In this document: positions 1 to 64,000 of the stretch, in pieces
Numbering within the stretch: position 1 is the stretch's first letter
Layout of the letters: every line of letters starts with the position of its first letter
Source of the DNA: Casimicrobiaceae bacterium
GTDB lineage: Bacteria; Pseudomonadota; Gammaproteobacteria; Burkholderiales; Casimicrobiaceae
DNA: 64,000 bases
NCBI GenBank assembly: GCA_025056355.1
Contig: JANWWI010000004.1
Location: 24,300-88,299, forward strand
Reading direction: 5' to 3'
Program-made: the position numbers and the translations under genes
The notes under the pieces: model-generated
Told to the model about the DNA's origin: nothing
The model's database searches: none
What the model saw: only the letters and a program-made list of their open reading frames with translations

Positions 1-37
1 CCCCGTCCAAGAAGGCGGCCAACGCGAGGCTGCCGCG

Positions 38-796
38 GTGTCGATCGCGCAGGGCGATTTAGTCGCGGGGCTCGCGCGCGGGCTCGCGGTGATCGAAAGC
101 TTTGACGACGAGCACCCGCGGCAAAGCATTGCCGAGGTTGCGCGCCGCGCGAGCCTTTCGCGCTCCGCCGCGCGACGGCACCTGCTGAGTCTCGTGCACT
201 TCGGCTATGCCGATACCGACGGGCGCCGCTTCTGGCTGTTGCCGCGCGTGCTCCGGCTCGGGCAGAGTTACCTTAGCAGTGCGCGCTTGCCGCGGCTCGT
301 GCAGCCCTTTGCGCAGCGCGTCTCACAAGCCACCGGCGAGACCGTCAACGTGAGCGTGCTTGATGGCCACGAAGTGGTCTACATCGCGCGCAGCAATCCG
401 CCGCGTCACCTGGCGGTGGGCTACGCGGTGGGTGCGCGCGTGCCGGCCCACGTGGTGACCCCGGGGCCGGTGATTCTTTCGACGTGGAGCGAGGCGGCAC
501 TCGTGCGTTGGATCGCCGAGCATCCCTTCACAAAGTTCACGGCCAAGACGGTCATCGAACGCGATGTCTTTCTCGATGAAGTACGGCAAGCGCGGGAACA
601 AGGCTTCTGGGTGACCGTGGGGCAATACGATGCCTCGTTTGCCGGAATTGCCGTGGCGCTCGTCGATCGACGTGGGCACTGCCACGGCGCGATGAGCACG
701 ACCGTACTGGCGTCGCTCTACACCCCCGAACGGATGGTCAGGGAGCTGCTGCCGCACCTGCGCGAGGCGGCACAGACGTTGCGCTCGATTTTGTGA
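38..796 (+). CDS. IclR-family transcriptional regulator (PcaR/PobR-like)
   Basis: N-terminal HTH 'GLARGLAVIESFD...IAEVARRASLSRSAARRHL' followed by IclR effector domain; GTG start. Confidence 0.9.
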   Translation: MSIAQGDLVAGLARGLAVIESFDDEHPRQSIAEVARRASLSRSAARRHLLSLVHFGYADTDGRRFWLLPRVLRLGQSYLSSARLPRLVQPFAQRVSQATGETVNVSVLDGHEVVYIARSNPPRHLAVGYAVGARVPAHVVTPGPVILSTWSEAALVRWIAEHPFTKFTAKTVIERDVFLDEVRQAREQGFWVTVGQYDASFAGIAVALVDRRGHCHGAMSTTVLASLYTPERMVRELLPHLREAAQTLRSIL

Positions 797-820
797 TCTT
801 CGCGGGGCGCGGCCCGAACG

Positions 821-846
821 AAAAAGGCGCCCGCAGGCGCCTTTTC
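821..846. terminator. Bidirectional rho-independent terminator
   Basis: AAAAAGGCGCC-CGCA-GGCGCCTTTT hairpin with A and T tracts, between convergent genes. Confidence 0.85.
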
Positions 847-869
847 CAACCCTCGACGCAGGGCCGCGC

Positions 870-1559
870 TTAGTCGTCCCCCCCGGTGATCCCGAGCAGC
901 GACAGCAGGTTCGAGAACACGTTGAAGAGGTTGATGTAGATCGACAGCGTGGCCGTGATGTAGTTGGTCTCGCCCCCGGTGATGATCTGGTTCAGGTCGT
1001 AGACGATCCAGGCCGAGAAAAGGCCGATGAAGAGGATCGTGACCGTGAGCATGAGCGCGGGCAGTTGGAACACGATCGCGCCGATCGCCGCAAGCAGGAT
1101 CACAAGGAACCCTACCCAGAGGAACTTGCCCATGCCGGTGAGCGAGCGCTTGATCGAGCTCGCAATGGCGGCCATCCCCGCGAAGATCGCGGCCGTTCCG
1201 CCAAAGGCGTACATGACGAGCGTGGCTCCGTTCTTGAGCTCAAAGATCCGCCCGAGCAGCATCGAGAGCCAAAAGCCCATCACAAAAGTGAAGGCAAGCA
1301 GCACCGCCACACCCGCCCCGGAGTTCTTGGTGCGCTCGATCGCGTAGCTAAAGCCAAAGGCAAGGGCCAAGAGGCCGAGCAGGTTCAGCCACCAGGCCCC
1401 GAAGCCGCGAAAGCCGAGCGCAAGCCCAAGCGCCGCCCCGGCCACCGTGGGCACAAGCGACAGCGCAAGCAGCAGGTAGGTGTTCCTCAGAACGCGGCTC
1501 TGACTCGCCGAAAGCGTGCCTGACCGCGGTAGAGGCGCCAAAACAGAGTCGTTACGCAT
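870..1559 (-). CDS. Bax inhibitor-1/YccA family membrane protein
   Basis: Multi-TM protein with 'VLRNTYLLL', 'GETNYITATLSIYINLFNVF'. Start moved to the ATG at 1559, which has a GGAGG Shine-Dalgarno. Confidence 0.9.
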   Translation of the reverse strand: MRNDSVLAPLPRSGTLSASQSRVLRNTYLLLALSLVPTVAGAALGLALGFRGFGAWWLNLLGLLALAFGFSYAIERTKNSGAGVAVLLAFTFVMGFWLSMLLGRIFELKNGATLVMYAFGGTAAIFAGMAAIASSIKRSLTGMGKFLWVGFLVILLAAIGAIVFQLPALMLTVTILFIGLFSAWIVYDLNQIITGGETNYITATLSIYINLFNVFSNLLSLLGITGGDD

Positions 1560-1888
1560 AAAAACCTCCCTCCAAATCCGTCCTTTCGCCGCGAAATGTA
1601 CGTCTGGCGCGTGACCCTTGCAACCGCCATTGACCGGGTCCCATTTCCTCGGGTTCCCGGCGGCTCGTGCGGTGCTGACGCGGGTGCGTGGGGCGATTCG
1701 GCAGCTGGCCTGCCGCATAAATTTTTGTGGCATGATTACACCCGCGGTGCGGTGCCTCTAAAGCCTGCGCCGGAAAGTCAGCGAGTTTCAGGTCCCGTAA
1801 GTTGCCCCGAGCGCCTTTGTGCCCGGCTGTTACTGCAGAGTCCTTGAAATGCGCGTCCGTTCTACTGTTTGTTTCAAGGATTCAGGCT

Positions 1889-2221
1889 ATGGGTATCCGA
1901 CTGTTTGTGGGCAATATCAGCTTTCGCGCCAACGCGGATCTGATTCGTCAAGCGTTTTCCGCCTTCGGTGAGGTGACCGACGTTCACCTGCCCGTCGATC
2001 GCGAGACCGGGCGCATGCGTGGGTTTGCCTTTGTCACGATGGGCAGTGACGCGGCGGCGCAAGCGGCGATTGCCGGCATGAACGGCAAGCCGATCGAGGG
2101 GCGGCCGCTGGTGGTCAACGAGGCACGCCCGGCCGAGCCCCGGTCCCCGCAGCCGTTTCGCGGGGGCGCGGACGGCTTTTCCCGCGGTGGCCTGCGGCGC
2201 GGCGGTAACCGGCGCTTCTAA
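1889..2221 (+). CDS. Single-RRM RNA-binding protein with Gly/Arg-rich tail
   Basis: RNP2 'LFVGNI' and RNP1 'RGFAFVTM', then 'VVNEARP' and an RGG-like tail. Confidence 0.9.
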   Translation: MGIRLFVGNISFRANADLIRQAFSAFGEVTDVHLPVDRETGRMRGFAFVTMGSDAAAQAAIAGMNGKPIEGRPLVVNEARPAEPRSPQPFRGGADGFSRGGLRRGGNRRF

Positions 2222-2254
2222 GCCTGCACAAGGCCGGACGCGCAGCGGGGCAGC

Positions 2255-2455
2255 TTAGCCGCGCTCGTTGAGCGTGCGCTGTAACCAGCGTGCGAATCGA
2301 AGCAGCAGGAGCGTCAGCAGCACCGCGCCGGCCACACCCGCTGCAAGCTGCCAGGCTTTTTGCTTCGGGAAGAGTAGAAAGCCGATCAGATAGCCGAACG
2401 CCCCGCCCGAGAGGACCCCGGTGAGCGTGCAGGCGAAGTAAAGAAACCAAGTCAT
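2255..2455 (-). CDS. Small two-TM membrane protein, unknown function
   Basis: 66 aa with two hydrophobic helices; ATGA-type overlap with the upstream thioredoxin-fold gene (2452-2455). Confidence 0.6.
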   Translation of the reverse strand: MTWFLYFACTLTGVLSGGAFGYLIGFLLFPKQKAWQLAAGVAGAVLLTLLLLRFARWLQRTLNERG

Positions 2456-2985
2456 CGTCGCCCACGCCGTGCCAGTTCATCGACAGCGGCCTTGGCCAGC
2501 TGCTCGACATACGTCGAGTAAAAATCCACGCTGGCAAGGCCGACGAGCGGCTCGCCGAGCGGCTGCCCCGCGGGGTCAACGATGACCACCGTCGGAGCGA
2601 AGCGCCCGCCGAGCCGCTCGGCAACATCGAGCGGCCGCACGCGCTTGCCGTCGAAGTCGATGAGTGGTGTGTTCCGGTCGATCACGATCTGCCGAAACAG
2701 TAGGCGCGATCCCCACTTCGGATCGCGGTACATGGGCACGAGCGCTTCGCGCAGCGCCCCACGGCAATACGGGCAGCCGGTGAGGCTGAAAAACAGCAAG
2801 ATCGGTTTGCCACTCAAGCGCGCCTCCCGCGCATCGGCGGAGAGGTTCTGCGCGGTGGGCAAAATCTGTTCGAGCTCTCGCCCCGAAGCCGAAACTGACT
2901 GCGCCCAGCTCGCGGTCGTGACGGCGCTCAAGAGCGCGAGACCCGATACGATTGCGCCCAGGGCCGTGTGACACAGACCCTTCAC
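2452..2985 (-). CDS. Exported thioredoxin-fold protein (SoxW-like)
   Basis: Signal peptide, 'LLFFSLTGCPYC' CxxC motif, 'FAPTVVIVDPAG'. GTG start at 2985 chosen by eye. Confidence 0.75.
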   Translation of the reverse strand: MKGLCHTALGAIVSGLALLSAVTTASWAQSVSASGRELEQILPTAQNLSADAREARLSGKPILLFFSLTGCPYCRGALREALVPMYRDPKWGSRLLFRQIVIDRNTPLIDFDGKRVRPLDVAERLGGRFAPTVVIVDPAGQPLGEPLVGLASVDFYSTYVEQLAKAAVDELARRGRR

Positions 2986-3020
2986 GCCGTACGCCCTTCG
3001 CAAGATCGTGCTCCTCGTCG

Positions 3021-3962
3021 ATGTCTGAACCGCTCGTGATTGCGACTCGTGAGAGTCCGCTCGCTCTGGCGCAAGCCCGGTACGTGCAAGACCTGCTTGC
3101 CAGTGTAGCCGCACCGCGTCCGGTGACGCTTGCGCCGATGACCACGCGCGGCGATCAAATTCTCGATCGCGCGCTCTCCAAGGTTGGGGGTAAGGGCCTT
3201 TTCATCAAGGAGCTCGAAGTGGCCATGGCCGAAGGTCGTGCACAGCTGGCCGTGCATTCGCTCAAAGATGTGCCGATGGTGCTGCCGCGCGGCTTTGCGT
3301 TGGCGGCGATCCTTGAGCGCGAGGATCCGCGCGATGCGTTCGTCTGCACGCGCTTTGCAAGCCTTGAGGAGCTACCCGCGGGCGCGCGGGTTGGCACCTC
3401 GAGCCTGCGCCGGGCAGCGCTTCTCAAGCGTCGCTACCCGAGCCTGAGCTTTGTTGCGGTGCGCGGCAATGTCAACACCCGGCTTGCCAAGCTCGACCGC
3501 GGGGAGGTCGATGCCCTGATTCTCGCCGCCGCGGGGCTCAAGCGTTTGGGCCTCGCCGAGCGCATCGGCGCGGTGCTGCCGGTGGAGGTGTCGCTGCCAG
3601 CACCCGGCCAAGCCGCCCTCGGGATCGAGGTGCGCAGCGAGGATGAAGAAACCGCTGAGCTTGTCTCGGCGCTCGATCACGCACCCACGGCGGTGTGCTG
3701 TCTCGCCGAGCGCGAAGTGTCCCGACAGCTCGGCGGTTCGTGTGAGCTTCCGCTGGCCGCCTATGCCGAGTGGGTCGAAGCTCCCCAGCCGCTTCGCTTG
3801 CGCGCACTGCTTGCAAGCCCCGATGGCCGACAACTGGTGCAGGCCGAGGCCTTCGGCAGCCCCGATGCCCCGGAGGCGCTTGGCGCCGAAGTGGCCAATC
3901 GCCTGCGCGCCGCCGGGGCGGACGATCTCATCCGTCAGATCCGAGAAGAAAGTGCCTCATGA
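3021..3962 (+). CDS. hemC: Hydroxymethylbilane synthase (porphobilinogen deaminase)
   Basis: 'IATRESPLALAQ', 'GGKGLFIKELE', 'VHSLKDVP', 'GTSSLRR', 'RGNVNTRL'. Confidence 0.97.
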   Translation: MSEPLVIATRESPLALAQARYVQDLLASVAAPRPVTLAPMTTRGDQILDRALSKVGGKGLFIKELEVAMAEGRAQLAVHSLKDVPMVLPRGFALAAILEREDPRDAFVCTRFASLEELPAGARVGTSSLRRAALLKRRYPSLSFVAVRGNVNTRLAKLDRGEVDALILAAAGLKRLGLAERIGAVLPVEVSLPAPGQAALGIEVRSEDEETAELVSALDHAPTAVCCLAEREVSRQLGGSCELPLAAYAEWVEAPQPLRLRALLASPDGRQLVQAEAFGSPDAPEALGAEVANRLRAAGADDLIRQIREESAS

Positions 3963-4786
3963 GCTCGCGTTTTGATTTTCATCTCGAACCCTCGCCGGGT
4001 GCGGTGCCGCCCTTGGGGCCGCTTGCCGGGGTGCGGGTGCTCGTGACGCGCCCGGCGCTGCCAGCCGCACGCACCGCCGCACGCCTTGCGGCCCTGGGCG
4101 CCGAGCCGCTTGTGTTTCCGACGCTTGTCATCGAACCGCCGAGCGATCCGGCGCCGCTTGAGCGGGCGCGCGCACGCTTGGCCGAATTTCATGCCGCAGT
4201 CTTTGTGAGCCCCAGTGCGGTTGAGATGACCCTTGCGCCCTACGGCGCCCGGCCGCTCGCTTGGCCCTGCGGAGTCACCGCCTTTGCCCCGGGCCCGGGC
4301 ACGGCGGAGGCACTTGCCGCGTGCGGCGTCGAGCCCGTACGCATGCCCGAGACGCGCTTTGACAGCGAAGGCCTGCTTGCACTTGCCGAGCTGTCGGCTG
4401 CCTCCGTGGCCGGGCGACAGGTGGTGATCTTTCGCGCAGAAACCGGCCGCGATCTGCTGCCTGAAGAGCTTGCGCGGCGCGGCGCAACGGTCGAGGTGGT
4501 GGCCGCTTACCAAAGTCGCGCCCCCGAAAGCGCTCCGACCGGGCTGGTCGAGCTGCTGCGGGACGGGCGTATCGATGCAGTCTCGGTCATGAGCGCGGAG
4601 GCGCTCGAAAATCTAGTGGCGCTTGTACCTGAGGCAGAGCGTGCGCGCCTCAGGGCGCTTGAGCTCTACGCAAGCCATCCGCGCATTGCCGAGCGCGCCC
4701 AAGCGCTCGGTTTTGCCAAGGTCACCACCACCGAGGCCGGCGATGCGGGACTCATCAGCGCGCTTCTTGCCCAGCATGCCGCCTGA
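3959..4786 (+). CDS. hemD: Uroporphyrinogen-III synthase
   Basis: 'VLVTRP', 'VFVSPSAV', 'SEGLL'; ATGA overlap with hemC. Confidence 0.92.
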   Translation: MSSRFDFHLEPSPGAVPPLGPLAGVRVLVTRPALPAARTAARLAALGAEPLVFPTLVIEPPSDPAPLERARARLAEFHAAVFVSPSAVEMTLAPYGARPLAWPCGVTAFAPGPGTAEALAACGVEPVRMPETRFDSEGLLALAELSAASVAGRQVVIFRAETGRDLLPEELARRGATVEVVAAYQSRAPESAPTGLVELLRDGRIDAVSVMSAEALENLVALVPEAERARLRALELYASHPRIAERAQALGFAKVTTTEAGDAGLISALLAQHAA

Positions 4787-5744
4787 GCTGATCAACATCG
4801 CACCGCTTCCGGCATTCATCAAAGCGCCGCTGGCCGAGCGCTTCGTGCTCCATGACCTCTACGGGGCCGGCAGCCGCGAAGCCCGCGCCGCGCTCATCGC
4901 GCAGGTGGGTCCGCGCATTCGCGGCATGGTGGCCTTTGGCGGCTCGAAAGTCACCCCGGAGCAGCTCGAGGCGCTGCCCGCGCTGGAGATCATTTCGGTC
5001 TTTGGCGTCGGCTACGACGGCATTCCGGTCGAATACTGCGCAAGCCGCGGCATCAAAGTGACCCATACCCCTGGCGTGCTCGACGATGAGGTGGCCGACA
5101 CGGCTGTTGCGCTCATCCTGATGACGCTGCGACGGCTGGTGGCGGCACACAAGTTCATCGAGCGCGGCGACTGGCTCAAGGGCCAGTTTCCACTCACGCG
5201 AACGCTTGTCGGAAAGCGTGTGGGTCTGGTCGGGCTTGGGCGCATCGGCCGTGCAATCGCCGAGCGCTTGGTCGCTCACAAAGCGCAGATCGCCTACCAC
5301 GCGCGCACACCCAAGCCGGTGGCATGGCCCTACTACGGCTGCGTGCTCGAGCTGGCGCGCCACAGCGATGTGCTTGTGGTGGCCACGCCCGGCGGTGCGG
5401 CCACCCGTCACCTGATCGATGCCTCCGTGCTTGAAGCCCTGGGACCCGAGGGCGTGCTGGTCAACATCGCCCGCGGCAGCGTGGTCGACGAGGCGGCGCT
5501 TGTGGCCGCCCTCGAGGCAGGACGCATCGCCGGTGCCGGGCTCGATGTGTTTGAGGACGAGCCGCGTGTGCCTGAGGCGCTTTTCCACCGCGACAACGTG
5601 GTGCTTTTGCCGCATGTGGGCAGCGCGACCGAAGAAACCCGCGCCGCCATGGGCCGGCTCTGCGTGGAAAACCTCTGTTTGCACTTTGACGGGCGGCCGG
5701 TTGCCACCCTCGTACCGGAGCTCGTCGGGCGGGTGTTGCCCTAG
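4776..5744 (+). CDS. D-isomer-specific 2-hydroxyacid dehydrogenase (glyoxylate/hydroxypyruvate reductase-like)
   Basis: 'GLVGLGRIG' Rossmann motif, 'NIARGSVVDE', 'GLDVFEDEP', 'PHVGSAT'. Confidence 0.92.
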   Translation: MPPELINIAPLPAFIKAPLAERFVLHDLYGAGSREARAALIAQVGPRIRGMVAFGGSKVTPEQLEALPALEIISVFGVGYDGIPVEYCASRGIKVTHTPGVLDDEVADTAVALILMTLRRLVAAHKFIERGDWLKGQFPLTRTLVGKRVGLVGLGRIGRAIAERLVAHKAQIAYHARTPKPVAWPYYGCVLELARHSDVLVVATPGGAATRHLIDASVLEALGPEGVLVNIARGSVVDEAALVAALEAGRIAGAGLDVFEDEPRVPEALFHRDNVVLLPHVGSATEETRAAMGRLCVENLCLHFDGRPVATLVPELVGRVLP

Positions 5745-7666
5745 GGCAGGCGCTTGAGCGGGATTGTGAGGCGCACGCTGTCGCGCCGTGCGAGCTCTAT
5801 CGTGAGCCCCTCCCCGATGCCGCTTTGCCACGGAAGCGGCAGCGTGTCCTCGCGCACGCTCACCCGCCAGCGCCCCGGTCGCACCAGGGGGAATTCAAAG
5901 CGCCCATCGGCGTCGCTGCGGGTGAAGTAGCGTCCATCGAGCACGATGAGCACATTGCCGGCGCCACGCTCGCCGGCATCGCGGCGGCCGTTGTCGTTTT
6001 CATCGAAAAACACCTCGCCTTCGATTGAGCCGGCGCCCGGCACCGCGGGGTTGCCCAAGACCTGCGGCGCGCGGCCGCGCTGCTCGCTCCAGCGTAACCA
6101 CGCGATCACATGGCTTCCGGCAAGCGGCACCGGCACCGTGGCCACCGGGGCAAGCGGATCGATCGAGGGACGCGGATCGAGCCGCCCGCGGGTGAGGCTG
6201 CCCTGCAGCTCAAGCACCCAGCCCGGCGCAAAGCGCCACTCGGCGAAGGCTTGGAGCGCCGCGCGCCGCTCACGCTCACCGCGCCGCTCATAATCCGCCA
6301 CCGCGCGCAGGAGCATTCCGCCCGTGGGCGAAAACTGAAGGTTGAGCGCAGCTCCGAAGAGCGGCAGCCGTTCGGAACGCCCCCGGTCGATCCACAACCC
6401 GCCGGTTGCCGAGGTGGCGAGCTTTAGGCCGTAGAGCTCGAGCCCGGCCCACTGCTGCTCAAGCGTTGCACGCCATTCGCGCTCGAAAACGCTCGCATCT
6501 CGCATCGCGAGCCGGGCTGCGGTTTCGCCAAGCGTGCTTCGGCTGCGGCAGTCAAGCTGGCCGCTCCACGCTTCCTCGCGGTAGTCGCGAAAGGCGAGGC
6601 CTGCCTGGCATTGGGCGTGCGGCCCAAGCCGCTGCCAGCCCGAAAGCGTGGCGTAGCGTCCGGCCGGGGTGTTTCGATTACGACTTTTCAGCTGCTCGAG
6701 GCTTGCTTCGAAACCCTGCTGTCCTCCGCTCCACTGAAGCCGCGCCTGCAAGGCCTCCACATTGCTCACAATCGGCGTGCCCGCCCAGCGCAAGTCCGGG
6801 TCAAGCCGTAGGGCACTGGCCCCGACAAGCCACCCGTTGCGACGCCACTCGGTTTCAAGCCAGGTGCCGAGGCGTTGCGCCTGTCCCGGCGGCTTGGAGA
6901 AAAGCTGTTGAGCAAAAAGCGTGAGCTCAGGCCCTTGATGACGAACGGCGGCCAGTGCCGAGCGGCCCGGCGACAGCGCAAGGCCGGTGGTGCCGATCCG
7001 GGTTTCATCGAGCTGTAGAGCCGCCGTCCAGGTGCCGGAGAATGCCGAGGCAAGCGGCTTGCCTTGCCACTCAACACCAAAGCTTGAGCGCAGGCCCTCG
7101 AGCCGTCGCCAGCGCGCAAACGGTGCCCCCTCGAATTGCCCGGGCGTGCCCGCACTGGCTTGGATGTGCAGCCCGAGTGCGGGGCTCCACCATTCGCCGC
7201 TTGCCCCCCAAAGCACTGGGGTGGGAAGGCCTACGCGCGCGGCACGGCGCACCACCGGGAGCGGCGCCCCGGCTACCACCCCGAGCTCATGATGGGCCCA
7301 CCACGTCCCGGAGAGCGGAAACTGGCGCTGGCGCAGCGAAAGCTGCGCGCTTTGCGGCCCCTGGATGAGTTGCGCCTCCAGCGACAGCGCACCGAAGTTG
7401 ACGGTGTCTAGCTGCGCGGCCAGGAGCGCTTGCTGGCCCAGAGGGTCTTGCTCTCGGCTTCGATGCAGGCCATAGCTCAGGCGAAACGTTCGCGGCAGCT
7501 CGGTGGCCGAGGCTTCGGCATCGGCGGCGCGCTCGGCGCCGGGCACGCTGAGCGGACGCTCATCGAGCACCCGGTCGACATACGAGGCGGCGGGCGTGTT
7601 TGCGCCCGTTTGTGTGCAGGCCAGTGCGAGCGCAAGTGCCGTCGCCGCAGACGGTCGCGGCATCAC
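5741..7666 (-). CDS. Putative outer-membrane usher-like beta-barrel with C-terminal SdrD-B/carboxypeptidase-regulatory-like domain
   Basis: Signal peptide and many amphipathic beta-strand patterns. C-terminal 'GSIEGEVFFDENDNGRRDAGERG...SDADGRFEF...PGRWRVSV'. Last gene of a secreted-protein operon. Confidence 0.65.
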   Translation of the reverse strand: MMPRPSAATALALALACTQTGANTPAASYVDRVLDERPLSVPGAERAADAEASATELPRTFRLSYGLHRSREQDPLGQQALLAAQLDTVNFGALSLEAQLIQGPQSAQLSLRQRQFPLSGTWWAHHELGVVAGAPLPVVRRAARVGLPTPVLWGASGEWWSPALGLHIQASAGTPGQFEGAPFARWRRLEGLRSSFGVEWQGKPLASAFSGTWTAALQLDETRIGTTGLALSPGRSALAAVRHQGPELTLFAQQLFSKPPGQAQRLGTWLETEWRRNGWLVGASALRLDPDLRWAGTPIVSNVEALQARLQWSGGQQGFEASLEQLKSRNRNTPAGRYATLSGWQRLGPHAQCQAGLAFRDYREEAWSGQLDCRSRSTLGETAARLAMRDASVFEREWRATLEQQWAGLELYGLKLATSATGGLWIDRGRSERLPLFGAALNLQFSPTGGMLLRAVADYERRGERERRAALQAFAEWRFAPGWVLELQGSLTRGRLDPRPSIDPLAPVATVPVPLAGSHVIAWLRWSEQRGRAPQVLGNPAVPGAGSIEGEVFFDENDNGRRDAGERGAGNVLIVLDGRYFTRSDADGRFEFPLVRPGRWRVSVREDTLPLPWQSGIGEGLTIELARRDSVRLTIPLKRLP

Positions 7667-8517
7667 GGCCGGAACTCGACCTCAAGGGCAAGCTTCCCGG
7701 CCGAGGCTTCGACCGCTCCCGAAAGCCGAAGCGGGTAGCGCAGCAGAGTTGTCCAGCGCTCCTGCGGGGCGGTGGGCACCAGAAGCACCCGCCGTGTCGT
7801 CCCGGGCAGGATCGGCACATCCTGGGGGCTCGCCTCGATGCGGCTGCCATCGGCTGCACGCAGTTCGACATACCCGCCCAGACGTCCATGGGCGTTGCCG
7901 CGGTTGGCGATTTCAAGCATCGGAAGCAGCGCACCGCCGTAGTCGCTGACCCCGGAGGAGACAAGCTCAAGCCGCGGTGCAGCCGCGCCCACAGACACAT
8001 AGACGATGACCGCGATACGCCCGGCCACACTGACGTTCAAGGCTCCGCCGGTCTGCGCGGCCTCAAGCCCCTCGATCATGATGGCGAAGCGGCACTCGCG
8101 GGCCGGGGTCTCGGCCGGCGGTTCGATTTCGAACCGAAAGCGGTGTTTGGCCCCGGGGCCCAGTGCCAGCTCGCGCCGCTCAAGCACCACCCAGGGGCGA
8201 CAGGACTCGGGGGCAAGGGCATCTTGAAAGACCGGCCCGCCGCTTGCATCGAGCTGCCAGTCGTTGGTGTAGATGCGATAGCGGCCGGTTTTCGCGCCCG
8301 CGTGTTCGATGTCGAACACCTGCCGCAGGCGCTCGCCGGGGCGCGCCTTGAGCTCAAAGCGCGGCGGGGAGACCAGTGCCGCGAATTCGGCACGCGCGCT
8401 CGCAGGCGCCACCGACATTGAAAGCTTGCCTGCGCAAACGACCACCCAGAGGAAGAACCGGGCCCATCCTGGTGCAGATTTAGTCTTCGTCGAAGTCGAA
8501 GCGAAACTCAAGATCAT
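7663..8517 (-). CDS. Putative periplasmic pilus chaperone (PapD-like/DUF916-like two-Ig-domain protein)
   Basis: 'VSPPRFEL..PGE', 'WVVLE..ELAL.PG', 'RIAVIVYV', 'IANRGNAHGR'. Start uncertain (8517 or 8418). Confidence 0.65.
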   Translation of the reverse strand: MILSFASTSTKTKSAPGWARFFLWVVVCAGKLSMSVAPASARAEFAALVSPPRFELKARPGERLRQVFDIEHAGAKTGRYRIYTNDWQLDASGGPVFQDALAPESCRPWVVLERRELALGPGAKHRFRFEIEPPAETPARECRFAIMIEGLEAAQTGGALNVSVAGRIAVIVYVSVGAAAPRLELVSSGVSDYGGALLPMLEIANRGNAHGRLGGYVELRAADGSRIEASPQDVPILPGTTRRVLLVPTAPQERWTTLLRYPLRLSGAVEASAGKLALEVEFRP

Positions 8518-8971
8518 ATTGAGCGCGCGACCAATTCGGCTGCGCCGTGAGCCGCAACTTCCATCGCTCGGAGAAGCCCTCTTCGGGTAGCGCGCCAGTG
8601 TAGACGAGCGCACGGCCGCCCGGCTGAAGCTGACCCGAGGCGAGCCGCCCGAGCGATTGCCACTCCACGGTGAGCCCGCTCGGCGCATCGGGTGCAAGCG
8701 CAAGCAAGATACGGCCGCTTCGCCCCGCGTAGGGGGAGGTGTTGATGCGAATCTGCACCTCGCCGCTTGCTTCCATCACGAAGGCCGAGCGATCAGGCGC
8801 GCTTGATCGGTTGAGCGTTCGCGTGGTGCTCCATTGCAGGCGAAGCGGTGCGGCCACAGTGCCACTGTCATCCAAGCGCACACCCTTGAGCTTGGCCTCG
8901 GCACTAAGCGTAAGGCCCGCGGAAAGGGCCCAAGCAAGCGATAAGACCAAGGCGCGCGAAGCGGTGCTCAT
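8480..8971 (-). CDS. Secreted beta-rich hypothetical protein (putative pilus adaptor/minor subunit)
   Basis: Signal peptide ending AEA; terminal alternating strand 'YDLEFRFDFDED'; tightly packed in the operon. Confidence 0.7.
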   Translation of the reverse strand: MSTASRALVLSLAWALSAGLTLSAEAKLKGVRLDDSGTVAAPLRLQWSTTRTLNRSSAPDRSAFVMEASGEVQIRINTSPYAGRSGRILLALAPDAPSGLTVEWQSLGRLASGQLQPGGRALVYTGALPEEGFSERWKLRLTAQPNWSRAQYDLEFRFDFDED

Positions 8972-8973
8972 GC

Positions 8974-9615
8974 TCAGGGGCTACTCAAGGTGTAGGAGAC
9001 CTGCGCGTTGTAGGTGCCCGCAGCTCGCAGAGCGCTGTTTGCGTAGCTGAACACGTGGCAGTTCTCGATGTAGGTGTTCGCGTTCACGGTCGTGAGCGTC
9101 TGCGTGCTCCCGGAAAACGTCCCCGCGGGGATGACGTTGGGGTTCCCGCTCCCCGGGGCTGAGACCGTCCAGCTCACCTGGCTGATGGGAATCGTATCCC
9201 CAGCCGCTGAGACCAGGTTGGCCGGTGAGGCAACACGCAGCGTGGCCGAGGCGGGTCCGTCGGCCGAATTGTTACGGCGGTAGGCCGCGCCGATGAGCAC
9301 GCTGTTGGGCACGCCGGCGCAAGTCGGCCAGTTATCTAGCAGGCTGTTGACCTGCGTGCTCGTGGTCGTCATCGTGACCGCAGTTCCGTTGCCGAGCTGT
9401 GCGGCGGGCACGTTAGCCTCGACAAGGTTGATCGTGGCGAGGTTGCCGTAGAGCACGCCGTTGCCGACATGCAAAAAGACGCTACGGGGCGCGGGCGTCA
9501 CCGAAAGCACCCACGCCTGCGCGGGCAGGGCCACACTCAAGGCAAGCGCACTTGCGGCCGCCCAGCCGAGCTTGGCATGAGCGCTGCGGCGATCATCGAA
9601 CGCTGCGGCCCGCAT
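8974..9615 (-). CDS. Secreted pilin-like subunit 2 (putative minor pilin)
   Basis: Signal peptide ending AQA; Thr/Ser/Asn/Gly-rich; two Cys; ends 'AGTYNAQVSYTLSSP'; paralog of 9697-10269. Confidence 0.7.
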   Translation of the reverse strand: MRAAAFDDRRSAHAKLGWAAASALALSVALPAQAWVLSVTPAPRSVFLHVGNGVLYGNLATINLVEANVPAAQLGNGTAVTMTTTSTQVNSLLDNWPTCAGVPNSVLIGAAYRRNNSADGPASATLRVASPANLVSAAGDTIPISQVSWTVSAPGSGNPNVIPAGTFSGSTQTLTTVNANTYIENCHVFSYANSALRAAGTYNAQVSYTLSSP

Positions 9616-9696
9616 GGTGATCGATAGGCGGCCAAAGAAAGACGCGGGCCAATCGGCCCGCGATGGCATGAGAGGTCCGATCGAAAATCAATGGCC

Positions 9697-10269
9697 TCAG
9701 GGCATCGAGGCCGTGTAGGTAATCCGCCCGTCGTAGGTGCCCGGCGGCACGACGTTCGAGTTCAGGTACTGGTAGCTCCAGGTCGCGGTGCGGTTGGTCA
9801 CCTTTCCTGAGTTGATCACAGGCTGTGCGCTGCTTCCAACCGCCGGGACATTGAAGTTCGTGGCGTCCGAAGAGCTCTTGCCGATCTGTGTCCAGGGGAT
9901 GGAATCGGGGCTACTGCCGCCGGTGGAGAGGCCGCCCGTGGTGCCGGAGGCAGCGATCGTGATTTGCCCGTTGTTGCCAAGCACGCGGGCGGTCACGCTT
10001 TGCGCGGCCGACGGCGTGCCGTTGCCGACGGTGGACGCAGCCGTGGTGTAGTCGAACGTGAGCAGATCGATCGTGTTGTTGTTGGCTAGCGTTGCGTGGC
10101 CCGTGCCGACCGCGAGGTAGAGGATGCGCGGGATCACGACCCGGATGTCGAGACGGGCGGTGGCGGAGCCAGCCCCGCTCACAAACTGCGATTCGGCATG
10201 CACCGGGGCGATTAGGGTGGATGCGCAAGCACATGCCAGCGCCGCAATCAAGTTTTTGCGAAAAGCCAT
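9697..10269 (-). CDS. Secreted pilin-like subunit 1 (putative major pilin)
   Basis: GGAGG Shine-Dalgarno; signal peptide ending VHA; alternating 'ATARLDIRVVIP' strand; ends 'PGTYDGRITYTASMP'. Confidence 0.75.
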   Translation of the reverse strand: MAFRKNLIAALACACASTLIAPVHAESQFVSGAGSATARLDIRVVIPRILYLAVGTGHATLANNNTIDLLTFDYTTAASTVGNGTPSAAQSVTARVLGNNGQITIAASGTTGGLSTGGSSPDSIPWTQIGKSSSDATNFNVPAVGSSAQPVINSGKVTNRTATWSYQYLNSNVVPPGTYDGRITYTASMP

Positions 10270-10307
10270 GATGAGATCCTCCGACGAGACGAACGACCTA
10301 CCTCGAC

Positions 10308-10323
10308 GCAAAAAATTTGCCAA
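10308..10323 (-). promoter_or_regulatory. Sigma54 (-24/-12) promoter of the pilus-like operon
   Basis: TTGGCAAATTTTTTGC: exact GG-N10-GC spacing with TGGCA and TTGC elements, about 40 nt before the ATG at 10269. Confidence 0.7.
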
Positions 10324-10441
10324 AGCGGGCCTTGGCCAGGCGCTTGCCGTTGATTCCCTTGCGCGCGCACGCTCATCGGCCGACAGCGGCTGTCAATTGC
10401 GGTTGAGAGCTCTCAGGGCCAAAGGGGTGTGCACTTGGAGC

Positions 10442-10492
10442 TGACGAAAAACGTCAATCGGGCTGCCGAAGTCTGTCAATCGAGCCTGCCGA
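10442..10492. repeat. Inverted repeat TGACG-N5-CGTCA overlapping an imperfect 22-bp tandem repeat (GTCAATCG...CTGCCGA x2)
   Basis: Read directly at 10442-10456 and 10453-10492; overlaps the 3' end of gpmI. Confidence 0.6.
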
Positions 10493-12031
10493 CGAGGCCA
10501 CAAGCAAGCTCTGACCCGTCATGCTTGCGGGCTTTTCGAGCCCCATGAGCTCAAGCAGCGTGGGGGCCACATCACGCAGCGCCCCGCCGTCCCGAACGCG
10601 CACCTGCGTGCGACGCCCGACGTAGAGGAAGGGCACGCGGTCGGTGGTGTGCTGGGTATGGGGCTGCCCGGCCTCGGCGTCGAACATCTGTTCGCAGTTG
10701 CCGTGGTCGGCGGTGATCACCACCTCGTAGCCGGCCGCGCGGGCGGCCTCAAGCACCCGCGCGAGGCAGGCATCGAGCGTCTCAACCGCACGCACCGCCG
10801 CCTGGAGCACTCCGGTGTGGCCGACCATGTCGCCGTTGGCGTAATTGACCACGATCGCATGAAATCGGCGCGAGGCGATCGCTTCAACGAGCCGGTCGGT
10901 TACCTCCGGCGCGCTCATCTCGGGTTTCAAGTCGTAGGTGGCCACCTTGGGCGAAGGCACCAGGATTCGCTCCTCACCCTCAAAGGGCTGCTCGCGCCCG
11001 CCAGAGAAAAAGTAGGTCACATGCGCATACTTTTCGGTCTCGGCGAGCCGCAATTGCTTGAGCCCCGACCGCGAGACGACTTCGCCAAAGCTCTCCTGCA
11101 CAACCTCGTTGCGAAAGGCGGTGGGCAAGTGTGCGTAGGCCTCGCCATAAAACGAGAGGCAGGCGAAGGCGGAGAGTTTCGGGAAGCGCGAGCGGGCGAA
11201 ACCCGAGAAATCGGCCTCCGTCAGCGCGCTTGTCATCTCCCGCGCGCGATCGGCGCGGAAGTTCATGAAGACAGCCGCATCGCCATCCTCGACCCGCGCG
11301 CCGGTGCCGATGAGCGTCGGCAGGACAAACTCATCGGTTTCGCCGCGGGCGTAGGCCGCCTCAAGCGCCTCGGCCGCTGTGGCCGCGCGATGCTCAGAGG
11401 CTGCCTCGACGATCGCCCGCCAGGCCGCTTCGATGCGCTCCCAGCGCCGATCCCGATCCATCGCGTAGAAGCGGCCGCTCACGGTGGCAATCCGCGCGCC
11501 GGTTTCGGCGCAAACCGCCTCGGCCGCAGCGAGCGAGCCGGCGGCGCTTTTGGGCGGCACATCCCGGCCGTCCAGAAAGGCATGAAGCGCCACGCGCGTG
11601 AGTCCGCGCGACTTCGCCAGCCGCAGCATGGCGTGAATATGCCGCTCGTGCGAATGCACGCCGCCCGGGGAGAGAAGGCCAAGCACATGCAGCGTGCCGC
11701 CAGAAGCCTTGGCGGCCTCCACCGCCCCCACGAGGGCGGGGTTGGTGTCGAACTCGCCGGTCTCAAGCGCCCGATCGACCCGGGTCAGGTCCTGGTAAAC
11801 GATCCGTCCCGCCCCGAGGTTCAGATGCCCCACCTCCGAGTTGCCGAACTGCCCGCGCGGCAGCCCCACGTGGTGTTCGCTTGCATCGATCGTGCCCCAG
11901 GGGCAGCTGCCAAGCAGCCGGTCCCAGGTGGGCGTATGGGCCAGCGAGATCGCATTGTCGGGGGCCGCTTCGCGATAGCCGAAACCATCGAGGATGATGA
12001 GGATGACCGGGGTGACGGCGGGAGCGGGCAT
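10454..12031 (-). CDS. gpmI: 2,3-bisphosphoglycerate-independent phosphoglycerate mutase
   Basis: 'LIILDGFG', '[10 protein letters not shown]', '[12 protein letters not shown]', 'ETEKYAHVT', 'ITADHGN', 'HTQHT'. Confidence 0.97.
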
Positions 12032-12116
12032 GCAGTCGATGAGGCAGGTCTTCCTACAATTCTAGTTTTGCTCGACCGGCCGCCTTGGCGGCTCAGATTC
12101 GCAACCGACCGCGCTT

Positions 12117-12533
12117 ATGCAGTTTCTCGCCAACAACTGGATGCTCGTGCTCATCATGTTTCTTTCGGGCGCGATGCTGCTTTATCCGTGGATTCAGCGG
12201 CGCGCCTCGGGCATGAAGGAGATCGGCAACGCGCAGATGAGCTATCTGATCAACCGCGAAGGGGCCGCGGTGCTCGATGTGCGCGAGACGCGCGAACTCA
12301 CCGGCAGCAAGATCATCGGCGCGGTGCACATTCCGCTGTCTCAGCTCAAGGACCGTGTCGGCGAACTCAAGGCCGACAAAGACAAGCCGGTGATCGTCTA
12401 CTGCGCGCGCGGGCAACGGGCGCTGATGGCCGGGGGGATTTTGAAGGCGGCCGGTTACACGCGGCTCTACAACCTAAACGGTGGCTTCAAGGCCTGGGCC
12501 GAGGCCGGATTGCCGGTGGAGAAGCTGGCATGA
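12117..12533 (+). CDS. Rhodanese-like domain protein (YibN-like)
   Basis: N-terminal TM, 'LDVRE', 'IVYCARG', 'NLNGGFKAW'; typical position before grxC-secB. Confidence 0.9.
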   Translation: MQFLANNWMLVLIMFLSGAMLLYPWIQRRASGMKEIGNAQMSYLINREGAAVLDVRETRELTGSKIIGAVHIPLSQLKDRVGELKADKDKPVIVYCARGQRALMAGGILKAAGYTRLYNLNGGFKAWAEAGLPVEKLA

Positions 12534-12790
12534 AACCGGTACGCATGTACGCCACGGCGGTCTGCCCCTACTGCATTCGGGCCGAGCAGCTGCTTCGCGC
12601 CAAGGGCGTCACCGAGATTGAAAAAATCCGCGTCGATCTCGATCCGGCACGGCGCGAGGAGATGATCGCCCTCACGGGGCGCCGGACCGTGCCGCAAATT
12701 TTCATCGGAGAGACTCACGTGGGCGGCTGCGATGACCTCTACGCGCTCAACAGTCGCGGCGATCTCGATCCCTTGCTTGCCGACACTTAA
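12530..12790 (+). CDS. grxC: Glutaredoxin 3
   Basis: 'CPYC', 'TVPQIFI', 'GGCDDL'. Confidence 0.95.
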   Translation: MKPVRMYATAVCPYCIRAEQLLRAKGVTEIEKIRVDLDPARREEMIALTGRRTVPQIFIGETHVGGCDDLYALNSRGDLDPLLADT

Positions 12791-12889
12791 GGGAGGACGT
12801 GCAAACGCGTTGCCTGCGCGGGCGACCCATCGCCGCAGCGTAGAATCGCGACGTTTCTTTGGCGCATCCGCGCGATATCGCTACCTCTC

Positions 12890-13381
12890 ATGGCCGATAC
12901 CCCTCCTCTGCAGTCCGATCCGAACGCTCCGGTCTTCACGATTGAGAAGCTCTACGTGAAAGACTTATCCGTCGAAAACCCGAACGCGCCTCAGAGCTAT
13001 CTCTGGCGTGAGGCGCCCAGCGTCGAAGTGACCCTCGACCACGAAAGCACGCCGATCGAGGAAGGTTTCTACAACGTGCTGATCAAGGCCACCGTGACGG
13101 CCACGATTGCCGATCGAACCTTGTTTTTGGTCGAAGGGGCTTTAGGCGGGATCTTTCAGATCCGCAACATCGCCCAAGCCGATCTTGCGCCAGTGCTTGG
13201 CGTGCACTGTCCGAACATCTTGTTTCCCTACCTGCGCGAAGTCATCTCGGACGCGGTCAACCGGATGGGATATCCCTCGATCTATCTGCAGCCGGTCAAT
13301 TTCGAGGCGATTTATCAGGCGCGGCTTCAGCGCGAGCTCGCGCAGCAGGCCGCTGCCGGAGGGCCCGCGACGCTGCAGTAG
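12890..13381 (+). CDS. secB: Protein-export chaperone SecB
   Basis: 'YVKDLSVENPNAP', 'CPNILFPYLRE', 'LQPVNFEAIY'. Confidence 0.95.
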   Translation: MADTPPLQSDPNAPVFTIEKLYVKDLSVENPNAPQSYLWREAPSVEVTLDHESTPIEEGFYNVLIKATVTATIADRTLFLVEGALGGIFQIRNIAQADLAPVLGVHCPNILFPYLREVISDAVNRMGYPSIYLQPVNFEAIYQARLQRELAQQAAAGGPATLQ

Positions 13382-13403
13382 CGGCGCAAAAAAGGGGGGC
13401 GGG

Positions 13404-13856
13404 ATGCGCAGGCGTCTCTGGCACGTCACGGTTGTGGCTTCGGGGGTGTTGGCAGGCGTCGCGAGCGCGCTTGCGGCCGAGTTCCGGCAGACCATCGAGC
13501 CCGTCACGATCTCTTACGAAGGCCCCTCGACGCGCGCGAACAAGCAGTTTCTCTACAGCCGCGGCACGCCGCTAGAGGTGGTCGTGCAAATCGAGGGCTG
13601 GGTCAAGGTGCGCGACGCGCAAGGCGCGCTCACGTGGGTCGAGCGGCGTGCACTCGGCGAGCGCACGCAGGTGCAAGTAATCACACCGTTGGCGGAGGTG
13701 CTTGCCGCGCCCGACCCCGCAGCGGCCGTGCTCTACCGCGCCGAGGCGGGGCTGTTGCTCACGCTGGTTGCGCCGCCAAGTGGGCGCTACGCGCAAGTGC
13801 GCCACCGTGACGGCACGACCGGGTTCATCCGAACCGACGCGCTCTTTGGTCTCTGA
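13404..13856 (+). CDS. Exported SH3-domain protein
   Basis: Signal peptide, 'GWVKVRD..G..TWV' and second 'VRHRDGTTGFI' SH3-like repeat; conserved secB-SH3-gpsA order. Confidence 0.85.
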   Translation: MRRRLWHVTVVASGVLAGVASALAAEFRQTIEPVTISYEGPSTRANKQFLYSRGTPLEVVVQIEGWVKVRDAQGALTWVERRALGERTQVQVITPLAEVLAAPDPAAAVLYRAEAGLLLTLVAPPSGRYAQVRHRDGTTGFIRTDALFGL

Positions 13857-14874
13857 TCGGCAGACGCTCGCCGTGGCCGTGCTGGGCGCCGGCGCTTGGG
13901 GCACGGCGATCGCGGTTCGGCTTGCCGCGGAGCCGGCGCGCCGCGTTCGTCTGTGGGGGCACCGCCCCGAGGCTCTCCGCGCGATCGCACAAAGCCGACT
14001 CAACCCGCGCTTGCCCGGCATCGCGGTGCCAGAGCGCCTCAACGTGTGTGTGGCGATCGAGCAAGCGCTCGAGGGTGCGGATGTGGTGCTTCTTGCGGCT
14101 CCGATTGCCGCTACGGAGCCGCTTGCGCAGGCGGTGGCCCGGCTTCGCCCGCAGGCGTTTGTGCTTTCGCTGGCCAAGGGTTTTGTGGCAACGCCGGCCG
14201 AGGCGCGCGACGCGCCAGCGCTTGCGCTCGCGCACGAGGCCTTGGCCCGGGCGGGGTGCGCGCGCGCCGGGTTGTTTGCGGGCCCCAGCTTTGCGCATGA
14301 GGTCGCGCAGGGGCTGCCGCTTGCGCTTGTGTGCGCGCTTGAGCGGCTCGAGGAGGCCACAACCGTTGCCCGCTGGTTGCGCGATCCGGGGATGCGCATC
14401 TACGCGACGGCGGACCGCACGGGTGTTGCGCTTTGCGGAGCGCTCAAGAACGTCTACGCGATCGGTGCCGGCGTCTCCGATGGCCTGGGCCTCGGTGCGA
14501 ATGCGCGCGCGGCGCTTGTGACGCGCTCGTTGGCCGAGCTACGGCGACTGGTCCTTGCCGCAGGCGGCAGCGCCGAGACAGTGGCTGGGCTCGCAGGCGT
14601 CGGCGATCTCATGCTCAGCACAAGCGGTGATGCCTCGCGCAACCGACAGCTCGGACTGGCGCTTGCGCGCGGCGAACCCGTCGAGGCGATCGCGGCGCGG
14701 CTCGGACACGTCGTCGAAGGCGTGGCAAGCGCTTCACACGCCTGCGCATACGCCGCACGCCTCGGCGTGGAGATGCCGATTGCCGAAACCGTGGCCGCGC
14801 TGCTAACAGCGCGAATCGATGCGCAGGCCGCGATTCGCCAACTGCTTGAGCGCGAGCCACGCGCGGAGTTTTGA
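13846..14874 (+). CDS. gpsA: NAD(P)H-dependent glycerol-3-phosphate dehydrogenase
   Basis: 'VLGAGAWGTA', 'GPSFAHEV', 'GALKNVYAI', 'GLAGVGDL', 'SRN', 'EG'. TTG start assumed. Confidence 0.93.
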   Translation: MVSDRQTLAVAVLGAGAWGTAIAVRLAAEPARRVRLWGHRPEALRAIAQSRLNPRLPGIAVPERLNVCVAIEQALEGADVVLLAAPIAATEPLAQAVARLRPQAFVLSLAKGFVATPAEARDAPALALAHEALARAGCARAGLFAGPSFAHEVAQGLPLALVCALERLEEATTVARWLRDPGMRIYATADRTGVALCGALKNVYAIGAGVSDGLGLGANARAALVTRSLAELRRLVLAAGGSAETVAGLAGVGDLMLSTSGDASRNRQLGLALARGEPVEAIAARLGHVVEGVASASHACAYAARLGVEMPIAETVAALLTARIDAQAAIRQLLEREPRAEF

Positions 14875-14962
14875 TATCCCGGACAGACCCGCACACAAGA
14901 CCTGCGCTCGCCTCGCGACAGCCGCGCCAGCCACCGCGGGGCAAAAGCCACTCACACCCGCC

Positions 14963-14989
14963 AAGAAAAAGGCCCGCGCGAGGCGGGCC
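14963..14989 (-). terminator. Rho-independent terminator downstream of the 53-aa gene
   Basis: Minus strand GGCCCGC-CTCGC-GCGGGCC followed by TTTTTCTT. Confidence 0.75.
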
Positions 14990-15051
14990 GAAGGGATCAC
15001 GAGAAGATTCGCGAGGGGTGACCGGGGGAGGAAAGCACCCGCTGCGCGAGG

Positions 15052-15213
15052 TCAGTACACGAGGCGCGCCGCGGCGACGCGATCGCTGAGTCGTTCAAAC
15101 TCGCGCAGTGTCTCGATCTCGCCGTCATCGGCTCGAGCCCCGGAGACGAGCAACACCTCTTCCGCGATCGGAGTGCGACCCAGATTGGCAAAGTCAAGCA
15201 ACTGCGTATCCAT
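15052..15213 (-). CDS. 53-aa small protein (not in the ORF track)
   Basis: MDTQLLDFANLGRTPIAEEVLLVSGARADDGEIETLREFERLSDRVAAARLVY*; AGAGG Shine-Dalgarno, sigma54 promoter and terminator. Confidence 0.75.
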   Translation of the reverse strand: MDTQLLDFANLGRTPIAEEVLLVSGARADDGEIETLREFERLSDRVAAARLVY

Positions 15214-15243
15214 GGCTAACCTCTACTGACGCACTACTTCCGG

Positions 15244-15259
15244 AGCGAGTTTCGTGCCA
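15244..15259 (-). promoter_or_regulatory. Sigma54 (-24/-12) promoter of the 53-aa gene
   Basis: TGGCACGAAACTCGCT: perfect TGGCACG -24 box and GG-N10-GC spacing. Confidence 0.75.
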
Positions 15260-15278
15260 TCTCACGGTATGGACGGAT

Positions 15279-15291
15279 AATCAACCACTTA
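15279..15291 (+). promoter_or_regulatory. IHF binding site
   Basis: AATCAACCACTTA matches WATCAANNNNTTR exactly, just upstream of the -24 box. Confidence 0.65.
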
Positions 15292-15342
15292 CGTGACATT
15301 GAGCGCCCGCAAGCCGTTGAACGGGCGCTTTTCCGAGTCGCC

Positions 15343-15364
15343 ACTGTCGCAAACGCGCGACAGT
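15343..15364. promoter_or_regulatory. Candidate enhancer (UAS) for a sigma54 activator
   Basis: Perfect inverted repeat ACTGTCGC-N6-GCGACAGT (TGT-N12-ACA), about 110-130 bp upstream of the predicted TSS. Confidence 0.55.
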
Positions 15365-15560
15365 TTGCCGATGGTGTCTTGTAAAAGCTTGATTCGACGA
15401 GGTTTCGCGTGTTGCCAAACGGCGACGCGCGCGCAAGCAGTCCATGGGCTGAGTCGTGTATTCGAGACAGGCGGCGGCATGGCTTGCCACCGCCCGCGCT
15501 TACAACTGCTTGCACCATGCGCTTGCCTTGTGCCGACGAGCGCCAAGAATCTGCCGAGCG

Positions 15561-17123
15561 ATGCGGATTGCGGGTCGACTCATTCGCCAGTTCGTGGTGG
15601 TTGCAGCGGGGCTCGGCGCCTTCCTCTTATCGCCGCTCGTCTGGGCCGGCATGGGCATCGAGGAGGCCCGTCATCTGCTCGAGAGGACGGGTTTCGGTGT
15701 CGCGCCGGCCGAGGTTGCCCGCTTTGCCCGCTTGAGGCGCGAGCAGGCCGTTGACGAGCTGCTTGCGCGCGTGCAGCGTCGTGCCGTTGTTGCGCCGCCT
15801 GCCTGGGCGGAGCGCTACGAGCGCGTCTTTCGCCCCGACATGACGCCCGAGGAGCGCCAGCAGGCCAATCGTCGCGAACTGCTCGAGCGCGGCCTCGAAC
15901 TGCGCGCTTGGTGGGTGGCCGAGATGCTTGCCACGCCTTCGCCGCTGACCGAGCGCATGACGCTTTTCTGGCACAACCACTTTGCCACCTCGCAGCAAAA
16001 GGTGCGCTCGGCGTATCTCATGTATCGCCAAAACGTGCTCTTGCGCGAGCATGCGCTTGGCAATTTCGCGGTGCTTTTGCGCGAGCTCGCCAAGGATCCC
16101 GCCATGCTCATCTACCTGGACGGCGCGCAGAACCGTCGGGACGCGCCGAACGAAAACTTCGCGCGCGAGGTGATGGAGCTCTTCACGCTCGGGGAGGGGC
16201 GCTACAGCGAACAAGACGTCAAAGAGGCTGCGCGGGCGCTTACCGGCTGGTCGGTTGATCTCGAGACAGGTCAGTTTCGCTTCCGCCCAGCCTTGCACGA
16301 TCCGGGCGAAAAAACCATCCTTGGGCAACGCGGACGTTTTACGGGCGAAGACCTGGTTCGGCTGCTCGCCGAGCAGCCAGCAACGGCTGAATTCATCACC
16401 ACGAAGCTCTGGCGTGAGTTCGTCGGCGAGCCGCTGCCCGAAGATCGCGCCGAAATCGAGCGGCTTGCCGCGGCTTTTCGCACCAGCGGGCTTGAGCTCA
16501 AGCCGCTCGTGCGCGGGATTTTGCTCTCAGAACGATTCTGGTTGCCCGGGCGGCGCGGCACGCTTGTGAAATCGCCGGTCGACCTCGTGATCGGAACGCT
16601 GCGCGGCTTTGGCGTCGTCGTGGAAGATCCCATGCCTTTTGCGATCGTGCTCAGGCAGCTGGGCCAAGATCTGTTTGCTCCACCCAATGTCAAAGGCTGG
16701 CCAAGCGGCGAGGCCTGGTTGACCACAAGCACGCTGATGGCGCGAAAAAGCTTTCTCGACCGCCTCTTCCGCGCCGAGGAACAGCCCATGCTCGGCTCAC
16801 GCATGAGCGAGGCTCAAGGCGGGCGCGTGGCGGGATCCGCTTCCGCGCTCGTCGATCTGGAAGCTGCCGGCTCCCGGCCGGGTCGCGCCCGCATGCGACG
16901 ATCGTTGAGGGCTGCGGCCGGCCCGATGGGCGCGGCGGTCGCCTTCGACGCCCAGGCCTTTCTTGCGCGCTTCGGCGTCAGCGGCGAAGACGAAGCACGC
17001 GAGCGCGCAATCGAGCACATGCTTGCGCTCAAGCCGGTTCATGCAGCGCAGCTTGCGCAAGCGCGCGAAGCGCTTGCCTTCGTGCGTGCGCTTGCGCTTG
17101 ACCCTGCCTACCAACTCAAATAA
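15561..17123 (+). CDS. DUF1800 family protein
   Basis: 'ERMTLFWHNHFATS', 'PAMLIYLDG', 'PNENFAREVMELFTLG', 'PPNVKGW'. Start approximate. Confidence 0.9.
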   Translation: MRIAGRLIRQFVVVAAGLGAFLLSPLVWAGMGIEEARHLLERTGFGVAPAEVARFARLRREQAVDELLARVQRRAVVAPPAWAERYERVFRPDMTPEERQQANRRELLERGLELRAWWVAEMLATPSPLTERMTLFWHNHFATSQQKVRSAYLMYRQNVLLREHALGNFAVLLRELAKDPAMLIYLDGAQNRRDAPNENFAREVMELFTLGEGRYSEQDVKEAARALTGWSVDLETGQFRFRPALHDPGEKTILGQRGRFTGEDLVRLLAEQPATAEFITTKLWREFVGEPLPEDRAEIERLAAAFRTSGLELKPLVRGILLSERFWLPGRRGTLVKSPVDLVIGTLRGFGVVVEDPMPFAIVLRQLGQDLFAPPNVKGWPSGEAWLTTSTLMARKSFLDRLFRAEEQPMLGSRMSEAQGGRVAGSASALVDLEAAGSRPGRARMRRSLRAAAGPMGAAVAFDAQAFLARFGVSGEDEARERAIEHMLALKPVHAAQLAQAREALAFVRALALDPAYQLK

Positions 17124-17128
17124 GGAAG

Positions 17129-18325
17129 ATGCTTTCCGTGTCCGTCGGCCGACGAACGCTCTTGAAAGCCGGGCTCTCAGTGCCCGTGGTGACCTGGAGT
17201 GCGGGTGGCGCCTCCGCCCTCTGGGCCGCTGCTTCTGCCAACCCGTACCGTCGTCTGCTGGTGTTGATCGAGCTGCGCGGTGGCAACGACGGGTTGAACA
17301 CCTGGGTGCCCTACGCGGGCCAAGCAGCCGAGCTCTACCGGCGCTATCGACCCACGCTGGCCCTGAACCCCGATCAAATCATCCAACTCACCGATACCAG
17401 CGGCCTGCATCCGTCGCTTGAGCCGCTGGCCGCGTTTTGGCAGCGCGGCGAGATGGCTGTGATCGAGGGTCTGGGTTACCCGCAGCCGAACCTCTCGCAC
17501 TTCCGCTCGATCGAGATCTGGGACACGGCCTCCCACGCACACGAGTACTTGACCGAAGGCTGGCTTGCGCGCGCGTTTGCGCTGGCTGCGCCGCCTGCGC
17601 ACTATCTGGCCGATGCGGTCTCGATTGGAGCCGGCGACCTTGGGCCCTTGGCCGGCGGTGCACGCACGCTGGCGATCAACTCGCTGGAAGCGTTCGTGCG
17701 TCAAGCGCGGCTTGCCGCACCCCAAGGCCATTCGAACAACCGAGCGCTTGCGCACCTGCTCCGACTTGAGGCCGACGTGCATGCCGCCGGCGCGCGGCTT
17801 GATCGGACGCGCGCGGCGCTCACCACCGAGGTTCCCGCGCACGCCTTCGGCCAGCAGGTCAAAACCGCACTCGAGCTCCTTGCTGGCTCGTCCGGGATAG
17901 CGGCGCTGCGCATCGGCCTTGGATCGTTCGACACCCACCGAGGGCAGGCTGGAACCCACGCGGCGCTGCTCAAACAGCTCGCGGAAGGCATCGTGGCGCT
18001 GCGCGCAGGGCTTCTTGAACTTGGCCGCTGGCGCAGCACGCTGATTCTCACCTACTGCGAATTCGGCCGCCGCGTGCGCGAGAACGCAAGCGCCGGCACC
18101 GATCACGGCACCGCCAACGTCCAGTTCGCCTTCGGCGGCGCGCTCAAGGCAGGACTCTACGGCGCTGCGCCGAACCTGGCGGTCCTCGACGGTACCGGCA
18201 ATCCGCCGCATACGACCGATTTTCGGAGCCTTTACGCCACCGTGCTTTGCGCGTGGTGGGGACTGCCGACCGAAGTCGCCGAGCGGGTGCTTGGTGGGCG
18301 TTACCCGCAGCTGGGCTTCGTTTAG
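17129..18325 (+). CDS. DUF1501 family protein (Tat-exported, alkaline-phosphatase-superfamily-like)
   Basis: 'GRRTLLK' Tat motif, 'LRGGNDGLNT', 'PNLSHFRS', 'FDTH', 'EFGRRV.EN...GTDHG'. Confidence 0.9.
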   Translation: MLSVSVGRRTLLKAGLSVPVVTWSAGGASALWAAASANPYRRLLVLIELRGGNDGLNTWVPYAGQAAELYRRYRPTLALNPDQIIQLTDTSGLHPSLEPLAAFWQRGEMAVIEGLGYPQPNLSHFRSIEIWDTASHAHEYLTEGWLARAFALAAPPAHYLADAVSIGAGDLGPLAGGARTLAINSLEAFVRQARLAAPQGHSNNRALAHLLRLEADVHAAGARLDRTRAALTTEVPAHAFGQQVKTALELLAGSSGIAALRIGLGSFDTHRGQAGTHAALLKQLAEGIVALRAGLLELGRWRSTLILTYCEFGRRVRENASAGTDHGTANVQFAFGGALKAGLYGAAPNLAVLDGTGNPPHTTDFRSLYATVLCAWWGLPTEVAERVLGGRYPQLGFV

Positions 18326-18371
18326 CTGAAGCCGCGGCGAACGACGGCGGCTGGCTAAACTGCCAGCACGG

Positions 18372-19799
18372 ATGACCTTCGATTCGCTGACCTTCGCGCT
18401 CTTTCTCGCGATCGTCTTTCCCACCTACTGCCTGCTTCGCGCCTGGGGGGCGCGGAAGAACCTTTTGCTTGCGGCAAGCGCCGTGTTCTACGGGGCGTGG
18501 AATCCGTTCTTCCTGCTTCTGCTGGCCTTTACGACCGTGTTCGACTGGTGGGCAGCGCAGCGCATGGAGGCATCCACAAGCGAGCGCACGCGGCGCGCCT
18601 GGATGTGGGCCGCTGTTGGGGCGAGCCTCGCGATCCTTGGCTTTTTCAAGTACGCGCAGTTTCTCGCGAACACCGCAATCGAATGGGCGGCGCATCTCGG
18701 CATCACCTACCGCCCGCTCGACCTGGGGATCATCCTGCCGCTAGGCATTTCCTTCTACACCTTCGAATCGGTGAGCTACATCGTGGACGTCTACAAGCGA
18801 CGGGTGGCGGCCACGAAATCGCTGCGCGATTACGCGCTTTTCATGACCTTCTTTCCGCATCTCGTGGCCGGGCCGATCATGCGCTTTGGGGATTTTGCGC
18901 AGCAGATCGCCACCCCGCGACGCCTCACCGTCGAGGATGCGCTCATGGGGCTCTACCTCGCGGTCGCGGGGCTGTTTCTCAAGATCGTCGGTGCGGATCA
19001 TGTCTTCGCGCCGGTGGCCGATCGGGTGTTCGCAGCCGACTATGCGGCAGGCACGGCGGCCGCCTGGATCGGGGCCTTTGCGTTCTCAGGCCAGGTGTTT
19101 TGCGACTTTGGCGGCTATTCGCTGACCGCGATCGGGGTTGCGCGGATGTTCGGCATTCATCTGCCGGCGAACTTCGAATCACCCTTCGCAAGCGTCGGGA
19201 TCGCAGAGTTGTGGACGCGCTGGCATATCTCGCTTTCCTCCTGGCTTCGCGACTATGTGTTCAATCCGCTCGGGGGCTATCGCAGAGGGCGCTGGCGCGG
19301 CTATGCGAATGTGATGATCACCTTCACGGCCTGCGGCTTCTGGCACGGTGCGGCGTGGCACTTCGTGGCCTGGGGCGTGACGCACGGGGCGCTGCTCGTG
19401 GCCGAGCGCATGCTCAAGGATTCCCCGCTCGGGGCTTGGCGGGTCTGGGACGTGCGGCTCGTGCGGGCGCTGCTTGCGCTTCTCACCTTCACGCTCTTCA
19501 CACTTGCCGTGGTCTTCTTTCGCGCGCCGGATCTGGCTGTGGCTTGGCAGCGCCTGGCGGCAATGTTTGGCATGGAGCCCACGAAGGTGGCGGAGTTCGC
19601 GTGGAACGGCGAGGTCAAGACCGCGCTTGCCGGCTTGGTGGTGATGCTTGCCGTACAGGCGTGGCTCAAGCCGCGCAAGGGCTGGGAGTGGCTGCGTGAA
19701 ACACCGCTGGCAGCGCGTGCGCTTGTGCTGGCCGTGCTGCTCACGGCCATCCTGTTTTCGCCCGGCAAGGGGCAGACCTTCATCTACTTTCAGTTCTGA
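18372..19799 (+). CDS. MBOAT O-acyltransferase (AlgI/PatA/DltB-like)
   Basis: 'LPLGISFYTF', 'FFPHLVAGPI', 'WTRWHISLSSWLRDYV', 'GFWHGAAW'. Confidence 0.92.
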   Translation: MTFDSLTFALFLAIVFPTYCLLRAWGARKNLLLAASAVFYGAWNPFFLLLLAFTTVFDWWAAQRMEASTSERTRRAWMWAAVGASLAILGFFKYAQFLANTAIEWAAHLGITYRPLDLGIILPLGISFYTFESVSYIVDVYKRRVAATKSLRDYALFMTFFPHLVAGPIMRFGDFAQQIATPRRLTVEDALMGLYLAVAGLFLKIVGADHVFAPVADRVFAADYAAGTAAAWIGAFAFSGQVFCDFGGYSLTAIGVARMFGIHLPANFESPFASVGIAELWTRWHISLSSWLRDYVFNPLGGYRRGRWRGYANVMITFTACGFWHGAAWHFVAWGVTHGALLVAERMLKDSPLGAWRVWDVRLVRALLALLTFTLFTLAVVFFRAPDLAVAWQRLAAMFGMEPTKVAEFAWNGEVKTALAGLVVMLAVQAWLKPRKGWEWLRETPLAARALVLAVLLTAILFSPGKGQTFIYFQF

Positions 19800-19801
19800 T
19801 C

Positions 19802-20803
19802 ATGAACGAAGCGCGCAGTTGGCTCCTCATTTGGGCGGCGGCGCTTGCGATCGCTGGGGCCGCCTGGGTGGGCTTTGAGCGCTATTGGCGCGCGCAGGGC
19901 TACGTGCCTACGGTGGTCGATGACAAAAACCTCTGGTCGCTAAAGCGCGCGCGCGCGGTTCGCCCGGCACCGCCCACACGGGTGGCGCTACTTGGGGCTT
20001 CCCGCATTCAGTACGGCTTGAGCCCCGCCGCGATGCGGGATGAGGCGCGCAAACTTGGGCTCGACATCGACCCGATCATGCTGGCGGTCAACGGTCACTA
20101 TCCGCTTGCAGCGCTGCGCGATCTCTCGGACGACCCAAAGTTCACAGGTATTGCCATCGTGGGCATCGATGCCCGAGGTTTCCATCGCGAATGGCGCGAC
20201 ATGCAGCAAAAGCATGTGGACTACTACCACCAGGAGTTCACGCCGGCGAAGGCCCTACACCGGCGGCTGCTCACGCCGCTGCAGGAGCGCTTTATCGCCG
20301 CGCGGCCAGATTTCGCCTGGGTGACGCTGCTCAACCGCTGGTGGGATGGCCTCGGGCCGCCATGGAAGGAGTATGTGACCTTCGCACGCGACCGGTCAGG
20401 GGCGACCGACTACTACAAAAGCGACCTCCGGGCCATCCGCGAAGCTCGCGTGGCCGAGCTTCGCAAGTACTACCCCATGTTCACGCCACCTACGCCCGAG
20501 GCGTGGCTCGCAGCGAACCTCGACGTGATCGACTGGGTGCGACGCATCCAGGCGCGGGGCGGCCAGGTGGTGTTCTACCGCGAGCCGGTCTCGGATGAGC
20601 ATTTCGAGATGGATGAGGCGCGTTTTCCGCGCGCACGGACCTGGGATGAGCTTGCGCGCCGTATGCCCGCGCCGATGATCGATTTTCAGGATCACCCCGA
20701 ACTCAACATCCCGACTCCCGACACCTCCCACATCGACGCAAGGGACATCGAGCGCCACTCGCGTGCGCTCGTGCAGGTGCTGCGCAAGCTGGGGGTGTGG
20801 TGA
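19802..20803 (+). CDS. Membrane-anchored SGNH-like acyltransferase partner (AlgJ/PatB/DltD-like)
   Basis: N-terminal TM, 'LLGASR' (G-x-S), C-terminal 'DTSH' (D-x-x-H); 2 bp after the MBOAT gene. Confidence 0.65.
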   Translation: MNEARSWLLIWAAALAIAGAAWVGFERYWRAQGYVPTVVDDKNLWSLKRARAVRPAPPTRVALLGASRIQYGLSPAAMRDEARKLGLDIDPIMLAVNGHYPLAALRDLSDDPKFTGIAIVGIDARGFHREWRDMQQKHVDYYHQEFTPAKALHRRLLTPLQERFIAARPDFAWVTLLNRWWDGLGPPWKEYVTFARDRSGATDYYKSDLRAIREARVAELRKYYPMFTPPTPEAWLAANLDVIDWVRRIQARGGQVVFYREPVSDEHFEMDEARFPRARTWDELARRMPAPMIDFQDHPELNIPTPDTSHIDARDIERHSRALVQVLRKLGVW

Positions 20804-20823
20804 GCGCGGCGTAACGCCTGCGC

Positions 20824-21588
20824 CTAGCGCAGCGTGATGTCAGCGTAGCAGGCGCTTGCCGTGCCGCCCAGGGTTTCGGTGTCGGTCATGATGCCGATCG
20901 ATTCGATCTCGCCGGGTTCTTCGCCGGGAAAGGCCCGCCGGTAGTCCTCGCGAACATCGCGTTCGAAGCTAAGCCATTCGCCCAGACCCGCCGGCCCCGA
21001 GCGCACCACGAGTTTTTTGATGCGGCTGACGGTGTGATGATCGATCACCGTCTCGGCGGGCACCTCGGCTTCCCAGAGGTATTGAATCGACGCAAACGGC
21101 AGCTCCCAGCCACCCAGGAGCTTGGCCATGTTCATCGCCGCCCGGTCGGCCGCGGGGACCCGATTCATGTCGCCTTTGAACCCGACGAGCACCCGCACCG
21201 GCGCATCATCCCGGCCCATGCCGACACTTGTGGCGTTGGGGATCAAGGCCTCGGTGCGCCAGCGCCAGGAGAGTTTCGAGGCACCCGCGAATTCAGGCGG
21301 CACCCGTACCGCAAGCACCGACCACGAGCTGAAGGCGTCGGCGCGAATGCAGGGCACACCTTCGACGATGTCGGCGCGGTAGACGGTCTCGGTTTTGAAG
21401 CGGATCGGCGCATGCACCCACGGGGCTTGGGTGGGGTCGTTGGGCAGTCGCAAAACCCCTCGCGCGGCCGCAGGGGCGGGGGTGCTTGCCGGTTCCACGG
21501 TGGCACAGCCGACGATCAAGAATGCGAGCGAAGCAACGCTTAGAACACGCGCAAGCGTCCCGCCCGACCAGAGCAGCGGATCAAGCAT
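20824..21588 (-). CDS. DUF3047 family lipoprotein
   Basis: Lipobox 'IVGC'; 'LSWRW', 'DDAPVRV', 'YLWE', 'WLSFERDVREDYRRAF', 'IMTDTE'. Confidence 0.85.
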   Translation of the reverse strand: MLDPLLWSGGTLARVLSVASLAFLIVGCATVEPASTPAPAAARGVLRLPNDPTQAPWVHAPIRFKTETVYRADIVEGVPCIRADAFSSWSVLAVRVPPEFAGASKLSWRWRTEALIPNATSVGMGRDDAPVRVLVGFKGDMNRVPAADRAAMNMAKLLGGWELPFASIQYLWEAEVPAETVIDHHTVSRIKKLVVRSGPAGLGEWLSFERDVREDYRRAFPGEEPGEIESIGIMTDTETLGGTASACYADITLR

Positions 21589-22005
21589 GAATGAGGCAAG
21601 TCGTCCCGATCACCCGCGAGCATAACGCCCTTCGATGACGGCAGCGCGCGAGAGAACTTCGGCGAGTGAGGTGGCGATGGCCAGGCTGTCGGCAGTAAGC
21701 ACTGCCTAAGCGAGCCTGCGCGGCAAGAAGCTCAAAGTCGATCCGGCGAGCACACACGCGGCGCTTCGTGCGGCCACTGTCCAGGCGTTCCTGCCGCGAG
21801 CGCGGAGCAATCCGTCATCGACGTTGCGCTTGATTCCCGCGATCAAGTGCGCTTGCGGCACCGGTTCAGTCGGCGGTCGAGGCAAGCCCTTGATCCGAAC
21901 CGACCGCTTCCCTCACGCTGCGATGTCGAGGCGAACGAGGCAAACCGGGCAAGGCCGCTCTCCGTGGTGTCGAGAGGCCGCAGGCGCTCGCGCCACGCTG
22001 CGCTT

Positions 22006-23280
22006 TCAGAGGGTTGCCGGCCCTAGCATTTCATCGAGGATGTTGGTAAGCCAGCCCATCGCATAGATGCCTTCGATCGGGCTTTCCCGGTCGCTCAATC
22101 CGCCGGCGCCCTGAACCGGCTTCATCGTCCGTTCCTTCGGATCGTAGCGATAGACCGCCGCAACATGGATGGCATCGCTCTGAGTGACGAAGCTATAGCA
22201 GGTGTTGGCGATTGCGATGTCCTCCAGTGGGGGCTCTCCCGCGAGCTGCCGCGCGATGGCGAGGGCGCAGACCTTGCCTTGCTGGTTGGCCATGTGCCCC
22301 GACTTGGGCATCCCGGGGGCGCCCTGGATGCTGTCGCCCACCACATGCACGCCAGCAAGCGCGGTGGATTCGTACGTGCGGAAATCGACCGCACACCAGC
22401 GGCCTCCGGCCGCGTTCGCAAGGCCGGAGGTCATCGCGATGCGCCCGGCACGTTGCGGCGGGATGAGATTCCATAGATCGGCTTTGACTTTGCCTTGTGC
22501 GGAAAAGACGATTTCGCCATCGGCACCGACGCTGGCGATTTCGGCGTTGGGCGTGTAGGTGATGAGTCCCTTGTACTCCCGCGCCCAGATCCGTTCGAAG
22601 AGTCCCTTCTTCGACTGGATTTCGGGATTGGCATCGAACACGAGCAGCTTGGCCCTAGGGTTTCGCTGCTTGAGGCGTGCAGCGATCAGGCTCGCTCGCT
22701 CGTAGGGGCCGGGGGGACAGCGATAAGGCACTTTGGGGATGTGCATCGCCACCACGCCGCCTTCACGAAGCTCGGCCAGGCGGTCCCGTAGCTCGATCGT
22801 CTGCGGCCCCGCTTTCCAGGCGTGCAGGACCCGCGCCTGAGCCTCGCGCGACAAGCCCGGCACGGCGTCGAAATCGAAATCGATGCCCGGCGCAACGATA
22901 AGCCGATCCCAGGCGAGGCGTCTGCCGCCCGCGGTGGCCACTTCGCGCCGACTGGGGTCGATCGCCGTTGCGCTATCCTGAATCCAGCTGATGCGGAAGC
23001 GCGCTGCGAAGGCTTCATAGCTGCGGGTCAGATCGCGCAGCCCTATGGCCCCCTGAATCACGCGATTGCTCATCGGACAGGAGACAAATTGCGCCGCCGG
23101 CTCAACCAGCGTGACGTTGACGCGCGGGGCGAACTCCCGGAGATAGCGTGCACAGGTGAGGCCGCCGAAGCCCCCGCCAATGACCACGACATTGGCGCGG
23201 CCTTGTGCACGGAGGCGTGCGGGCGTGAGCCAGCCCGTCATCGCGATCACGCCGGTGGAGAGAAAAGCACGACGATCCAT
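22006..23280 (-). CDS. fccB: Flavocytochrome c sulfide dehydrogenase, flavoprotein subunit
   Basis: Tat 'DRRAFL', 'VIGGGFGG', 'SCPMSN', 'CPPGPYERAS', 'MPKSGHMAN', 'NTCYS'. Confidence 0.9.
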   Translation of the reverse strand: MDRRAFLSTGVIAMTGWLTPARLRAQGRANVVVIGGGFGGLTCARYLREFAPRVNVTLVEPAAQFVSCPMSNRVIQGAIGLRDLTRSYEAFAARFRISWIQDSATAIDPSRREVATAGGRRLAWDRLIVAPGIDFDFDAVPGLSREAQARVLHAWKAGPQTIELRDRLAELREGGVVAMHIPKVPYRCPPGPYERASLIAARLKQRNPRAKLLVFDANPEIQSKKGLFERIWAREYKGLITYTPNAEIASVGADGEIVFSAQGKVKADLWNLIPPQRAGRIAMTSGLANAAGGRWCAVDFRTYESTALAGVHVVGDSIQGAPGMPKSGHMANQQGKVCALAIARQLAGEPPLEDIAIANTCYSFVTQSDAIHVAAVYRYDPKERTMKPVQGAGGLSDRESPIEGIYAMGWLTNILDEMLGPATL

Positions 23281-23300
23281 GAGCTGACCCTCCTCGGCAT

Positions 23301-23624
23301 TTACTTGAACCGGCCGAAATATTCGGCGAGCGCCTTGAGCTCGGCTTCGCTGTAGCCCTTAGCATGGCGCGGCATGACCGTGCCGGGAAGCGTGCCGTTG
23401 CGGAAGCCGATCAGCTTGCGTTCAAGCTCAGCCGCCCCCTGCCCAACGAGGCGCAAACCCACCCCTTGGGCACGCCCTTCAACGCCGTGGCAAGTCTGGC
23501 AGGTCGCCGCGATCAGGCGAATCGAGGGACTGTCGGCCGACAGGCTCTGCGCCGATACGGCGGCGCTTACCACCAGCGTCGCGGCAAACCCCGCAAGGAA
23601 ACGACGGACTCCGTGAGCGTTCAT
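23301..23624 (-). CDS. fccA: Monoheme cytochrome c subunit of sulfide dehydrogenase
   Basis: Signal peptide, single 'CQTCH', distal Met in 'GTVMPRHAKGY'; directly upstream of fccB. Confidence 0.85.
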   Translation of the reverse strand: MNAHGVRRFLAGFAATLVVSAAVSAQSLSADSPSIRLIAATCQTCHGVEGRAQGVGLRLVGQGAAELERKLIGFRNGTLPGTVMPRHAKGYSEAELKALAEYFGRFK

Positions 23625-24231
23625 ACAGCGACCACGAGCAGTTTTTGCCTGAGGTTCGGAATGATCCGACAAGAGACCGGCCAAGTAAAGCGTGTAGGGA
23701 TTGGGGTTTTTCCGCGTCCGACCCACGCAACCAGGGCGAGCGTTTTTTTCTGCTCTTGGCAAAACGTCTCGACGCACGAGCGATAGGCCGTCTTTGCGCC
23801 CCGCGGTGCCAACAACGCCTCGAAGGTGGTGAGGGGCCACCAATGCGGCCAGCTCGATCAGGCTCCCGCCAGTGGGGCCGAGCGTGCTGCTCGGATGGGC
23901 CGAGCATCGCCCGAGAAAACCTCTGCTTTCACCGCGGCGTCCTGCCTGGGCCTAAGCGCTGCGGGTTGCCGCGCGGGCGGGTGCGCGGCGGGTGGATGCA
24001 CGGCTGTGCTTGGCCCGTGCCGAGCGCAACATCGCGACCGCTTCGGATCGGCACGGTCGCCGGCGCGAGGCGCGCCTGGGGGTTGAGCTAACGAGCCGGC
24101 GCGATGAGCGCGCGAGCCGATGCGAGCGTGCCTAAGCGCCCCGCGCGAGCGCCCGCGGGACGGAAGTCATGCTGCGTCCGTGTGGCTCGAGCTCGATTGG
24201 CGCGCTCATCGAGCGCGCTGTGCGCGCGGAC

Positions 24232-25350
24232 CTACCAAGCGAGCGTCTCGAAGGGGTGGCGCGAAGGAACATCCGGCGCCACACGCAGAGTTCGCGAGGC
24301 GCAATCCATCACCACCGCAAAGACCGTTTCCACCCGGGTCTCGGGCGGCTCGCTTGGATCGGCCTCACGGGCGATGGCCGCGAGGGGCTCGCCGGAGGTA
24401 TCGGCCAAGAGCGCCTCGATGGCCTCCGGTGCGACCGCTTGGGGCCAGCGGGCGACGATCTCACGCGCACGCTCAAGCCGCGGCGCCGAGGTGGCACTGG
24501 CAGGCATGCAGCCCGCGCGCTCGGCGAGGTTGGCCGCGCAGAAGTGATTCGTATGGAGCACCACGCCGTGCACGGGGGCAAGCGCCGCCACCCCGCCCGG
24601 GCTGTATTCGAGGCAGGCAACTGCCCCGGAGCGATCCCCAAGAATGGCATTCGACGAGGCCGCAAAGGCTGTGCGCTCGGCAAGGGCAACCACCTCGGAG
24701 ACGCTTTCGCAGTCAAGTGCCGCACGCTGGAACACATGCACCGGCAGACCGAGCTTCATGCCATCCTCGCTCGAGCGCAGGATGTTGAGCCCGATTGCAA
24801 GACCATGCGCGTTGACGCCGATCTTGCCCAGCATTCCCGCCTCGGTGAGCACGATGAGATCCGGGCCCTCCGCACGCCGAATCGAGAGTACGAGCACATG
24901 CTCGCGCTGCGCAGGCAGCCAATCCCAGTTTTGCGCGACCCGTGTGCGGCCATCCGCCATCCGTGAGGCACTCACGGCAACGCTTGTGCACTCGGCCGGC
25001 TGCGCCGCGGATTGTGCCTGTGCGCTGTCCTGCGCTCGCGTCGCCGCGAAAAACCCTTGCGGCAGCAGCTCGGTGCGGGCGTTGAGGGCCAGCAGCGCAT
25101 CGAGCGAGACGCCACAGCCGGCGGCTATTCCTTGCAGCTCGGTGTAGAGGGACGGATGCAGATCGGCGATCGGTTCTCGATAGCGCCAGGCACGTGCGCA
25201 GGCATCGGGCCAGGCAAGCCCCACCTGTTCGAAAAGCGCGCGATAGACACGCAGCGACCCGAGGATGGCCTGCCGCGCCTGCAGTCCGTGCCAACGGCCA
25301 CGCTCAAACGGCCCGCCGCAAAGCTCGATTCGTGGGAACATGCGCGACAT
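24232..25350 (-). CDS. C45-family Ntn peptidase (acyl-CoA:6-APA acyltransferase-like)
   Basis: 'GGPFERG..HG', 'LNARTE', autocleavage 'ECTS', 'AQNWDW', 'GKIGVN', 'HTNHF'. Confidence 0.88.
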   Translation of the reverse strand: MSRMFPRIELCGGPFERGRWHGLQARQAILGSLRVYRALFEQVGLAWPDACARAWRYREPIADLHPSLYTELQGIAAGCGVSLDALLALNARTELLPQGFFAATRAQDSAQAQSAAQPAECTSVAVSASRMADGRTRVAQNWDWLPAQREHVLVLSIRRAEGPDLIVLTEAGMLGKIGVNAHGLAIGLNILRSSEDGMKLGLPVHVFQRAALDCESVSEVVALAERTAFAASSNAILGDRSGAVACLEYSPGGVAALAPVHGVVLHTNHFCAANLAERAGCMPASATSAPRLERAREIVARWPQAVAPEAIEALLADTSGEPLAAIAREADPSEPPETRVETVFAVVMDCASRTLRVAPDVPSRHPFETLAW

Positions 25351-25370
25351 TTTTGCCAAGCCACCCACCG

Positions 25371-26108
25371 ATGAAAACCATCCTGCTGACCGGGGCCACA
25401 CGAGGCATCGGCCTGGCCACCGCCAAACGCCTGCTTGCCCGGGGCTGTCGCGTGCTTGCGCTCGGCCGCGACTTTCGACGCTTTGATCGCGAGATCGAGC
25501 TGCGCTCACCGGCGGTCGAACGGATCGCGTTTGACTTGCGCCGGCTCGAAGCGATCGAATCGCTCGTTGAAGGCCTGCCGCCTCTCGATGTGCTTGTCAA
25601 CAACGCCGCGATGCTGACGGCTCAGCCGTTTGATCGCTACCCTCTAGCCGAGCGGCGCGATCTGATCGCGGTCAACCTCGAAGCCCCGGCGGAACTTGCG
25701 CGCGCATGCCTTGCGCGCTGGTTGGCGCGGCCGCAAGCGGCGCAAAACGCTTCTTCCACCGAGCGAGGGCGCATCGTGAATGTGGCCTCGGTGGCCGCCT
25801 TCGGCGGGCATCCGGATGTGTGGTATGGGGCGAGCAAGGCAGCGCTCATCAATCTCACCAAGAGTTTGGCCAAGCGCTATGGGCCCGAAGGCGTGCTCGT
25901 CAATGCTGTGGCGCCCGGGCCGACGAAGACCGATATGTTCGAGCGCCTACCGCCTGAGCGCATCACGGAATTCGAGCGGCTCGTGCTCGCACGGCGTTTT
26001 GCTGAACCCGATGAGGTCGCGCGCGTGATCGAATGGCTCGCGCTCGATGCGCCGGAGTACGTCAACGGCGCAACGATCGATGTGACGAGCGGGGCGTATT
26101 TACGCTGA
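25371..26108 (+). CDS. Short-chain dehydrogenase/reductase
   Basis: 'TGATRGIG', 'NNAA', catalytic 'YGASK', 'VAPGPTKT'. Confidence 0.92.
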   Translation: MKTILLTGATRGIGLATAKRLLARGCRVLALGRDFRRFDREIELRSPAVERIAFDLRRLEAIESLVEGLPPLDVLVNNAAMLTAQPFDRYPLAERRDLIAVNLEAPAELARACLARWLARPQAAQNASSTERGRIVNVASVAAFGGHPDVWYGASKAALINLTKSLAKRYGPEGVLVNAVAPGPTKTDMFERLPPERITEFERLVLARRFAEPDEVARVIEWLALDAPEYVNGATIDVTSGAYLR

Positions 26109-26152
26109 TCGAGTCCCCTCGTTCTCGCGCAAGGCCACGGCAGCCCGTCGGC

Positions 26153-26386
26153 TCACCCCGTGCTGCAGCAACCCGCCTCGCCGCGAGCGCGGGCGGCCTG
26201 CACGGGCGGGCAGGGCTGATCGCCGTAGGAACAAAAGACGCAGCAGTCGCCAGGCTTGGGGCTCAGGCGCGCGCCGCAGCCTGGACAGTCGTAGAAGAAG
26301 AGGCAGGCATCAATCGGCATCGGCTCCACCGCTCGATGCCCGCAAGCCGGACAGGTGATAAGCCCCATCGGGCGGGGTGCGTTCAT
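26153..26386 (-). CDS. GDCCVxC-domain Cys-rich small protein
   Basis: 'CPACG...[12 protein letters not shown]...[13 protein letters not shown]...CPP'. Confidence 0.88.
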
Positions 26387-28251
26387 GCGGCAAGCTGCGC
26401 GAGACGTTCCCGTACCGAGCGCTCGATGCCCGGCGCATCCAGTCCGACCGAGGCGAGCATGATGGCCGGATCGCCCTGATCGATGAAGCGATCCGGCAGG
26501 CCGAGCGTGAGCACGGGGGTTGAAAGCCCGGCCGCGGCAAGGGCTTCCAGTACCGCGCTGCCAGCGCTACCCATGACCGAAGCTTCTTCGACCGTCACGA
26601 GCAGATCATGGGTGCGTGCAAGTTCACACACAAGCGGCACATCGAGCGGCTTGGCGAAGCGCATGTTGGCAAGCGTCGCATCGAGCGACTCGGCCACGGT
26701 TGCGCAGGGATGCAGCATCGAACCCCAGGCAAGCAGGGCCACCCGCGGGCGGGCCTTTGCGCTGGCCGGCCGCAGGATCAAGCCGCGCCCGAGTTCCAAC
26801 GGCGCAACCGCGGCATCTTCAGGCCCGTGCGCCGCGCCGCGCGGGTAGCGCACCGCCGCCGGGCCCGCCAAGGTGAGGGCAAAGGAAAGCATCGCGCGGC
26901 ATTCGGCCGCGGAGCTCGGCGCCAGCACCGTCATGTTGGGCACACAGCGCAGATACGCCACATCGAAGCTGCCCGCGTGCGTGGGCCCGTCGGCGCCGAC
27001 CAACCCGGCGCGATCGATGGCGAAGACCACCGGCAGGTTTTGCAAGGCCACGTCATGGATGGCCTGATCGTAGGCGCGTTGCAGAAAGGTTGAATAGATG
27101 GCCACCACCGGGCGCATGCCCTCGCAGGCAAGCCCCGCCGCGAAGGTGACCGCGTGCTGTTCGGCGATGCCGACATCGAAGTAGCGCTCGGGAAATTCTT
27201 GCGAGAAGCGCACCATGCCCGAGCCCTCGCGCATGGCCGGGGTGATTCCCACCACACGCGCATCCGCCGCGGCGGCCTCACAGAGCCAGTCGCCGAAGAC
27301 CTCCGAGTAGGTTTTCTTCGTCGCCTTGCCGCTGCCCGCGGGGATGCCCACCGCATGGTCGAACTTGCCCACGCCGTGGTAGAGGATCGGGTCCTCCTCC
27401 GCGAGCTTGTAGCCCGCGCCCTTTTTGGTGATGACATGCAGGAACTGCGGCCCGGGGCGGTTCTTGATCTTGTCGAGCGTGTCGACCAGCAGCTGCACAT
27501 CATGACCATCGATCGGCCCGATGTAGTTGAAGCCGAATTCCTCCCAGAGCGTGCCCGGCAGAACCATGCCTTTGACATGCTCCTCGGCGCGCCGAGCGAA
27601 ACGCGCCACCGAGGGAGCCACAGACAACACCCGCTTGCCGACCGCCCGGACCCGCTCGTAGCTGTGGCTGGCCAGCACCCGCGAGAGATAGCGATTGAGC
27701 GCCCCCACCGGTTCGGAGATCGACATCTCGTTGTCGTTGAGGATCACGAGCAGGTCGGCATCCATCGCCCCAGCGTTGTTGAGCGCCTCAAAGGCCATTC
27801 CCGCGCTCATCGCTCCATCGCCAATCACGGCCACGACCCGGCGTTTTTCGCCCTTGGCTTTGGCGGCAACCGCCATGCCGAGCGCGGCTGAAATCGAGGT
27901 CGAGGAGTGTGCGGTGCCAAAGGTGTCGTACTCGCTTTCCTCGCGCCGCGGAAAGCCCGCCAGCCCGCCCCATTGCCGCAGGGTGTGCATGCGCTTGCGC
28001 CGGCCGGTCAGGATCTTGTGTGGGTAGCACTGGTGCCCGACATCCCAGATGAGCCGGTCATGCGGCGTGTTGAGACAGTAGTGCAGCGCCACGGTGAGTT
28101 CGATGACCCCGAGGTTCGAGGCGAAGTGCCCGCCGGTCTTGGCGACCGATTCGGTCACGAAGTGGCGAAGTTCATCGCAGAGCGCGGGCAGTTCCTCCGG
28201 CGCGAGACGGCGAAGATCTTCTGGGCTGTCGATGCGCTCAAGCAAGCTCAT
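26383..28251 (-). CDS. dxs: 1-deoxy-D-xylulose-5-phosphate synthase
   Basis: 'GGHFASNLG', 'WDVGHQCY', '[10 protein letters not shown]', 'IGDGAM', 'DVGIAEQH', '[11 protein letters not shown]'. Confidence 0.97.
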
Positions 28252-28256
28252 GCGGC

Positions 28257-29198
28257 TCAGTGTGTGCGCGCGCCCATCGCCCGCGCGAGCGTGGCCAGCC
28301 GCTGCGCTCGCGGGCGTGTGGCCACAAGCGGTTCGAGGGCCTCAAGACACTGCTCGGTGAGCCGAGCCGCGTAGGCGCGTGCTTCCTCAACCCCGAGCAG
28401 CGACACGAAGGTCGGTTTGTCGTCCTTGGCGTCCTTGCCCGCGGTTTTACCGAGCGTGGCTGTGTCTGCGGTGGCATCGAGCACATCGTCGATCACCTGG
28501 AAGGCCAATCCGAGCGGCCGAGCAAACGCGCGCAGCGTCTCGAGGGTGGAACCCTCGACTTCGCATGCAAGCGCGGGCAAGACCACCGCCGCCTCAAAAA
28601 TCGCCCCGGTCTTGAGCCGATGCATCGCTTCGAGCGCCTCAAGCGTGAGCGACTGCCCCACGCAGGCCAAGTCGATGGCCTGCCCGCCTGCCATCCCCAA
28701 GGCGCCCGAGGCCCGCGCCAGTTCGGCAATCGCCGCCACCCGCCCTTCGGCGCGCGCAGGCATTTCAGCAAGCACGGCAAAAGCGAGCGGCTGCATCGCA
28801 TCGCCCGCAAGCATGGCCGTGGCCTCGCCGAACACGATATGAGCCGTGGGCTTGCCGCGGCGCAGCGCGTCGTTATCCATGCACGGCAAATCGTCGTGGA
28901 TGAGCGAGTAGGCGTGGATGAGCTCCACGGCCACCGCCGCATGATCGGCCAACTCGATGGCGCAATCGACCGCCTCGGCGCTCGCATAGGCCAGAAGGGC
29001 GCGCAGGCGCTTGCCGCCGCCAAGCGCCCCATAGCGCATCGCCTCGAGGAGGCGTCCAGCAGGAAGCTCGCCTGTGGGCAGATGCTGGGCCAGTGCCTGC
29101 TCGACCCGCGCCCGATGCGTTTCGCACCAGCGACGGAAAGTAAGGCCGTCAGCAACGGCAGGCCTCAAACGCGCGGGATCGGCAAGAAAGGAAGACAA
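28257..29198 (-). CDS. ispA: Farnesyl/geranyl diphosphate synthase
   Basis: 'GGKRLR', '[14 protein letters not shown]', 'RRGKPT', '[10 protein letters not shown]', 'GKTAGKD'. Confidence 0.93.
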
Positions 29199-30227
29199 GC
29201 AACCACCTCGCGCCGACCGTCAGGCGCAAGGACAAAGTAAAACCGCCTGGATTGTACGGAGGCGGCCTGTATGGGCCTAGCTTCGGCGCAGCTAAGTTGC
29301 ATTGCGCTGCAAAGGGCCATCGAAGCCGCCCAAAAAACGTGAAGAACGTCGCGCGCTCGAACGACTCAGGGGCAAGCCGGAGGACTTGAGCCGAATGCTT
29401 TCTGAGAAGCGCCGAGCCGTGTGGCCGGGCGGCTCCCAACCGACGCGGCGCCAAGCCTTCAAGGTTCGATGAAGAGATTCAAGCTTGCGGCCAATGTGAG
29501 CGATCATCTGATGAAAGCCCGTGCGCTTGCGGCGTCGATGACTCTCGCGCACGTCTCGATCGCGTCTCCGTGTCACTGACACCGCCGAGGATTGCAGCCG
29601 CCGTAACGCCGGCCACGCCCAACCCGATGCCGAACAACGAGGCGGCCGCGGATCGCATCCAAGGCCCAGGGGCAAAGCTCTACTCAAGGACGCAGAAGCG
29701 CGAAAAGGCTCCGAGCCACGCCAGGCATGCGTTGCCAAAAGGCCCTGAGAGTGGGAGCCGGGCGTTGGGGACGATTCAGGTTCTGCCTGCCGCCGCGGCT
29801 CCACAAAACGTTGCGCCGCCGCCACTGGGCTGCAAACCGCCCCAGTGGGGGCCGCCCGTGCCTCCGGGGACGACCCACCTCAACCCGGCACCAGTTGTTC
29901 CTTCGTGCTGATTGGGTCAAGAGCCCTCAATCGTGATTGAGCAACCCGTTGAGCGGTGCCGGGCCAGCCCGCGCACCGCTTCTTTTTTGGCCTCGCTTGA
30001 GATGCAACGGATGCAATCCCGCGCGGCGTGAGCATCCCCGCCAACCCGGGGGCAAGAAGAACCACAAGCAGCCGCTTGTTGTGCATAGTGAAGAAAAGGA
30101 CTTGCCTGCACGACTCAGCTCACGGCGAGCCCTACGGAATTTCAACGTCCTCCGCTTCGGGGGGCTCGGGAAATCAAGGATCCTGGGGCGCGCGAATCGT
30201 CCATCTGGTCACCAAAGGAGATGAGCC

Positions 30228-30974
30228 ATGACATTCAAAATCTTGCCCAAAGCCTTAGCCGCAGTGTTGACGACCGCCGCGATGGCAACGTTCTTGCCAA
30301 CCGGCGAACCGCTCGCACAAACCTCCGATGCAAGCGCAAAGCTACGATCGCCCGCGAAGCTGGTCCCCGATGAGGTCGAAAACCCGCCGCAACCGGTCAT
30401 GCGCGCAGTTGCACCGGACGATGTGGCGATTGGGGAGCCGGAGAATGAAGACGTGGGGGATCACAGTCGCGCCAGAAGCGTGCCGTGTCCGGATCCGGTA
30501 GCCCTCAATTTGGTCGGCGCAGCACCGAGCAATACCAGCCCCTTTGCTGCGGACTTTCCGCCGCAGCCGGCTGCGCAATGGATTGAGCCCAAGTTCGGTG
30601 GGAATACGGCCGATCGCCATGTGCGGCACAGCTTTCAGTTTCAACAGTTCTGCGCGGCGCAGAAGTGCTGTCAAGTAACCCGCGGGGTGCTGCGTGTTCG
30701 GGTGAAAGCGCTGCAGGGCGGCTCGTCGAACCAAAGCCCGGATGCTGGCAACGATTCGATCTCGATCTGGAAGAACGGCACGGTAGTGCACTGGCAGTAC
30801 CTGCATTCGAGCTTCCCGGTGACGCCAGGCACAGTCAAGACGATCAACATCCCGATTCGGCCCTCGTGGCTCGATGGCTGCCGTTTGAGCTTCCAGGTGC
30901 AAGACGACCACTCGGTTGAGGAGGCACGCCTGATCCTGCGCGGCTGTTGCGTGACACCGAACGTAAAGCGCTGA
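30228..30974 (+). CDS. Secreted Cys-rich hypothetical protein
   Basis: AAGGAG Shine-Dalgarno, signal peptide, acidic Pro-rich linker, beta-rich C-terminal domain with 7 Cys including two CC pairs. Confidence 0.75.
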   Translation: MTFKILPKALAAVLTTAAMATFLPTGEPLAQTSDASAKLRSPAKLVPDEVENPPQPVMRAVAPDDVAIGEPENEDVGDHSRARSVPCPDPVALNLVGAAPSNTSPFAADFPPQPAAQWIEPKFGGNTADRHVRHSFQFQQFCAAQKCCQVTRGVLRVRVKALQGGSSNQSPDAGNDSISIWKNGTVVHWQYLHSSFPVTPGTVKTINIPIRPSWLDGCRLSFQVQDDHSVEEARLILRGCCVTPNVKR

Positions 30975-31042
30975 GCACGCTGAAGTCCCTCCATGCGCCC
31001 GGCACGAAGGTGCCCGGCGCATGGCTTTCGGAGGAAGTTGCT

Positions 31043-31855
31043 ATGTCTCATGCTCCCACACGTCCTGTTCTCAAGCGGCTGCGTTTTCGCGTTGCAGCTG
31101 CGGGGGCGCTTGCCGGGATGTTGCTCTCGGCTTGTGCAACCGGCCCGATGCTCGGCGCGGATGATCCGATGATTCGCGGCGCCGTGGCCGGTTCCGTGCC
31201 GGCCGAGGCGGGCGAGCTTGTGCCGCGTTGTGAGGCGCCCCTCGGAACCCTTGCGCTGGCCGAGACCAATGAACCGCACCTGCCGCTGCTTCGGGTGCTC
31301 ATTCAGCAATCGAACTGCTTCGTGGTGCTCGAGCGCGGCCGCGGATTTGCCACCCTCGATACCGAGCGGCAACTGCGCCAAGGAGGCCTCACCCGCGGAT
31401 CCAATGCCTCGAGCGAGCCTACGCTCCTCGCCTCCGACTACACCCTGGTGGTGACCGTGAATTTCGCCGAACCCTCTGGCTTTGCGCTGACCACCGGCTT
31501 GGGTGGCTTGTTGGGACGCAGTTCCAACAAACTCGACACCTCGCTTCAGGTTGGCAGCCACGGGGCCTCAGCAAGTTTGCTTTTGCTTGAAAACACAAGC
31601 GGTGCGCAGATCGCCGCCGCGCAGGGCAGCGCCAAAAACGTCACGCTCGGAGCGGGCATCGGCTTGCTCGGCGGCCTTGCCGCAGGGGTCAATGCCTACA
31701 TGCAGACGCCGCAAGGCAAACTGGTTGCAGGCGCCTTGCTGGATGCCTACCGCCGCTTGATCGCTGCGGCTCAAAACTACACGGCTCAACGCGCTCCCGA
31801 GCATTTGGGTCGCGGCGGCCGATTGCGCGGCCCGCAGGCGCCGGAGCCAAAGTAA
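31043..31855 (+). CDS. CsgG/HfaB-like lipoprotein
   Basis: GGAGG Shine-Dalgarno, lipobox 'LSAC', 'CEAPLGTL', 'LIQQSNCFVVLERG'. Confidence 0.75.
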   Translation: MSHAPTRPVLKRLRFRVAAAGALAGMLLSACATGPMLGADDPMIRGAVAGSVPAEAGELVPRCEAPLGTLALAETNEPHLPLLRVLIQQSNCFVVLERGRGFATLDTERQLRQGGLTRGSNASSEPTLLASDYTLVVTVNFAEPSGFALTTGLGGLLGRSSNKLDTSLQVGSHGASASLLLLENTSGAQIAAAQGSAKNVTLGAGIGLLGGLAAGVNAYMQTPQGKLVAGALLDAYRRLIAAAQNYTAQRAPEHLGRGGRLRGPQAPEPK

Positions 31856-31929
31856 GGGCTTGGCCGGGCCGCTCGGCCCGGGGGAGAGGTTTTCTTGCGA
31901 GCGGCAGTGCTTGGGCGCCTTCGGCGCAG

Positions 31930-33171
31930 CTACCAGCGCAGGCCGCCGCAGCCGAAGATCGGATCGCGCCCCGGCGGCCCGAGATCCCGAGCGCGTGCGC
32001 AGAGCGCATCCAGGCTCGCGGGCTCACCGGCCGCGCGCGCCCAGGCGAGCCGGGCCGCCACAAACGGCGCGGCGTAGGAGGTGCCGCTCACATAACGCCC
32101 GCCCCCGATCGGCAGCCACAACTCGACGCCCGGTGCGGCCAGGGCAATGTAGGAGCCACGGTTGCCGCGCTCGTAGGGACGGTCTTCCGCATCATGCGCC
32201 GCCACCGCAATCACGCCCGGATAGGCTGCAGGGTAGACCGGCGCTGCTTCCGGCCCCGAGTTTCCGGCGGCTGCCACAAGCGTGATTCCCCGCGCGAGGG
32301 CGCGTTCAACCACGGCGCGTTGAACCCGGTCGCCGGGCCCGCCAAGGCTCAGGTTCGCAACCATCACCCGGCGCGTGAGCAAGCGATCGAGCGCCCGCGC
32401 AAGCCCTACGGTGGTGCCGCGCAAGCGCCCATCCGGCCACGGCTCAAGAATGGCCACGAGCGAGAGATCGGCATCGGGTAAGAGGCCACGAAAGCCGCTT
32501 GCCCGGTCGCCCCGGCAGGCCAGCAGGCACAACACGGCATCGCCGTGCTCATGCCCGGGCGAGGCGCCGTCCAAGCGCTCAACGCTCAGCTGCGCATCGA
32601 GGGGTAGCGGCTGGGTCGGGGCGGCATCGATGATGCCGAGCTGCGGCTTGAGGCCGCGGAGCGGTTCAGGCCAGCTAAGCGCACGAAGCGCATAAAGCCG
32701 CCCGGGCGTTGCCTGCGGTCGAAGCGCGGCAATGCGATCGACGATGGCCCCCGGCCGCAGGCGCTCCAGAGCCTCGATGGCCTCCTCCTCGCCGCCCGGC
32801 GGGGTCTCGAACTCGATGAGCAGCAAGCCCAAGGCATCAAGCGCGTAGCGGGCGCGTTCGCGGGCGAGCCCCGCCGGCAACAACGTCGGGATGTCCTGCG
32901 ACCCCCCGGTTACCTCGACCAGCATCGCCACCCGTCCGGGCCAGTACTCGGCTTCGACCGCTGGCTGGGGGGCCAGGCCCGAGGCAAGCCGCCGAAACAG
33001 GCTCCCCAGGTCGATCGTGATTCCGACGCCGCCCGTGATTGCGCCGCCGCCCCGCGGCTCGGCCGGCGGACGGGCCGGCGTGCCCTGGGCGAGCGCCGTG
33101 CCGCAAAGAAGGGCGGCCAGAACGGCTGCGCTTACTCCCGTGCAGGCCCGTGCGCGAATGCCCCGCTTCAT
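31930..33171 (-). CDS. Secreted S8 (subtilisin-family) serine peptidase
   Basis: Triad motifs 'GIIDA', 'HGDAV', 'GTSYAAP'; oxyanion 'AAAGNSG'; 'YPAAYPGVIAV'. Confidence 0.92.
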   Translation of the reverse strand: MKRGIRARACTGVSAAVLAALLCGTALAQGTPARPPAEPRGGGAITGGVGITIDLGSLFRRLASGLAPQPAVEAEYWPGRVAMLVEVTGGSQDIPTLLPAGLARERARYALDALGLLLIEFETPPGGEEEAIEALERLRPGAIVDRIAALRPQATPGRLYALRALSWPEPLRGLKPQLGIIDAAPTQPLPLDAQLSVERLDGASPGHEHGDAVLCLLACRGDRASGFRGLLPDADLSLVAILEPWPDGRLRGTTVGLARALDRLLTRRVMVANLSLGGPGDRVQRAVVERALARGITLVAAAGNSGPEAAPVYPAAYPGVIAVAAHDAEDRPYERGNRGSYIALAAPGVELWLPIGGGRYVSGTSYAAPFVAARLAWARAAGEPASLDALCARARDLGPPGRDPIFGCGGLRW

Positions 33172-33707
33172 GGCTCGGTGGCAACAGCTTCCACAAGTGG
33201 CGAGGCGCGCAGCCGGGCAAGCGCTTCGTCGCGCCGCGCAGCCGGTACCGCCACCCGCCAAAGCGCAAGCGCGCTCGGGCCGCCAATCACCTCGCCCTCA
33301 AGCTCGCGGACGAGCCGCCCGACTTCGGCAAGCCCTACCCCAGGGCGAAAAGCCACCGTGAGGACGCTTCGTTCGGCGCTCTGCACAACCTCGGGGCGAC
33401 CCCCGAGGGCTTCCAGGCCGGACTGCTCAGAAGGCTGCCAAAGCCCACGAGGCAGAAGCCCGACTACCACGAGGGCCGCAGCCGCCCCAAGGGCAAAGCT
33501 CCCGAACCAGGCCCAAAACCCCGCGTGGGGTTTTTTGTTCCGTCCCAAAGCCAGTGCCTGCTGCCACTCGCGCTCGGCACGGATTCGCGCGGCGATTCGC
33601 TGCCACGAGCGCTCGGTGTCAAGCGGCGGCCGTGCGCTACGCAAAAGCTCACCAGCACGGGCCAGGCCTTCGGCTTCGGAGCGGTGGGGATCCTCGGGGA
33701 TGCTCAT
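33168..33707 (-). CDS. Putative anti-sigma factor (single TM, no zinc-finger motif)
   Basis: 'SWQRIAARI' cytoplasmic helix, TM 'FALGAAAALVVVGLL', small periplasmic domain 'VAFRPG...GGPSAL.LWRV'; between ECF sigma and S8. Confidence 0.75.
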   Translation of the reverse strand: MSIPEDPHRSEAEGLARAGELLRSARPPLDTERSWQRIAARIRAEREWQQALALGRNKKPHAGFWAWFGSFALGAAAALVVVGLLPRGLWQPSEQSGLEALGGRPEVVQSAERSVLTVAFRPGVGLAEVGRLVRELEGEVIGGPSALALWRVAVPAARRDEALARLRASPLVEAVATEP

Positions 33708-33738
33708 GCCTCTGGGTCGCTGCTCCAAGTTCAATTCT

Positions 33739-34299
33739 TCATCGGTCGACGCCGCTTCGCTCGAGGCACTCACGCAAGCGCCGCTTGGCGTGGTGGACCC
33801 GAGTGGCCGCGGTGTTTTCAGGAATGGAGAGCAGTTCGGCCAACTCGCGAAGCTTGAGCCCGTCGACCACATGCAGCCAGAAGGCCTCCCGGAGCGGCTC
33901 GGAAAGGGCATCGACGCAGTCGGAGAGCCGCTCCGCGCTCTGCTGCGCAAGCAAACGTTCAAACGGCGTGGCGGCGGGGTCTGGAACCTCCTCTGCGCTT
34001 TCTTCCTCGACTGGCTCGGGCAGACGTCCACGGGCGCGCAACTGATCGAGCGCCTTGTGCCGGGCGATGCCGAAAATCCAAGTGCGCACACTGGAGCGGC
34101 TTTGAAACGAGCCCGCCAGGCGCCATACATCGAAAAAGGTCTCCACCACCACATCCTCGGCTGCGCCACGATCGTCGAGCAGCCGATCGACAAAGCGAAA
34201 GAGTGCCGCCGCGTGACGGTCATGCAATTGTTTGAGCGCACTTTCGTCGCCTTGCGCGACCGCGGCGAGGAGCGCCTGATCCGAAATCGGCTCGCTCAT
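33739..34299 (-). CDS. ECF RNA polymerase sigma factor
   Basis: Region 2 'AEDVVVETFFDVWR..GSF...SSVRTWIFGIARH'; region 4 'ELAELLSIPENTAATRVHHAK'. Confidence 0.92.
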   Translation of the reverse strand: MSEPISDQALLAAVAQGDESALKQLHDRHAAALFRFVDRLLDDRGAAEDVVVETFFDVWRLAGSFQSRSSVRTWIFGIARHKALDQLRARGRLPEPVEEESAEEVPDPAATPFERLLAQQSAERLSDCVDALSEPLREAFWLHVVDGLKLRELAELLSIPENTAATRVHHAKRRLRECLERSGVDR

Positions 34300-34559
34300 G
34301 CGCGACCGTCAGCCTCACTGCGGTTGGGCGGCTCGTCGATGGGTTTGAGCACCTCGCCTTCCAGGACACGCACGGCTTGTTCGACTTGAGCGAGTTCAGC
34401 TTGGGCGTAACGGATCAGCTCGGCGCCGCGCCGGTAAGCGGCCAGCGATTCCGCAAGCGGCAGTTCCCCCCGCTCAAGCTGTCCCACGAGGGATTCCAGC
34501 TCGGCCAGCGCGGCCTCGAAGCTGGCTGGCGGGTCGATTTGCGCGGGTGGGGGGGCCAT
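34296..34559 (-). CDS. xseB: Exodeoxyribonuclease VII small subunit
   Basis: 'SFEAALAELE..V..LE.GELPL..SL..Y.RG'. Confidence 0.93.
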   Translation of the reverse strand: MAPPPAQIDPPASFEAALAELESLVGQLERGELPLAESLAAYRRGAELIRYAQAELAQVEQAVRVLEGEVLKPIDEPPNRSEADGRA

Positions 34560-34956
34560 GATCGTCGAGCGGCTTGTGATCGAGTTGCCGGGATTGTAGG
34601 CAGCCGTCGTGGGATCGTGTTGCAAGCGTCCAAGCCGAGGCGCTGCGGGCACAAAGCGGGTGGTTGGCGACAACAGAGCCGTCTCGGTGAGCGCACGCTT
34701 GCCTTGCCGAGGCGGCAAAGCGCGATCGGTCATCTCAAGACCGGCGTGATCCGATTCATGCGCAGGAAGTGTTGGTGGGCGCGGCAGCTCGTGTTTCGAT
34801 CGATGGGATAATTCGATGCTTGACGAAACGAGCTTCCGCCCGTAGCGCTCGGGTTGGGATCGAAGCCCGCGGCTTCGAGTCCTAACCGGGGCAACGGCTA
34901 CGCGGTGCTGAGGTTGGTGAGCGACGGGTGGGTGCAGCCCGTGCGCGAAGGGCATC

Positions 34957-34980
34957 CTTGCACCGCCACTTGCACCGCCA
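34957..34980. repeat. Exact 12-bp tandem duplication CTTGCACCGCCA x2
   Basis: Read directly, in the xseB/Rieske divergent intergenic region. Confidence 0.8.
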
Positions 34981-35050
34981 CAGTATTGGGTTCAATCGGC
35001 GTTCGTTTAGCCCACGCGCCGTCTTTGCCTTTCCGGGAAAGGGTTTGACG

Positions 35051-36178
35051 ATGTCACGCCTCCTTTCGGCTGCCGAACTTGCTGTGCCGACGTCGCAACT
35101 ACCGCCCTCGGTGTATTTCGATGCCGCGCTCTTTGAGCGCGAGCGCGAGCTCTTGTTTGCACGTGGGCCGGGCTATGTCGGGCACGAGCGGATGGTGCCT
35201 GAAGTCGGCGACTACTTCGTGCTGGATGCACGCAACGAGGCGCAGATGCTCACCCGCACCGAGCGCGGGGTCCATCTGATTTCCAACCTCTGCCGCCACC
35301 GGCAGGCCGTCATGCTCAAGGGCCGCGGCTCGCTCAACTCGACCGGTGGCACGATCGTCTGTCCGCTGCACCGCTGGACCTACTCGGCCGAGGGCGAACT
35401 CCTCGGGGCGCCGCATTTTCCGTGCAATCCGTCGCTTTCGCTGGAAAACCGCCCGCTCAAGCGCTGGAACGGCCTGCTCTTCGACGGGCCGCGCGATCCG
35501 GTGGTCGATCTGGCTGCACTATCGGAGCAGACGCGCGGCGCGCTCGATTTCTCGGGCTACGTGTTCAACAAAGCGATCGTTCACCCCTGCGCGTACAACT
35601 GGAAGACGTTCATCGAGGTCTACCTCGACGACTACCACGTCGCGCCCTTTCACCCGGGCCTTGGGCATTTCGTCACCTGTGACGATCTGCGGTGGGAGTT
35701 CGGGGCTGAGTTCTCGGTGCAAACCGTGGGGGTGCACCGCGCTCTTGCCGAGCCCGGCACGCCGGTCTACCGTCGCTGGCACGAGCAAGTGTTGCGGTTC
35801 CGTCAAGGCGTGCCGCCCGAATACGGTGCGATTTGGTTCACCTACTTCCCGAACCTGATGATCGAGTGGTATCCGCACACGCTGGTCATTTCTTCCGTCT
35901 GGCCCAAAAGCCCGACCGAGACCGTCAACGTGGTCGAGTTTTATTACGCCGAAGAGGTGGCGCTCTTTGAGCCCGAGTTCATCGAGGCCGAGCAGGCGGC
36001 CTACATGGAAACGGCTGCTGAGGACGATGAAATCGCCATTCGCATGGATGCCGGGCGCCGTGCGCTTCTCGAGCAGGGTCGGGTCGAAGTAGGTCCGTAC
36101 CAGAGCCCGATGGAAGATGGCATGCAGCACTTCCATGAGTGGTATCGGGCGCGGATGGGACAGGCCTTGACCGTCTGA
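35051..36178 (+). CDS. Rieske non-heme iron oxygenase alpha subunit
   Basis: Rieske 'CRHR...CPLH'; mononuclear Fe 'NWK..E.YLDDYHV..FH'. Confidence 0.92.
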   Translation: MSRLLSAAELAVPTSQLPPSVYFDAALFERERELLFARGPGYVGHERMVPEVGDYFVLDARNEAQMLTRTERGVHLISNLCRHRQAVMLKGRGSLNSTGGTIVCPLHRWTYSAEGELLGAPHFPCNPSLSLENRPLKRWNGLLFDGPRDPVVDLAALSEQTRGALDFSGYVFNKAIVHPCAYNWKTFIEVYLDDYHVAPFHPGLGHFVTCDDLRWEFGAEFSVQTVGVHRALAEPGTPVYRRWHEQVLRFRQGVPPEYGAIWFTYFPNLMIEWYPHTLVISSVWPKSPTETVNVVEFYYAEEVALFEPEFIEAEQAAYMETAAEDDEIAIRMDAGRRALLEQGRVEVGPYQSPMEDGMQHFHEWYRARMGQALTV

Positions 36179-36279
36179 AGCCGTTCCGCGGCTGTCCACC
36201 GGCGGGGCGCCTGAGCGTTATGCTCGCGCGCGGTTGATGAGTCTGCGGTCGATGACCGCTTCGTTGGAGGATTCGTCCG

Positions 36280-36495
36280 ATGCCAAACACCAGGCCAGTC
36301 ACCATCGATGCCGCCACGGGCCAGCCGCTCAAGCAGCAGGCGACGTGGAAGCGCGTCATCATCGTAATCCTCGCTTTTCTCTACATCCTCTCGCCGCTCG
36401 ATCTGCTGCCCGAGGCGATCCCGCTGATCGGCTGGCTCGATGACCTCGGGGTGCTTGCCTGGGCCGCACGGCAGGTGTTTTTCAAGCGGGATTGA
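36280..36495 (+). CDS. YkvA/DUF1232 family small membrane protein
   Basis: 'YILSPLDLLPEAIPLIGWLDD'. Confidence 0.88.
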   Translation: MPNTRPVTIDAATGQPLKQQATWKRVIIVILAFLYILSPLDLLPEAIPLIGWLDDLGVLAWAARQVFFKRD

Positions 36496-36515
36496 GTGAC
36501 TCCCGGGGCGGGCAG

Positions 36516-38762
36516 TTAGCCCGTCCGCACACAGTCGACGTAGTAGCGCGTCTCGCCGCGGGCGACCTCGGTGACCAGGCCATGCACATCCGTGTCGAAG
36601 CCGGGGAAGAGCTCGTTGAACTCGCGCACGAAGCGCAGGTAATTGACGATTGCGGTGTTGAAGCGCTCACCCGGGATGAGTAGAGGAATCCCGGGCGGAT
36701 AAGGCGTGACCAGCATCGCCGTGATGCGTCCGGCAAGATCGTCGATGGGCACCCGGTCGACCTTGCGCCGGGCGAGATGTTCGAAGGCATCGATCGGCTT
36801 CATCACGGGCTCCATGGGCGAGAGATACATCTCGGTGGTCACCCGCGCGATGTCGTAGCGGCGGTAAGCCTCGTGGATGCGCTGCGCCAGATCGCGCAGG
36901 CCGATGCGCTCATACTGCGGATAATGCTGCACAAACTCGGGCATGACCCGCCAAAGCGGCTGATTTTGGTCGTAGTCCATTTTGAACTGCTGGAGTTCGG
37001 TCACCAGCGAATTCCAGCGCCCACGCGTGATGCCGATCGTGAACATCACGAAAAAGCTGTAGAGCCCGGTTTTTTCGACGATGATGCCGTGCTCGGCGAG
37101 GTATTTGGTGACCAGCGAGGCCGGGATGCCTCGGCTTGCAAACTTGCCGGAGATGTCCAAACCCGGGGTGACGATGGTGGCCTTGATCGGATCGAGCATG
37201 TTGAAGCCCGGCTCAATATCGGTAAAGCCGTGCCATTTGTCGCCGGGCTTCAGAAACCAGTCCTCGCGCTTGCCCACGCCTTGATGCTCAAAGCGTGTTG
37301 GCCCCCAGACCTTGAAAAACCAGTCGCGTCCAAACTCGCGGTCGACCTTGTCCATCGCACGGCGAAAGTCGAGCGCCTCAGAGATCGACTCTTCGACCAG
37401 CGCCCCGCCCCCGGGCTGCTCCATCATCGCGGCCGCGACATCGCAGCTTGCGATGATCGCGTACTGCGGCGAGGTGGAGACATGCATCAAGTAGGCTTCA
37501 TTGAAGCGCGTGGTGTCGAGTTTGAGGGTCTCGGCCTCCTGCACGAGAATTTGCGAGGCCTGCGATAGACCGGCGAGCAGCTTGTGCGTGCTCTGGGTCG
37601 CATAGATCATCGTGTCCTTGCACGGCTTGCGCCCCGGCCCGATGGCATGCATGTCCTGATAGAAAGGGTGGAACGCTGCATGCGGCAGCCACGCCTCATC
37701 GAAGTGCAAGGTCTCGACGTAGCCCGCCAGTTCTTGTTTGATGGTCTCCACGTTGTAGAGCACACCATCATAGGTGCTCTGGGTGATCGTGAGGATGCGC
37801 GGCCGAGCGCTTTTGTCCCGAACCAGCGGATGTGAGGCGATTTGTCGTTCAATCGCTGTGCGGGTGAAGGCACGACGTGGAATTGGACCGATGATGCCGT
37901 AGTGGTTACGCGTGGGGGTCAAAAAGATCGGCACCGTGCCGGTCATCACGATTGCATGCAGCACGCTTTTGTGGCAGTTGCGATCCACTAGCACGATGTC
38001 ATCACGGGCCACACTGGCGTGCCAGACGATTTTGTTGGACGTCGAGGTGCCGTTGGTGACAAAAAACAGATGATCGGCCCCGAAAATGCGCGCGGCGTTT
38101 CGCTCGCTGGCGGCTACCGGCCCGGTGTGATCCAGCAGCTGACCGAGCTCATCGACCGCGTTGCAGACATCTGCACGCAGCATGTTCTCGCCGAAGAACT
38201 GGTGGAACATTTGCCCGACCGGGCTTTTGAGGAAGGCCACCCCGCCTGAGTGTCCCGGGCAGTGCCAGGAGTAGGAGCCGTCGCGCGCGTAGTCGACCAG
38301 CGCCTTGAAAAAGGGCGGTGGCAGCGAGTTCAAGTACTTGGTCGCTTCGCGGATGATGTTGCGCGCGACGAACTCGGGCGTGTCCTCGAACATGTGAATG
38401 AAGCCATGCAGCTCCTTGAGGATGTCGTTCGGAATGTGCTGCGAGGTGCGTGTTTCGCCGAAGAGAAAGATCGGCACATCGGCATTGCGCTTTCGTGTGG
38501 CCGCAATGAACTTGCGCAGCTCTTCGATGGCTTGGCTTTGCGCGCCGTCTTCGCCGACTTCTTCATCATCGATCGAGACGATGAAGGCGCTGGCCCGGGC
38601 GGACTGGTTGGCCACCATTCCGACGTCGGTGTAGGTAAAGCCACCGACGACCTCCATGCCCTGTTCCTCGAGCGCCTTGGCCAACGCCCGGATGCCTAGG
38701 CCGGAAGAAGACTCGGCGCGCCAGTCTTCATCGATGATGACAATCGGAAAGCGAAATTTCAT
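36516..38762 (-). CDS. Arginine/lysine/ornithine decarboxylase (PLP-dependent, with N-terminal wing domain)
   Basis: 'MKFRFPIVIIDED', 'YSWHCPGHSGG', 'TNGTSTSNK', 'HFDEAW', PLP lysine in 'TQSTHK'. Confidence 0.95.
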   Translation of the reverse strand: MKFRFPIVIIDEDWRAESSSGLGIRALAKALEEQGMEVVGGFTYTDVGMVANQSARASAFIVSIDDEEVGEDGAQSQAIEELRKFIAATRKRNADVPIFLFGETRTSQHIPNDILKELHGFIHMFEDTPEFVARNIIREATKYLNSLPPPFFKALVDYARDGSYSWHCPGHSGGVAFLKSPVGQMFHQFFGENMLRADVCNAVDELGQLLDHTGPVAASERNAARIFGADHLFFVTNGTSTSNKIVWHASVARDDIVLVDRNCHKSVLHAIVMTGTVPIFLTPTRNHYGIIGPIPRRAFTRTAIERQIASHPLVRDKSARPRILTITQSTYDGVLYNVETIKQELAGYVETLHFDEAWLPHAAFHPFYQDMHAIGPGRKPCKDTMIYATQSTHKLLAGLSQASQILVQEAETLKLDTTRFNEAYLMHVSTSPQYAIIASCDVAAAMMEQPGGGALVEESISEALDFRRAMDKVDREFGRDWFFKVWGPTRFEHQGVGKREDWFLKPGDKWHGFTDIEPGFNMLDPIKATIVTPGLDISGKFASRGIPASLVTKYLAEHGIIVEKTGLYSFFVMFTIGITRGRWNSLVTELQQFKMDYDQNQPLWRVMPEFVQHYPQYERIGLRDLAQRIHEAYRRYDIARVTTEMYLSPMEPVMKPIDAFEHLARRKVDRVPIDDLAGRITAMLVTPYPPGIPLLIPGERFNTAIVNYLRFVREFNELFPGFDTDVHGLVTEVARGETRYYVDCVRTG

Positions 38763-38917
38763 AGCGTGGAGCGGGTGGGGCAATAAACACCGGGCAGGCA
38801 GTCGGGGGATTGTAGGAAGGGCGGCGGTCGCGCGTCGGTTTCCCTGAGCTCTGGCGCGCTGGTCTGCGGCGGCGGCTGCGGTCGCCTCGACCGTTTGCGT
38901 GCGGATAATGCTTCCCC

Positions 38918-40222
38918 ATGTCTCCGATTGAGCGTCTTCTCGAGGAATTTGCCCAAATCGAGGGTAGCGAGGCGCTGCAGATCGCGCTCGTGCTGCTTGC
39001 CTTGGCCGGCGGGGCGCTCGCGGCTTGGTTTGCGGCCCGGCGTCGAGCTTCGGCCTTGGGCGAGGGGATGCGCTCGGCTTGGATCCAGGCGCTCGTGCAT
39101 GGCGTGGCGTTCCCGGCCGCAACCACAGCCATCCTGGCTGCCGGCGGCTATCTGCTCGGCGCCCGGCGCTTGCCGACGCTTGTGCTGCTTGCGCTGACCA
39201 TTTTCGGGTCGCTCACCCTCCTGCGGCTCGTGGCGCAGCTTCTGCGCCGGCTCTTTCCACGCTCGGCACGAATTCGCGCGCTCATTTCCTGGGCAAGCTT
39301 GCTCGTCTGGGCCGGCATCGTGCTCAACGCGCTCGGGCTGCTTGCGCCGCTTGCGGAGGACCTCGATCAACTCATCCTGCCGCTTGGCAAAGCGCGCGTC
39401 TCGGTGCTGGCCCTCTTGCAGGGGCTCGCGCTGGTCTCGCTCACCGTCGTGGCGGCGCTGTGGCTGTCGGCGCTCGTTGAGGCTCGCCTGATGCAGCTCA
39501 ACCTGGACACAAGCTTGCGGCTCGTATTGACGCGAGCGCTGCGTGCCGTGCTCTTTGCGCTCGCGCTGCTCATGGCGCTTGCCTTTGCCGGCATCGATCT
39601 GACCGTGCTCTCGGTGTTTGGCGGTGCGCTTGGGGTTGGGCTTGGGCTTGGGCTGCAACGCATCGCAGCCAACTATGTGAGCGGTTTTGCAATCCTGCTC
39701 GAACGCTCGGTCCGGGTGGGCGATGTGATCCGCATCGAGGACAAATTCGAAGGGCAGATCACCGACATCCGCACCCGCTACACCGTGGTGCGGGCTCCGA
39801 ATGGCCGTGAATCGATCGTTCCCAACGAGACGCTTTTGACCCAGCGGATTGAAAACCTGTCCTTCGCCGACCGGCAGGTAGCCCTCACCTGCACGGTGAC
39901 GGTTGCCTATGCAAGCGAGGTCGACCGGGTGATCGAGTTGCTCGAGACCGCCGCGCGCACCACACCGCGTGTGCTTGCCGAGCCCCCTCCGCGGGCGCTT
40001 TTAGCCCAGTTCGCCCCGGATGGGCTCGAGTTCAGCCTCGTGTTTTGGATTGGCGATCCGGAAAACGGTCAACTCAATGTGCGCTCGGATGTGAACCGCG
40101 CAATCTATGCGGCGCTTCGGGAAAACGGCATTGAAATTCCCTATCCGCAGCGGGTGATCCACCCGGCGGCGCCTCCTTCGATGCCGGCGTCATCGCTCGG
40201 GGCTTCGCTGCGCTCGCATTAG
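38918..40222 (+). CDS. Small-conductance mechanosensitive channel (MscS family)
   Basis: 'GALGVGLGLGLQRIAANYVSG', 'VRVGD', 'IVPNE', 'IEIPYPQR'. Confidence 0.92.
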   Translation: MSPIERLLEEFAQIEGSEALQIALVLLALAGGALAAWFAARRRASALGEGMRSAWIQALVHGVAFPAATTAILAAGGYLLGARRLPTLVLLALTIFGSLTLLRLVAQLLRRLFPRSARIRALISWASLLVWAGIVLNALGLLAPLAEDLDQLILPLGKARVSVLALLQGLALVSLTVVAALWLSALVEARLMQLNLDTSLRLVLTRALRAVLFALALLMALAFAGIDLTVLSVFGGALGVGLGLGLQRIAANYVSGFAILLERSVRVGDVIRIEDKFEGQITDIRTRYTVVRAPNGRESIVPNETLLTQRIENLSFADRQVALTCTVTVAYASEVDRVIELLETAARTTPRVLAEPPPRALLAQFAPDGLEFSLVFWIGDPENGQLNVRSDVNRAIYAALRENGIEIPYPQRVIHPAAPPSMPASSLGASLRSH

Positions 40223-41298
40223 AAAAGCCGTGCTTGCCCGGCAAGCCGCCCCGGGTCGAAGCGGGTCGAATCAAGCGCCACACGCGCGGCAAGCGCCTCC
40301 CCCGTGAGCAGGCCCAGACGCTTGCAAGCCACACGAAAGCGCTGGCGGATCAGCTCGGACCATGGGCCTTGGCCACGCATGCGCGAGCCGAATTCGCTGG
40401 TGTTGTCACGGCCGCCGTGCAAATCGCGAATGCGCGTGAGCACATGCTGGGCGCGATCGGGAAAGTGGTGCGCAAGCCACGCCGTAAAGAGCGGACGGAC
40501 CTCCCAAGGCAGACGTATCGTCGTGTAGCCGGCCCCGAGGGCGCCGGCCTGCTTGGCGCGTTCGAGCACACGTTCAAGAAACGCGTCGTTGAGAAACGGG
40601 ATGATCGGAGCAACAAGCACGCTCACGGGCACACCCGCACGCGCAAGTGCGGCGAGGGCCTCGAGTCGCCGCTCGGGGCTCGAAGCGCGGGGCTCAAGCA
40701 CGCGCGTGAGCCCGTTGTCAAGCTGCGTGATCGAGAGGAACACCTGCACGAGCCGCTGCTCGGCAAGCGCTTGAAGCAGATCGAGATCGCGCGTGATGAG
40801 TGCGCTCTTGGTCACGATCGTGACCGGGTGCCGGGCCGCGAGAAGCACCTCAAGCACCGCGCGGGTGATCCGTTCGCGCCGTTCGATCGGTTGGTAAGGG
40901 TCGGTGGCCGCGCCCAACTGAATCGGTGTGACACGGTAGCCCGGGCGCGAAAGCTCCTTGCGAAGGAGCTCGGCCGCGTTTCGCTTCGCGAATAGCTGGG
41001 TTTCGAAATCAAGCCCCGGCGAAAGGTTGACATAGGCATGGGTGGGACGCGCGTAGCAATAGATGCAACCGTGTTCGCAGCCGCGGTACGGATTGAGGGT
41101 TTGCGAGAAGCGCAAATCCGGCGAGTCGTTGCGCGAGAGAATCGTGCGGGCCTGCTCGACATGAAGCTGTGTCAGCGGCCGAGGGGCTTCATCGACGAGC
41201 GGCTCGGCGGAATCGTCGTCAACGCTTCCGCGCACAACGGTCTCAAAGCGGCCCGGCAGATTCGAGGTTGCGCCGCGGCCTTTGATGGCGCTCGACAC
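40219..41298 (-). CDS. PA0069-family radical SAM protein
   Basis: 'GRGATSN..GRF', 'NPYRGCEHGCIYCYARP' (CxxxCxxC), 'TDPYQPIE'. Confidence 0.92.
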   Translation of the reverse strand: MSSAIKGRGATSNLPGRFETVVRGSVDDDSAEPLVDEAPRPLTQLHVEQARTILSRNDSPDLRFSQTLNPYRGCEHGCIYCYARPTHAYVNLSPGLDFETQLFAKRNAAELLRKELSRPGYRVTPIQLGAATDPYQPIERRERITRAVLEVLLAARHPVTIVTKSALITRDLDLLQALAEQRLVQVFLSITQLDNGLTRVLEPRASSPERRLEALAALARAGVPVSVLVAPIIPFLNDAFLERVLERAKQAGALGAGYTTIRLPWEVRPLFTAWLAHHFPDRAQHVLTRIRDLHGGRDNTSEFGSRMRGQGPWSELIRQRFRVACKRLGLLTGEALAARVALDSTRFDPGRLAGQARLF

Positions 41299-41426
41299 GG
41301 ACTCTCCAAAATGCTGTTTGTTTGTACAGTCTACCGTGTCCGCGAACCCCGGTGAGCAGGACAGCCCGGACACCCGCCGGGCTTGCGCTGCGCTGTGCGC
41401 GGGAGCGCGGCTCAGCCGCGGGCTTT

Positions 41427-42368
41427 CTATACGCCTTCGCTTCGGCGCATCAGCGTGGACTTGCCAAACAGGCTTTCGATCAGATCGACCGCAAGCAGCG
41501 CGGTGCGGTTTTTCATGTCGAAGGCCGGGTTGAGCTCCATCACATCGAGCGAACCGAGCCGTCCGGTGTCGGCGATCATCTCCATGCAAAGTTGCGCTTC
41601 CCGGTAAGTGGGGCCGCCCGGCACCGTGGTGGCAACGCCCGGGGCGATCTCCGGGTCGAGAAAGTCCACATCGAGGCTCACATGCAAGTGGGTGTCTTCG
41701 TCAAGGCCGGCAAGGGCCGACTCCATGACCGTGCGCATGCCCAGCTCGTCGATCGAGCGCATGTCGAAGACTTCGAGTCCCTGCTCGTGAACGAACCGCT
41801 TTTCTTGGGGATCGACGCTGCGGATGCCGATGAGCACGATTTGCGCCGCGGTGATCGCCGGGGGAGGATCGATGAGGTTGACAAGCGCGGCCGCACCGTG
41901 GCCGAGGAGCGTGGCGACCGGCATGCCGTGGATGTTGCCCGAGGGCGTGATGGCGTTCGTGTTGAAGTCCGCGTGCGCGTCGAGCCAGAGCACGCGAAGG
42001 CTTTTTTGGCAACGACGGCAATGCTCGGCCACGGCGGCAATCGATCCGATCGCAAGCGAGTGATCGCCGCCCATGACGATCGGCAACTCGTGCGCACGCA
42101 GAGCGCATGCCACGGCGTCGCGCACGGCCACGTTCCAAGCGAGCACTTCGGGTAGATGGCGATAGCCATCCACGGGCGGCTGCCAGGGGTTTGGCGGTCC
42201 AGCGAGATTGCCATCATCGTGCACGATGAGGCCTCTCGCGCGCAGCGCCTGCGCAAGCCCCGCCACACGAAGGGCCTCTGGACCCATCGACGCTCCGCGT
42301 GCCCCGGCGCCGACATCGGTCGGCACACCAATCAAACGGACCACGCGGGCAAAAGATTCGGCGGACAT
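41427..42368 (-). CDS. rocF: Arginase
   Basis: 'GGDHS', 'DAHAD', 'SGNIHGMP', 'HVSLDVD'. Confidence 0.93.
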   Translation of the reverse strand: MSAESFARVVRLIGVPTDVGAGARGASMGPEALRVAGLAQALRARGLIVHDDGNLAGPPNPWQPPVDGYRHLPEVLAWNVAVRDAVACALRAHELPIVMGGDHSLAIGSIAAVAEHCRRCQKSLRVLWLDAHADFNTNAITPSGNIHGMPVATLLGHGAAALVNLIDPPPAITAAQIVLIGIRSVDPQEKRFVHEQGLEVFDMRSIDELGMRTVMESALAGLDEDTHLHVSLDVDFLDPEIAPGVATTVPGGPTYREAQLCMEMIADTGRLGSLDVMELNPAFDMKNRTALLAVDLIESLFGKSTLMRRSEGV

Positions 42369-42417
42369 GCGGGCGCCTGCCGACCGCCGCCCAATTGCAA
42401 GCGCCGCAGCGCGGCGG

Positions 42418-43572
42418 TCAGTGAACGAATCGACGCGTCGCCAAGCTTAGCGAAAACGCCCCTTGCCCGAGCCAGAGAGCGCCCGTGACGCTCATCGGCG
42501 AGAGGCACAAGGTGATCTGCTGCCGCGTGCATTGCTGGCGAAGTTCGCCAAATTCGGGCAACTCCTCAATGTCCGAGAGCGGGCCGGCGTAGCTCGCGAC
42601 GATGGTTGGGGTTGCAATCGCCTCGCGCTGGACGTGTTCGAGGGCGCGACGCAGTACTGCGACGCGTCCCCGCAGAGAGCCCCGGACCCGCTCGGACACA
42701 CGGACACGATCCATGTGCATGTGGAGAACGGGCAGCATTCCGAGCAACTCGGCCAGATGCTGTTTCCACCGCGCGATCGGGCGCATTTCGATTGCTCGGG
42801 CCGAGCGCGCGAGATCGCCCATCGAGCCAGGCACCGCGAAGGTATGCACGGCGCTACGAAACTCGTTGATCCCTTGAGCGATCGAGGCCGACGGCGCATG
42901 GGTTTCGCGCATGCGGACCGCTTCGGTCAAAAGCAGTCCGCAGCCCGTCAGCGCGTTGGCTGAGTCGGCAATCCAGGCGCGCAGCATGGGGCGCGCCGGA
43001 TCGATCGCACGGCGCACTTTGGCGTGGATTAGAACGAGCGACTGCACGGCGGCCAGCGCGTAGCCATAGAAGTTGCTTCGGCGCGCCGAGTTCGTCACGA
43101 ACACCACGCCAGTGGTATCCCGCCGCAAATGCCGTTGAATGCGATCGCGGATCGCGATGGGCGAGGTGGGAACGGTGGTGGGCGCCAGCGCGAGCAGCTG
43201 CGCCAGCTGCTGGTGGAACCGGTTCAGCGAGGTTGGTTCGCGCGTCTCGAGCGCCTCGCCCGCTGGGGTCTGAATCGCGCGCGGAACAACGACGATGCCG
43301 TGGTAGTCCAGCCAAGCCTGCGGCATGTCACAAGCGCTGTCGACAACGACGACCGTGCGGCGCAACGTCTCAGCGTCGGGCCGGTCACGCAGACCCGGTA
43401 GCGAATGTGTGATCTGGTCCTGAACGTAGGCAAGTGCCGCCGAGGTCGATAAGTCAAGCGCGTGATAACCCTCTATCGAACCGGGATGAGGTGCAACCGC
43501 TTGAGGTCTCTCGCGGCGGGAGGGGAAGAAATGAGGCATTGAGACGTCGGCACCGCGCTCGACTGCGTGCAT
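42418..43572 (-). CDS. Divergent DegV-family protein
   Basis: 'VVVDSACDMP...IVVVP', 'IADS', 'LLGMLPVL'. Start uncertain. Confidence 0.7.
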   Translation of the reverse strand: MHAVERGADVSMPHFFPSRRERPQAVAPHPGSIEGYHALDLSTSAALAYVQDQITHSLPGLRDRPDAETLRRTVVVVDSACDMPQAWLDYHGIVVVPRAIQTPAGEALETREPTSLNRFHQQLAQLLALAPTTVPTSPIAIRDRIQRHLRRDTTGVVFVTNSARRSNFYGYALAAVQSLVLIHAKVRRAIDPARPMLRAWIADSANALTGCGLLLTEAVRMRETHAPSASIAQGINEFRSAVHTFAVPGSMGDLARSARAIEMRPIARWKQHLAELLGMLPVLHMHMDRVRVSERVRGSLRGRVAVLRRALEHVQREAIATPTIVASYAGPLSDIEELPEFGELRQQCTRQQITLCLSPMSVTGALWLGQGAFSLSLATRRFVH

Positions 43573-43746
43573 GCCCCAAAAAAAATCGGGCCGACGACTC
43601 GGGTGGACAGCGGACAGGTGGCTCATACAGCGGACTTCTCACTCAAACAGCGGACAGCTCACCTCGAGGCAAGCGAGCATCGTAATGACCGCGCCTGGCT
43701 TTGGGGCCCAAGAAAATGCTGAAACGCGCGGCGCTCGATGGGGTGC

Positions 43747-44712
43747 TCAAATGGCGCCGAGGCTGCGGTCGAAAAGCTCTACGTTGCCGCCGGAGAGCGT
43801 GACCGCGACGCGTTTTCCCGCGAAGCGTTCCCGCGCTTCCCAGAGCGAGGCCAACGCGATCGCGCCTGAAGGTTCAACCACGATCTTGAGCCGCTCGAAG
43901 AGCAGGCGCATCATCGCGCGCACGGTCTCGTCGTTGGCGGTCAATGCGCCGCTCACTTGCTTTGAGATGATCGTCCAGGGGCGCGTGCCCACCGCCCGGG
44001 TTTGCAAGCCATCGCAGATCGTGCGGGGCAGCTCGATCGAGACGATTTCGCCGCGGGCAAGCGACTGCCCGAGCTTGCCGCTTGCTTGAGGCTCGGCACC
44101 GTAGAGCTCGCAGCGCGGCAAGAGGGTTTTGATGGCAATCGTGCAGCCGGCGAGCAATCCTCCACCGCTTGTGCAAACAATGAGGGCATCGAGAGGACCC
44201 GCATCGAGCGCGATCTCGAGCCCACAGGTGCCCTGGCCGGCGATCACATCCCAATGATCGTAAGGCGGAATCAGCGCTGCCCCGCGCTCGCCCTGAATGC
44301 GCTCGGCAAGCGCTTGTCGGTCTTCTCGGTAGCGGTCGTAGAGCACGACTTCGGCCCCGTAGCTGCGCGCGGCTTCGATCTTGAGGGCAGGCGCATCCGC
44401 GGGCATCACCAGGGTTGCCGGCGTGCCGAAAAGCGAGGCGGCAAGTGCCACGGCTTGTCCATGATTGCCGGAGGAAAAGGCGACGACTCCTCGCGCCCGT
44501 TCGGCCGGCGTGAGCTTGGCGATCGCGTTGTACGCGCCTCGGAACTTGAACGCCCCGCCGCGCTGGAAATTCTCAGCCTTGAGTAGCACCGTGCAGCCGA
44601 ACATCCGGTTGAGGCTGCGGCTGCTGAGGATCGGCGTTCGATGCGCCACCCCGCGCAAACGCTCGGCAGCGGCGGTGATGTCGGCGAACGAGAGCGTCTC
44701 TTGCGCGCTCAC
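43747..44712 (-). CDS. Serine/threonine dehydratase family PLP enzyme
   Basis: '[16 protein letters not shown]', 'SSGNHGQA', 'SGGGLL', 'VEPSGA', 'SGGN'. Confidence 0.92.
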
Positions 44713-45128
44713 TTCGCAAAAAGCTGCCCGAGATCGTGGAACGCCTTGAATTCGAGCGCGTTGCCGGAGGGATCGAGCACGAACATCGTCGCCTGCTCGC
44801 CCGGTTCGCCCTCAAAGCGGACGTGTGGTTCGATCAAGAACCTCACCCCGGCGGCGCGTAGCCGCTCGGCAAGCGCCCGCCACGCCTCCATGGACAGCAC
44901 CACACCGAAGTGCCGGCAGGGCACCCAATCACCGTCAACCAGATTGGTTTGAGCCGGTGCGCACTCCTCGGGCGCAAGATGCGCCACGATCTGGTGGCCG
45001 AAAAAATCGAAATCGACCCAGCGCTCGCTTGAGCGACCCTCGGGGCAGCCGAGCACGCCCCCGTAGAAGGCGCGCGCGGCAGCGAGGTCATGGGTCGGGA
45101 AGGCGAGGTGAAACGGGGGATGGGCCAC
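44709..45128 (-). CDS. VOC/glyoxalase-family protein
   Basis: 'PFHLAF', '[10 protein letters not shown]', 'HFGVVL', '[10 protein letters not shown]'. Confidence 0.9.
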
Positions 45129-45240
45129 GGCGACACCAAGCGGATCGATTGGATGCGGCCGATTCTAGGAAAGGTGACCACGGGCGGCGAGCCCCACTCA
45201 AGCCCGGGCGCGCGAAGCAAACGAGCCAAGGCAAACCCGC

Positions 45241-46308
45241 TCAGGACGGCGCTTCCGCCACAAGCCGCCAGGCAAGCGATCGACCCTGGGTAAGCGGCAC
45301 AACGGTTTCCTCACCGAAGGGGAACTCCTCGGGCGGCCTCCAGGATTCGCGCACGAGCGTGACGGTGCCTTGGTTGCGCGGCAGGCCGTAGAAAGCCGCA
45401 CCGAAGCGGCTTGCAAAATCGTCGAGCCGTTCGAGCGCCCCGACGCTTTCGAAGGCTTCGGCATAGAGCTCAAGGGCGGCGTGGGCACTGTAGCAGCCGG
45501 CCGCGCCGCAGCAGCTTTCTTTGCTGTTTTTCGCGTGCGGGGCGCTGTCGGTGCCGAGGAAAAACTTCGGATTGCCTGAGGTGGCCACCTCCAGCAGCCG
45601 CTGGCGGTGGCTTTCCCGCTTGAGCACGGGCAGACAGTAGAAGTGCGGGCGGATGCCGCCGGTGAACAGGGCGTTGCGGCTAAAGAGGAGGTGCTGCGGG
45701 GTGATGGTTGCGGCCACGTTGGGCGGTGCCTCCCAGACCCAGTCGGCCGCCTCGCGTGTGGTGATGTGCTCAAGCACCAGCCGAAGGGCCGGAAAGTCGC
45801 GCCGGATCTGCGTCAGCGGCCCTTCGATAAAGCGCGCCTCGCGATCGAAGACATCGACCTCGGGGGAAGTGACCTCACCGTGCAGGCAAAGCGGCACACC
45901 GAGGCGCTCCATCGCGGCAAGGGCCGGATAGACCCGCTCCAGTGCGGTCACGCCGGACTCGGAATTCGTGGTCGCCCCGGCGGGGTAGTACTTGAAGGCC
46001 ACTACCTCGGGCGTCTCAGCCACCCGCGCGACCTCCTCGGGCGCGGTCCGATCGGTGAGATAAAGGGTCATCAGCGGCTCGAAGCGCGCCTCGGGCATGC
46101 TTGCTCGCAGCGCGGCGAGGATCCGCGCTCGGTAAGCGAGCGCTTGCTCGACCGTCGTGACGGGCGGTTTGAGGTTGGGCATGACGAGTGCACGCGCGAA
46201 CTGGGCGGCGGAGTGCGCAACCACCGAGGCCATCGCTGGTCCATCGCGCAAATGCAGGTGAAAATCGTCGGGTCGGCCGATTTGGAGCTGTGCGGGGGCG
46301 GGCCTCAT
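45241..46308 (-). CDS. pyrC: Dihydroorotase (class II)
   Basis: '[11 protein letters not shown]', 'MPNL', '[11 protein letters not shown]', 'EHITT', 'GTDSAPH'. Confidence 0.96.
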
Positions 46309-46508
46309 GCGCAAAGTCTACGCGAGCGGCTCGTGCCTATAATCCGCGGCCCCCGATCGACCGACAACGGCTAAGAGCCTTTGTCTCGCCCAGGCGTGTG
46401 CCCTGTCGGAGGCTCTGATCGCAGGACATCCGCCTTGTATGCTCCAATGAGGGCTCTGGGCGGATGAGGGTGCATGAATCGACGTTCGAACAACTCACAA
46501 GTACGGCC

Positions 46509-47522
46509 ATGGCTACGAGCAAGCAATCTCAGAAGCGGCGCGCGCGAGCGCGCAATGCAGCAACCAGCAGTGCACGGCGCGTTGCGTCCCAGGCCGCAAA
46601 GCAAAAACCCAAGCGCAAGAGCGCGACCAAGGCTCCAAAAACGCGCGGTTCTCAGAGCCGCACCCAGAACGCTGCGACGACGAAGAAAAAGAAGCTGCCT
46701 TCCTCGGCGGCTAGCGCAAACACGAAGCGGCGCCCGAGTTTGACGCGCAAGGACAGCGAAGAGAAAAAAGTCGCGAAGTCCGAGAAGCGTGGCCAGAGCA
46801 TGGCGCCGTCGGATGTCCCGGAAGGCGTGAAAGCTTCGCAAGAAGCCCTGCCAACGGTCAGCCCCGAGAAGACGGGGCGCGCCAAGGACAGCGCAGCGCT
46901 ACCTGAGGCTTCGCTGCGCACCCCAGTCCCGTCTTCCGGAGTGGAAATGAGGCCACCTGCGCCAAGCGCAGCGCTCGCGCCGGCTGCCGCAGAAGGGCGC
47001 GCTTCCGCTGAGGCCGTTGCCTCCGAGACGGCTTCGAAACAGCCGCTTGTGGACCTGGAGCGGTGGGCAGATCCGCCACCGCCGCAGATCCGCGTTGATC
47101 CGAACAAGCGCTACGGGCCACTGACCGAGGCGGAAATTCTGGCCATGCCCGAGTCGGAGTACATGAATCGCGATCAGCTCGAGTTCTTTCGCGCAAAGCT
47201 CACCGAGCTCTATCAGCAAATCCTCGCCAATGCGAGCGATACGGGCGATCACTTGCGCGAGGTGGAAATCGCCACGGATCCCTCCGATCGGGCCACACAG
47301 GAGGAGGAATACACGCTCGAGCTGCGCACGCGGGATCGCGAACGCAAGCTCCTCAAAAAAGTCGAAAAGGCCCTGCGCATGATCGATGAGGGCACCTTCG
47401 GGTATTGTGAAGAGACTGGCGAACCGATCGGCATCCCGCGCCTGCTGGCTCGTCCCACGGCGACCCTGTCGATCGAGGCGCAGGAGCGTCGCGAGCGCAT
47501 GCAGCGGCTCTATGGCGATTGA
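46509..47522 (+). CDS. dksA: RNA polymerase-binding protein DksA with ~200-aa low-complexity N-terminal extension
   Basis: 'EYMN..QLEFFR', 'DPSDRA', 'RDRERKL', 'GYCEETGEPIGIPRLLARP'. Confidence 0.92.
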   Translation: MATSKQSQKRRARARNAATSSARRVASQAAKQKPKRKSATKAPKTRGSQSRTQNAATTKKKKLPSSAASANTKRRPSLTRKDSEEKKVAKSEKRGQSMAPSDVPEGVKASQEALPTVSPEKTGRAKDSAALPEASLRTPVPSSGVEMRPPAPSAALAPAAAEGRASAEAVASETASKQPLVDLERWADPPPPQIRVDPNKRYGPLTEAEILAMPESEYMNRDQLEFFRAKLTELYQQILANASDTGDHLREVEIATDPSDRATQEEEYTLELRTRDRERKLLKKVEKALRMIDEGTFGYCEETGEPIGIPRLLARPTATLSIEAQERRERMQRLYGD

Positions 47523-47612
47523 ACCTGTCCCAGATCCGAGACCGGCGGCCCGAGCGTGGTTTGCGGTTGAGCCGCGGCGCCCGATTTTTTCCGTAAGCAA
47601 GGAGTTTCTGGC

Positions 47613-48218
47613 ATGAGTGCCCCCTTTAGTCTTCCCCCGTTGCCGTACGCCGACAACGCCCTCGAGCCGGTCATCTCGGCCAATACGATCGGCTATCACT
47701 ACGGCAAGCACCACAAGACCTACGTCGACAACCTCAACAAACTGGTTGAAGGCAAGGACCTCGCGCAGCTGTCGCTCGAAGAGGTCATTCGGGCCTCGGC
47801 CGGCAAGCCGGACTTGGCGGGCGTGTTCAACAACGCCGCACAGGTCTGGAACCACACCTTCTATTGGAACAGCCTCAAGCCGGGCGGTGGCGGCAAACCG
47901 AGCGGCACCCTCGCGTCGATGATCGAGGCTTCCTTCGGCGACTATGAGACCTTCCGTAAGGAATTCGCCAACGCGGCCGTGACGCAGTTTGGCTCGGGTT
48001 GGGCTTGGCTCGTCGAGGATGGCGGCCGCCTTGCGATCATGAAGACCGGCAACGCCGATCTGCCGCTCGTGCACGGCAAACGCGCGCTGCTGACGATCGA
48101 TGTCTGGGAGCACGCCTACTACCTGGACTATCAGAACTTGCGTGCGAAGTACGTCGAGACGCTGATCGATCGACTGCTCAACTGGGACTTCGCGGAGAGA
48201 AACCTCCCTTCTGCCTGA
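47613..48218 (+). CDS. sodB: Fe superoxide dismutase
   Basis: 'HYGKHH', Fe-type '[10 protein letters not shown]', 'FGSGWAW', 'DVWEHAYY'. Confidence 0.95.
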
Positions 48219-48250
48219 GTCGCTTCGCGAGCGCTCCTCCGACACAAGCG

Positions 48251-48991
48251 ATGGGGGCGGTTCAAGCGCAGCCGCGCATCTGGGCGCGAAACCTGAGCCA
48301 CTGTTTTGACGATGGCACGCGAATCACCTGTTCGGATTTCGCGCTAGAGGCAGGGCAGGTTGGCTTCGTGCGCGGTCCAAGCGGCAGCGGCAAGTCGACC
48401 CTGATTCACCTCCTGGCTGGCGTACTCACGCCAGCCACGGCAAACCCCCCCGGCGGCTCAGCCGCCGAACTCAAGCTCGCCACCGTCGATCTGCTGAAGG
48501 CCTCGCGGCGTTGCAGACGGCGGCTTCGGCCGCTTCCAGTTGGCTGGTTGCCGCAGCGACCCGTGTTGCAGGGGCAGCTGAGCGTGCTCGACAACGTTCT
48601 GCTGCCAAGCCTTTTTGCGCCCTCGGATCGGCGGACAGGTTCGCTTGTGCCACGAGCAAAGGCGCTCCTCGAAGCGCTTGGGCTCGGGGCCGACGCGGCG
48701 CGGCGGGCCTCGGCGCTTTCGGTGGGACAGGCCGCGCGCGTTTGCCTCGCGCGGGCGCTCGTGCTTGAGCCGCCTGTGCTCCTGCTCGATGAACCGACCG
48801 CGGCGCTTGATGCGCAAAGCGCAGAGGCTGCGCGTCGACTGGTTGAGGCCGAGCTTGAGCGCGGGGCCACGGTGCTGGTTGCTGCACACGAAACCTCCTG
48901 GCAGGCCTCGTGGCAGGATCGCGCGCCGGTGCTGATCGAGGCCCGTGCCGAACGCAGCCACAGGCGACTTGATCCTCTCGCCGCACGATGA
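48251..48991 (+). CDS. ABC transporter ATP-binding protein
   Basis: Walker A 'GPSGSGKS', signature 'LSVGQ', Walker B 'LLLDEPT'. Confidence 0.9.
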   Translation: MGAVQAQPRIWARNLSHCFDDGTRITCSDFALEAGQVGFVRGPSGSGKSTLIHLLAGVLTPATANPPGGSAAELKLATVDLLKASRRCRRRLRPLPVGWLPQRPVLQGQLSVLDNVLLPSLFAPSDRRTGSLVPRAKALLEALGLGADAARRASALSVGQAARVCLARALVLEPPVLLLDEPTAALDAQSAEAARRLVEAELERGATVLVAAHETSWQASWQDRAPVLIEARAERSHRRLDPLAAR

Positions 48992-50172
48992 TGGAGCGCG
49001 TCGCACTCGGGCTGCGGTTGCTCGGCACGTTCTTGCGCGAACGTCCGAGCCAATTCGCGCTCTCGGTCGTGCTGGCGGCCTTCGGGATCCTTTGCGCAAC
49101 GGCGATCCTGTGGTTGCGCGACACAATCGAGACCCACGCGGCGCGCCAAGCCGAGGGCATCGACCTTGTCGTGGGCGCCAAGGGATCGGCGCTGCAAAAC
49201 GTCCTTGCGGCCATCTATCACGTCGATGTGCCAAGCGGCAATATCCCCCTGGCCGAAGTCGAGGCGATCGCGGCGCGACCCGATGTGGCCTACGCGATCC
49301 CGATTGCGCTGGGCGACTCGGTGGCCGGCGCTCGTATCGTTGGCACCACAGCGGCGTTTCTTGATCTCTACGGCGCGCGTGCGGAGCGCGGAACGCGAGA
49401 GCTCGCCCCGATGAACGCCCTGTTGGGCGCCCAAGTTGCGCGCCGCACAGGGCTTTCGGTCGGGGATCGATTCATCGGCGTCCATGGCCTTTCCGGCGCC
49501 GGCGAAGCACACGATGAGCACCCCTATACCGTCACGGGTATCCTCGCGCCGACGGGACGCGTCGTCGACCAGCTGGTCCTGACCGCCCTCGAAAGCGTCT
49601 GGATCGTGCACGAGGGCCACACCGCCGCCACAGAACCCGAGGTGAGCTTTGCGCTCATTGGGGCACGCGGTCCTGCGGCGATGACGACCTTGCCGCGGGC
49701 GCTCAATGCGCGTCCCAACCTCCAAGCGGCGGTGCCCGCGCTTGAGGCCGCGCGCCTGCTCACGGCCTTTGCCTGGGTGGTCGCGCTCGTGCAGTTTTTT
49801 GCCCTGGTCATGCTTGCCGCGGCGCTTGCGAGCCTCGTCGGAGCCCTGATGCAGGCCGTGACACGGCGAGAGCCCGATCTTGCGATGCTGCAGGCGGTCG
49901 GCGCGCGTCCCTGGCAGCTCTCGTTGCTGCTGAGTCTCGAGACGCTGGCCCTTGTGGTCTTTGCTGCACTGCTTGCCGCGCTGACCCTGGCCGCTTTGCC
50001 CGCGGTTGCCGATCGCGTGGCCGGCACGGGTTTGCCGTGGTCGGCCGTCGACGGTATAAGCTGGTTTGTGCTCGTGGTCGCGCTCACGCTTCTGGCCGCG
50101 CTCGTGGCGACGCTTCCCGCCCTGCGGCGAGCGCTTCGTGTCGATGTCGTCGAACAGTTGGTGCGACGGTAA
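48988..50172 (+). CDS. MacB/FtsX-type ABC permease with His-containing periplasmic loop
   Basis: 'GIDLVVGAKGS', 'IPIALGDS', 'HGL...AHDEHPY', 'GRVVDQLV'. Confidence 0.88.
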   Translation: MMERVALGLRLLGTFLRERPSQFALSVVLAAFGILCATAILWLRDTIETHAARQAEGIDLVVGAKGSALQNVLAAIYHVDVPSGNIPLAEVEAIAARPDVAYAIPIALGDSVAGARIVGTTAAFLDLYGARAERGTRELAPMNALLGAQVARRTGLSVGDRFIGVHGLSGAGEAHDEHPYTVTGILAPTGRVVDQLVLTALESVWIVHEGHTAATEPEVSFALIGARGPAAMTTLPRALNARPNLQAAVPALEAARLLTAFAWVVALVQFFALVMLAAALASLVGALMQAVTRREPDLAMLQAVGARPWQLSLLLSLETLALVVFAALLAALTLAALPAVADRVAGTGLPWSAVDGISWFVLVVALTLLAALVATLPALRRALRVDVVEQLVRR

Positions 50173-50189
50173 CAACAAGGGTTCGTGGG

Positions 50190-50729
50190 ATGATGCGCGC
50201 GACGATGGATCGAAGGGTCCCGCGAAAGGGACGGCGTCTTTGCGTGGCGCTTTTGGTGGCTGGTCTTCTCACGCCGTGGCTCAGTGAGGCTGTCACCTCC
50301 GTTCCACCCTCAGGGGTACATCCCCCCCCGGGCGGCCTTCTGCAGCCGTATCAATTTCTGCCCGAACGACCGGGCTTTGTCTCCTGGAAACTGCTCGCGC
50401 AAGTGGGGTTACTTCGCCAGAACAATCGCCTCGTGCCGCAGTTTTCCCCGGAGGTCTTGCAACTGGACGGGAAAAGCATTCGCCTGCAAGGCTTCATGAT
50501 GCCGCTTGACATCGGTGACCGGCAGCGGCGTTTTTTGCTCACGGCAGCTCCGCCGCATTGTGCATTTTGTTTGCCGGCCGGGCCCGAATCGATGGTTGAG
50601 GTCCGGGCCAAAGACCCCGTGCGCTACACGATCGATCTGGTCGCGATTTCCGGACGGCTGCAAGTGCTGCGCGAGGATCCCGCGGGGCTCTACTATCGGC
50701 TTGTCGATGCCGAGGCGATCCGGCCCTAG
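50190..50729 (+). CDS. DUF3299 family protein
   Basis: 'LDGKSIRLQGFMMPL', 'FLL...PHCAFCLP', 'VEV'. Confidence 0.85.
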   Translation: MMRATMDRRVPRKGRRLCVALLVAGLLTPWLSEAVTSVPPSGVHPPPGGLLQPYQFLPERPGFVSWKLLAQVGLLRQNNRLVPQFSPEVLQLDGKSIRLQGFMMPLDIGDRQRRFLLTAAPPHCAFCLPAGPESMVEVRAKDPVRYTIDLVAISGRLQVLREDPAGLYYRLVDAEAIRP

Positions 50730-50933
50730 GCTTTGGCCGTCCAGGCAGCCTCAGGCTCGCATCGAGGCGTCCGAACCCAACGCCGGCAAAGCGGTCACGA
50801 CACTGTAAGGCTCAGCCTCTTTGAGAGAAGCCGTTCGAAGGCTTTTTGCGGTATCTTCAAGCTCACGGTTTTGATCACGACGTGTTCGGTCCGACCCGAT
50901 CCGCCGCGAGCGTACTTTCTGTTCAAAGCGTCC

Positions 50934-52193
50934 ATGGCCCTCAAGTTTTTCCCGCGAGATGCGAGCTCAGCGCCGCCTCAGTCTGGCTCTGGCGCGGGCA
51001 AAGAGCCACGCATTGAGCACCGGGATGCCCTTGGCCGCCCGAAGCCGGTCGACAGCGGGGCGGTGCCGGATCGCGGCACCACGCAAGGGGGCGCGCTATC
51101 GGCGGACTTGTGGGCGATTCCGGAGGGCCTGATCGAAGTCGTTGAGCCGCCAGTTGCCAGCCCTTCACTCGAAAACGCGGCGCTCATGTTTGCGCACGGC
51201 AACGCTGCTGCAGCGCTTGCCGCGCTGCGCCACGCGATCGAGGGCGAAGATCGTAAACAACCCTTCGTCTGGCTTTGCCTGTTCGATCTGCTCGCACGGG
51301 CCGGTGACCGGGCGGCGTTCGATGAACTTGCGTTGCGCTATGTCGTGGAGTTTGAGCGCTCGGCGCCGGCGTGGGACGATCTGGCGACCGTCTCGGACGG
51401 CTCCGCGCCAGCCGCCGACCCGTCGGCCTCCCCCACCAAGGGAAAGATTCTGCTGCGCGGCGATCTGTGCGATCCCCGTGCGCCAAACATCGCCGCGCTG
51501 ACCGAACTGTCGCGCAAGAAACCGGAGGCGCTCAGGGGCCGCATCGCCATCGATGTTTCTGATTTGCGCTCGGCCGACGACGTCTGCGGGACGCTGGTGG
51601 CCGGCGCGCTTGCGGCGCTGCGACGCAAGGGGGCCGTGATCGCGTTTCGTGGCCTCTCGCCCCTTGTCAATCGCTTGAGCGCCGCGCTCGAGACGAACAA
51701 GGCCTCGATTGCGCGCGGGCAATGGTATTTGACGCTCGAGCTCATGCAATGGGCCGATCGCGAGGGGCCGTTCGAGGACCTCGCGGTCGAATTCGCCGTG
51801 CAGTTTGGCTTGTCGCCGCCGTCTTGGGAGCCGCTCACGCCCGCGCAGCGGGCGGCGCTGTCGGCCGCAAGCGAAGCAACCCCCGCTCAATCGCCGCCAG
51901 AGACCCCATCCGGCGATCTCGTGCGCTGGCAAGGCGAACTGCGCGGCGCGCATGACCCGCGCTTGCGCAGCCTCGACCCCGAGCGCATCGAGGGCAACGC
52001 GTTGTCGATCGACATGTCGCGCGTGATCCGGATCGACTTTATCTGCGCGGGTGAACTTGCCAACGCGATTGTGCGCGTGATGGCTCGGTCGGTCGAGGTT
52101 CGTTTGGTCAACGCCTCGCCAATCATTCAAGCGCTTCTGCAACTAACCGGCGTGCCGTCGCACCTCTTTGTGCGGGTCGCAACGCGGCGCTAA
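50934..52193 (+). CDS. STAS-domain-containing protein with N-terminal helical (TPR-like) region
   Basis: 'WLCLFDL...F..LA..Y...FERSAP'; STAS-like 'IDVSDL..ADDVCG.L' and 'IDMSRV.RIDFICAG.L'. Confidence 0.75.
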   Translation: MALKFFPRDASSAPPQSGSGAGKEPRIEHRDALGRPKPVDSGAVPDRGTTQGGALSADLWAIPEGLIEVVEPPVASPSLENAALMFAHGNAAAALAALRHAIEGEDRKQPFVWLCLFDLLARAGDRAAFDELALRYVVEFERSAPAWDDLATVSDGSAPAADPSASPTKGKILLRGDLCDPRAPNIAALTELSRKKPEALRGRIAIDVSDLRSADDVCGTLVAGALAALRRKGAVIAFRGLSPLVNRLSAALETNKASIARGQWYLTLELMQWADREGPFEDLAVEFAVQFGLSPPSWEPLTPAQRAALSAASEATPAQSPPETPSGDLVRWQGELRGAHDPRLRSLDPERIEGNALSIDMSRVIRIDFICAGELANAIVRVMARSVEVRLVNASPIIQALLQLTGVPSHLFVRVATRR

Positions 52194-52202
52194 GGCCTAG
52201 CC

Positions 52203-52742
52203 ATGAGCCACTTTCACGGCACCACCATCGTGAGCGTGCGCCGCGGCGCGACCGTGGCGCTTGGTGGCGACGGACAAGTGACGCTGGGGACGCAGATCGT
52301 CAAGGCCACTGCGCGCAAGGTCCGGCGGCTCTATCACGATCGAGTGCTCGCGGGATTTGCTGGCGCCACGGCCGACGCCTTCACGCTGTTTGAGCGCTTT
52401 GAAGCCAAGCTCGAAAAACACCAGGGCCATTTGACGCGAGCCGCCGTCGAACTTGCAAAGGATTGGCGGCAAGACCGGATCTTGCGTCGGCTTGAAGCCT
52501 TGCTCGCGGTCGCAGACCGTCAGACATCGCTCGTGATCACGGGGCAGGGGGATGTGCTTGAGCCCGAGCACGGAATCCTGGCCATCGGCTCAGGCGGCGG
52601 CTATGCGCTTGCGGCCGCGCGCGCGCTCTATGCACACACCTCGCTGACCGCGCGGGAAATCGTTGCCGAAGCCCTCAAAGTCGCCGGCGAGATTTGCATC
52701 TACACGAATCAAGAGCACACGATCGAGGAGCTCTCGGAGTGA
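52203..52742 (+). CDS. hslV: ATP-dependent protease peptidase subunit HslV
   Basis: '[11 protein letters not shown]', 'GDGQVT', 'GFAGATAD', 'IGSGG', 'ICIYTN'. Confidence 0.96.
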
Positions 52743-53977
52743 GCCGAGGCGCCTGCGCCGAGGTCTTGGTCATCGGAGGCGGCCCGGTGGGCTGGGCCTT
52801 TGCCCTGGCCACCTGCGAGGCGCTTGGCTCCGGCGCAGACGTCCTTCTGATCGATGCGCTCGATCCGGCTGCCGCGGTCGGCGAAGCAGAAGCCCCTTCG
52901 GTTCCGATGGCGACGCGGGTTGTCCTGCTCGCCGAGGGCAATCGGCGATGGCTTGCCTCTTGTGGCGTTTCCTTCCCCCCGGGGCGCGTCTGCGAGGTGA
53001 ATCGGATCGAGGTGGCCACGACGGCGGGTGCGCCCGATCTCATCATTGAAGCCCGCGACGCGGGGGCCGAGCGGCTCGGGGTCGTGCTCGAGCATGAACA
53101 GCTGCGGCGGGCGCTGGCCGTGCGCGCGAGACAACTCGGCGTGCAGTTTCGAGCAGGGATCGCGCGTGCCGTCTCGCCGGTGCACGGCGAAGCGCGCTGG
53201 GTCGAGCTCGAATCGGGGGAAGTGTTCGAAGCAAAGCTCGTCGTCCTGGCCGAGGGTCGCGTGGCCCGATTGGCCGAGCCGCTCGGCATCGAGCGGCTCG
53301 TGCGCGAGTACGGACAACTCGGCCTGGTCGCCCACTTTCGGCTTGCTCGTCGTGAGCCGGGTATCGCACGCCAGTGGTTTTTGCCCGACGGTTCGATCCT
53401 TGCGCTTTTGCCGCTTGCCGATCCGGGCTCGCTGCGAGCCGATTCCGGCAATGATTGCGTCTCGATGGTGTACTCCTGTGGAGGCGAGACGGCGCAGCGG
53501 CTCATCGCGCTCGCCCCCGAGGCGCTGGTTGAGGAAATCCGCTGCCTTGCCGGGGGGCGGATCGATTTGACCGAGTGCCTCACCGCCGCCGAGGCCTTTC
53601 CGCTCGGTCTGACGCGGGTTGCCGATCCGGTCGCAGAGCGCCTCATGCTCGCGGGCGATGCCGCGCATACCGTGCATCCGCTCGCAGGACAAGGCGTAAA
53701 CCTCGGACTTGCCGATGCGCGGGTGTGGCAGGCGCTCATTCGCGAGTGCGAGCGCACCGGCGGTGATCTGGGACATCGCTTGCTTTTGTCGGCGTACCGG
53801 CGACGCCGACAGGCGGCGGTGCTCATGATGCAGGCGGTGATTGACGGGCTTTGGCGTCTCTACAATCGATCGCCGGCATGGCTTTCGGCTCTTTCGGGCC
53901 CCGCGATGCGGAGTCTGTCCTGCTCTTCCGCCTTCCGTCAATGCTTGGCGCGCGCAGCCGTTCAAACGGCGCTCTAG
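52739..53977 (+). CDS. UbiH/UbiF/VisC-family FAD-dependent hydroxylase
   Basis: 'VIGGGPVG', '[19 protein letters not shown]'. Confidence 0.88.
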
Positions 53978-54006
53978 CCGACTGATCTTTTCTGAGGTTC
54001 TTCCCG

Positions 54007-54819
54007 ATGATTCGCACTGTGTTTCCCCTGTTGCTGATGGCCGCTTGCGTGGGGCTCATCGCTTCGGCTTGTGATGCCCAGTCCCCCGCGCGCTCGGCCG
54101 CCCAGCGCTCGGCCGCGACGAGCCCCGCTCAGCCTCCGGCCGCCGAGCTGGCATCGATCGAAAAAGCGCTCGCCGAGCGCTTTCGCGGCGCACCGATCAA
54201 GGGTCTGCGCGCCTCGGTCTTGCCCGGCCTCTACGAGGCGATGGTCGGCGATGATCTCATCTACTTCGACGCGAAAGTGAGTCACTTCATCGTTGGGACC
54301 TTGGTTGAGGCCGCCACGATGAAAAACCTCACCGAAGAGCGCGCGGCCGAGCTCCGCGCGATCGATGTCAAGCAGCTGCCCGTCAAGGATGCCATCAAAT
54401 TCGTGCGGGGCAAAGGCGAGCGCGTGCTCTATGTCTTCACCGATGTGGATTGCCCGTTCTGCACGCGACTTGAGCAGACCCTGCAGGAGATGGACAACAT
54501 CACCGTCTACAACTTCATGTTCCCGATCGACAGCCTGCATCCGGCAGCGCGATCCAAGCAGAAGGCGATCTGGTGCGCGAAAGATCCGCTAGCGGCCTGG
54601 CAGGATGCGGTGCTTCGGCGCAAGTTCGACCCGAACGCCAAGGGCGACTGCGACAACCCGGTCGATCGCACGGTGGAACTTGGCCAGCGGCTTGGGATTC
54701 GGGGCACGCCCACGTTCTTTCTCGCCGACGGACGCATGGTCTCGGGGGCGCTGCCGAGGGAGCGGCTCGAGGCGCTGCTCAACGCCGCGCAGGCGCGTGT
54801 GGCGGCTCAGCCCAAATAA
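54007..54819 (+). CDS. dsbC: Thiol:disulfide isomerase DsbC
   Basis: Signal peptide, dimerization domain 'GLYE', 'FTDVDCPFC', 'GIRGTP'. Confidence 0.9.
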   Translation: MIRTVFPLLLMAACVGLIASACDAQSPARSAAQRSAATSPAQPPAAELASIEKALAERFRGAPIKGLRASVLPGLYEAMVGDDLIYFDAKVSHFIVGTLVEAATMKNLTEERAAELRAIDVKQLPVKDAIKFVRGKGERVLYVFTDVDCPFCTRLEQTLQEMDNITVYNFMFPIDSLHPAARSKQKAIWCAKDPLAAWQDAVLRRKFDPNAKGDCDNPVDRTVELGQRLGIRGTPTFFLADGRMVSGALPRERLEALLNAAQARVAAQPK

Positions 54820-54881
54820 GCCGGATCCGCCCAGGCACACCAGCTGGCCGTTTTGCGTCTTTGCCAGCGAAGGAGACTGCC

Positions 54882-55970
54882 ATGCCGCTCATGGACTTTA
54901 TCCGCAAGGAGCTCATCGAGATCATCGAGTGGGTCGATGATTCGCGCGATACGCTTGCCTATCGCTGGCCGGATGAGGACAAAGAGATCAAAAACGGCGC
55001 GCAACTGATCGTGCGCGAAGGGCAGGTCGCGCAGTTTGTCTACCTTGGGCAGTTCGCCGACACCCTGGGCCCCGGCAAACACACGCTCAAGACCGACAAC
55101 ATCCCAGTGCTTTCGACGCTGCTTGGCTGGAAGTACGGCTTTGAAACACCCTTCAAAGCCGATGTCTACTACGTCACCACCCGCGTCTTTGCCGGCAACA
55201 AGTGGGGCACGGCCAATCCGATCATGCTGCGCGATCCGGACTTTGGCGTGGTGCGTGTGCGCGCCTATGGGCAGTATGACTTCAAGATCGTCAACCCGCC
55301 GCTTTTTTTGAAGGAAGTCGCAGGCACCGATCACCACTTTCGGCTCGACGAGTTCATCGACGTGATGCGCTCGAAGATCGTGACCGTCTTCAGCGAAGCC
55401 ATCGCCAGGGCACGCGTGCCGGTGCTTGAGATCGCGGGGCGCTACAGCGAGATCGGTCAGGCGCTTTTGCCCGGCATCAATCCGTTCACCACCGCCAAGT
55501 ACGGACTCGAGATCACCGCCTTCAACATCGAAAACGTCTCGCTGCCGCCGGAGGTCGAACAGGCCATCGACAAACGCGGCGCCATGACCACCATTGGCGA
55601 CATGGGTGAATACATCCGCTACAACCTCGGCAACGCGATTGCCGAAGGCAAAGCCGGCAGCATGGGCATGGGCGCGGAATTCGCAGCGGCCTTGGCGCTC
55701 GGTCAACAGATGCTCAATCAGCCGGGCGGCCCGGTCGGTGCCAATCCGAACGCGCCGCGCGGGATGGTGCCCGGGGTGATGGCAGCCGCACCCGCAACCG
55801 CCGCGGCCCCGGCGATCGAACTTCTGAGTCCGGCGCAAGTGGCCCAGCTGCTTGGGGTGGGCGAGTCCGATGTGATGGCCGAACTCGAGGCCGGAAATCT
55901 CAAGGGTCGCCGCATCGGCACGCAGTGGCGTGTGACGCGCGAGGCGGTGGACGCCTTTCTGCGCGGCTAG
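54882..55970 (+). CDS. SPFH-domain (YdjI-like) protein with C-terminal excisionase-like HTH
   Basis: 'QLIVREGQVA', 'WGTANPI..RD..FG..RVRAYG'; tail 'LLSPAQVAQLLGV......LEAGNLKGRRIGTQWRV'. Confidence 0.85.
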   Translation: MPLMDFIRKELIEIIEWVDDSRDTLAYRWPDEDKEIKNGAQLIVREGQVAQFVYLGQFADTLGPGKHTLKTDNIPVLSTLLGWKYGFETPFKADVYYVTTRVFAGNKWGTANPIMLRDPDFGVVRVRAYGQYDFKIVNPPLFLKEVAGTDHHFRLDEFIDVMRSKIVTVFSEAIARARVPVLEIAGRYSEIGQALLPGINPFTTAKYGLEITAFNIENVSLPPEVEQAIDKRGAMTTIGDMGEYIRYNLGNAIAEGKAGSMGMGAEFAAALALGQQMLNQPGGPVGANPNAPRGMVPGVMAAAPATAAAPAIELLSPAQVAQLLGVGESDVMAELEAGNLKGRRIGTQWRVTREAVDAFLRG

Positions 55971-55993
55971 CGCAGACGGGCCGCAGCGAGCTC

Positions 55994-57154
55994 ATGCCGC
56001 CGGCCACTGCCACACACGGCCCGAGCACGGCGCCTGAGCGGCAGGCGCGCAGCAAATTCAGTTGCGTGGCCTGCGGCGGCGAGGCGGTCTGGAACGCTGC
56101 GAAGCAGAAGCTGCTCTGCGCGTTCTGCGGAACCGAGGCCGCGTTGCCGTTGCACGGCGAGGCACCGGCAGGTCTGCAGACAAGCGACATCGTCGAGCAG
56201 GACCTGGCCGCGGCGCTGCGCAAATTGCAAGGCGAACATCGTGGCTGGGCGCGCCAGGCGCGCATGATCCAATGCCAACACTGCCGCGCCATCAGCGTAC
56301 TTGCCGCAGAAAAACAAGGCGAGCTCTGCGAGTTCTGCGGTGCCGCGGCCCTGCTCGATTACGAGGGCGACGACGCGGTCATTCGTCCCCAGGCGGTCTT
56401 GCCGGCGCAGCTGAGCGAGGCGCGAGCGCGGGAGATCATTCGAGCCTGGTTCGGCAAGCTCTGGTGGGCGCCTCAGGCGCTCAAGAAGCAAGCGCTCACC
56501 GACACGGCGCGTGGGGTTTATCTGCCCTACTGGACCTTCGATGCGCTGGTGGAGGCGCGCTGGCGGGCCGAGGCGGGCTACCGCGAAACAACGATGGAAA
56601 GCGTCTGGGAAAACGGGCAGCTCAAAACCCGCCCCGAGCAGCGCATCCGGTGGCAGCCGGCTTCAGGCCAAGTGCGGCATTTTTTTGATGACACGCTCGT
56701 GTGCGCCTCAAAGGGCGTACATGCAGCCCTTCTGCGTGCGATCGAGCCCTTTCCGACTACCGAGCGTGGCGCCGGCGCACTCAAGCCCTACGATCCGGCC
56801 TATGTGGCCGGCTGGACGGTGGAGCGCTACCAGATTGACTTGATTCAAGCCGCCAAGCTTGCCCGCGAGCGCATGCTTGAAGCCACGCGCGAGCTTTGTG
56901 CCCGGCAAGTTCCCGGCGATCTGTATCGCAACCTCGAAGTCGAGGCCGATTTTTCGCGTCAAAGCTTCAAGCACATTCTGGCCCCGGTGTGGCTCCTGAG
57001 CTACCTCTACCGCGGGCGCGCCTACCAAGCCGTCGTCAACGCGGTCACCGGAAAGATCGCCGGCGAATACCCCAAAAGTGCGCTCAAGATCACGCTTGCC
57101 GCGCTCAGCGCGCTCGGGCTCGTACTGCTTTTGCTTGTGATGCAGGGGCGATGA
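55994..57154 (+). CDS. Double zinc-ribbon membrane-anchored protein
   Basis: 'CVAC...CAFC', 'CQHC...CEFC', 'YLPYWTFD', 'VNAVTGKIAG', C-terminal TM. Confidence 0.82.
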   Translation: MPPATATHGPSTAPERQARSKFSCVACGGEAVWNAAKQKLLCAFCGTEAALPLHGEAPAGLQTSDIVEQDLAAALRKLQGEHRGWARQARMIQCQHCRAISVLAAEKQGELCEFCGAAALLDYEGDDAVIRPQAVLPAQLSEARAREIIRAWFGKLWWAPQALKKQALTDTARGVYLPYWTFDALVEARWRAEAGYRETTMESVWENGQLKTRPEQRIRWQPASGQVRHFFDDTLVCASKGVHAALLRAIEPFPTTERGAGALKPYDPAYVAGWTVERYQIDLIQAAKLARERMLEATRELCARQVPGDLYRNLEVEADFSRQSFKHILAPVWLLSYLYRGRAYQAVVNAVTGKIAGEYPKSALKITLAALSALGLVLLLLVMQGR

Positions 57155-57921
57155 GCGCCTCCGTGGCTTTCCCGGCAACACTGCCCTCGGTCGAGCACTT
57201 TTTCACCCATCCGCTTTTTGCTCCCCACGCGGCCGGCTGGCCCCCGAAGATCGAGGGCTCGCCGCGACTCGTCTCAGCACCCCTGCGCGCTCAAGGGGCG
57301 CTTGCGTTTGAGCGCGCAGTGGTTGAGCGCGACGAGCTGTGGATGCGTCCCGGCAATGCGCATGATGCGTTCAATGCCCTCATTTGGCGGCTTTTCCCGC
57401 GCGCCAAACGGGCCATCAGCCGGCTGCATGTCGCGCTTGGTCACGATCCAGCTTCCCCGAACGGCCGCTCGCCGCATCGCGATCGACTCACACTGTTCGA
57501 TGAAGCCGGGGTGCTGCTTGTGGCGCGTGATGCGCAGCGGCTTGCCCTCGCGCATGCACGACACGACTGGACCGAGCTGTTTGTGGCCCGCCGGGCGTGC
57601 TGGCACACCGCTATTGGCGTGATCGTGTTCGGGCACGGCGCGCTCGAACAGATCGCGGCAAGCTTTGCACGTACCGGGGCCGCGCGCATTCCGCGCACGC
57701 TCACGCTGACAGGGCTGTGGCTCGAGGCCGATCCGAGTGCGCCGCTCGAACAGCTCGATGGCTTGCTGGCCGAGGGCATTGCAAGCGCAGGCCTGCTCAG
57801 GCCGGAGCAGCCGCGCTGGCCGCTGCCACTGATCGGCGTGCCGGGGTGGTTCGCAGAAAGCGCGCACCCGGCGCTCTACGAGGATCGCGAGGTGTTTCGC
57901 CCGTGGCGTGGTTCGGGTTGA
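57151..57921 (+). CDS. DUF3025 family protein
   Basis: 'HDAFNALIW..FPRAK', 'RDRLTLFDEAG', 'HDW..LF', 'FGHGALE', 'VFRP'. Confidence 0.85.
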   Translation: MSASVAFPATLPSVEHFFTHPLFAPHAAGWPPKIEGSPRLVSAPLRAQGALAFERAVVERDELWMRPGNAHDAFNALIWRLFPRAKRAISRLHVALGHDPASPNGRSPHRDRLTLFDEAGVLLVARDAQRLALAHARHDWTELFVARRACWHTAIGVIVFGHGALEQIAASFARTGAARIPRTLTLTGLWLEADPSAPLEQLDGLLAEGIASAGLLRPEQPRWPLPLIGVPGWFAESAHPALYEDREVFRPWRGSG

Positions 57922-57928
57922 GTGGGCC

Positions 57929-58750
57929 TCAAGCCCCGGTCCAGACCGTGTGCAGCATCTTTGCGCCAAGCAGATAGAGCAGCGCGGCAAAGAGACGCTT
58001 GAGCGTCAGCACCGGAAGCCGATGCGCAAGCCGCGCTCCGATCGGAGCCAGAAGAACGCTGGTTACGCAGATGCCCACAAGCGCGGGCAGGTAGACAAAG
58101 CCAAGCGAGGGCTGAGGTACCTGCGCATGGCCCCAGCCGTTCCAGATGTTGCCGATCGTTGTGAACACCGCAATGGGCAAACCGAGCGCCGCCGAGGTCC
58201 CGACGGCGGTGTGCATCGGTACATTGGTCCAGGTCAAAAAGGGCACCGAGAAAAAGCCGCCGCCTGCGCCCACAAGCGCCGAGAGCACGCCCACGGTAAA
58301 GCCCGCTAGCGTCAGGCCCCAGGCGCCGGGCAGGTGCCGAGACGGCTTGGGCTTGAAATTGAGCAGCATTTGGGTTGCGGTGTAGAAGAGAAACCCGGTG
58401 AAAAACACCCCCAGAAAAAGCGTCGAGAAGCTCGCCAGAAGCCGTGCTCCGACCAGGCTGCCAAGCAAGATGCCTGGGCTCATGAGCGCAACGGTTTGCC
58501 AGTCGACCGCGCCCCGGCTGTGATGCGCGCGCACCGAGGAGCTAGCCGTGAGCATGATCGTGGCCATCGACGTGGCCAAAATCACCTGCATCTTGGTCTC
58601 GAAGGGAAAGTCCTGCGCGGCAAACAGCATGGTCAGGATGGGTACCATGGTCATGCCGCCGCCGATCCCCAAAAGCCCCGCCAGAAAACCCACCACGACC
58701 CCGAGCGCGAGGTAGGCCGCAAACCAGGGGGTGAGAAAGGCTTCAAACAC
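57929..58750 (-). CDS. Sulfite exporter TauE/SafE (TSUP) family
   Basis: 'GLLGIGGG..MVP', 'VGAGGG', 'AVGTSAA', multi-TM. Confidence 0.9.
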   Translation of the reverse strand: MFEAFLTPWFAAYLALGVVVGFLAGLLGIGGGMTMVPILTMLFAAQDFPFETKMQVILATSMATIMLTASSSVRAHHSRGAVDWQTVALMSPGILLGSLVGARLLASFSTLFLGVFFTGFLFYTATQMLLNFKPKPSRHLPGAWGLTLAGFTVGVLSALVGAGGGFFSVPFLTWTNVPMHTAVGTSAALGLPIAVFTTIGNIWNGWGHAQVPQPSLGFVYLPALVGICVTSVLLAPIGARLAHRLPVLTLKRLFAALLYLLGAKMLHTVWTGA

Positions 58751-58766
58751 AGCTGACCGGAGCCGA

Positions 58767-59228
58767 TCAATCGGCCCGCCTCAAGAAGCGCTCGCAGATC
58801 AAGCGCCAGTGGGCTTCTTCCACCGGTGTGATCGAGAGCCGGTTGCCGCGCTTGAGGATGATCAGATCGGCAAGCTCCGGGACGGCGCGTAGCGCGGCCA
58901 GGGGAATGAGCGGCACGCGCTCGACGAATTCCACATCGACGCACCACCAGATCGGCCGTTCGCGTGTGGCTTTGGGGTCGAAGTAGGGGCTGGCCGGATC
59001 GAATTGCGAGGCATCCGGATGTGCCGGGCTTGCGATGCGGCAAATGCCCGCGATTCCGGGCTCGGGGCATGAGGAGTGGTAGAAAAAGGCTAGCTCCCCG
59101 ACTTGCATGCGATCGCGCATGAAGTTGCGCGCTTGATAGTTGCGCACACCGAACCAGCTCGATCGCCCCTCTCGCGCGAGATCGTCGATCGAGTACTCCT
59201 GCGGTTCGGATTTCATGAGCCAGTACAC
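58767..59228 (-). CDS. EVE domain protein
   Basis: 'YWLMKSEP', 'GVRNYQARN', 'FFYHSSC', 'RLSITPV'. Confidence 0.92.
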   Translation of the reverse strand: MYWLMKSEPQEYSIDDLAREGRSSWFGVRNYQARNFMRDRMQVGELAFFYHSSCPEPGIAGICRIASPAHPDASQFDPASPYFDPKATRERPIWWCVDVEFVERVPLIPLAALRAVPELADLIILKRGNRLSITPVEEAHWRLICERFLRRAD

Positions 59229-59254
59229 GGCCGTACTTTCTCGAATGAGCGCGC

Positions 59255-59282
59255 AAAAAAGAAGGGAGCGCACGCTCCCTTC
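59255..59282 (-). terminator. Rho-independent terminator after 6S RNA
   Basis: GAAGGGAGC-GTGC-GCTCCCTTC followed by TTTTTT on the minus strand. Confidence 0.85.
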
Positions 59283-59295
59283 GTGGAATTCGGGT

Positions 59296-59495
59296 GCCCC
59301 GCCTTCGCCGTGTCGGCCGGCATCTTGAACCGAGGTTCAAGAGCGGTTGCCTGCACGCGCGTCGTAGGTACAGCTGGCAAGGGCGACACGGGCCGCCTCA
59401 GGAGCCGCGCGCATGGCCGCGCGTAGACAGGCATCCTTGCGCACTGCGCTGTTGGTTCGAAGAACTCTACGACCGCCACGCACGACGCAGGAGCG
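59296..59495 (-). ncRNA. ssrS: 6S RNA
   Basis: Downstream of zapA; contains the CTTGAACC...GGTTCAAG hairpin typical of 6S; ends can pair into a long stem. Boundaries approximate. Confidence 0.82.
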
Positions 59496-59559
59496 CACTA
59501 ATTCTACGGCGCCTCAAGAAGAAACGGTGCCACGACAGGGCAGCCGGTCTGCAGGGGTC

Positions 59560-59892
59560 TCACGCACGCGTCTGAAGGAGCGCCTGCGCGACTTGCATCT
59601 GCAGCGCCTCGATGCGTTCGACCAACTCGCGCTCGCCCGGCGGCGGCGCCGAAAGGGGGGCGGTGGCGTTGTCTTCGGGGCGCGGCACCGAGGTCTCGGC
59701 GGCTAATTCGAGCGCGGCCAGCAACAGCACGCGTTCGAGCTCGGTGCGGGGACTTTGCCGAGCGATGCGCTCACAGAGCGCTTGGACGCGCTCGGCGGCT
59801 CGATGCAGGCGCTCGGCTTGCGCGGCTGGCGCTGCGACGCGAAACGTGCGGCCTTGGATCGTAAGGTTGAGGCTCGAAGAGTCAGCGCTCAT
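59560..59892 (-). CDS. zapA: Cell division protein ZapA
   Basis: 'LTIQGRTFRV', 'ERVLLLAALELA', coiled-coil tail; next to 6S RNA. Confidence 0.85.
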   Translation of the reverse strand: MSADSSSLNLTIQGRTFRVAAPAAQAERLHRAAERVQALCERIARQSPRTELERVLLLAALELAAETSVPRPEDNATAPLSAPPPGERELVERIEALQMQVAQALLQTRA

Positions 59893-59903
59893 GGCAGGCT
59901 CGC

Positions 59904-60083
59904 TTACGGAAGACGCTCCACGAGCGCGCGCAAGCGCTCGCGCGCGCGCGCGAGGCGCTCCTCGCGCTCGGCCAATTCGCTGCGCAGACGCGCGTTTTCG
60001 GCAGACAGTTCGGCAAGCCGCGCAAGCGCCTGCCCGAGCGCGCGTTCGAGCCGATCAATTGCTGCGGAGAGCCGTTCCGTCAC
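59904..60083 (-). CDS. 59-aa coiled-coil protein (ZapB-like), not in the ORF track
   Basis: MTERLSAAIDRLERALGQALARLAELSAENARLRSELAEREERLARARERLRALVERLP*; GTGA overlap with greB; upstream of zapA. Confidence 0.8.
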   Translation of the reverse strand: MTERLSAAIDRLERALGQALARLAELSAENARLRSELAEREERLARARERLRALVERLP

Positions 60084-60703
60084 GACCTCGTATTGCCTTC
60101 GCTTGGCGTGGCCAGCGCCGCAAGCGCACGCGGGGTCTGATCGGTGGCCAGCGGCACGTAACGCACGGCAAGCACCTCATATTCCTCCACCCCGGAGGGG
60201 GTCGGCACGCGTACCGTGTCGCCCTCGCGGTGTTTGATCAGCGCCCGAGCGATTGGCGAAAGCCAGCTCACGTAGCCACGCTCCGGATCGACCTCATCGA
60301 TGCCGACAATTGAGATCGTTTTCGACTGACCGCGCGCATCGGCCAGTTCGACGGTCGCCCCGAAAAAGATTTGATCGGTGTCGCGCGAGGCCGGATCAAC
60401 GATTTCGGCCTCATCGAGCCGTTTGATCAGATACCGTATGCGGCGATCGATCTCGCGCAAGCGGCGCTTGCCATAGAGGTAATCGCCGTTTTCGCTGCGA
60501 TCGCCGTTGCCGGCGGCCCAGGCCACCACGCGCGTGACCTCAGGTCGTTCGACCTGCGTGAGGTGCACGAGCTCCGCCTTCAAGCGCGCGTAGCCGCCCG
60601 GGGTCATGTAGTTCTTGGTGCCGGACGGCAGCGGCGGAAGACGCGCCTCTTCCTCGTCGAGCTCAGCCGCGAGATCCTCTTCACGGGTGAACGCTTTACT
60701 CAT
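60080..60703 (-). CDS. greB: Transcription elongation factor GreB
   Basis: 'NYMTPGGY', 'AGNGDRSENGDYLYGKRRLREIDRRIRYL', 'WLSPIARAL'. Confidence 0.95.
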   Translation of the reverse strand: MSKAFTREEDLAAELDEEEARLPPLPSGTKNYMTPGGYARLKAELVHLTQVERPEVTRVVAWAAGNGDRSENGDYLYGKRRLREIDRRIRYLIKRLDEAEIVDPASRDTDQIFFGATVELADARGQSKTISIVGIDEVDPERGYVSWLSPIARALIKHREGDTVRVPTPSGVEEYEVLAVRYVPLATDQTPRALAALATPSEGNTRS

Positions 60704-60800
60704 GAGTCCTCACGCGCTCTTGACCACTCGGGCGGGGGCTAACAGTGTATCGCGCGCCCGCGGCCACGGCGTCGAAGCGGCCACCGAGTCGCGGCCGGGC

Positions 60801-61673
60801 TCAACCCCTGCGGCGCACGTGCGCGAGCGCCTCACAGAGCGCTTCGAGCGTGGAAAAGCTAGCAAGCGAGGGACGGTGCAGCGCCGAGCCGTCGAACGCG
60901 AGCACCGGCACGGACGGTGCAAGCCTCTGCCAGAAGCGCTTCACCGCCGCAGCATCCGGTTCGGCAACGAGGATGAGTTGCGGTTGGGCCGCAACAATGG
61001 CTTCGCGCGAGACCTCGGCTGCGGGCTGCCTCAGGTGGCCAAAGAGGTTGTCGGCGCCACAGAGCGCAAGCGCCTCGCCGACCAGATGGACATTGGAAAG
61101 CGTCCAAAGCCGCTCACCGCCTAGATGGTAGAAGACACGAAGCCGTGGCTGCTCGGCGCTGCGGGCTTTGAGTCGTATGAGCAAGCGCCGAAGCTCGGCG
61201 CTTCGCCTGCGAGCGCGCTCGAGCGGCTCTGGGCCCGCCCAGGCCGCGAAACGCTCGAAGTCGGCGAGGATCTGCTCGAATGTCCGTGGCTCGCTCGTTT
61301 CGATGCGAATTCCCTGTCGGCGTAGCGTTTCGAGATCCGCTGCCCGATTGCCCGAGGGCCAGGCCACCACCACATCCGGCTCAAGCGCGAGGATCGCCTC
61401 GATGTTGGCTCCGAGGTGGCTTGCGACCTTCGCTCGTTGCCTTGTTTCCTCGACAACACTCGGGCAGCTTTCGGTGACACCGACCACGCGGGGCCCGAGA
61501 CCTGCCTCAAACAGTAGCGCCGTGATGTGTGGCGCGAGGCTCACAATGCGCTCGGGGGCGCGTGCCACTGCGGCCGTCGCCCAGGCGAGGGCCGCAAGCA
61601 GGGCGAGGCCGCGGGCGAATAGGCGCATCCGGCGCCTCGGCCTCAAAAACGGCCGGTCAGGCTCAGACGCCAC
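60801..61673 (-). CDS. btuF: Cobalamin-binding periplasmic protein (BtuF-like)
   Basis: 'RIVSLAPHIT', 'EAILALEPD', 'CGADNLF', 'REAIVAAQP', 'LHRP'. Confidence 0.85.
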   Translation of the reverse strand: MASEPDRPFLRPRRRMRLFARGLALLAALAWATAAVARAPERIVSLAPHITALLFEAGLGPRVVGVTESCPSVVEETRQRAKVASHLGANIEAILALEPDVVVAWPSGNRAADLETLRRQGIRIETSEPRTFEQILADFERFAAWAGPEPLERARRRSAELRRLLIRLKARSAEQPRLRVFYHLGGERLWTLSNVHLVGEALALCGADNLFGHLRQPAAEVSREAIVAAQPQLILVAEPDAAAVKRFWQRLAPSVPVLAFDGSALHRPSLASFSTLEALCEALAHVRRRG

Positions 61674-63487
61674 AGGCGACCGCCGGTCGAGTAGCCGCGC
61701 GCGGTTTGGTAGTCGCGGTCAAACAGGTTGTCGAGGGCCGCCGTCAACTGCCAGTCTCGCGCGAAACGCCAGCGTGCGGCCAGGTCAACGACCGCATAGC
61801 CGGGCAGTCGGTTTCGGTTGTCTGCGTCGTCGAAGCGCTCACCCGAGCCACGCAAGGTCGCAGTCAACTCGATTCCGCCAGGCAGCGGCGCCACGAGGCT
61901 TAGGTGCCCCCACTCACGGGCACGACGCGGCAGCCGTCGGTCGGTCAGGCGGTTTCTCGCATCGAGCAGGTCGAGGCTTGCGCTAAAGCGCAGCGCGCCA
62001 AAGTCTTCGCTGAACGTCACAGTGGCGCCCTGAAGCCGAGCTCGCGCGACGTTTTGCGGCGCGCAGTTGAAGTTCGCGTCGCAAACGAACCGAATCAGGT
62101 CACGCACCTGCGAGCGGTAGCCGAGGAGCGAAAGGCGCATCGTCTCGCGCTGCCACGAAAGCAGCGCCTCGAGGCTGCGACTTGCCTCCGGTTTGAGCCG
62201 CGGATTGGAAAACCCCGGGTAGTAGAGATCGTTGAAGGTGGGCGCCTTGAACGCGGTTCCGGCGGTGAGGCTGACGCGAACACCCGGCGCGGCTGCCCAA
62301 CCCGCAGAGACGGTTCCTGTCGTGCGCGTGCCGAATTGGTTCGAATCATCAAGACGCAGATGACCTGCCACGCGGATCGGGCCTTGCCAATCGAGCCCGA
62401 GCACGGCGCTTGCGGTCCTGCGGCTTTTGGCGAGCAGTCCGTCGGTGTCGGCGATGCGCTCGCCGCGCCATTCGACGAGTGCAAGCGCGGAAAGCCCCGG
62501 CTGCAGCACGGCTCGCGTTTGCCAGGCCGCTTGCTGGTTGCGCGTGACATAGCGGCCGCCGAATGAGGAGACAAACTCGGCGCTTTCGCGACCATGCGCA
62601 AGCAAGAGCTCGCTTGAGGCGGATGCGCCCTGCCAGCGTAGACCCGCCTGCGCGGCAATCAGGTCGAAAAGCGCGCGGTCGTCGCGCATGGGAGAGCCGT
62701 CGTATTGGCTGTTGCTCGTGCTGGCGGTGACCCGTGCATGCAGCGACCAGGCCTGATCGAGGCGCTGCTCAAGGCCGAGCTGGCCGCGCGTGACGCGCCA
62801 GCCGTCCCGGTCGGGGTTGAAGCTGAAATCGCGCGGCTCAACGATCGCGTTCCAGCCGCGGCTGGTCTCATGGCCGGCACTTGCGTCGATCCGTGTGGCG
62901 CCGGCCTGGAGCCGGGCGTTTGCCCGCGCAGCGAGCATCTGGTTCGCTCCGGCATCCAGACCCAGCTCGACGCCGGCGCGAGCCGTCTCGCCGCTGCGTC
63001 GCGTGATGATGTTGACGACCCCGCCGACGGCATCGGCGCCATAAAACGTCGCATGAGGCCCGCGTACGATTTCGATCGCTTCGATTTGTTCGAGGCCGAG
63101 CGTCTGCAGCGCTGCCTGACCGCTAAAGGCGGAGGCGATCCGCTGGCCGTCGATCAGCACGAGGGTCTGGTTCGAGTTGTGCCCGCGCAGAAACAGCGAC
63201 GGTGTGGCAAACGGGCCGTTCTGGGCGACTTGCACGCCAGCGACTCGGGCCAGCAGCTGGGCGAGATTGGCCACCCCCGAGGCGGCGATCTGCTCGGCGC
63301 TCACGATGGTGACATCGCGCAAGACGGAGGAAAGCGGCTCCGCGCTTCGCGTTGCCGTGATGACCAGCGGCTCGGTGCGGAAAGCCTCGGGGGCTTGCGC
63401 GTGGATCGAGGCACTCAGCGGGGTGAGTGCGGCGGCCAGCGCGAGCGCTTGCCAGGGCGAGTTTCGGTCGGGCGATTCGTTTGGCAT
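61643..63487 (-). CDS. btuB: TonB-dependent cobalamin receptor
   Basis: TonB box 'EPLVITATR', plug 'LVLIDG', 'IEIVRGP..T.YGADAVGGVVNIIT', C-terminal Phe; preceded by a Cbl riboswitch. Confidence 0.9.
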   Translation of the reverse strand: MPNESPDRNSPWQALALAAALTPLSASIHAQAPEAFRTEPLVITATRSAEPLSSVLRDVTIVSAEQIAASGVANLAQLLARVAGVQVAQNGPFATPSLFLRGHNSNQTLVLIDGQRIASAFSGQAALQTLGLEQIEAIEIVRGPHATFYGADAVGGVVNIITRRSGETARAGVELGLDAGANQMLAARANARLQAGATRIDASAGHETSRGWNAIVEPRDFSFNPDRDGWRVTRGQLGLEQRLDQAWSLHARVTASTSNSQYDGSPMRDDRALFDLIAAQAGLRWQGASASSELLLAHGRESAEFVSSFGGRYVTRNQQAAWQTRAVLQPGLSALALVEWRGERIADTDGLLAKSRRTASAVLGLDWQGPIRVAGHLRLDDSNQFGTRTTGTVSAGWAAAPGVRVSLTAGTAFKAPTFNDLYYPGFSNPRLKPEASRSLEALLSWQRETMRLSLLGYRSQVRDLIRFVCDANFNCAPQNVARARLQGATVTFSEDFGALRFSASLDLLDARNRLTDRRLPRRAREWGHLSLVAPLPGGIELTATLRGSGERFDDADNRNRLPGYAVVDLAARWRFARDWQLTAALDNLFDRDYQTARGYSTGGRLWRLSLTGRF

Positions 63488-63749
63488 GGGTGAACACCTC
63501 GGTTCGATGAAGAGGCGGCGCCCTCCGCGCCGCGGAAGCTTGGTTCACCCGAGATCGTGGAAAAGCGCGCCGGCAAGTCTGCTCGGGCCCAAAGGTTCGG
63601 CGTGCGAAGCGCAGCTCGTCTGATCTGCGGAGCGGAGACCACCGAAACTTCTGGCCGAAGCGTTCGCCTTGGGCGAGCTCACCCCCTGCGGTTCGCGCCC
63701 CGCGACCCGGGTCCCTCGCGTGTGCCGCGGAGGTGGCGGCGCACGGGCG

Positions 63750-64000
63750 TTGAGGCCGGTCTCCGGACTCTCTGCGCTTCACGCCGTCTTCCCGGCGCCT
63801 TTCACGGCACCAGTGACGAGGTGGCGTTGAAGTGCGATCACGACACAGGCGCCATTCCGGACGAATGAGCGAGCGAGCGATCGCGGCAGACTACCGTTGC
63901 GGGGGCAGTCGCGGCATTGCCCGTCGCGGAAGCGAGACGGACGCACCGCGTTCCCGATTCTCCGCTGCGCAACGAACAACCGCAGCGGCACCTCACGCGA
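63750..64000 (-). ncRNA. Cobalamin riboswitch
   Basis: Minus strand: AGGTGC...AATCGGGAACGCGGTGC...AATGCCGCGACTGCCCCCGCAACGGT...GTCACTGG...GGGAAG...AGTCCGGAGACCGGCCT. The 5' end may lie at or beyond the window edge. Confidence 0.92.

What the first reader, a model, noticed from the sequence alone, without database searches (positions are those of the whole stretch)
5741..10269. Five-gene operon resembling an undescribed chaperone/usher-like pilus system
Seen: five co-oriented, tightly packed genes (gaps of 27 bp or less, or overlaps), each with a recognisable or plausible N-terminal signal peptide. In order: subunit 1 (190 aa), paralogous subunit 2 (213 aa), a beta-rich 163-aa protein, a two-domain protein with PapD/DUF916-like motifs, and a 641-aa beta-barrel-like protein. 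Known: chaperone-usher loci encode pilin(s) + Ig-fold chaperone + outer-membrane usher. Subunits ending GTY-x-G-x-(I/V)-x-(Y/W)T occur in CS1/Csu(spore-coat-U)-type pilins and Gram-positive WxL proteins. Inference: a divergent fibre-assembly system that I cannot match to classical Fim/Pap/CS1/Csu signatures. The outer-membrane protein is shorter than canonical ushers and no large tip adhesin is encoded.
Basis: partly seen in the sequence, partly recalled or inferred. Interest (0 to 1): 0.85.

Follow-up and report, generated by a model that had tools for sequence, protein, structure and literature searches.

The report
Unclassified chaperone-usher-like pilus operon
This five-gene operon most likely builds a thin surface fibre by the chaperone-usher route. 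It does so with a stripped-down outer-membrane pore, one extra unknown protein, and a chaperone that sits in sequence space between the Gram-negative PapD and the Gram-positive WxL pilus chaperones.

Summary
Five co-oriented minus-strand genes (5741-10269) form a cassette kept in the same order in about 80 species of Beta- and Gammaproteobacteria.

- **Gene 1 (190 aa):** folds with high confidence (pLDDT 94). 48 of its 50 best PDB matches are chaperone-usher pilins. The chain ends right after its last strand, and a 24-residue N-terminal extension stays unpaired.
- **Gene 2:** a paralogue of gene 1.
- **Gene 4:** a soluble two-domain chaperone. It is related to archaic PapD-like chaperones (hhalign 97%) and, more weakly, to the DUF916/DUF3324 chaperones of Gram-positive WxL pili (85%). 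Those two families do not detect each other.
- **Gene 5:** a roughly 26-strand barrel (strand count read from DSSP, not coordinates) with one Ca-motif beta-sandwich domain. Ushers are its best structural matches, but it has no N-terminal domain, plug or second C-terminal domain, and no Pfam Usher match.
- **Gene 3 (163 aa):** an orphan.

No current Pfam or NCBIfam model names any of the five, and I found no paper on the family.

**Verdict:** a real, widespread, unclassified variant of the chaperone-usher pathway. All evidence is computational, and fibre formation is untested.

The parts
10308..10323 (-). Sigma-54-type -24/-12 promoter box (TTGGCA-N6-TTGC) about 40 nt upstream of the g1 start codon
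   Evidence: Read. A TGGC-N8-TGC box lies within 250 nt upstream of g1 in 26 of 69 related loci, against about 5 expected from the background rate. rpoN is present in the same genome.
9697..10269 (-). g1: putative major pilin (190 aa; signal peptide 1-25; mature N-terminus ESQFVSGAGSATARLDIRVVIP is a candidate donor strand)
   Evidence: AF2 pLDDT 94.2. 48 of the Foldseek top 50 PDB matches are chaperone-usher pilins: CS20, FimA, CS17, FimG, PapA, CfaB, CsuA/B. Mature residues 1-24 are unpaired and the chain ends 2 residues after the last strand. It is the first gene and is followed by a hairpin.
9643..9662 (-). GC-rich hairpin followed by a T-rich tract in the g1-g2 spacer; a likely partial terminator or mRNA stabiliser that raises g1 output relative to the downstream genes
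   Evidence: In related loci the g1-g2 spacer has a median of 88 nt, against 3 nt or less at the other junctions. 42 of 66 spacers fold with z < -2, many with terminator-like U tracts.
8974..9615 (-). g2: paralogous minor pilin (213 aa) with a short N-terminal extension and two invariant cysteines (C99, C186)
   Evidence: hhalign g1 against g2: 99.8%, E 2e-27. Invariant columns are listed.
8480..8971 (-). g3: conserved secreted 163-aa protein with no detectable relatives; always sits immediately upstream of the chaperone gene
   Evidence: Found by tblastn at E <= 1e-3 in most related loci, and ORFs were extracted from 78 of them. No Pfam, NCBIfam or PDB match. hhalign against the pilins, chaperone, usher, WxL and SCPU sets gives 16% or less.
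7663..8517 (-). g4: periplasmic two-domain PapD-superfamily chaperone (284 aa, no membrane anchor, invariant C106/C142)
   Evidence: hhalign 97.1%, E 5.5e-11 against PF00345-positive chaperones. hhalign 85.4%, E 5.8e-6 against DUF916/DUF3324 proteins. Best PDB match by profile is EfmWxLIP1. 29 of 70 orthologues weakly match PF06030. HMM cross-search.
5741..7666 (-). g5: compact usher-like outer-membrane protein (641 aa). A roughly 26-strand barrel spans residues 59-530 and an SdrD-B/carboxypeptidase-regulatory-like beta-sandwich with a DxNxDG...E calcium motif spans 546-639. It has no N-terminal domain, plug or second C-terminal domain.
   Evidence: AF2 pLDDT 85.6. Foldseek top 10 are FimD/PapC, E 1e-13 to 4e-9, TM about 0.4. 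hhalign against five Pfam-Usher proteins gives 93.6% over the last strands plus the C-terminal domain, but only 13-21% for the barrel alone. 0 of 69 orthologues match PF00577.

Best explanation
The operon encodes a self-contained, previously unclassified variant of the chaperone-usher pilus pathway.

Proposed mechanism (inferred unless marked as shown):
1. All five products are exported by Sec.
2. In the periplasm, the two-domain chaperone g4 caps each pilin (g1, g2) by donating a strand into the groove left by the missing last strand of the pilin's Ig-like fold. The candidate donor strand is the conserved GRIGVIVY segment.
3. At the outer membrane, the g5 barrel serves as the pore and assembly platform.
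4. There, the N-terminal extension of an incoming g1 (conserved A-x-A-R-L-D-F-x-V-x-I-P) displaces the chaperone strand from the previous subunit. This is donor-strand exchange, and it builds a g1 polymer that is threaded outward.
5. g2 has only a short extension and a conserved disulfide. It is most likely the first (distal) or an adaptor subunit.
6. g1 is over-produced relative to the rest because a hairpin follows it. Transcription is probably sigma-54 dependent.
7. g5 lacks the usher N-terminal domain and plug. The orphan protein g3, translationally coupled to the chaperone, is proposed to supply a missing function such as recruitment, gating or termination.

Shown here: gene order and its conservation, the pilin-like fold of g1, chaperone homology, and the barrel-plus-one-domain architecture.

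Inferred: strand complementation and exchange, fibre formation, and the roles of g2 and g3.
For: - **Conserved cassette:** five genes in about 75 of 80 loci across Comamonadaceae, Lysobacteraceae, Steroidobacteraceae and Usitatibacter, with no conserved sixth gene.
- **g1:** model pLDDT 94.2, no strand after the last one, and the N-terminal 24 residues unpaired. 48 of the 50 best PDB matches are chaperone-usher pilins.
- **g1 and g2:** paralogues.
- **g4:** hhalign 97.1% against PF00345-positive chaperones across both domains. A PapD-type HMM finds 58 g4-family members, best E 3e-9. IMG and UniRef label some orthologues 'fimbrial chaperone'.
- **g5:** large barrel plus beta-sandwich. The ten best structural matches are ushers. 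hhalign to ushers is 93.6% over the barrel end plus the C-terminal domain.
- **Hairpin:** one follows the first pilin gene in most loci, as is known for major-pilin genes of fimbrial operons (established knowledge).
- **No other system:** the same genome has no canonical PF00345 chaperone.
Against: - No Pfam or NCBIfam model for ushers, PapD chaperones or any pilin family reaches its threshold.
- The g5 barrel alone has no significant sequence similarity to ushers (13-21%). The Foldseek TM-scores are only about 0.4 and MtrB scores similarly, so the usher resemblance may partly reflect barrel size.
- Barrel-only relatives occur outside pilus loci.
- The g5 C-terminal domain is also a generic SdrD-B/carboxypeptidase-regulatory-like fold.
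- g5 lacks the N-terminal domain, plug and second C-terminal domain that canonical ushers need.
- g2, g3 and g4 were not folded. No complex was modelled, and I could not inspect model coordinates, so the open groove is inferred from DSSP and chain topology.
- There is no expression or microscopy evidence.
Confidence: 0.72

Rival explanations
1. The locus is a double-membrane (diderm) version of the Gram-positive WxL (Elr-type) pilus rather than a branch of the chaperone-usher pathway. On this reading g4 is a DUF916/DUF3324 chaperone that lost its membrane anchor, g1 and g2 are highly diverged WxL domains, and g5 is a pore recruited independently.
For: - The g4 profile's only meaningful PDB match is EfmWxLIP1 (E 0.016). 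No PapD-type chaperone structure appears at all.
- 29 of 70 orthologues weakly match PF06030, against 1 of 70 for PapD_N.
- hhalign to DUF916/DUF3324 is 85.4% over both domains.
- The weak hhalign alignment of g2 to WxL proteins places both WxL-motif regions and the C-terminal AGxYxxxxTxTL strand collinearly.
- The g1 extension A-x-A-R-L-D-F resembles the published WxL donor-strand consensus [S/T]-x-[G/A]-x-[V/I]-x-F (bioRxiv 10.64898/2026.10.17.759780).
Against: - hhalign and HMMER place g4 closer to PapD-like chaperones: 97.1% against 85.4%, and 58 against 11 members detected.
- g1 and g2 against WxL reach only 9% probability.
- The WxL structure 9i25_A is in the PDB copy but is not among g1's 50 best structural matches, 48 of which are chaperone-usher pilins.
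- There is no transmembrane anchor, LPxTG protein or sortase.
Confidence: 0.12
2. The proteins are periplasmic or surface Ig-like proteins that do not polymerise. One example would be a chaperone-assisted export route for monomeric adhesins or an envelope complex. On this reading g5 is a porin-like channel of an orphan barrel family with a calcium-binding periplasmic domain, unrelated to ushers.
For: - The barrel alone shows no significant similarity to ushers.
- Homologous barrels of 514-559 aa stand alone in unrelated contexts.
- The C-terminal domain matches generic SdrD-B/CarboxypepD_reg models in 69 of 69 orthologues.
- g5 has no plug or N-terminal domain.
- g3 is unexplained.
Against: - The strictly conserved linkage of a pilin-fold protein lacking its final strand, a paralogue, a PapD-superfamily chaperone and a large barrel is the defining signature of donor-strand assembly systems.
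- A hairpin follows the first pilin gene.
- g1-type genes are tandemly duplicated in 7 loci, which is typical of fimbrial operons.
Confidence: 0.12
3. The genes are real but the cassette is decayed or non-functional in this particular genome.
For: - The system is patchy within the genus: 5 of 24 genomes have a g4 homologue.
- The closest relatives lie in other genera, which suggests horizontal acquisition.
Against: All five frames are intact with signal peptides. All residues invariant across the family are present, and every family alignment was built with the window sequence as its first row. A promoter box and a ribosome-binding site are present.
Confidence: 0.04

Closest known systems
Archaic (sigma-clade) chaperone-usher pili, e.g. 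Csu of Acinetobacter and CupE of Pseudomonas
   Same: - The operon logic of pilin(s), periplasmic two-domain chaperone and outer-membrane pore.
- g4 aligns over both domains with archaic-type chaperones from related bacteria, whose neighbours are Pfam-Usher and spore-coat-U-type pilin genes.
- g1's fold matches CsuA/B among other chaperone-usher pilins.
- The pilin C-terminal strand motif (P)AGxYxxxhThT is shared.
   Different: - No PF00345, PF00577 or spore-coat-U (SCPU) Pfam matches.
- hhalign of the pilins against SCPU-type pilins is 2-3%.
- The pore is 641 aa with no N-terminal domain, plug or second C-terminal domain, and it carries a Ca-motif SdrD-B-like domain.
- There is no two-domain tip adhesin (CsuE-like).
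- There is an extra conserved orphan gene, g3.
Classical and alternative chaperone-usher pili (Fim, Pap, CFA/I, CS1)
   Same: g1's best structural matches are CS20, FimA, CS17, FimG, PapA and CfaB. g5's best structural matches are FimD and PapC. A hairpin follows the major-subunit gene.
   Different: Sequence similarity is undetectable for the pilins and the barrel. Usher architecture is reduced. TcfA chaperone gives only E 0.024. hhalign of g5 against a CooC-like usher is 0.1%.
WxL / Elr pilus of Enterococcus faecalis and other Bacillota (DUF916/DUF3324 chaperone ElrE, WxL pilins; bioRxiv 10.64898/2026.10.17.759780)
   Same: Chaperone-guided donor-strand assembly is the proposed mechanism in both. 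g4 is detectably related to DUF916/DUF3324 chaperones over both domains. The donor-strand and C-terminal strand motifs are similar.
   Different: - g4 has no C-terminal transmembrane helix.
- The pilins are not recognisable WxL domains.
- There is no LPxTG anchor or sortase.
- An outer-membrane pore is present.
- The hosts are Proteobacteria, whereas that preprint reports its system only in Bacillota.

Membership tests
Chaperone-usher pathway (Nuccio-Baumler clades) | Periplasmic two-domain PapD-like chaperone (Pfam PF00345/PF02753) | tested here: inconclusive
   Pfam PapD_N matches 1 of 70 orthologues at E < 1 and does not match the window protein. However, hhalign against PF00345-positive chaperones gives 97.1%, E 5.5e-11 over 171 columns spanning both domains. 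A PapD-type HMM finds 58 family members. The protein belongs to the superfamily, but not to the family as Pfam defines it.
Chaperone-usher pathway (Nuccio-Baumler clades) | Usher protein matching Pfam PF00577 (the protein used to define the clades) | tested here: not met
   0 of 69 g5 orthologues match PF00577, PapC_N or PapC_C at E < 1. Five control ushers from relatives match at E 1e-27 to 1e-34.
Chaperone-usher pathway (Nuccio-Baumler clades) | Usher architecture: N-terminal domain, 24-strand barrel with inserted plug, and C-terminal domains 1 and 2 | tested here: not met
   In the AF2 model only about 35 low-confidence residues precede the barrel. The longest inter-strand segment is about 21 residues, so there is no plug. 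One C-terminal beta-sandwich follows and the chain ends at residue 641. About 26 strands were counted from DSSP; coordinates were not inspected.
Chaperone-usher pathway (Nuccio-Baumler clades) | Usher-like fold or homology of the pore | tested here: inconclusive
   The Foldseek top 10 are all FimD/PapC (E 1e-13 to 4e-9), but TM is about 0.4 and MtrB is ranked 11th. hhalign gives 93.6% for the barrel end plus C-terminal domain, 75% for the domain alone, and 13-21% for the barrel alone.
Chaperone-usher pathway (Nuccio-Baumler clades) | Pilins with an Ig-like fold that lacks the last strand and carries an N-terminal donor extension | tested here: met
   g1 model pLDDT 94.2. The last strand spans residues 158-163 of 165. 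Residues 1-24 are confident but unpaired. 48 of the top 50 PDB matches are chaperone-usher pilins. The groove itself was not viewed.
Chaperone-usher pathway (Nuccio-Baumler clades) | Donor-strand complementation by the chaperone and donor-strand exchange between subunits | not testable with these tools
   No multimer prediction is available, and model coordinates and PAE are not returned.
WxL (Elr-type) pilus system | Chaperone with paired PF06030 (DUF916) and PF11797 (DUF3324) domains above threshold | tested here: not met
   PF06030 matches are all below the 27.3-bit cut-off: 29 of 70 orthologues, best E 0.0066. PF11797 is not listed. hhalign gives 85.4%.
WxL (Elr-type) pilus system | C-terminal transmembrane helix anchoring the chaperone | tested here: not met
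   g4 ends directly after its second domain (...LALEVEFRP). In the hhalign alignment, the DUF916/DUF3324 template continues for about 70 more columns that include the hydrophobic tail.
WxL (Elr-type) pilus system | WxL-domain pilins (PF13731) | tested here: not met
   g1 and g2 orthologues have no Pfam WxL match. hhalign gives 9%. 9i25_A is absent from g1's top 50 structural matches.
WxL (Elr-type) pilus system | LPxTG terminator subunit and sortase anchoring | tested here: not met
   No such genes are in or next to the cassette. The hosts are diderm Proteobacteria.

The most novel reading that the evidence does not exclude
This family may be a 'split, plugless usher' system and an evolutionary link between two kinds of pili.

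- The 641-aa barrel would carry only the pore and one C-terminal domain.
- The orphan periplasmic protein g3, always translationally coupled to the chaperone, would supply the recruiting or gating function in trans. In canonical ushers that function is built in as the N-terminal domain and plug.
- The chaperone family would be the sequence bridge showing that Gram-negative PapD chaperones and Gram-positive DUF916/DUF3324 (WxL) chaperones share ancestry. That would revise the view that the two are disjoint and that WxL-type assembly has no diderm relatives.
Probability: 0.2. Interest if true: 0.85.

Novelty: new variant of a known kind. Interest (0 to 1): 0.66.

Why it matters
Chaperone-usher pili are among the best understood bacterial assembly machines. 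Their classification rests on the usher protein and on a fixed usher design: N-terminal domain, plug, barrel and two C-terminal domains.

- **A missed branch.** This cassette is common. There are at least 3040 chaperone clusters at 90% identity. About 3% of an even sample of 400 genomes of the class carry a full-length pore homologue. Standard Pfam and NCBIfam models do not detect it, so surveys based on them miss a whole branch.
- **A question of mechanism.** If it makes fibres with a pore that has no plug or N-terminal domain, it asks how subunits are recruited and how a roughly 26-strand channel is kept shut. It also offers a smaller system for studying donor-strand exchange.
- **A link between families.** The chaperone gives a concrete sequence link between PapD-type chaperones and the WxL-pilus chaperones described in 2026. 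This bears on whether donor-strand pili of diderm and monoderm bacteria share an origin.
- **Ecology.** The hosts are environmental bacteria of soil, water and activated sludge, so the likely role is surface attachment and biofilm formation.

Tried and rejected
**Searches that found nothing**
- Single-sequence Pfam and NCBIfam scans gave nothing usable.
- Word-indexed homologue searches with g5, as a single sequence and as a profile, found only the query itself.
- Profile searches of the PDB with g1, g2 and g3 found nothing meaningful.
- hhalign of g1 and g2 against spore-coat-U-type pilins (2-3%) and WxL proteins (9%) showed only the shared C-terminal strand motif.
- A UniRef label 'DUF4402' on one g2 orthologue was not reproduced by Pfam on 77 orthologues. 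No paper mentions DUF4402.
- No paper describing this family turned up.

**g3 comparisons**
- g3 was compared with the pilins, the chaperone, ushers (including a CooC-like one), the g5 domains, WxL proteins and SCPU-type pilins. The best result was 16%.
- The idea that g3 is a detached usher N-terminal domain or plug therefore has no sequence support. It remains speculation.

**Ideas dropped**
- I considered reading through the in-frame g1-stop-g2 stretch to fold both pilins as one chain. Local MAFFT tests showed that mixed alignments misplace g1 orthologues onto g2, and the tool returns no contacts. I folded mature g1 alone instead.
- I looked for a conserved sixth gene or regulator next to the cassette. 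There is none beyond lineage-specific synteny.

**Tools and limits**
- Only two structure predictions were allowed, so g2, g3 and g4 were not folded.

Full report
**1. Observation**

The minus strand of 5741-10269 holds five tightly packed ORFs.

| Gene | Coordinates | Length |
|---|---|---|
| g1 | 9697-10269 | 190 aa |
| g2 | 8974-9615 | 213 aa |
| g3 | 8480-8971 | 163 aa |
| g4 | 7663-8517 | 284 aa |
| g5 | 5741-7666 | 641 aa |

- Each begins with a plausible Sec signal peptide.
- The junctions are a 2-nt gap (g2-g3), a 38-nt overlap (g3-g4) and a GTGA overlap (g4-g5).
It contains a GC hairpin followed by a T-rich run at 9643-9662.
- Base composition is uniform with the surroundings.
- The flanks are housekeeping genes by my reading of the translations: a 2-hydroxyacid dehydrogenase-like gene on one side and gpmI on the other.

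**2. The cassette is a conserved unit**

- A back-translated pattern scan with g4 found 102 relatives in species-representative genomes, of which 80 were fetched.
- tblastn of all five window proteins shows the same five genes in the same order in about 75 loci. The hosts include Hydrogenophaga, Variovorax, Polaromonas, Lysobacter, Arenimonas, Pseudoxanthomonas, Luteimonas, Steroidobacteraceae and Usitatibacter.
- No sixth gene is conserved next to the cassette.
- In the window's own genus only 5 of 24 genomes have a g4 homologue. Those are more distant (35-46% identity) than homologues in other genera (up to 54%). This suggests horizontal spread.
- The family is large. A profile of g4 found 116 representatives at E <= 1e-30 and 875 at E <= 1e-10 among 1.84 billion 50%-identity representatives. 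It found at least 3040 clusters at 90% identity.
- In an even sample of 400 genomes of the class, 13 carry a full-length g5 homologue.

**3. The pilins**

- g1 and g2 are paralogues: hhalign 99.8%.
- No Pfam, NCBIfam or PDB sequence match exists for either, alone or as profiles.
- Mature g1 was folded with a 72-sequence alignment and gave pLDDT 94.2.
- 48 of its 50 best matches in the PDB are chaperone-usher pilins: CS20, FimA, CS17, FimG, PapA, PapE, CfaB and CsuA/B. E-values run from 1e-4 to 2e-2 and TM-scores from about 0.3 to 0.55.
- The WxL-domain structure 9i25_A is present in that library but is not among the 50.
- The last strand of the model is residues 158-163 of 165, so nothing follows the strand that pairs with a donor strand in known pilins.
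- Mature residues 1-24 are confidently placed yet form no intramolecular ladder.
- This segment is the most conserved part of the protein. Its consensus is AES-x-F-x-TGAG-x-L-x-A-x-ARLDF-x-V-x-IP, with alternating hydrophobic residues.
- g2 has only about 9 residues before the equivalent core strand, and two invariant cysteines.
- Seven loci carry a tandem duplicate of the g1 type.
- The g1-g2 spacer is long (median 88 nt, against 3 nt or less at the other junctions). It folds into strong, often terminator-like hairpins in 42 of 66 loci. This arrangement is known from major-subunit genes of fimbrial operons (established knowledge).

**4. The chaperone**

- g4 has no curated family match.
- Its profile's best PDB match is EfmWxLIP1, a DUF916/DUF3324 WxL-interacting protein (E 0.016).
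- 29 of 70 orthologues match PF06030 below threshold, against 1 of 70 for PapD_N.
- I built comparison sets for profile-profile tests:
  - eight DUF916/DUF3324 proteins and twelve WxL proteins from Bacillota plasmids;
  - thirteen PF00345-positive chaperones from related Proteobacteria. Their neighbours are Pfam-Usher genes and pilins ending like spore-coat-U proteins.

| Comparison (hhalign) | Probability | E-value | Coverage |
|---|---|---|---|
| g4 vs PapD-type | 97.1% | 5.5e-11 | both domains |
| g4 vs DUF916/DUF3324 | 85.4% | 5.8e-6 | both domains |
| DUF916/DUF3324 vs PapD-type | 68% | 4.7e-5 | N-domain only |

- A HMMER cross-search over 2792 ORFs agrees. The PapD-type HMM finds 58 g4-family proteins (best E 3e-9). 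The DUF916 HMM finds 11 (best E 4e-5). Neither finds the other family.
- g4 is therefore a PapD-superfamily chaperone that sits between the two families and closer to PapD.
- It has no membrane anchor, and it has an invariant cysteine pair.
- Some public records already call orthologues 'fimbrial chaperone' or 'molecular chaperone'.

**5. The pore**

- g5 was folded with 69 sequences and gave pLDDT 85.6.
  - A low-confidence 35-residue N-terminal segment carries a conserved YxDRxI motif.
  - About 26 strands span residues 59-530, with no inter-strand insert longer than about 21 residues.
  - A beta-sandwich spans residues 546-639.
- All 69 orthologues match SdrD_B and CarboxypepD_reg models in that last domain. 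It carries a DxNxDG...E motif.
- The ten best PDB matches are FimD and PapC ushers (E 1e-13 to 4e-9), but TM-scores are about 0.4 and MtrB follows closely.
- Against five Pfam-verified ushers, hhalign gives 93.6% over the last barrel strands plus the C-terminal domain. The domain alone gives 75% and the barrel alone 13-21%.
- No orthologue matches PF00577, PapC_N or PapC_C.
- Barrel-only relatives of 514-559 aa occur alone in unrelated contexts and also lack any Pfam match.
- An usher-like role is well supported by context and shape. Common descent with ushers is only moderately supported. The canonical N-terminal domain, plug and second C-terminal domain are absent.

**6. The fifth protein**

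- ORFs for g3 were extracted from 78 of the related loci. In those loci it lies directly upstream of, and is typically coupled to, the chaperone gene.
- It has no detectable relative in any comparison I could make.
- It has no cysteine, so it is not a lipoprotein. Its role is unknown.
- The pore lacks recruiting and gating domains, so a trans-acting role for g3 at the pore is the most economical guess. It is only a guess.

**7. Regulation**

- A TTGGCA-N6-TTGC box lies at 10308-10323, about 40 nt upstream of the g1 ATG, and a GGAGGA ribosome-binding site follows it.
- A TGGC-N8-TGC box is found within 250 nt upstream of g1 in 26 of 69 loci, against about 5 expected.
- rpoN is present in the genome.
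- No enhancer-binding protein is encoded next to the cassette.

**8. Comparison with what is known**

- The system works like a chaperone-usher pathway and is closest to the archaic (Csu/CupE) type.
- It fails the family's operational definition (PF00577 usher, usher domain architecture), and its pilins belong to no described pilin family.
- It also shares features with the WxL/Elr pilus described in bioRxiv 10.64898/2026.10.17.759780. That preprint reports the system as confined to Bacillota and its chaperones as disjoint from PapD chaperones.
- The g4 family is not a member of that system. It has no anchor, no WxL pilins and no sortase. It does link the two chaperone families in sequence space.
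- I found no paper on this family in the held library. Public names are 'hypothetical protein', 'SdrD B-like domain-containing protein' or 'carboxypeptidase-like regulatory domain-containing protein'.

**9. Limits**

- All evidence is computational.
- Only g1 and g5 were folded.
- Coordinates, PAE and multimer models were not available. The open groove, strand exchange and the strand count are inferred.

**Verdict:** a real, widespread, unclassified variant of the chaperone-usher pathway with a reduced pore and one unknown extra component.

Noticed in passing
L116:8394-15113 (same genus, G022:C69); also L117 and L118: A second subfamily has the order pore, pilin, pilin, g3-like, chaperone, pilin. 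Its pore aligns with g5 over residues about 340-1012 (hhalign 100%). It carries an extra N-terminal extension of about 270 residues containing LysM-like repeats (my reading of the sequence, e.g. 'YVATYTTLRGDSLQSLV'). It has no Pfam Usher match either.
   Followed up: partly
L119:5687-7363, L120:5420-6985, L121:4107-5648: Stand-alone outer-membrane proteins of 514-559 aa are homologous to the g5 barrel (E 1e-23 to 1e-42) but lack the C-terminal domain and any pilus genes nearby. They have no Pfam match. This is an unnamed barrel family from which the pore may have been recruited.
   Followed up: partly
window 10308-10323 and upstream of g1 in 26 of 69 loci: A sigma-54 -24/-12 box recurs in front of the cassette, mostly in Lysobacteraceae loci, with no adjacent enhancer-binding protein gene. 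To my knowledge sigma-54 control is unusual for chaperone-usher operons.
   Followed up: partly
L018, L036, L054, L061, L070, L084 (between g1 and g2): The g1-type pilin gene is tandemly duplicated, giving three pilin genes in these loci.
   Followed up: yes
L008, L024, L032, L072: The cassette sits on contigs of MAGs labelled Pseudotabrizicola (a 399-kb contig), Phycisphaerales, Opitutae and Rhizobium, at 44-50% g4 identity. This is either transfer beyond Beta- and Gammaproteobacteria or mis-binning of short contigs.
   Followed up: no
window 7490-7600 (g5 residues about 24-58): A conserved YxDRxI motif and a short helix lie in the low-confidence segment before the barrel. This could be a docking or occluding peptide that replaces the usher N-terminal domain.
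   Followed up: no
L062:4908-5546 (Arenimonas terrae g2 orthologue): UniRef names it 'DUF4402 domain-containing protein'. The current Pfam scan of 77 g2 orthologues gives no DUF4402 match.
   Followed up: yes

What the first reader, a model, noticed from the sequence alone, without database searches (positions are those of the whole stretch)
14963..15364. Unannotated 53-aa gene with a complete sigma54 + IHF + enhancer promoter and its own terminator
Seen, in order on the minus strand: inverted repeat ACTGTCGC-N6-GCGACAGT (15343-15364); an exact IHF consensus (15279-15291); TGGCACG-N4-TCGCT -24/-12 box (15244-15259); AGAGG RBS; ORF MDTQLLDFANLGRTPIAEEVLLVSGARADDGEIETLREFERLSDRVAAARLVY; and a GC hairpin + U-tract (14963-14989). 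The ORF is too short for the supplied ORF track. Known: this UAS-IHF-sigma54 layout is the textbook architecture of enhancer-activated promoters. Inference: a tightly regulated monocistronic acidic small protein of unknown function, possibly a regulator or adaptor acting through its C-terminal helix.
Basis: partly seen in the sequence, partly recalled or inferred. Interest (0 to 1): 0.75.

Follow-up and report, generated by a model that had tools for sequence, protein, structure and literature searches.

The report
GlrR/sigma54-driven small protein plus RNA hairpin
A real 53-codon gene in Casimicrobium bacteria is switched on by an envelope-stress-type (GlrR/QseF-like) sigma54 enhancer promoter, and its tail carries an RNA hairpin more conserved than the protein, so the transcript probably acts both as an mRNA and as a regulatory RNA.

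Summary
The 53-aa ORF is coding: 29 distinct orthologues all have exactly 53 codons, and dN/dS is 0.13 in the C-terminal half.

Three points sharpen the finding.
- The inverted repeat is TGTC-N10-GACA, the published GlrR/QseF site. In relatives two such sites and two IHF sites hold fixed positions, as at enterobacterial glmY/glmZ. The genome has a kinase-lipoprotein-GlrR operon. In six other Burkholderiales genomes a GlrR orthologue sits directly next to a promoter of the same design.
- The 3'UTR is more conserved than the ORF. It has a 12-bp covarying stem, an invariant 15-nt loop UUUUCCUCCCCCGGU (CUUU in the window), a C/U-rich linker and a terminator. This looks like an Hfq-type sRNA module with anti-Shine-Dalgarno seeds.
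- Protein and hairpin always co-occur, one copy per genome, and were found only in Casimicrobium.

Best reading: a GlrR/sigma54-controlled transcript of about 270 nt with two functions, small protein and regulatory RNA. The protein's function and the RNA's targets are unknown.

The parts
15452..15469 (.). Degenerate distal activator site TGTCTCGAATACACGACT, one mismatch to TGTC-N10-GACA
   Evidence: Relatives have a second site at -178/-179 with 0-1 mismatch. In the window the distal site lies at -210 and is weaker.
15382..15394 (-). Distal IHF consensus AATCAAGCTTTTA
   Evidence: exact WATCAANNNNTTR. A counterpart lies at -145/-146 in nearly all relatives.
15343..15364 (.). Enhancer (UAS): inverted repeat ACTGTCGC-N6-GCGACAGT. 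Its core, 15345-15362, is TGTC-N10-GACA, a GlrR/QseF-type activator binding site
   Evidence: The half-sites TGTCG/CGACA are conserved with a free spacer at -112/-113 in relatives. The consensus is published for GlrR (PMC3045617).
15279..15291 (+). Proximal IHF site AATCAACCACTTA, between the enhancer and the promoter
   Evidence: A counterpart with 0-1 mismatch lies at -32 or -33 from the -24 box in every relative with upstream sequence.
15244..15259 (-). Sigma54 -24/-12 promoter TGGCACG-N4-TCGCT
   Evidence: single match in the window. TGGCACGGAAGCCGCT is conserved in relatives. rpoN is present in the genome.
15214..15233 (-). Predicted 5'UTR of about 20 nt, from the inferred TSS near 15233, with SD AGAGG at 15220-15224
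   Evidence: Sequence. The TSS is inferred from the usual sigma54 spacing and has not been mapped.
15052..15213 (-). 53-aa acidic small-protein ORF (MDTQLL...AARLVY), stop TGA at 15054-15052
   Evidence: 29 distinct orthologues, all 53 codons with no stops. dN/dS is 0.31 overall and 0.13 for residues 24-53.
15009..15049 (-). 3'UTR hairpin SL1: stem of 5+5 bp in the window (12 bp in relatives). The 15-nt loop CUUUCCUCCCCCGGU, 15035-15021, has 14 invariant positions
   Evidence: 96% of cells are paired, 5 of 12 pairs show compensatory changes, and slid controls give 40-64%. The covariance model finds one copy per genome in 28 of 31 genus genomes.
14990..15008 (-). Single-stranded C/U-rich linker AAUCUUCUCGUGAUCCCUUC, with the invariant core UCUCGUGAUCCC
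   Evidence: invariant columns. It is unpaired in the window and L005 folds and mostly unpaired in the others, where L003 and L018 pair a few linker bases.
14963..14989 (-). Intrinsic terminator: 7-bp GC stem, 5-nt loop, U-tract
   Evidence: A terminator is present in every relative whose contig reaches that far, though its sequence varies.

Best explanation
This is a monocistronic transcription unit of about 270 nt with two functions, controlled by a GlrK/GlrR (QseE/QseF-type) two-component system.

Inferred mechanism, not shown experimentally:
1. Phosphorylated GlrR binds the TGTC-N10-GACA site or sites.
2. IHF bends the DNA at its two sites.
3. GlrR activates sigma54-RNA polymerase at the -24/-12 box.

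Two products:
- A 53-aa acidic cytoplasmic protein. It has a poorly constrained N-terminal half, an invariant S-G...D-G-E turn and a conserved amphipathic C-terminal helix, which probably serves as a protein-binding surface.
- A 3' RNA module. It consists of a covarying hairpin that presents an invariant C/U-rich, anti-Shine-Dalgarno-like loop, then a C/U-rich single strand, then a terminator with a U tail. This is the anatomy of an Hfq-type base-pairing sRNA that would occlude GGAGG-type ribosome-binding sites of target mRNAs. It could act as the full-length RNA or after 3' processing.

The stop codon lies 2-3 nt before the stem. A terminating ribosome would therefore melt the hairpin, which may couple translation to exposure of the seed.
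For: Promoter:
- All boxes are present and rare by chance.
- The layout ABS(-178), IHF(-145), ABS(-112), IHF(-32), sigma54 is conserved across the genus, with free spacers inside the ABS.
- TGTCN10GACA with flanking IHF sites is the published GlrR architecture at glmY/glmZ (PMC3045617).

Regulator:
- The genome has rpoN.
- It has four enhancer-binding proteins. One matches the GlrR model over its full length (595 bits; the next best model, NtrC, scores 423). It sits in a kinase / 208-aa lipoprotein / regulator operon.
- Its orthologue is present in 33 of 34 genus genomes.
- Genome-wide, only this promoter pairs the two motifs.
- In the wider order the composite pattern occurs in 19 of 401 genomes, against 0 for the reversed control.
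- In six of those loci a 59-62% identical GlrR orthologue lies immediately upstream of the promoter.

Protein:
- 29 distinct orthologues, all 53 codons.
- Codon-position differences are 0.087/0.074/0.379 in the C-terminal half. dN/dS is 0.13 there and 0.31 overall.
- AlphaFold predicts a helix at 30-52 with pLDDT about 83.

RNA:
- The 3'UTR is more conserved than the ORF. 41 of 60 core positions are invariant, while synonymous sites differ by 0.41-0.45.
- The stem covaries: 5 of 12 pairs are compensatory and 96% of cells are paired, against 40-64% when partners are slid.
- Single-sequence folds give the same hairpin, linker and terminator, with z-scores of -3.9 to -6.5 in relatives.
- hfq is present.
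- ORF and hairpin co-occur in every genome that has either.
Against: - No transcript, TSS, translation or binding data exist.
- The GlrR match is below NCBIfam's equivalog cut-off (595 against 763 bits). Two other enhancer-binding proteins of unknown specificity exist in the genome.
- Target prediction was not informative. In this 64% GC genome the best loop-to-RBS duplexes (-26 kcal/mol against a mean of -12.6, sd 3.3) fall on uncertain start codons. glmS shows nothing special.
- The window's own hairpin is only modestly more stable than shuffles (z = -1.75).
- An invariant loop could equally be a protein-binding site or a cis element.
- There is no match to any Rfam family, so no precedent by homology.
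Confidence: 0.55

Rival explanations
1. An ordinary small-protein mRNA. In this reading the conserved 3'UTR hairpin acts only in cis. It might fold back on the mRNA's own Shine-Dalgarno sequence, as the UCCCC motif of the S. aureus icaR 3'UTR does (my own knowledge). It might instead stabilise the 3' end or bind a protein that controls this mRNA. There would be no trans-acting sRNA function.
For: - The loop contains CCUCC and UUCCU, which can pair with the gene's own SD variants AGAGG, GUGAGG and AAGGAA.
- No convincing trans target was found.
- Hairpin and ORF never occur apart.
Against: - The alignment fold of 27 whole transcripts shows no conserved 5'-3' pairing. The 3' module folds on its own.
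- The SD region varies between species while the loop is invariant, so there is no co-variation between them.
- A second invariant C/U-rich single strand plus a terminator with a U tail is the typical layout of a trans-acting sRNA.
Confidence: 0.28
2. The promoter is activated by an enhancer-binding protein other than the GlrR-like one. The candidates are the C159 and C11 regulators of unknown specificity.
For: - Two further sigma54 activators of unknown specificity are encoded.
- The GlrR-like protein scores below the equivalog cut-off.
- The regulator gene is not adjacent to the small gene. It lies 17 to 190 kb away where both are on one contig.
Against: - The site equals the experimentally defined GlrR consensus.
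- GlrR orthologues lie directly beside promoters of identical design in six other Burkholderiales genomes.
- A TGTC-N10-GACA near the C159 regulator lies inside a coding region with no sigma54 box downstream.
Confidence: 0.15
3. The RNA is the only functional product, acting for example as a protein-sequestering decoy in the manner of GlmY with RapZ. The ORF would be an untranslated by-product of RNA-level constraint.
For: - GlrR's classic targets are non-coding sRNAs.
- rapZ is present next to rpoN.
- The N-terminal 23 codons evolve almost neutrally, with dN/dS 0.68.
Against: - The coding signature is strong and frame-specific in the C-terminal half. dN/dS is 0.14 in the sense frame, 1.9-3.2 in four of the other five frames and 0.20 in the wobble-sharing antisense frame, which has stops in 3 of 29 sequences. 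The sense frame has none.
- The ATG and SD are conserved and the length is exactly 53 codons in all 29 sequences.
- There is no Rfam GlmY/GlmZ match.
Confidence: 0.07

Closest known systems
glmY / glmZ promoters of Enterobacteriaceae (GlrK/GlrR = QseE/QseF, sigma54, IHF)
   Same: - A sigma54 -24/-12 promoter, TGTCN10GACA activator sites and IHF sites flanking the proximal activator site (PMC3045617).
- A kinase-lipoprotein-regulator operon.
- The product is a short, terminator-ended transcript with conserved RNA structure.
   Different: - The transcript has no sequence or structure homology to GlmY/GlmZ (no Rfam hit).
- It encodes a conserved protein.
- There are two activator sites rather than three.
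- The gene is not adjacent to glrK.
- No complementarity to glmS was found.
ccaF1-CcsR1-4 locus of Rhodobacter sphaeroides (small DUF1127 protein with 'cuckoo' anti-SD sRNAs in its 3'UTR)
   Same: A small-protein ORF is followed in the same transcript by a hairpin whose loop carries a C/U-rich anti-Shine-Dalgarno motif. Protein and RNA are always linked (PMC8034643).
   Different: - The protein is acidic and gives no DUF1127 match. DUF1127 was found in 1 of 61 Burkholderiales genomes searched.
- There is one hairpin with CCUCCCCC rather than several double hairpins with CCUCCUCCC.
- There is no Rfam ar14 match.
- The promoter is sigma54/GlrR rather than RpoHI/HII.
Dual-function sRNAs such as SgrS/SgrT, RNAIII/hld, SR1/SR1P and AzuCR (my own knowledge)
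   Same: A short stress-induced transcript combines a small ORF with a separate region that has the features of a base-pairing seed.
   Different: Neither function is demonstrated here. The ORF takes up 60% of the RNA. To my knowledge no described dual-function sRNA depends on sigma54/GlrR.
GlrR-adjacent sigma54 promoters of other Burkholderiales, found here
   Same: The same composite promoter, TGTC-N10-GACA followed 80-100 bp later by TGGCAYG-N4-YYGCW.
   Different: There the genes driven are periplasmic BON-domain proteins, a GT2 membrane glycosyltransferase, an EF-hand protein or a 44-aa secreted peptide. None is this cytoplasmic peptide with its hairpin.

Membership tests
Sigma54-dependent, enhancer-activated promoter | -24 GG and -12 GC elements with exact spacing (TGGCACG-N4-TTGCW) | tested here: met
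   TGGCACGAAACTCGCT at 15259-15244, one mismatch (C for T at -14). It is the single match in the window and is conserved in relatives.
Sigma54-dependent, enhancer-activated promoter | The organism encodes sigma54 and at least one enhancer-binding ATPase | tested here: met
   rpoN DNA-binding domain, 221 bits. Four Sigma54_activat proteins.
Sigma54-dependent, enhancer-activated promoter | Transcription starts about 12 nt downstream of the -12 GC and depends on rpoN | not testable with these tools
GlrR/QseF regulon (glmY-type promoter) | Activator binding sites matching TGTCN10GACA upstream of the sigma54 promoter | tested here: met
   An exact site at 15345-15362. Sites at -112/-113 and -178/-179 are conserved in relatives, with only the half-sites constrained. 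The consensus comes from PMC3045617.
GlrR/QseF regulon (glmY-type promoter) | IHF sites flanking the proximal activator site | tested here: met
   Exact IHF consensus matches at 15279-15291 and 15382-15394. These are 2 of only 3 in the 64-kb window, and both are conserved in relatives.
GlrR/QseF regulon (glmY-type promoter) | A GlrR orthologue encoded in a glrK - lipoprotein - glrR operon | tested here: inconclusive
   The best NCBIfam model is GlrR, matched over its full length at 595 bits. This is below the equivalog cut-off of 763. The kinase, 208-aa lipoprotein and regulator are in the expected order. The lipoprotein matches no family. Orthologues sit next to promoters of the same design in six other genomes.
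GlrR/QseF regulon (glmY-type promoter) | GlrR binds the site and is required for expression | not testable with these tools
   This needs EMSA, a reporter assay or a mutant.
GlmY/GlmZ sRNA family (Rfam) | Match to the covariance models | tested here: not met
   cmscan of 14500-15900 on both strands at E up to 1 gave only two chance-level hits to unrelated families.
Cuckoo / CcsR / ar14 sRNAs | Hairpin pairs whose loops each carry CCUCCUCCC, or a match to Rfam ar14 | tested here: not met
   There is a single hairpin, and its loop is UUUUCCUCCCCCGGU, containing CCUCCCCC. There is no Rfam match.
DUF1127 small proteins (CcaF1 type) | Match to Pfam PF06568; arginine-rich domain | tested here: not met
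   None of 17 orthologues matched at E up to 10. There was no six-frame match in the genome at E up to 1. The peptide is acidic, with 11 D/E against 6 R.
Dual-function (coding) sRNA | The ORF is translated into a functional peptide | tested here: inconclusive
   The evolutionary signature of coding is strong. Translation itself has not been observed.
Dual-function (coding) sRNA | A separate region regulates other RNAs by base pairing | not testable with these tools
   The anatomy fits and hfq is present. Target prediction was uninformative.

The most novel reading that the evidence does not exclude
In Casimicrobium the envelope-stress system GlrK/GlrR would have this locus as its only detected output: a sigma54-dependent dual-function RNA unrelated to GlmY/GlmZ. 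Its peptide and its anti-Shine-Dalgarno hairpin would act together. For example, the hairpin would silence a set of envelope-protein mRNAs, the peptide would bind a protein partner, and ribosomes terminating at the stop codon 2-3 nt before the stem would gate exposure of the seed. In this genus a riboregulator would then take the place of the direct BON-protein targets that GlrR has in sister genera.
Probability: 0.25. Interest if true: 0.75.

Novelty: new variant of a known kind. Interest (0 to 1): 0.6.

Why it matters
- Outside Enterobacteriaceae little is known about what GlrR/QseF regulates. This work gives a concrete, conserved target in a wastewater-core genus, Casimicrobium, which to my knowledge has a cultured type strain, C. 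huifangae. It also gives a first sketch of a GlrR regulon across Burkholderiales: BON-domain proteins, a glycosyltransferase and small secreted peptides.
- It defines a new 53-aa protein family and a new structured RNA motif. They are genetically inseparable and share one very clean promoter. That makes a compact system for studying how a single stress signal is split into a protein output and an RNA output.
- The parallel with glmY (same promoter design, unrelated RNA) and with ccaF1-CcsR (same gene-plus-anti-SD-hairpin design, unrelated parts) suggests this design has evolved more than once.

Tried and rejected
- Rfam scan of the locus: no family.
- Pfam, NCBIfam and PDB sequence searches of the peptide and its profile: nothing.
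- Full-library profile search: only the same narrow family, 5 clusters at E up to 1e-10.
- DUF1127 kinship, a lead from the RELAALGDR-like motif: rejected. A profile-profile test was dropped because DUF1127 was found in only 1 of 61 Burkholderiales genomes.
- The covariance model of the hairpin outside the genus gave only chance-level hits. The one inspected, G062, was an unrelated hairpin; two at E about 0.007 in the order search were not inspected.
- glmS as a GlmZ-like target: no notable complementarity.
- Genome-wide loop-to-RBS duplex scan and 9-mer complement scan: not discriminating in a 64% GC genome. A first attempt timed out.
- BON-domain genes of this genome as targets: ordinary SDs only.
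- 5'UTR-3'UTR pairing: not supported by the whole-transcript alignment fold.
- The antisense 136-aa ORF at 14819-15229: rejected. It shares the wobble position, but it has stops in 3 of 29 species and variable length, and it runs through the covarying hairpin.
- A TGTC-N10-GACA near the C159 regulator: inside a coding region with no sigma54 box, so probably chance.
- Fold search of the AlphaFold model: not run, because a single helix at mean pLDDT 67 would give meaningless matches.

Full report
**1.

- the inverted repeat ACTGTCGC-N6-GCGACAGT (15364-15343);
- an exact IHF consensus (15291-15279);
- TGGCACG-N4-TCGCT (15259-15244);
- AGAGG, 6 nt before the ATG at 15213;
- a 53-codon ORF ending in TGA at 15054-15052;
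- a 7-bp GC hairpin followed by TTTTTCTT (14989-14963).

The unit lies in a 690-bp gap between gpsA, which converges on it, and a DUF1800-DUF1501 pair, which diverges from it.

In the 64-kb window the sigma54 box occurs once (0.22 expected) and TGTC-N10-GACA occurs once (0.55 expected). The exact IHF consensus occurs three times (0.26 expected). Two of those three bracket the inverted repeat of this promoter, at 15279-15291 and 15382-15394. In the whole 2.6-Mb genome this is the only sigma54-like box with TGTC-N10-GACA within 260 bp upstream.

**2. Conservation**

A DNA search found the locus in 23 of 24 sampled genomes of the same genus and in no other family. The one outside match, in G034, was a 25-nt segment (query 28-52) that lies in the intergenic region upstream of the enhancer. 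Public protein records name these organisms Casimicrobium or Casimicrobiaceae.

The part conserved at the DNA level was not the promoter or the start of the ORF. It was window 15154-14966, which covers the C-terminal two thirds of the ORF, the 3'UTR and the terminator.

**3. The ORF is a gene**

All 29 distinct orthologous sequences have exactly 53 codons, the same ATG context and no internal stops.

Pairwise differences by codon position in the C-terminal half are 0.087, 0.074 and 0.379. By the Nei-Gojobori method, dN/dS is 0.31 overall, 0.13 for residues 24-53 and 0.68 for residues 1-23.

Four of the other five frames give dN/dS of 1.9-3.2 with stops in most species. The one antisense frame that shares the wobble position gives 0.20 but has stops in 3 of 29 sequences. 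The 136-aa antisense ORF in the window is therefore spurious.

The protein is acidic. Its invariant residues include S24, G25, G31, E32, L42, R45, V46, A48, A49, R50 and L51. AlphaFold with 33 sequences gives a low-confidence N-terminal half and a helix at residues 30-52 with pLDDT about 83.

It matches no Pfam, NCBIfam or PDB family. A profile search of 1.8 billion representative proteins finds only this narrow family. Some public MAG records annotate members as 'hypothetical protein'.

**4. The promoter is of the GlrR/QseF type**

The core of the inverted repeat is TGTC-N10-GACA. This is the consensus determined experimentally for GlrR at the sigma54-dependent glmY and glmZ promoters, where IHF sites flank the proximal activator site (PMC3045617).

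In the relatives the layout is nearly fixed, measured from the TGGCAC of the -24 box:
- an activator site at -178/-179;
- an IHF site at -145/-146;
- an activator site at -112/-113;
- an IHF site at -32 or -33;
- the box TGGCACGGAAGCCGCT.

Inside the activator sites only the half-sites TGTCG and CGACA are kept and the spacer is free. This is the signature of a protein-binding site. In the window's lineage the sites lie at -103 (exact) and -210 (one mismatch).

The genome encodes rpoN and four enhancer-binding proteins:
- NtrC, with NtrB;
- two of unknown specificity;
- one whose best model is GlrR over its full length. It scores 595 bits, against 423 for the next model, NtrC, but is below the equivalog cut-off of 763.

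The GlrR-like gene follows a histidine kinase and a 208-aa lipoprotein, the same order as glrK-qseG-glrR. The orthologue is present in 33 of 34 genus genomes at 80-89% identity.

Independent support comes from the wider order. The composite pattern TGTC-N10-GACA-N(80-100)-TGGCAYG-N4-YYGCW occurs in 19 of 401 Burkholderiales genomes, and never when the pattern is read backwards. In six of these loci a GlrR orthologue of 59-62% identity ends just upstream of the promoter. There the promoter drives periplasmic BON-domain proteins or a GT2 membrane glycosyltransferase.

I therefore assign the activator with about 0.8 confidence. Binding itself has not been shown.

**5. The 3'UTR holds a structured RNA more conserved than the protein**

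From the stop codon onward the alignment reads as follows:

UGACC-ACGCGGGGGUG-UUUUCCUCCCCCGGU-CACCCCUGCGUG-CAC-UUCUCGUGAUCCCC-(terminator)

- 41 of 60 core positions are invariant, while synonymous sites of the adjacent ORF differ by 0.41-0.45.
- The flanks of the invariant 15-nt loop form a 12-bp stem with compensatory changes at 5 of 12 pairs (C-G to U-A, A-U to G-C, U-A to C-G, and others).
- 96% of cells are paired, against 40-64% when partners are slid by 1-3 columns. No shuffle in 500 reached the observed covariation score.
- In the window the lower stem has a different sequence (UCGCG/CGCGA) but the same geometry.
- Single-sequence folds give hairpin, largely unpaired linker and terminator, with z-scores of -1.75 in the window and -3.9 to -6.5 in relatives.
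- A covariance model finds exactly one copy per genome in 28 of 31 genus genomes. It gave only chance-level hits in 11 other genera of the family or in 150 genomes of the order, and the one I inspected was an unrelated hairpin.
- Every genome with the hairpin has the intact ORF just upstream.
- Whole-transcript alignment folding shows no conserved pairing between the 5' and 3' ends.

The loop contains the anti-Shine-Dalgarno core (CCUCC) and the linker (GAUCCCCUC) has a similar C-rich tract. Together with the terminator, the U tail and an hfq gene, this is the usual anatomy of a base-pairing sRNA that masks ribosome-binding sites.

**6. What could not be settled**

I found no targets. Duplex scans against crude gene starts are not discriminating in this GC-rich genome. 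glmS, the target of the GlrR-GlmY/Z circuit in enterics, shows no special complementarity. The genome's BON-domain genes have ordinary SDs.

The peptide's function is unknown. Its conserved amphipathic helix suggests a protein-protein contact, but that is inference.

**7. Comparison with known systems**

- *Promoter.* It works like a glmY/glmZ promoter and meets the sequence-level criteria of that class. The RNA is not a GlmY/GlmZ homologue.
- *Gene layout.* A small ORF with an anti-SD hairpin in its 3'UTR works like the ccaF1-CcsR locus of Rhodobacter (PMC8034643). The protein is not DUF1127, and the RNA does not meet the cuckoo definition: it has one hairpin, the motif is CCUCCCCC, and there is no ar14 match.
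- *Class.* It is best filed as a new, genus-restricted candidate dual-function sRNA under GlrR/sigma54 control.

**8. Verdict**

It misses the identity of the enhancer and the RNA element, which is the most strongly constrained part of the locus.
- Confidence by claim: about 0.9 that the ORF is a real gene; 0.85 that the hairpin is functional; 0.8 that the promoter is GlrR-dependent; 0.4-0.5 that the hairpin acts in trans by base pairing.

Noticed in passing
L064:1501-2063, L068, L070, L072, L063, L075, L076, L067, L069, L074 (other Burkholderiales genera): The same TGTC-N10-GACA + sigma54 promoter drives different genes in other genera. These are small periplasmic BON-domain proteins (4 genomes), a GT2 membrane glycosyltransferase (3), a 44-aa secreted peptide (2) and a secreted EF-hand protein (1). 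In six loci a GlrR orthologue lies directly upstream. This is a candidate envelope-related GlrR/QseF regulon in Burkholderiales.
   Followed up: partly
G000 outside the window, e.g. C100:8131-8660, C99:210-960, C84:10270-10530: At least 24 copies of a REP/MITE-like palindromic element, often in tandem. The consensus is CCTTCGCAAGCGAAGGGGAGGAC-N8-14-GTTCTCCCCTGCGCCGCAAGGCGTAGG. Its arm GGGGAGGA is complementary to the invariant hairpin loop UCCUCCCC. This may be coincidence.
   Followed up: no
   Followed up: no
L003:440-520 (minus strand), L004, L006, L009, L012: In several relatives the terminator hairpin after the small gene is duplicated or triplicated in tandem, for example GCCCGCTTCGTGCGGGCCTTTTTT repeated about 25 nt apart.
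   Followed up: no
window 15563-17123 and relatives' loci: The divergent DUF1800(-DUF1501) gene is the upstream neighbour of the small gene in at least 15 of the 28 genus genomes, limited by 3-kb loci. gpsA downstream is kept in only four relatives (L002, L060 and L011/L058). No sigma54 box faces DUF1800.
   Followed up: partly
window 14819-15229 (+): A 136-aa antisense ORF covers the whole small gene and its 3'UTR. It shares the wobble position with the real frame and so mimics a coding signature (dN/dS 0.20). It is interrupted in 3 of 29 species.
   Followed up: yes
G000, G016, G122 against the rest of the genus: The window's lineage (genomes of 2.5-2.8 Mb) has a distinct variant of the locus. 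The peptide's N-terminus is MDTxLL rather than MDMF, the lower stem of the hairpin is remodelled, and the activator site is shifted to -103 in the window (at -114 in L002 and L060). The other genus genomes are 3.1-5 Mb.
   Followed up: no
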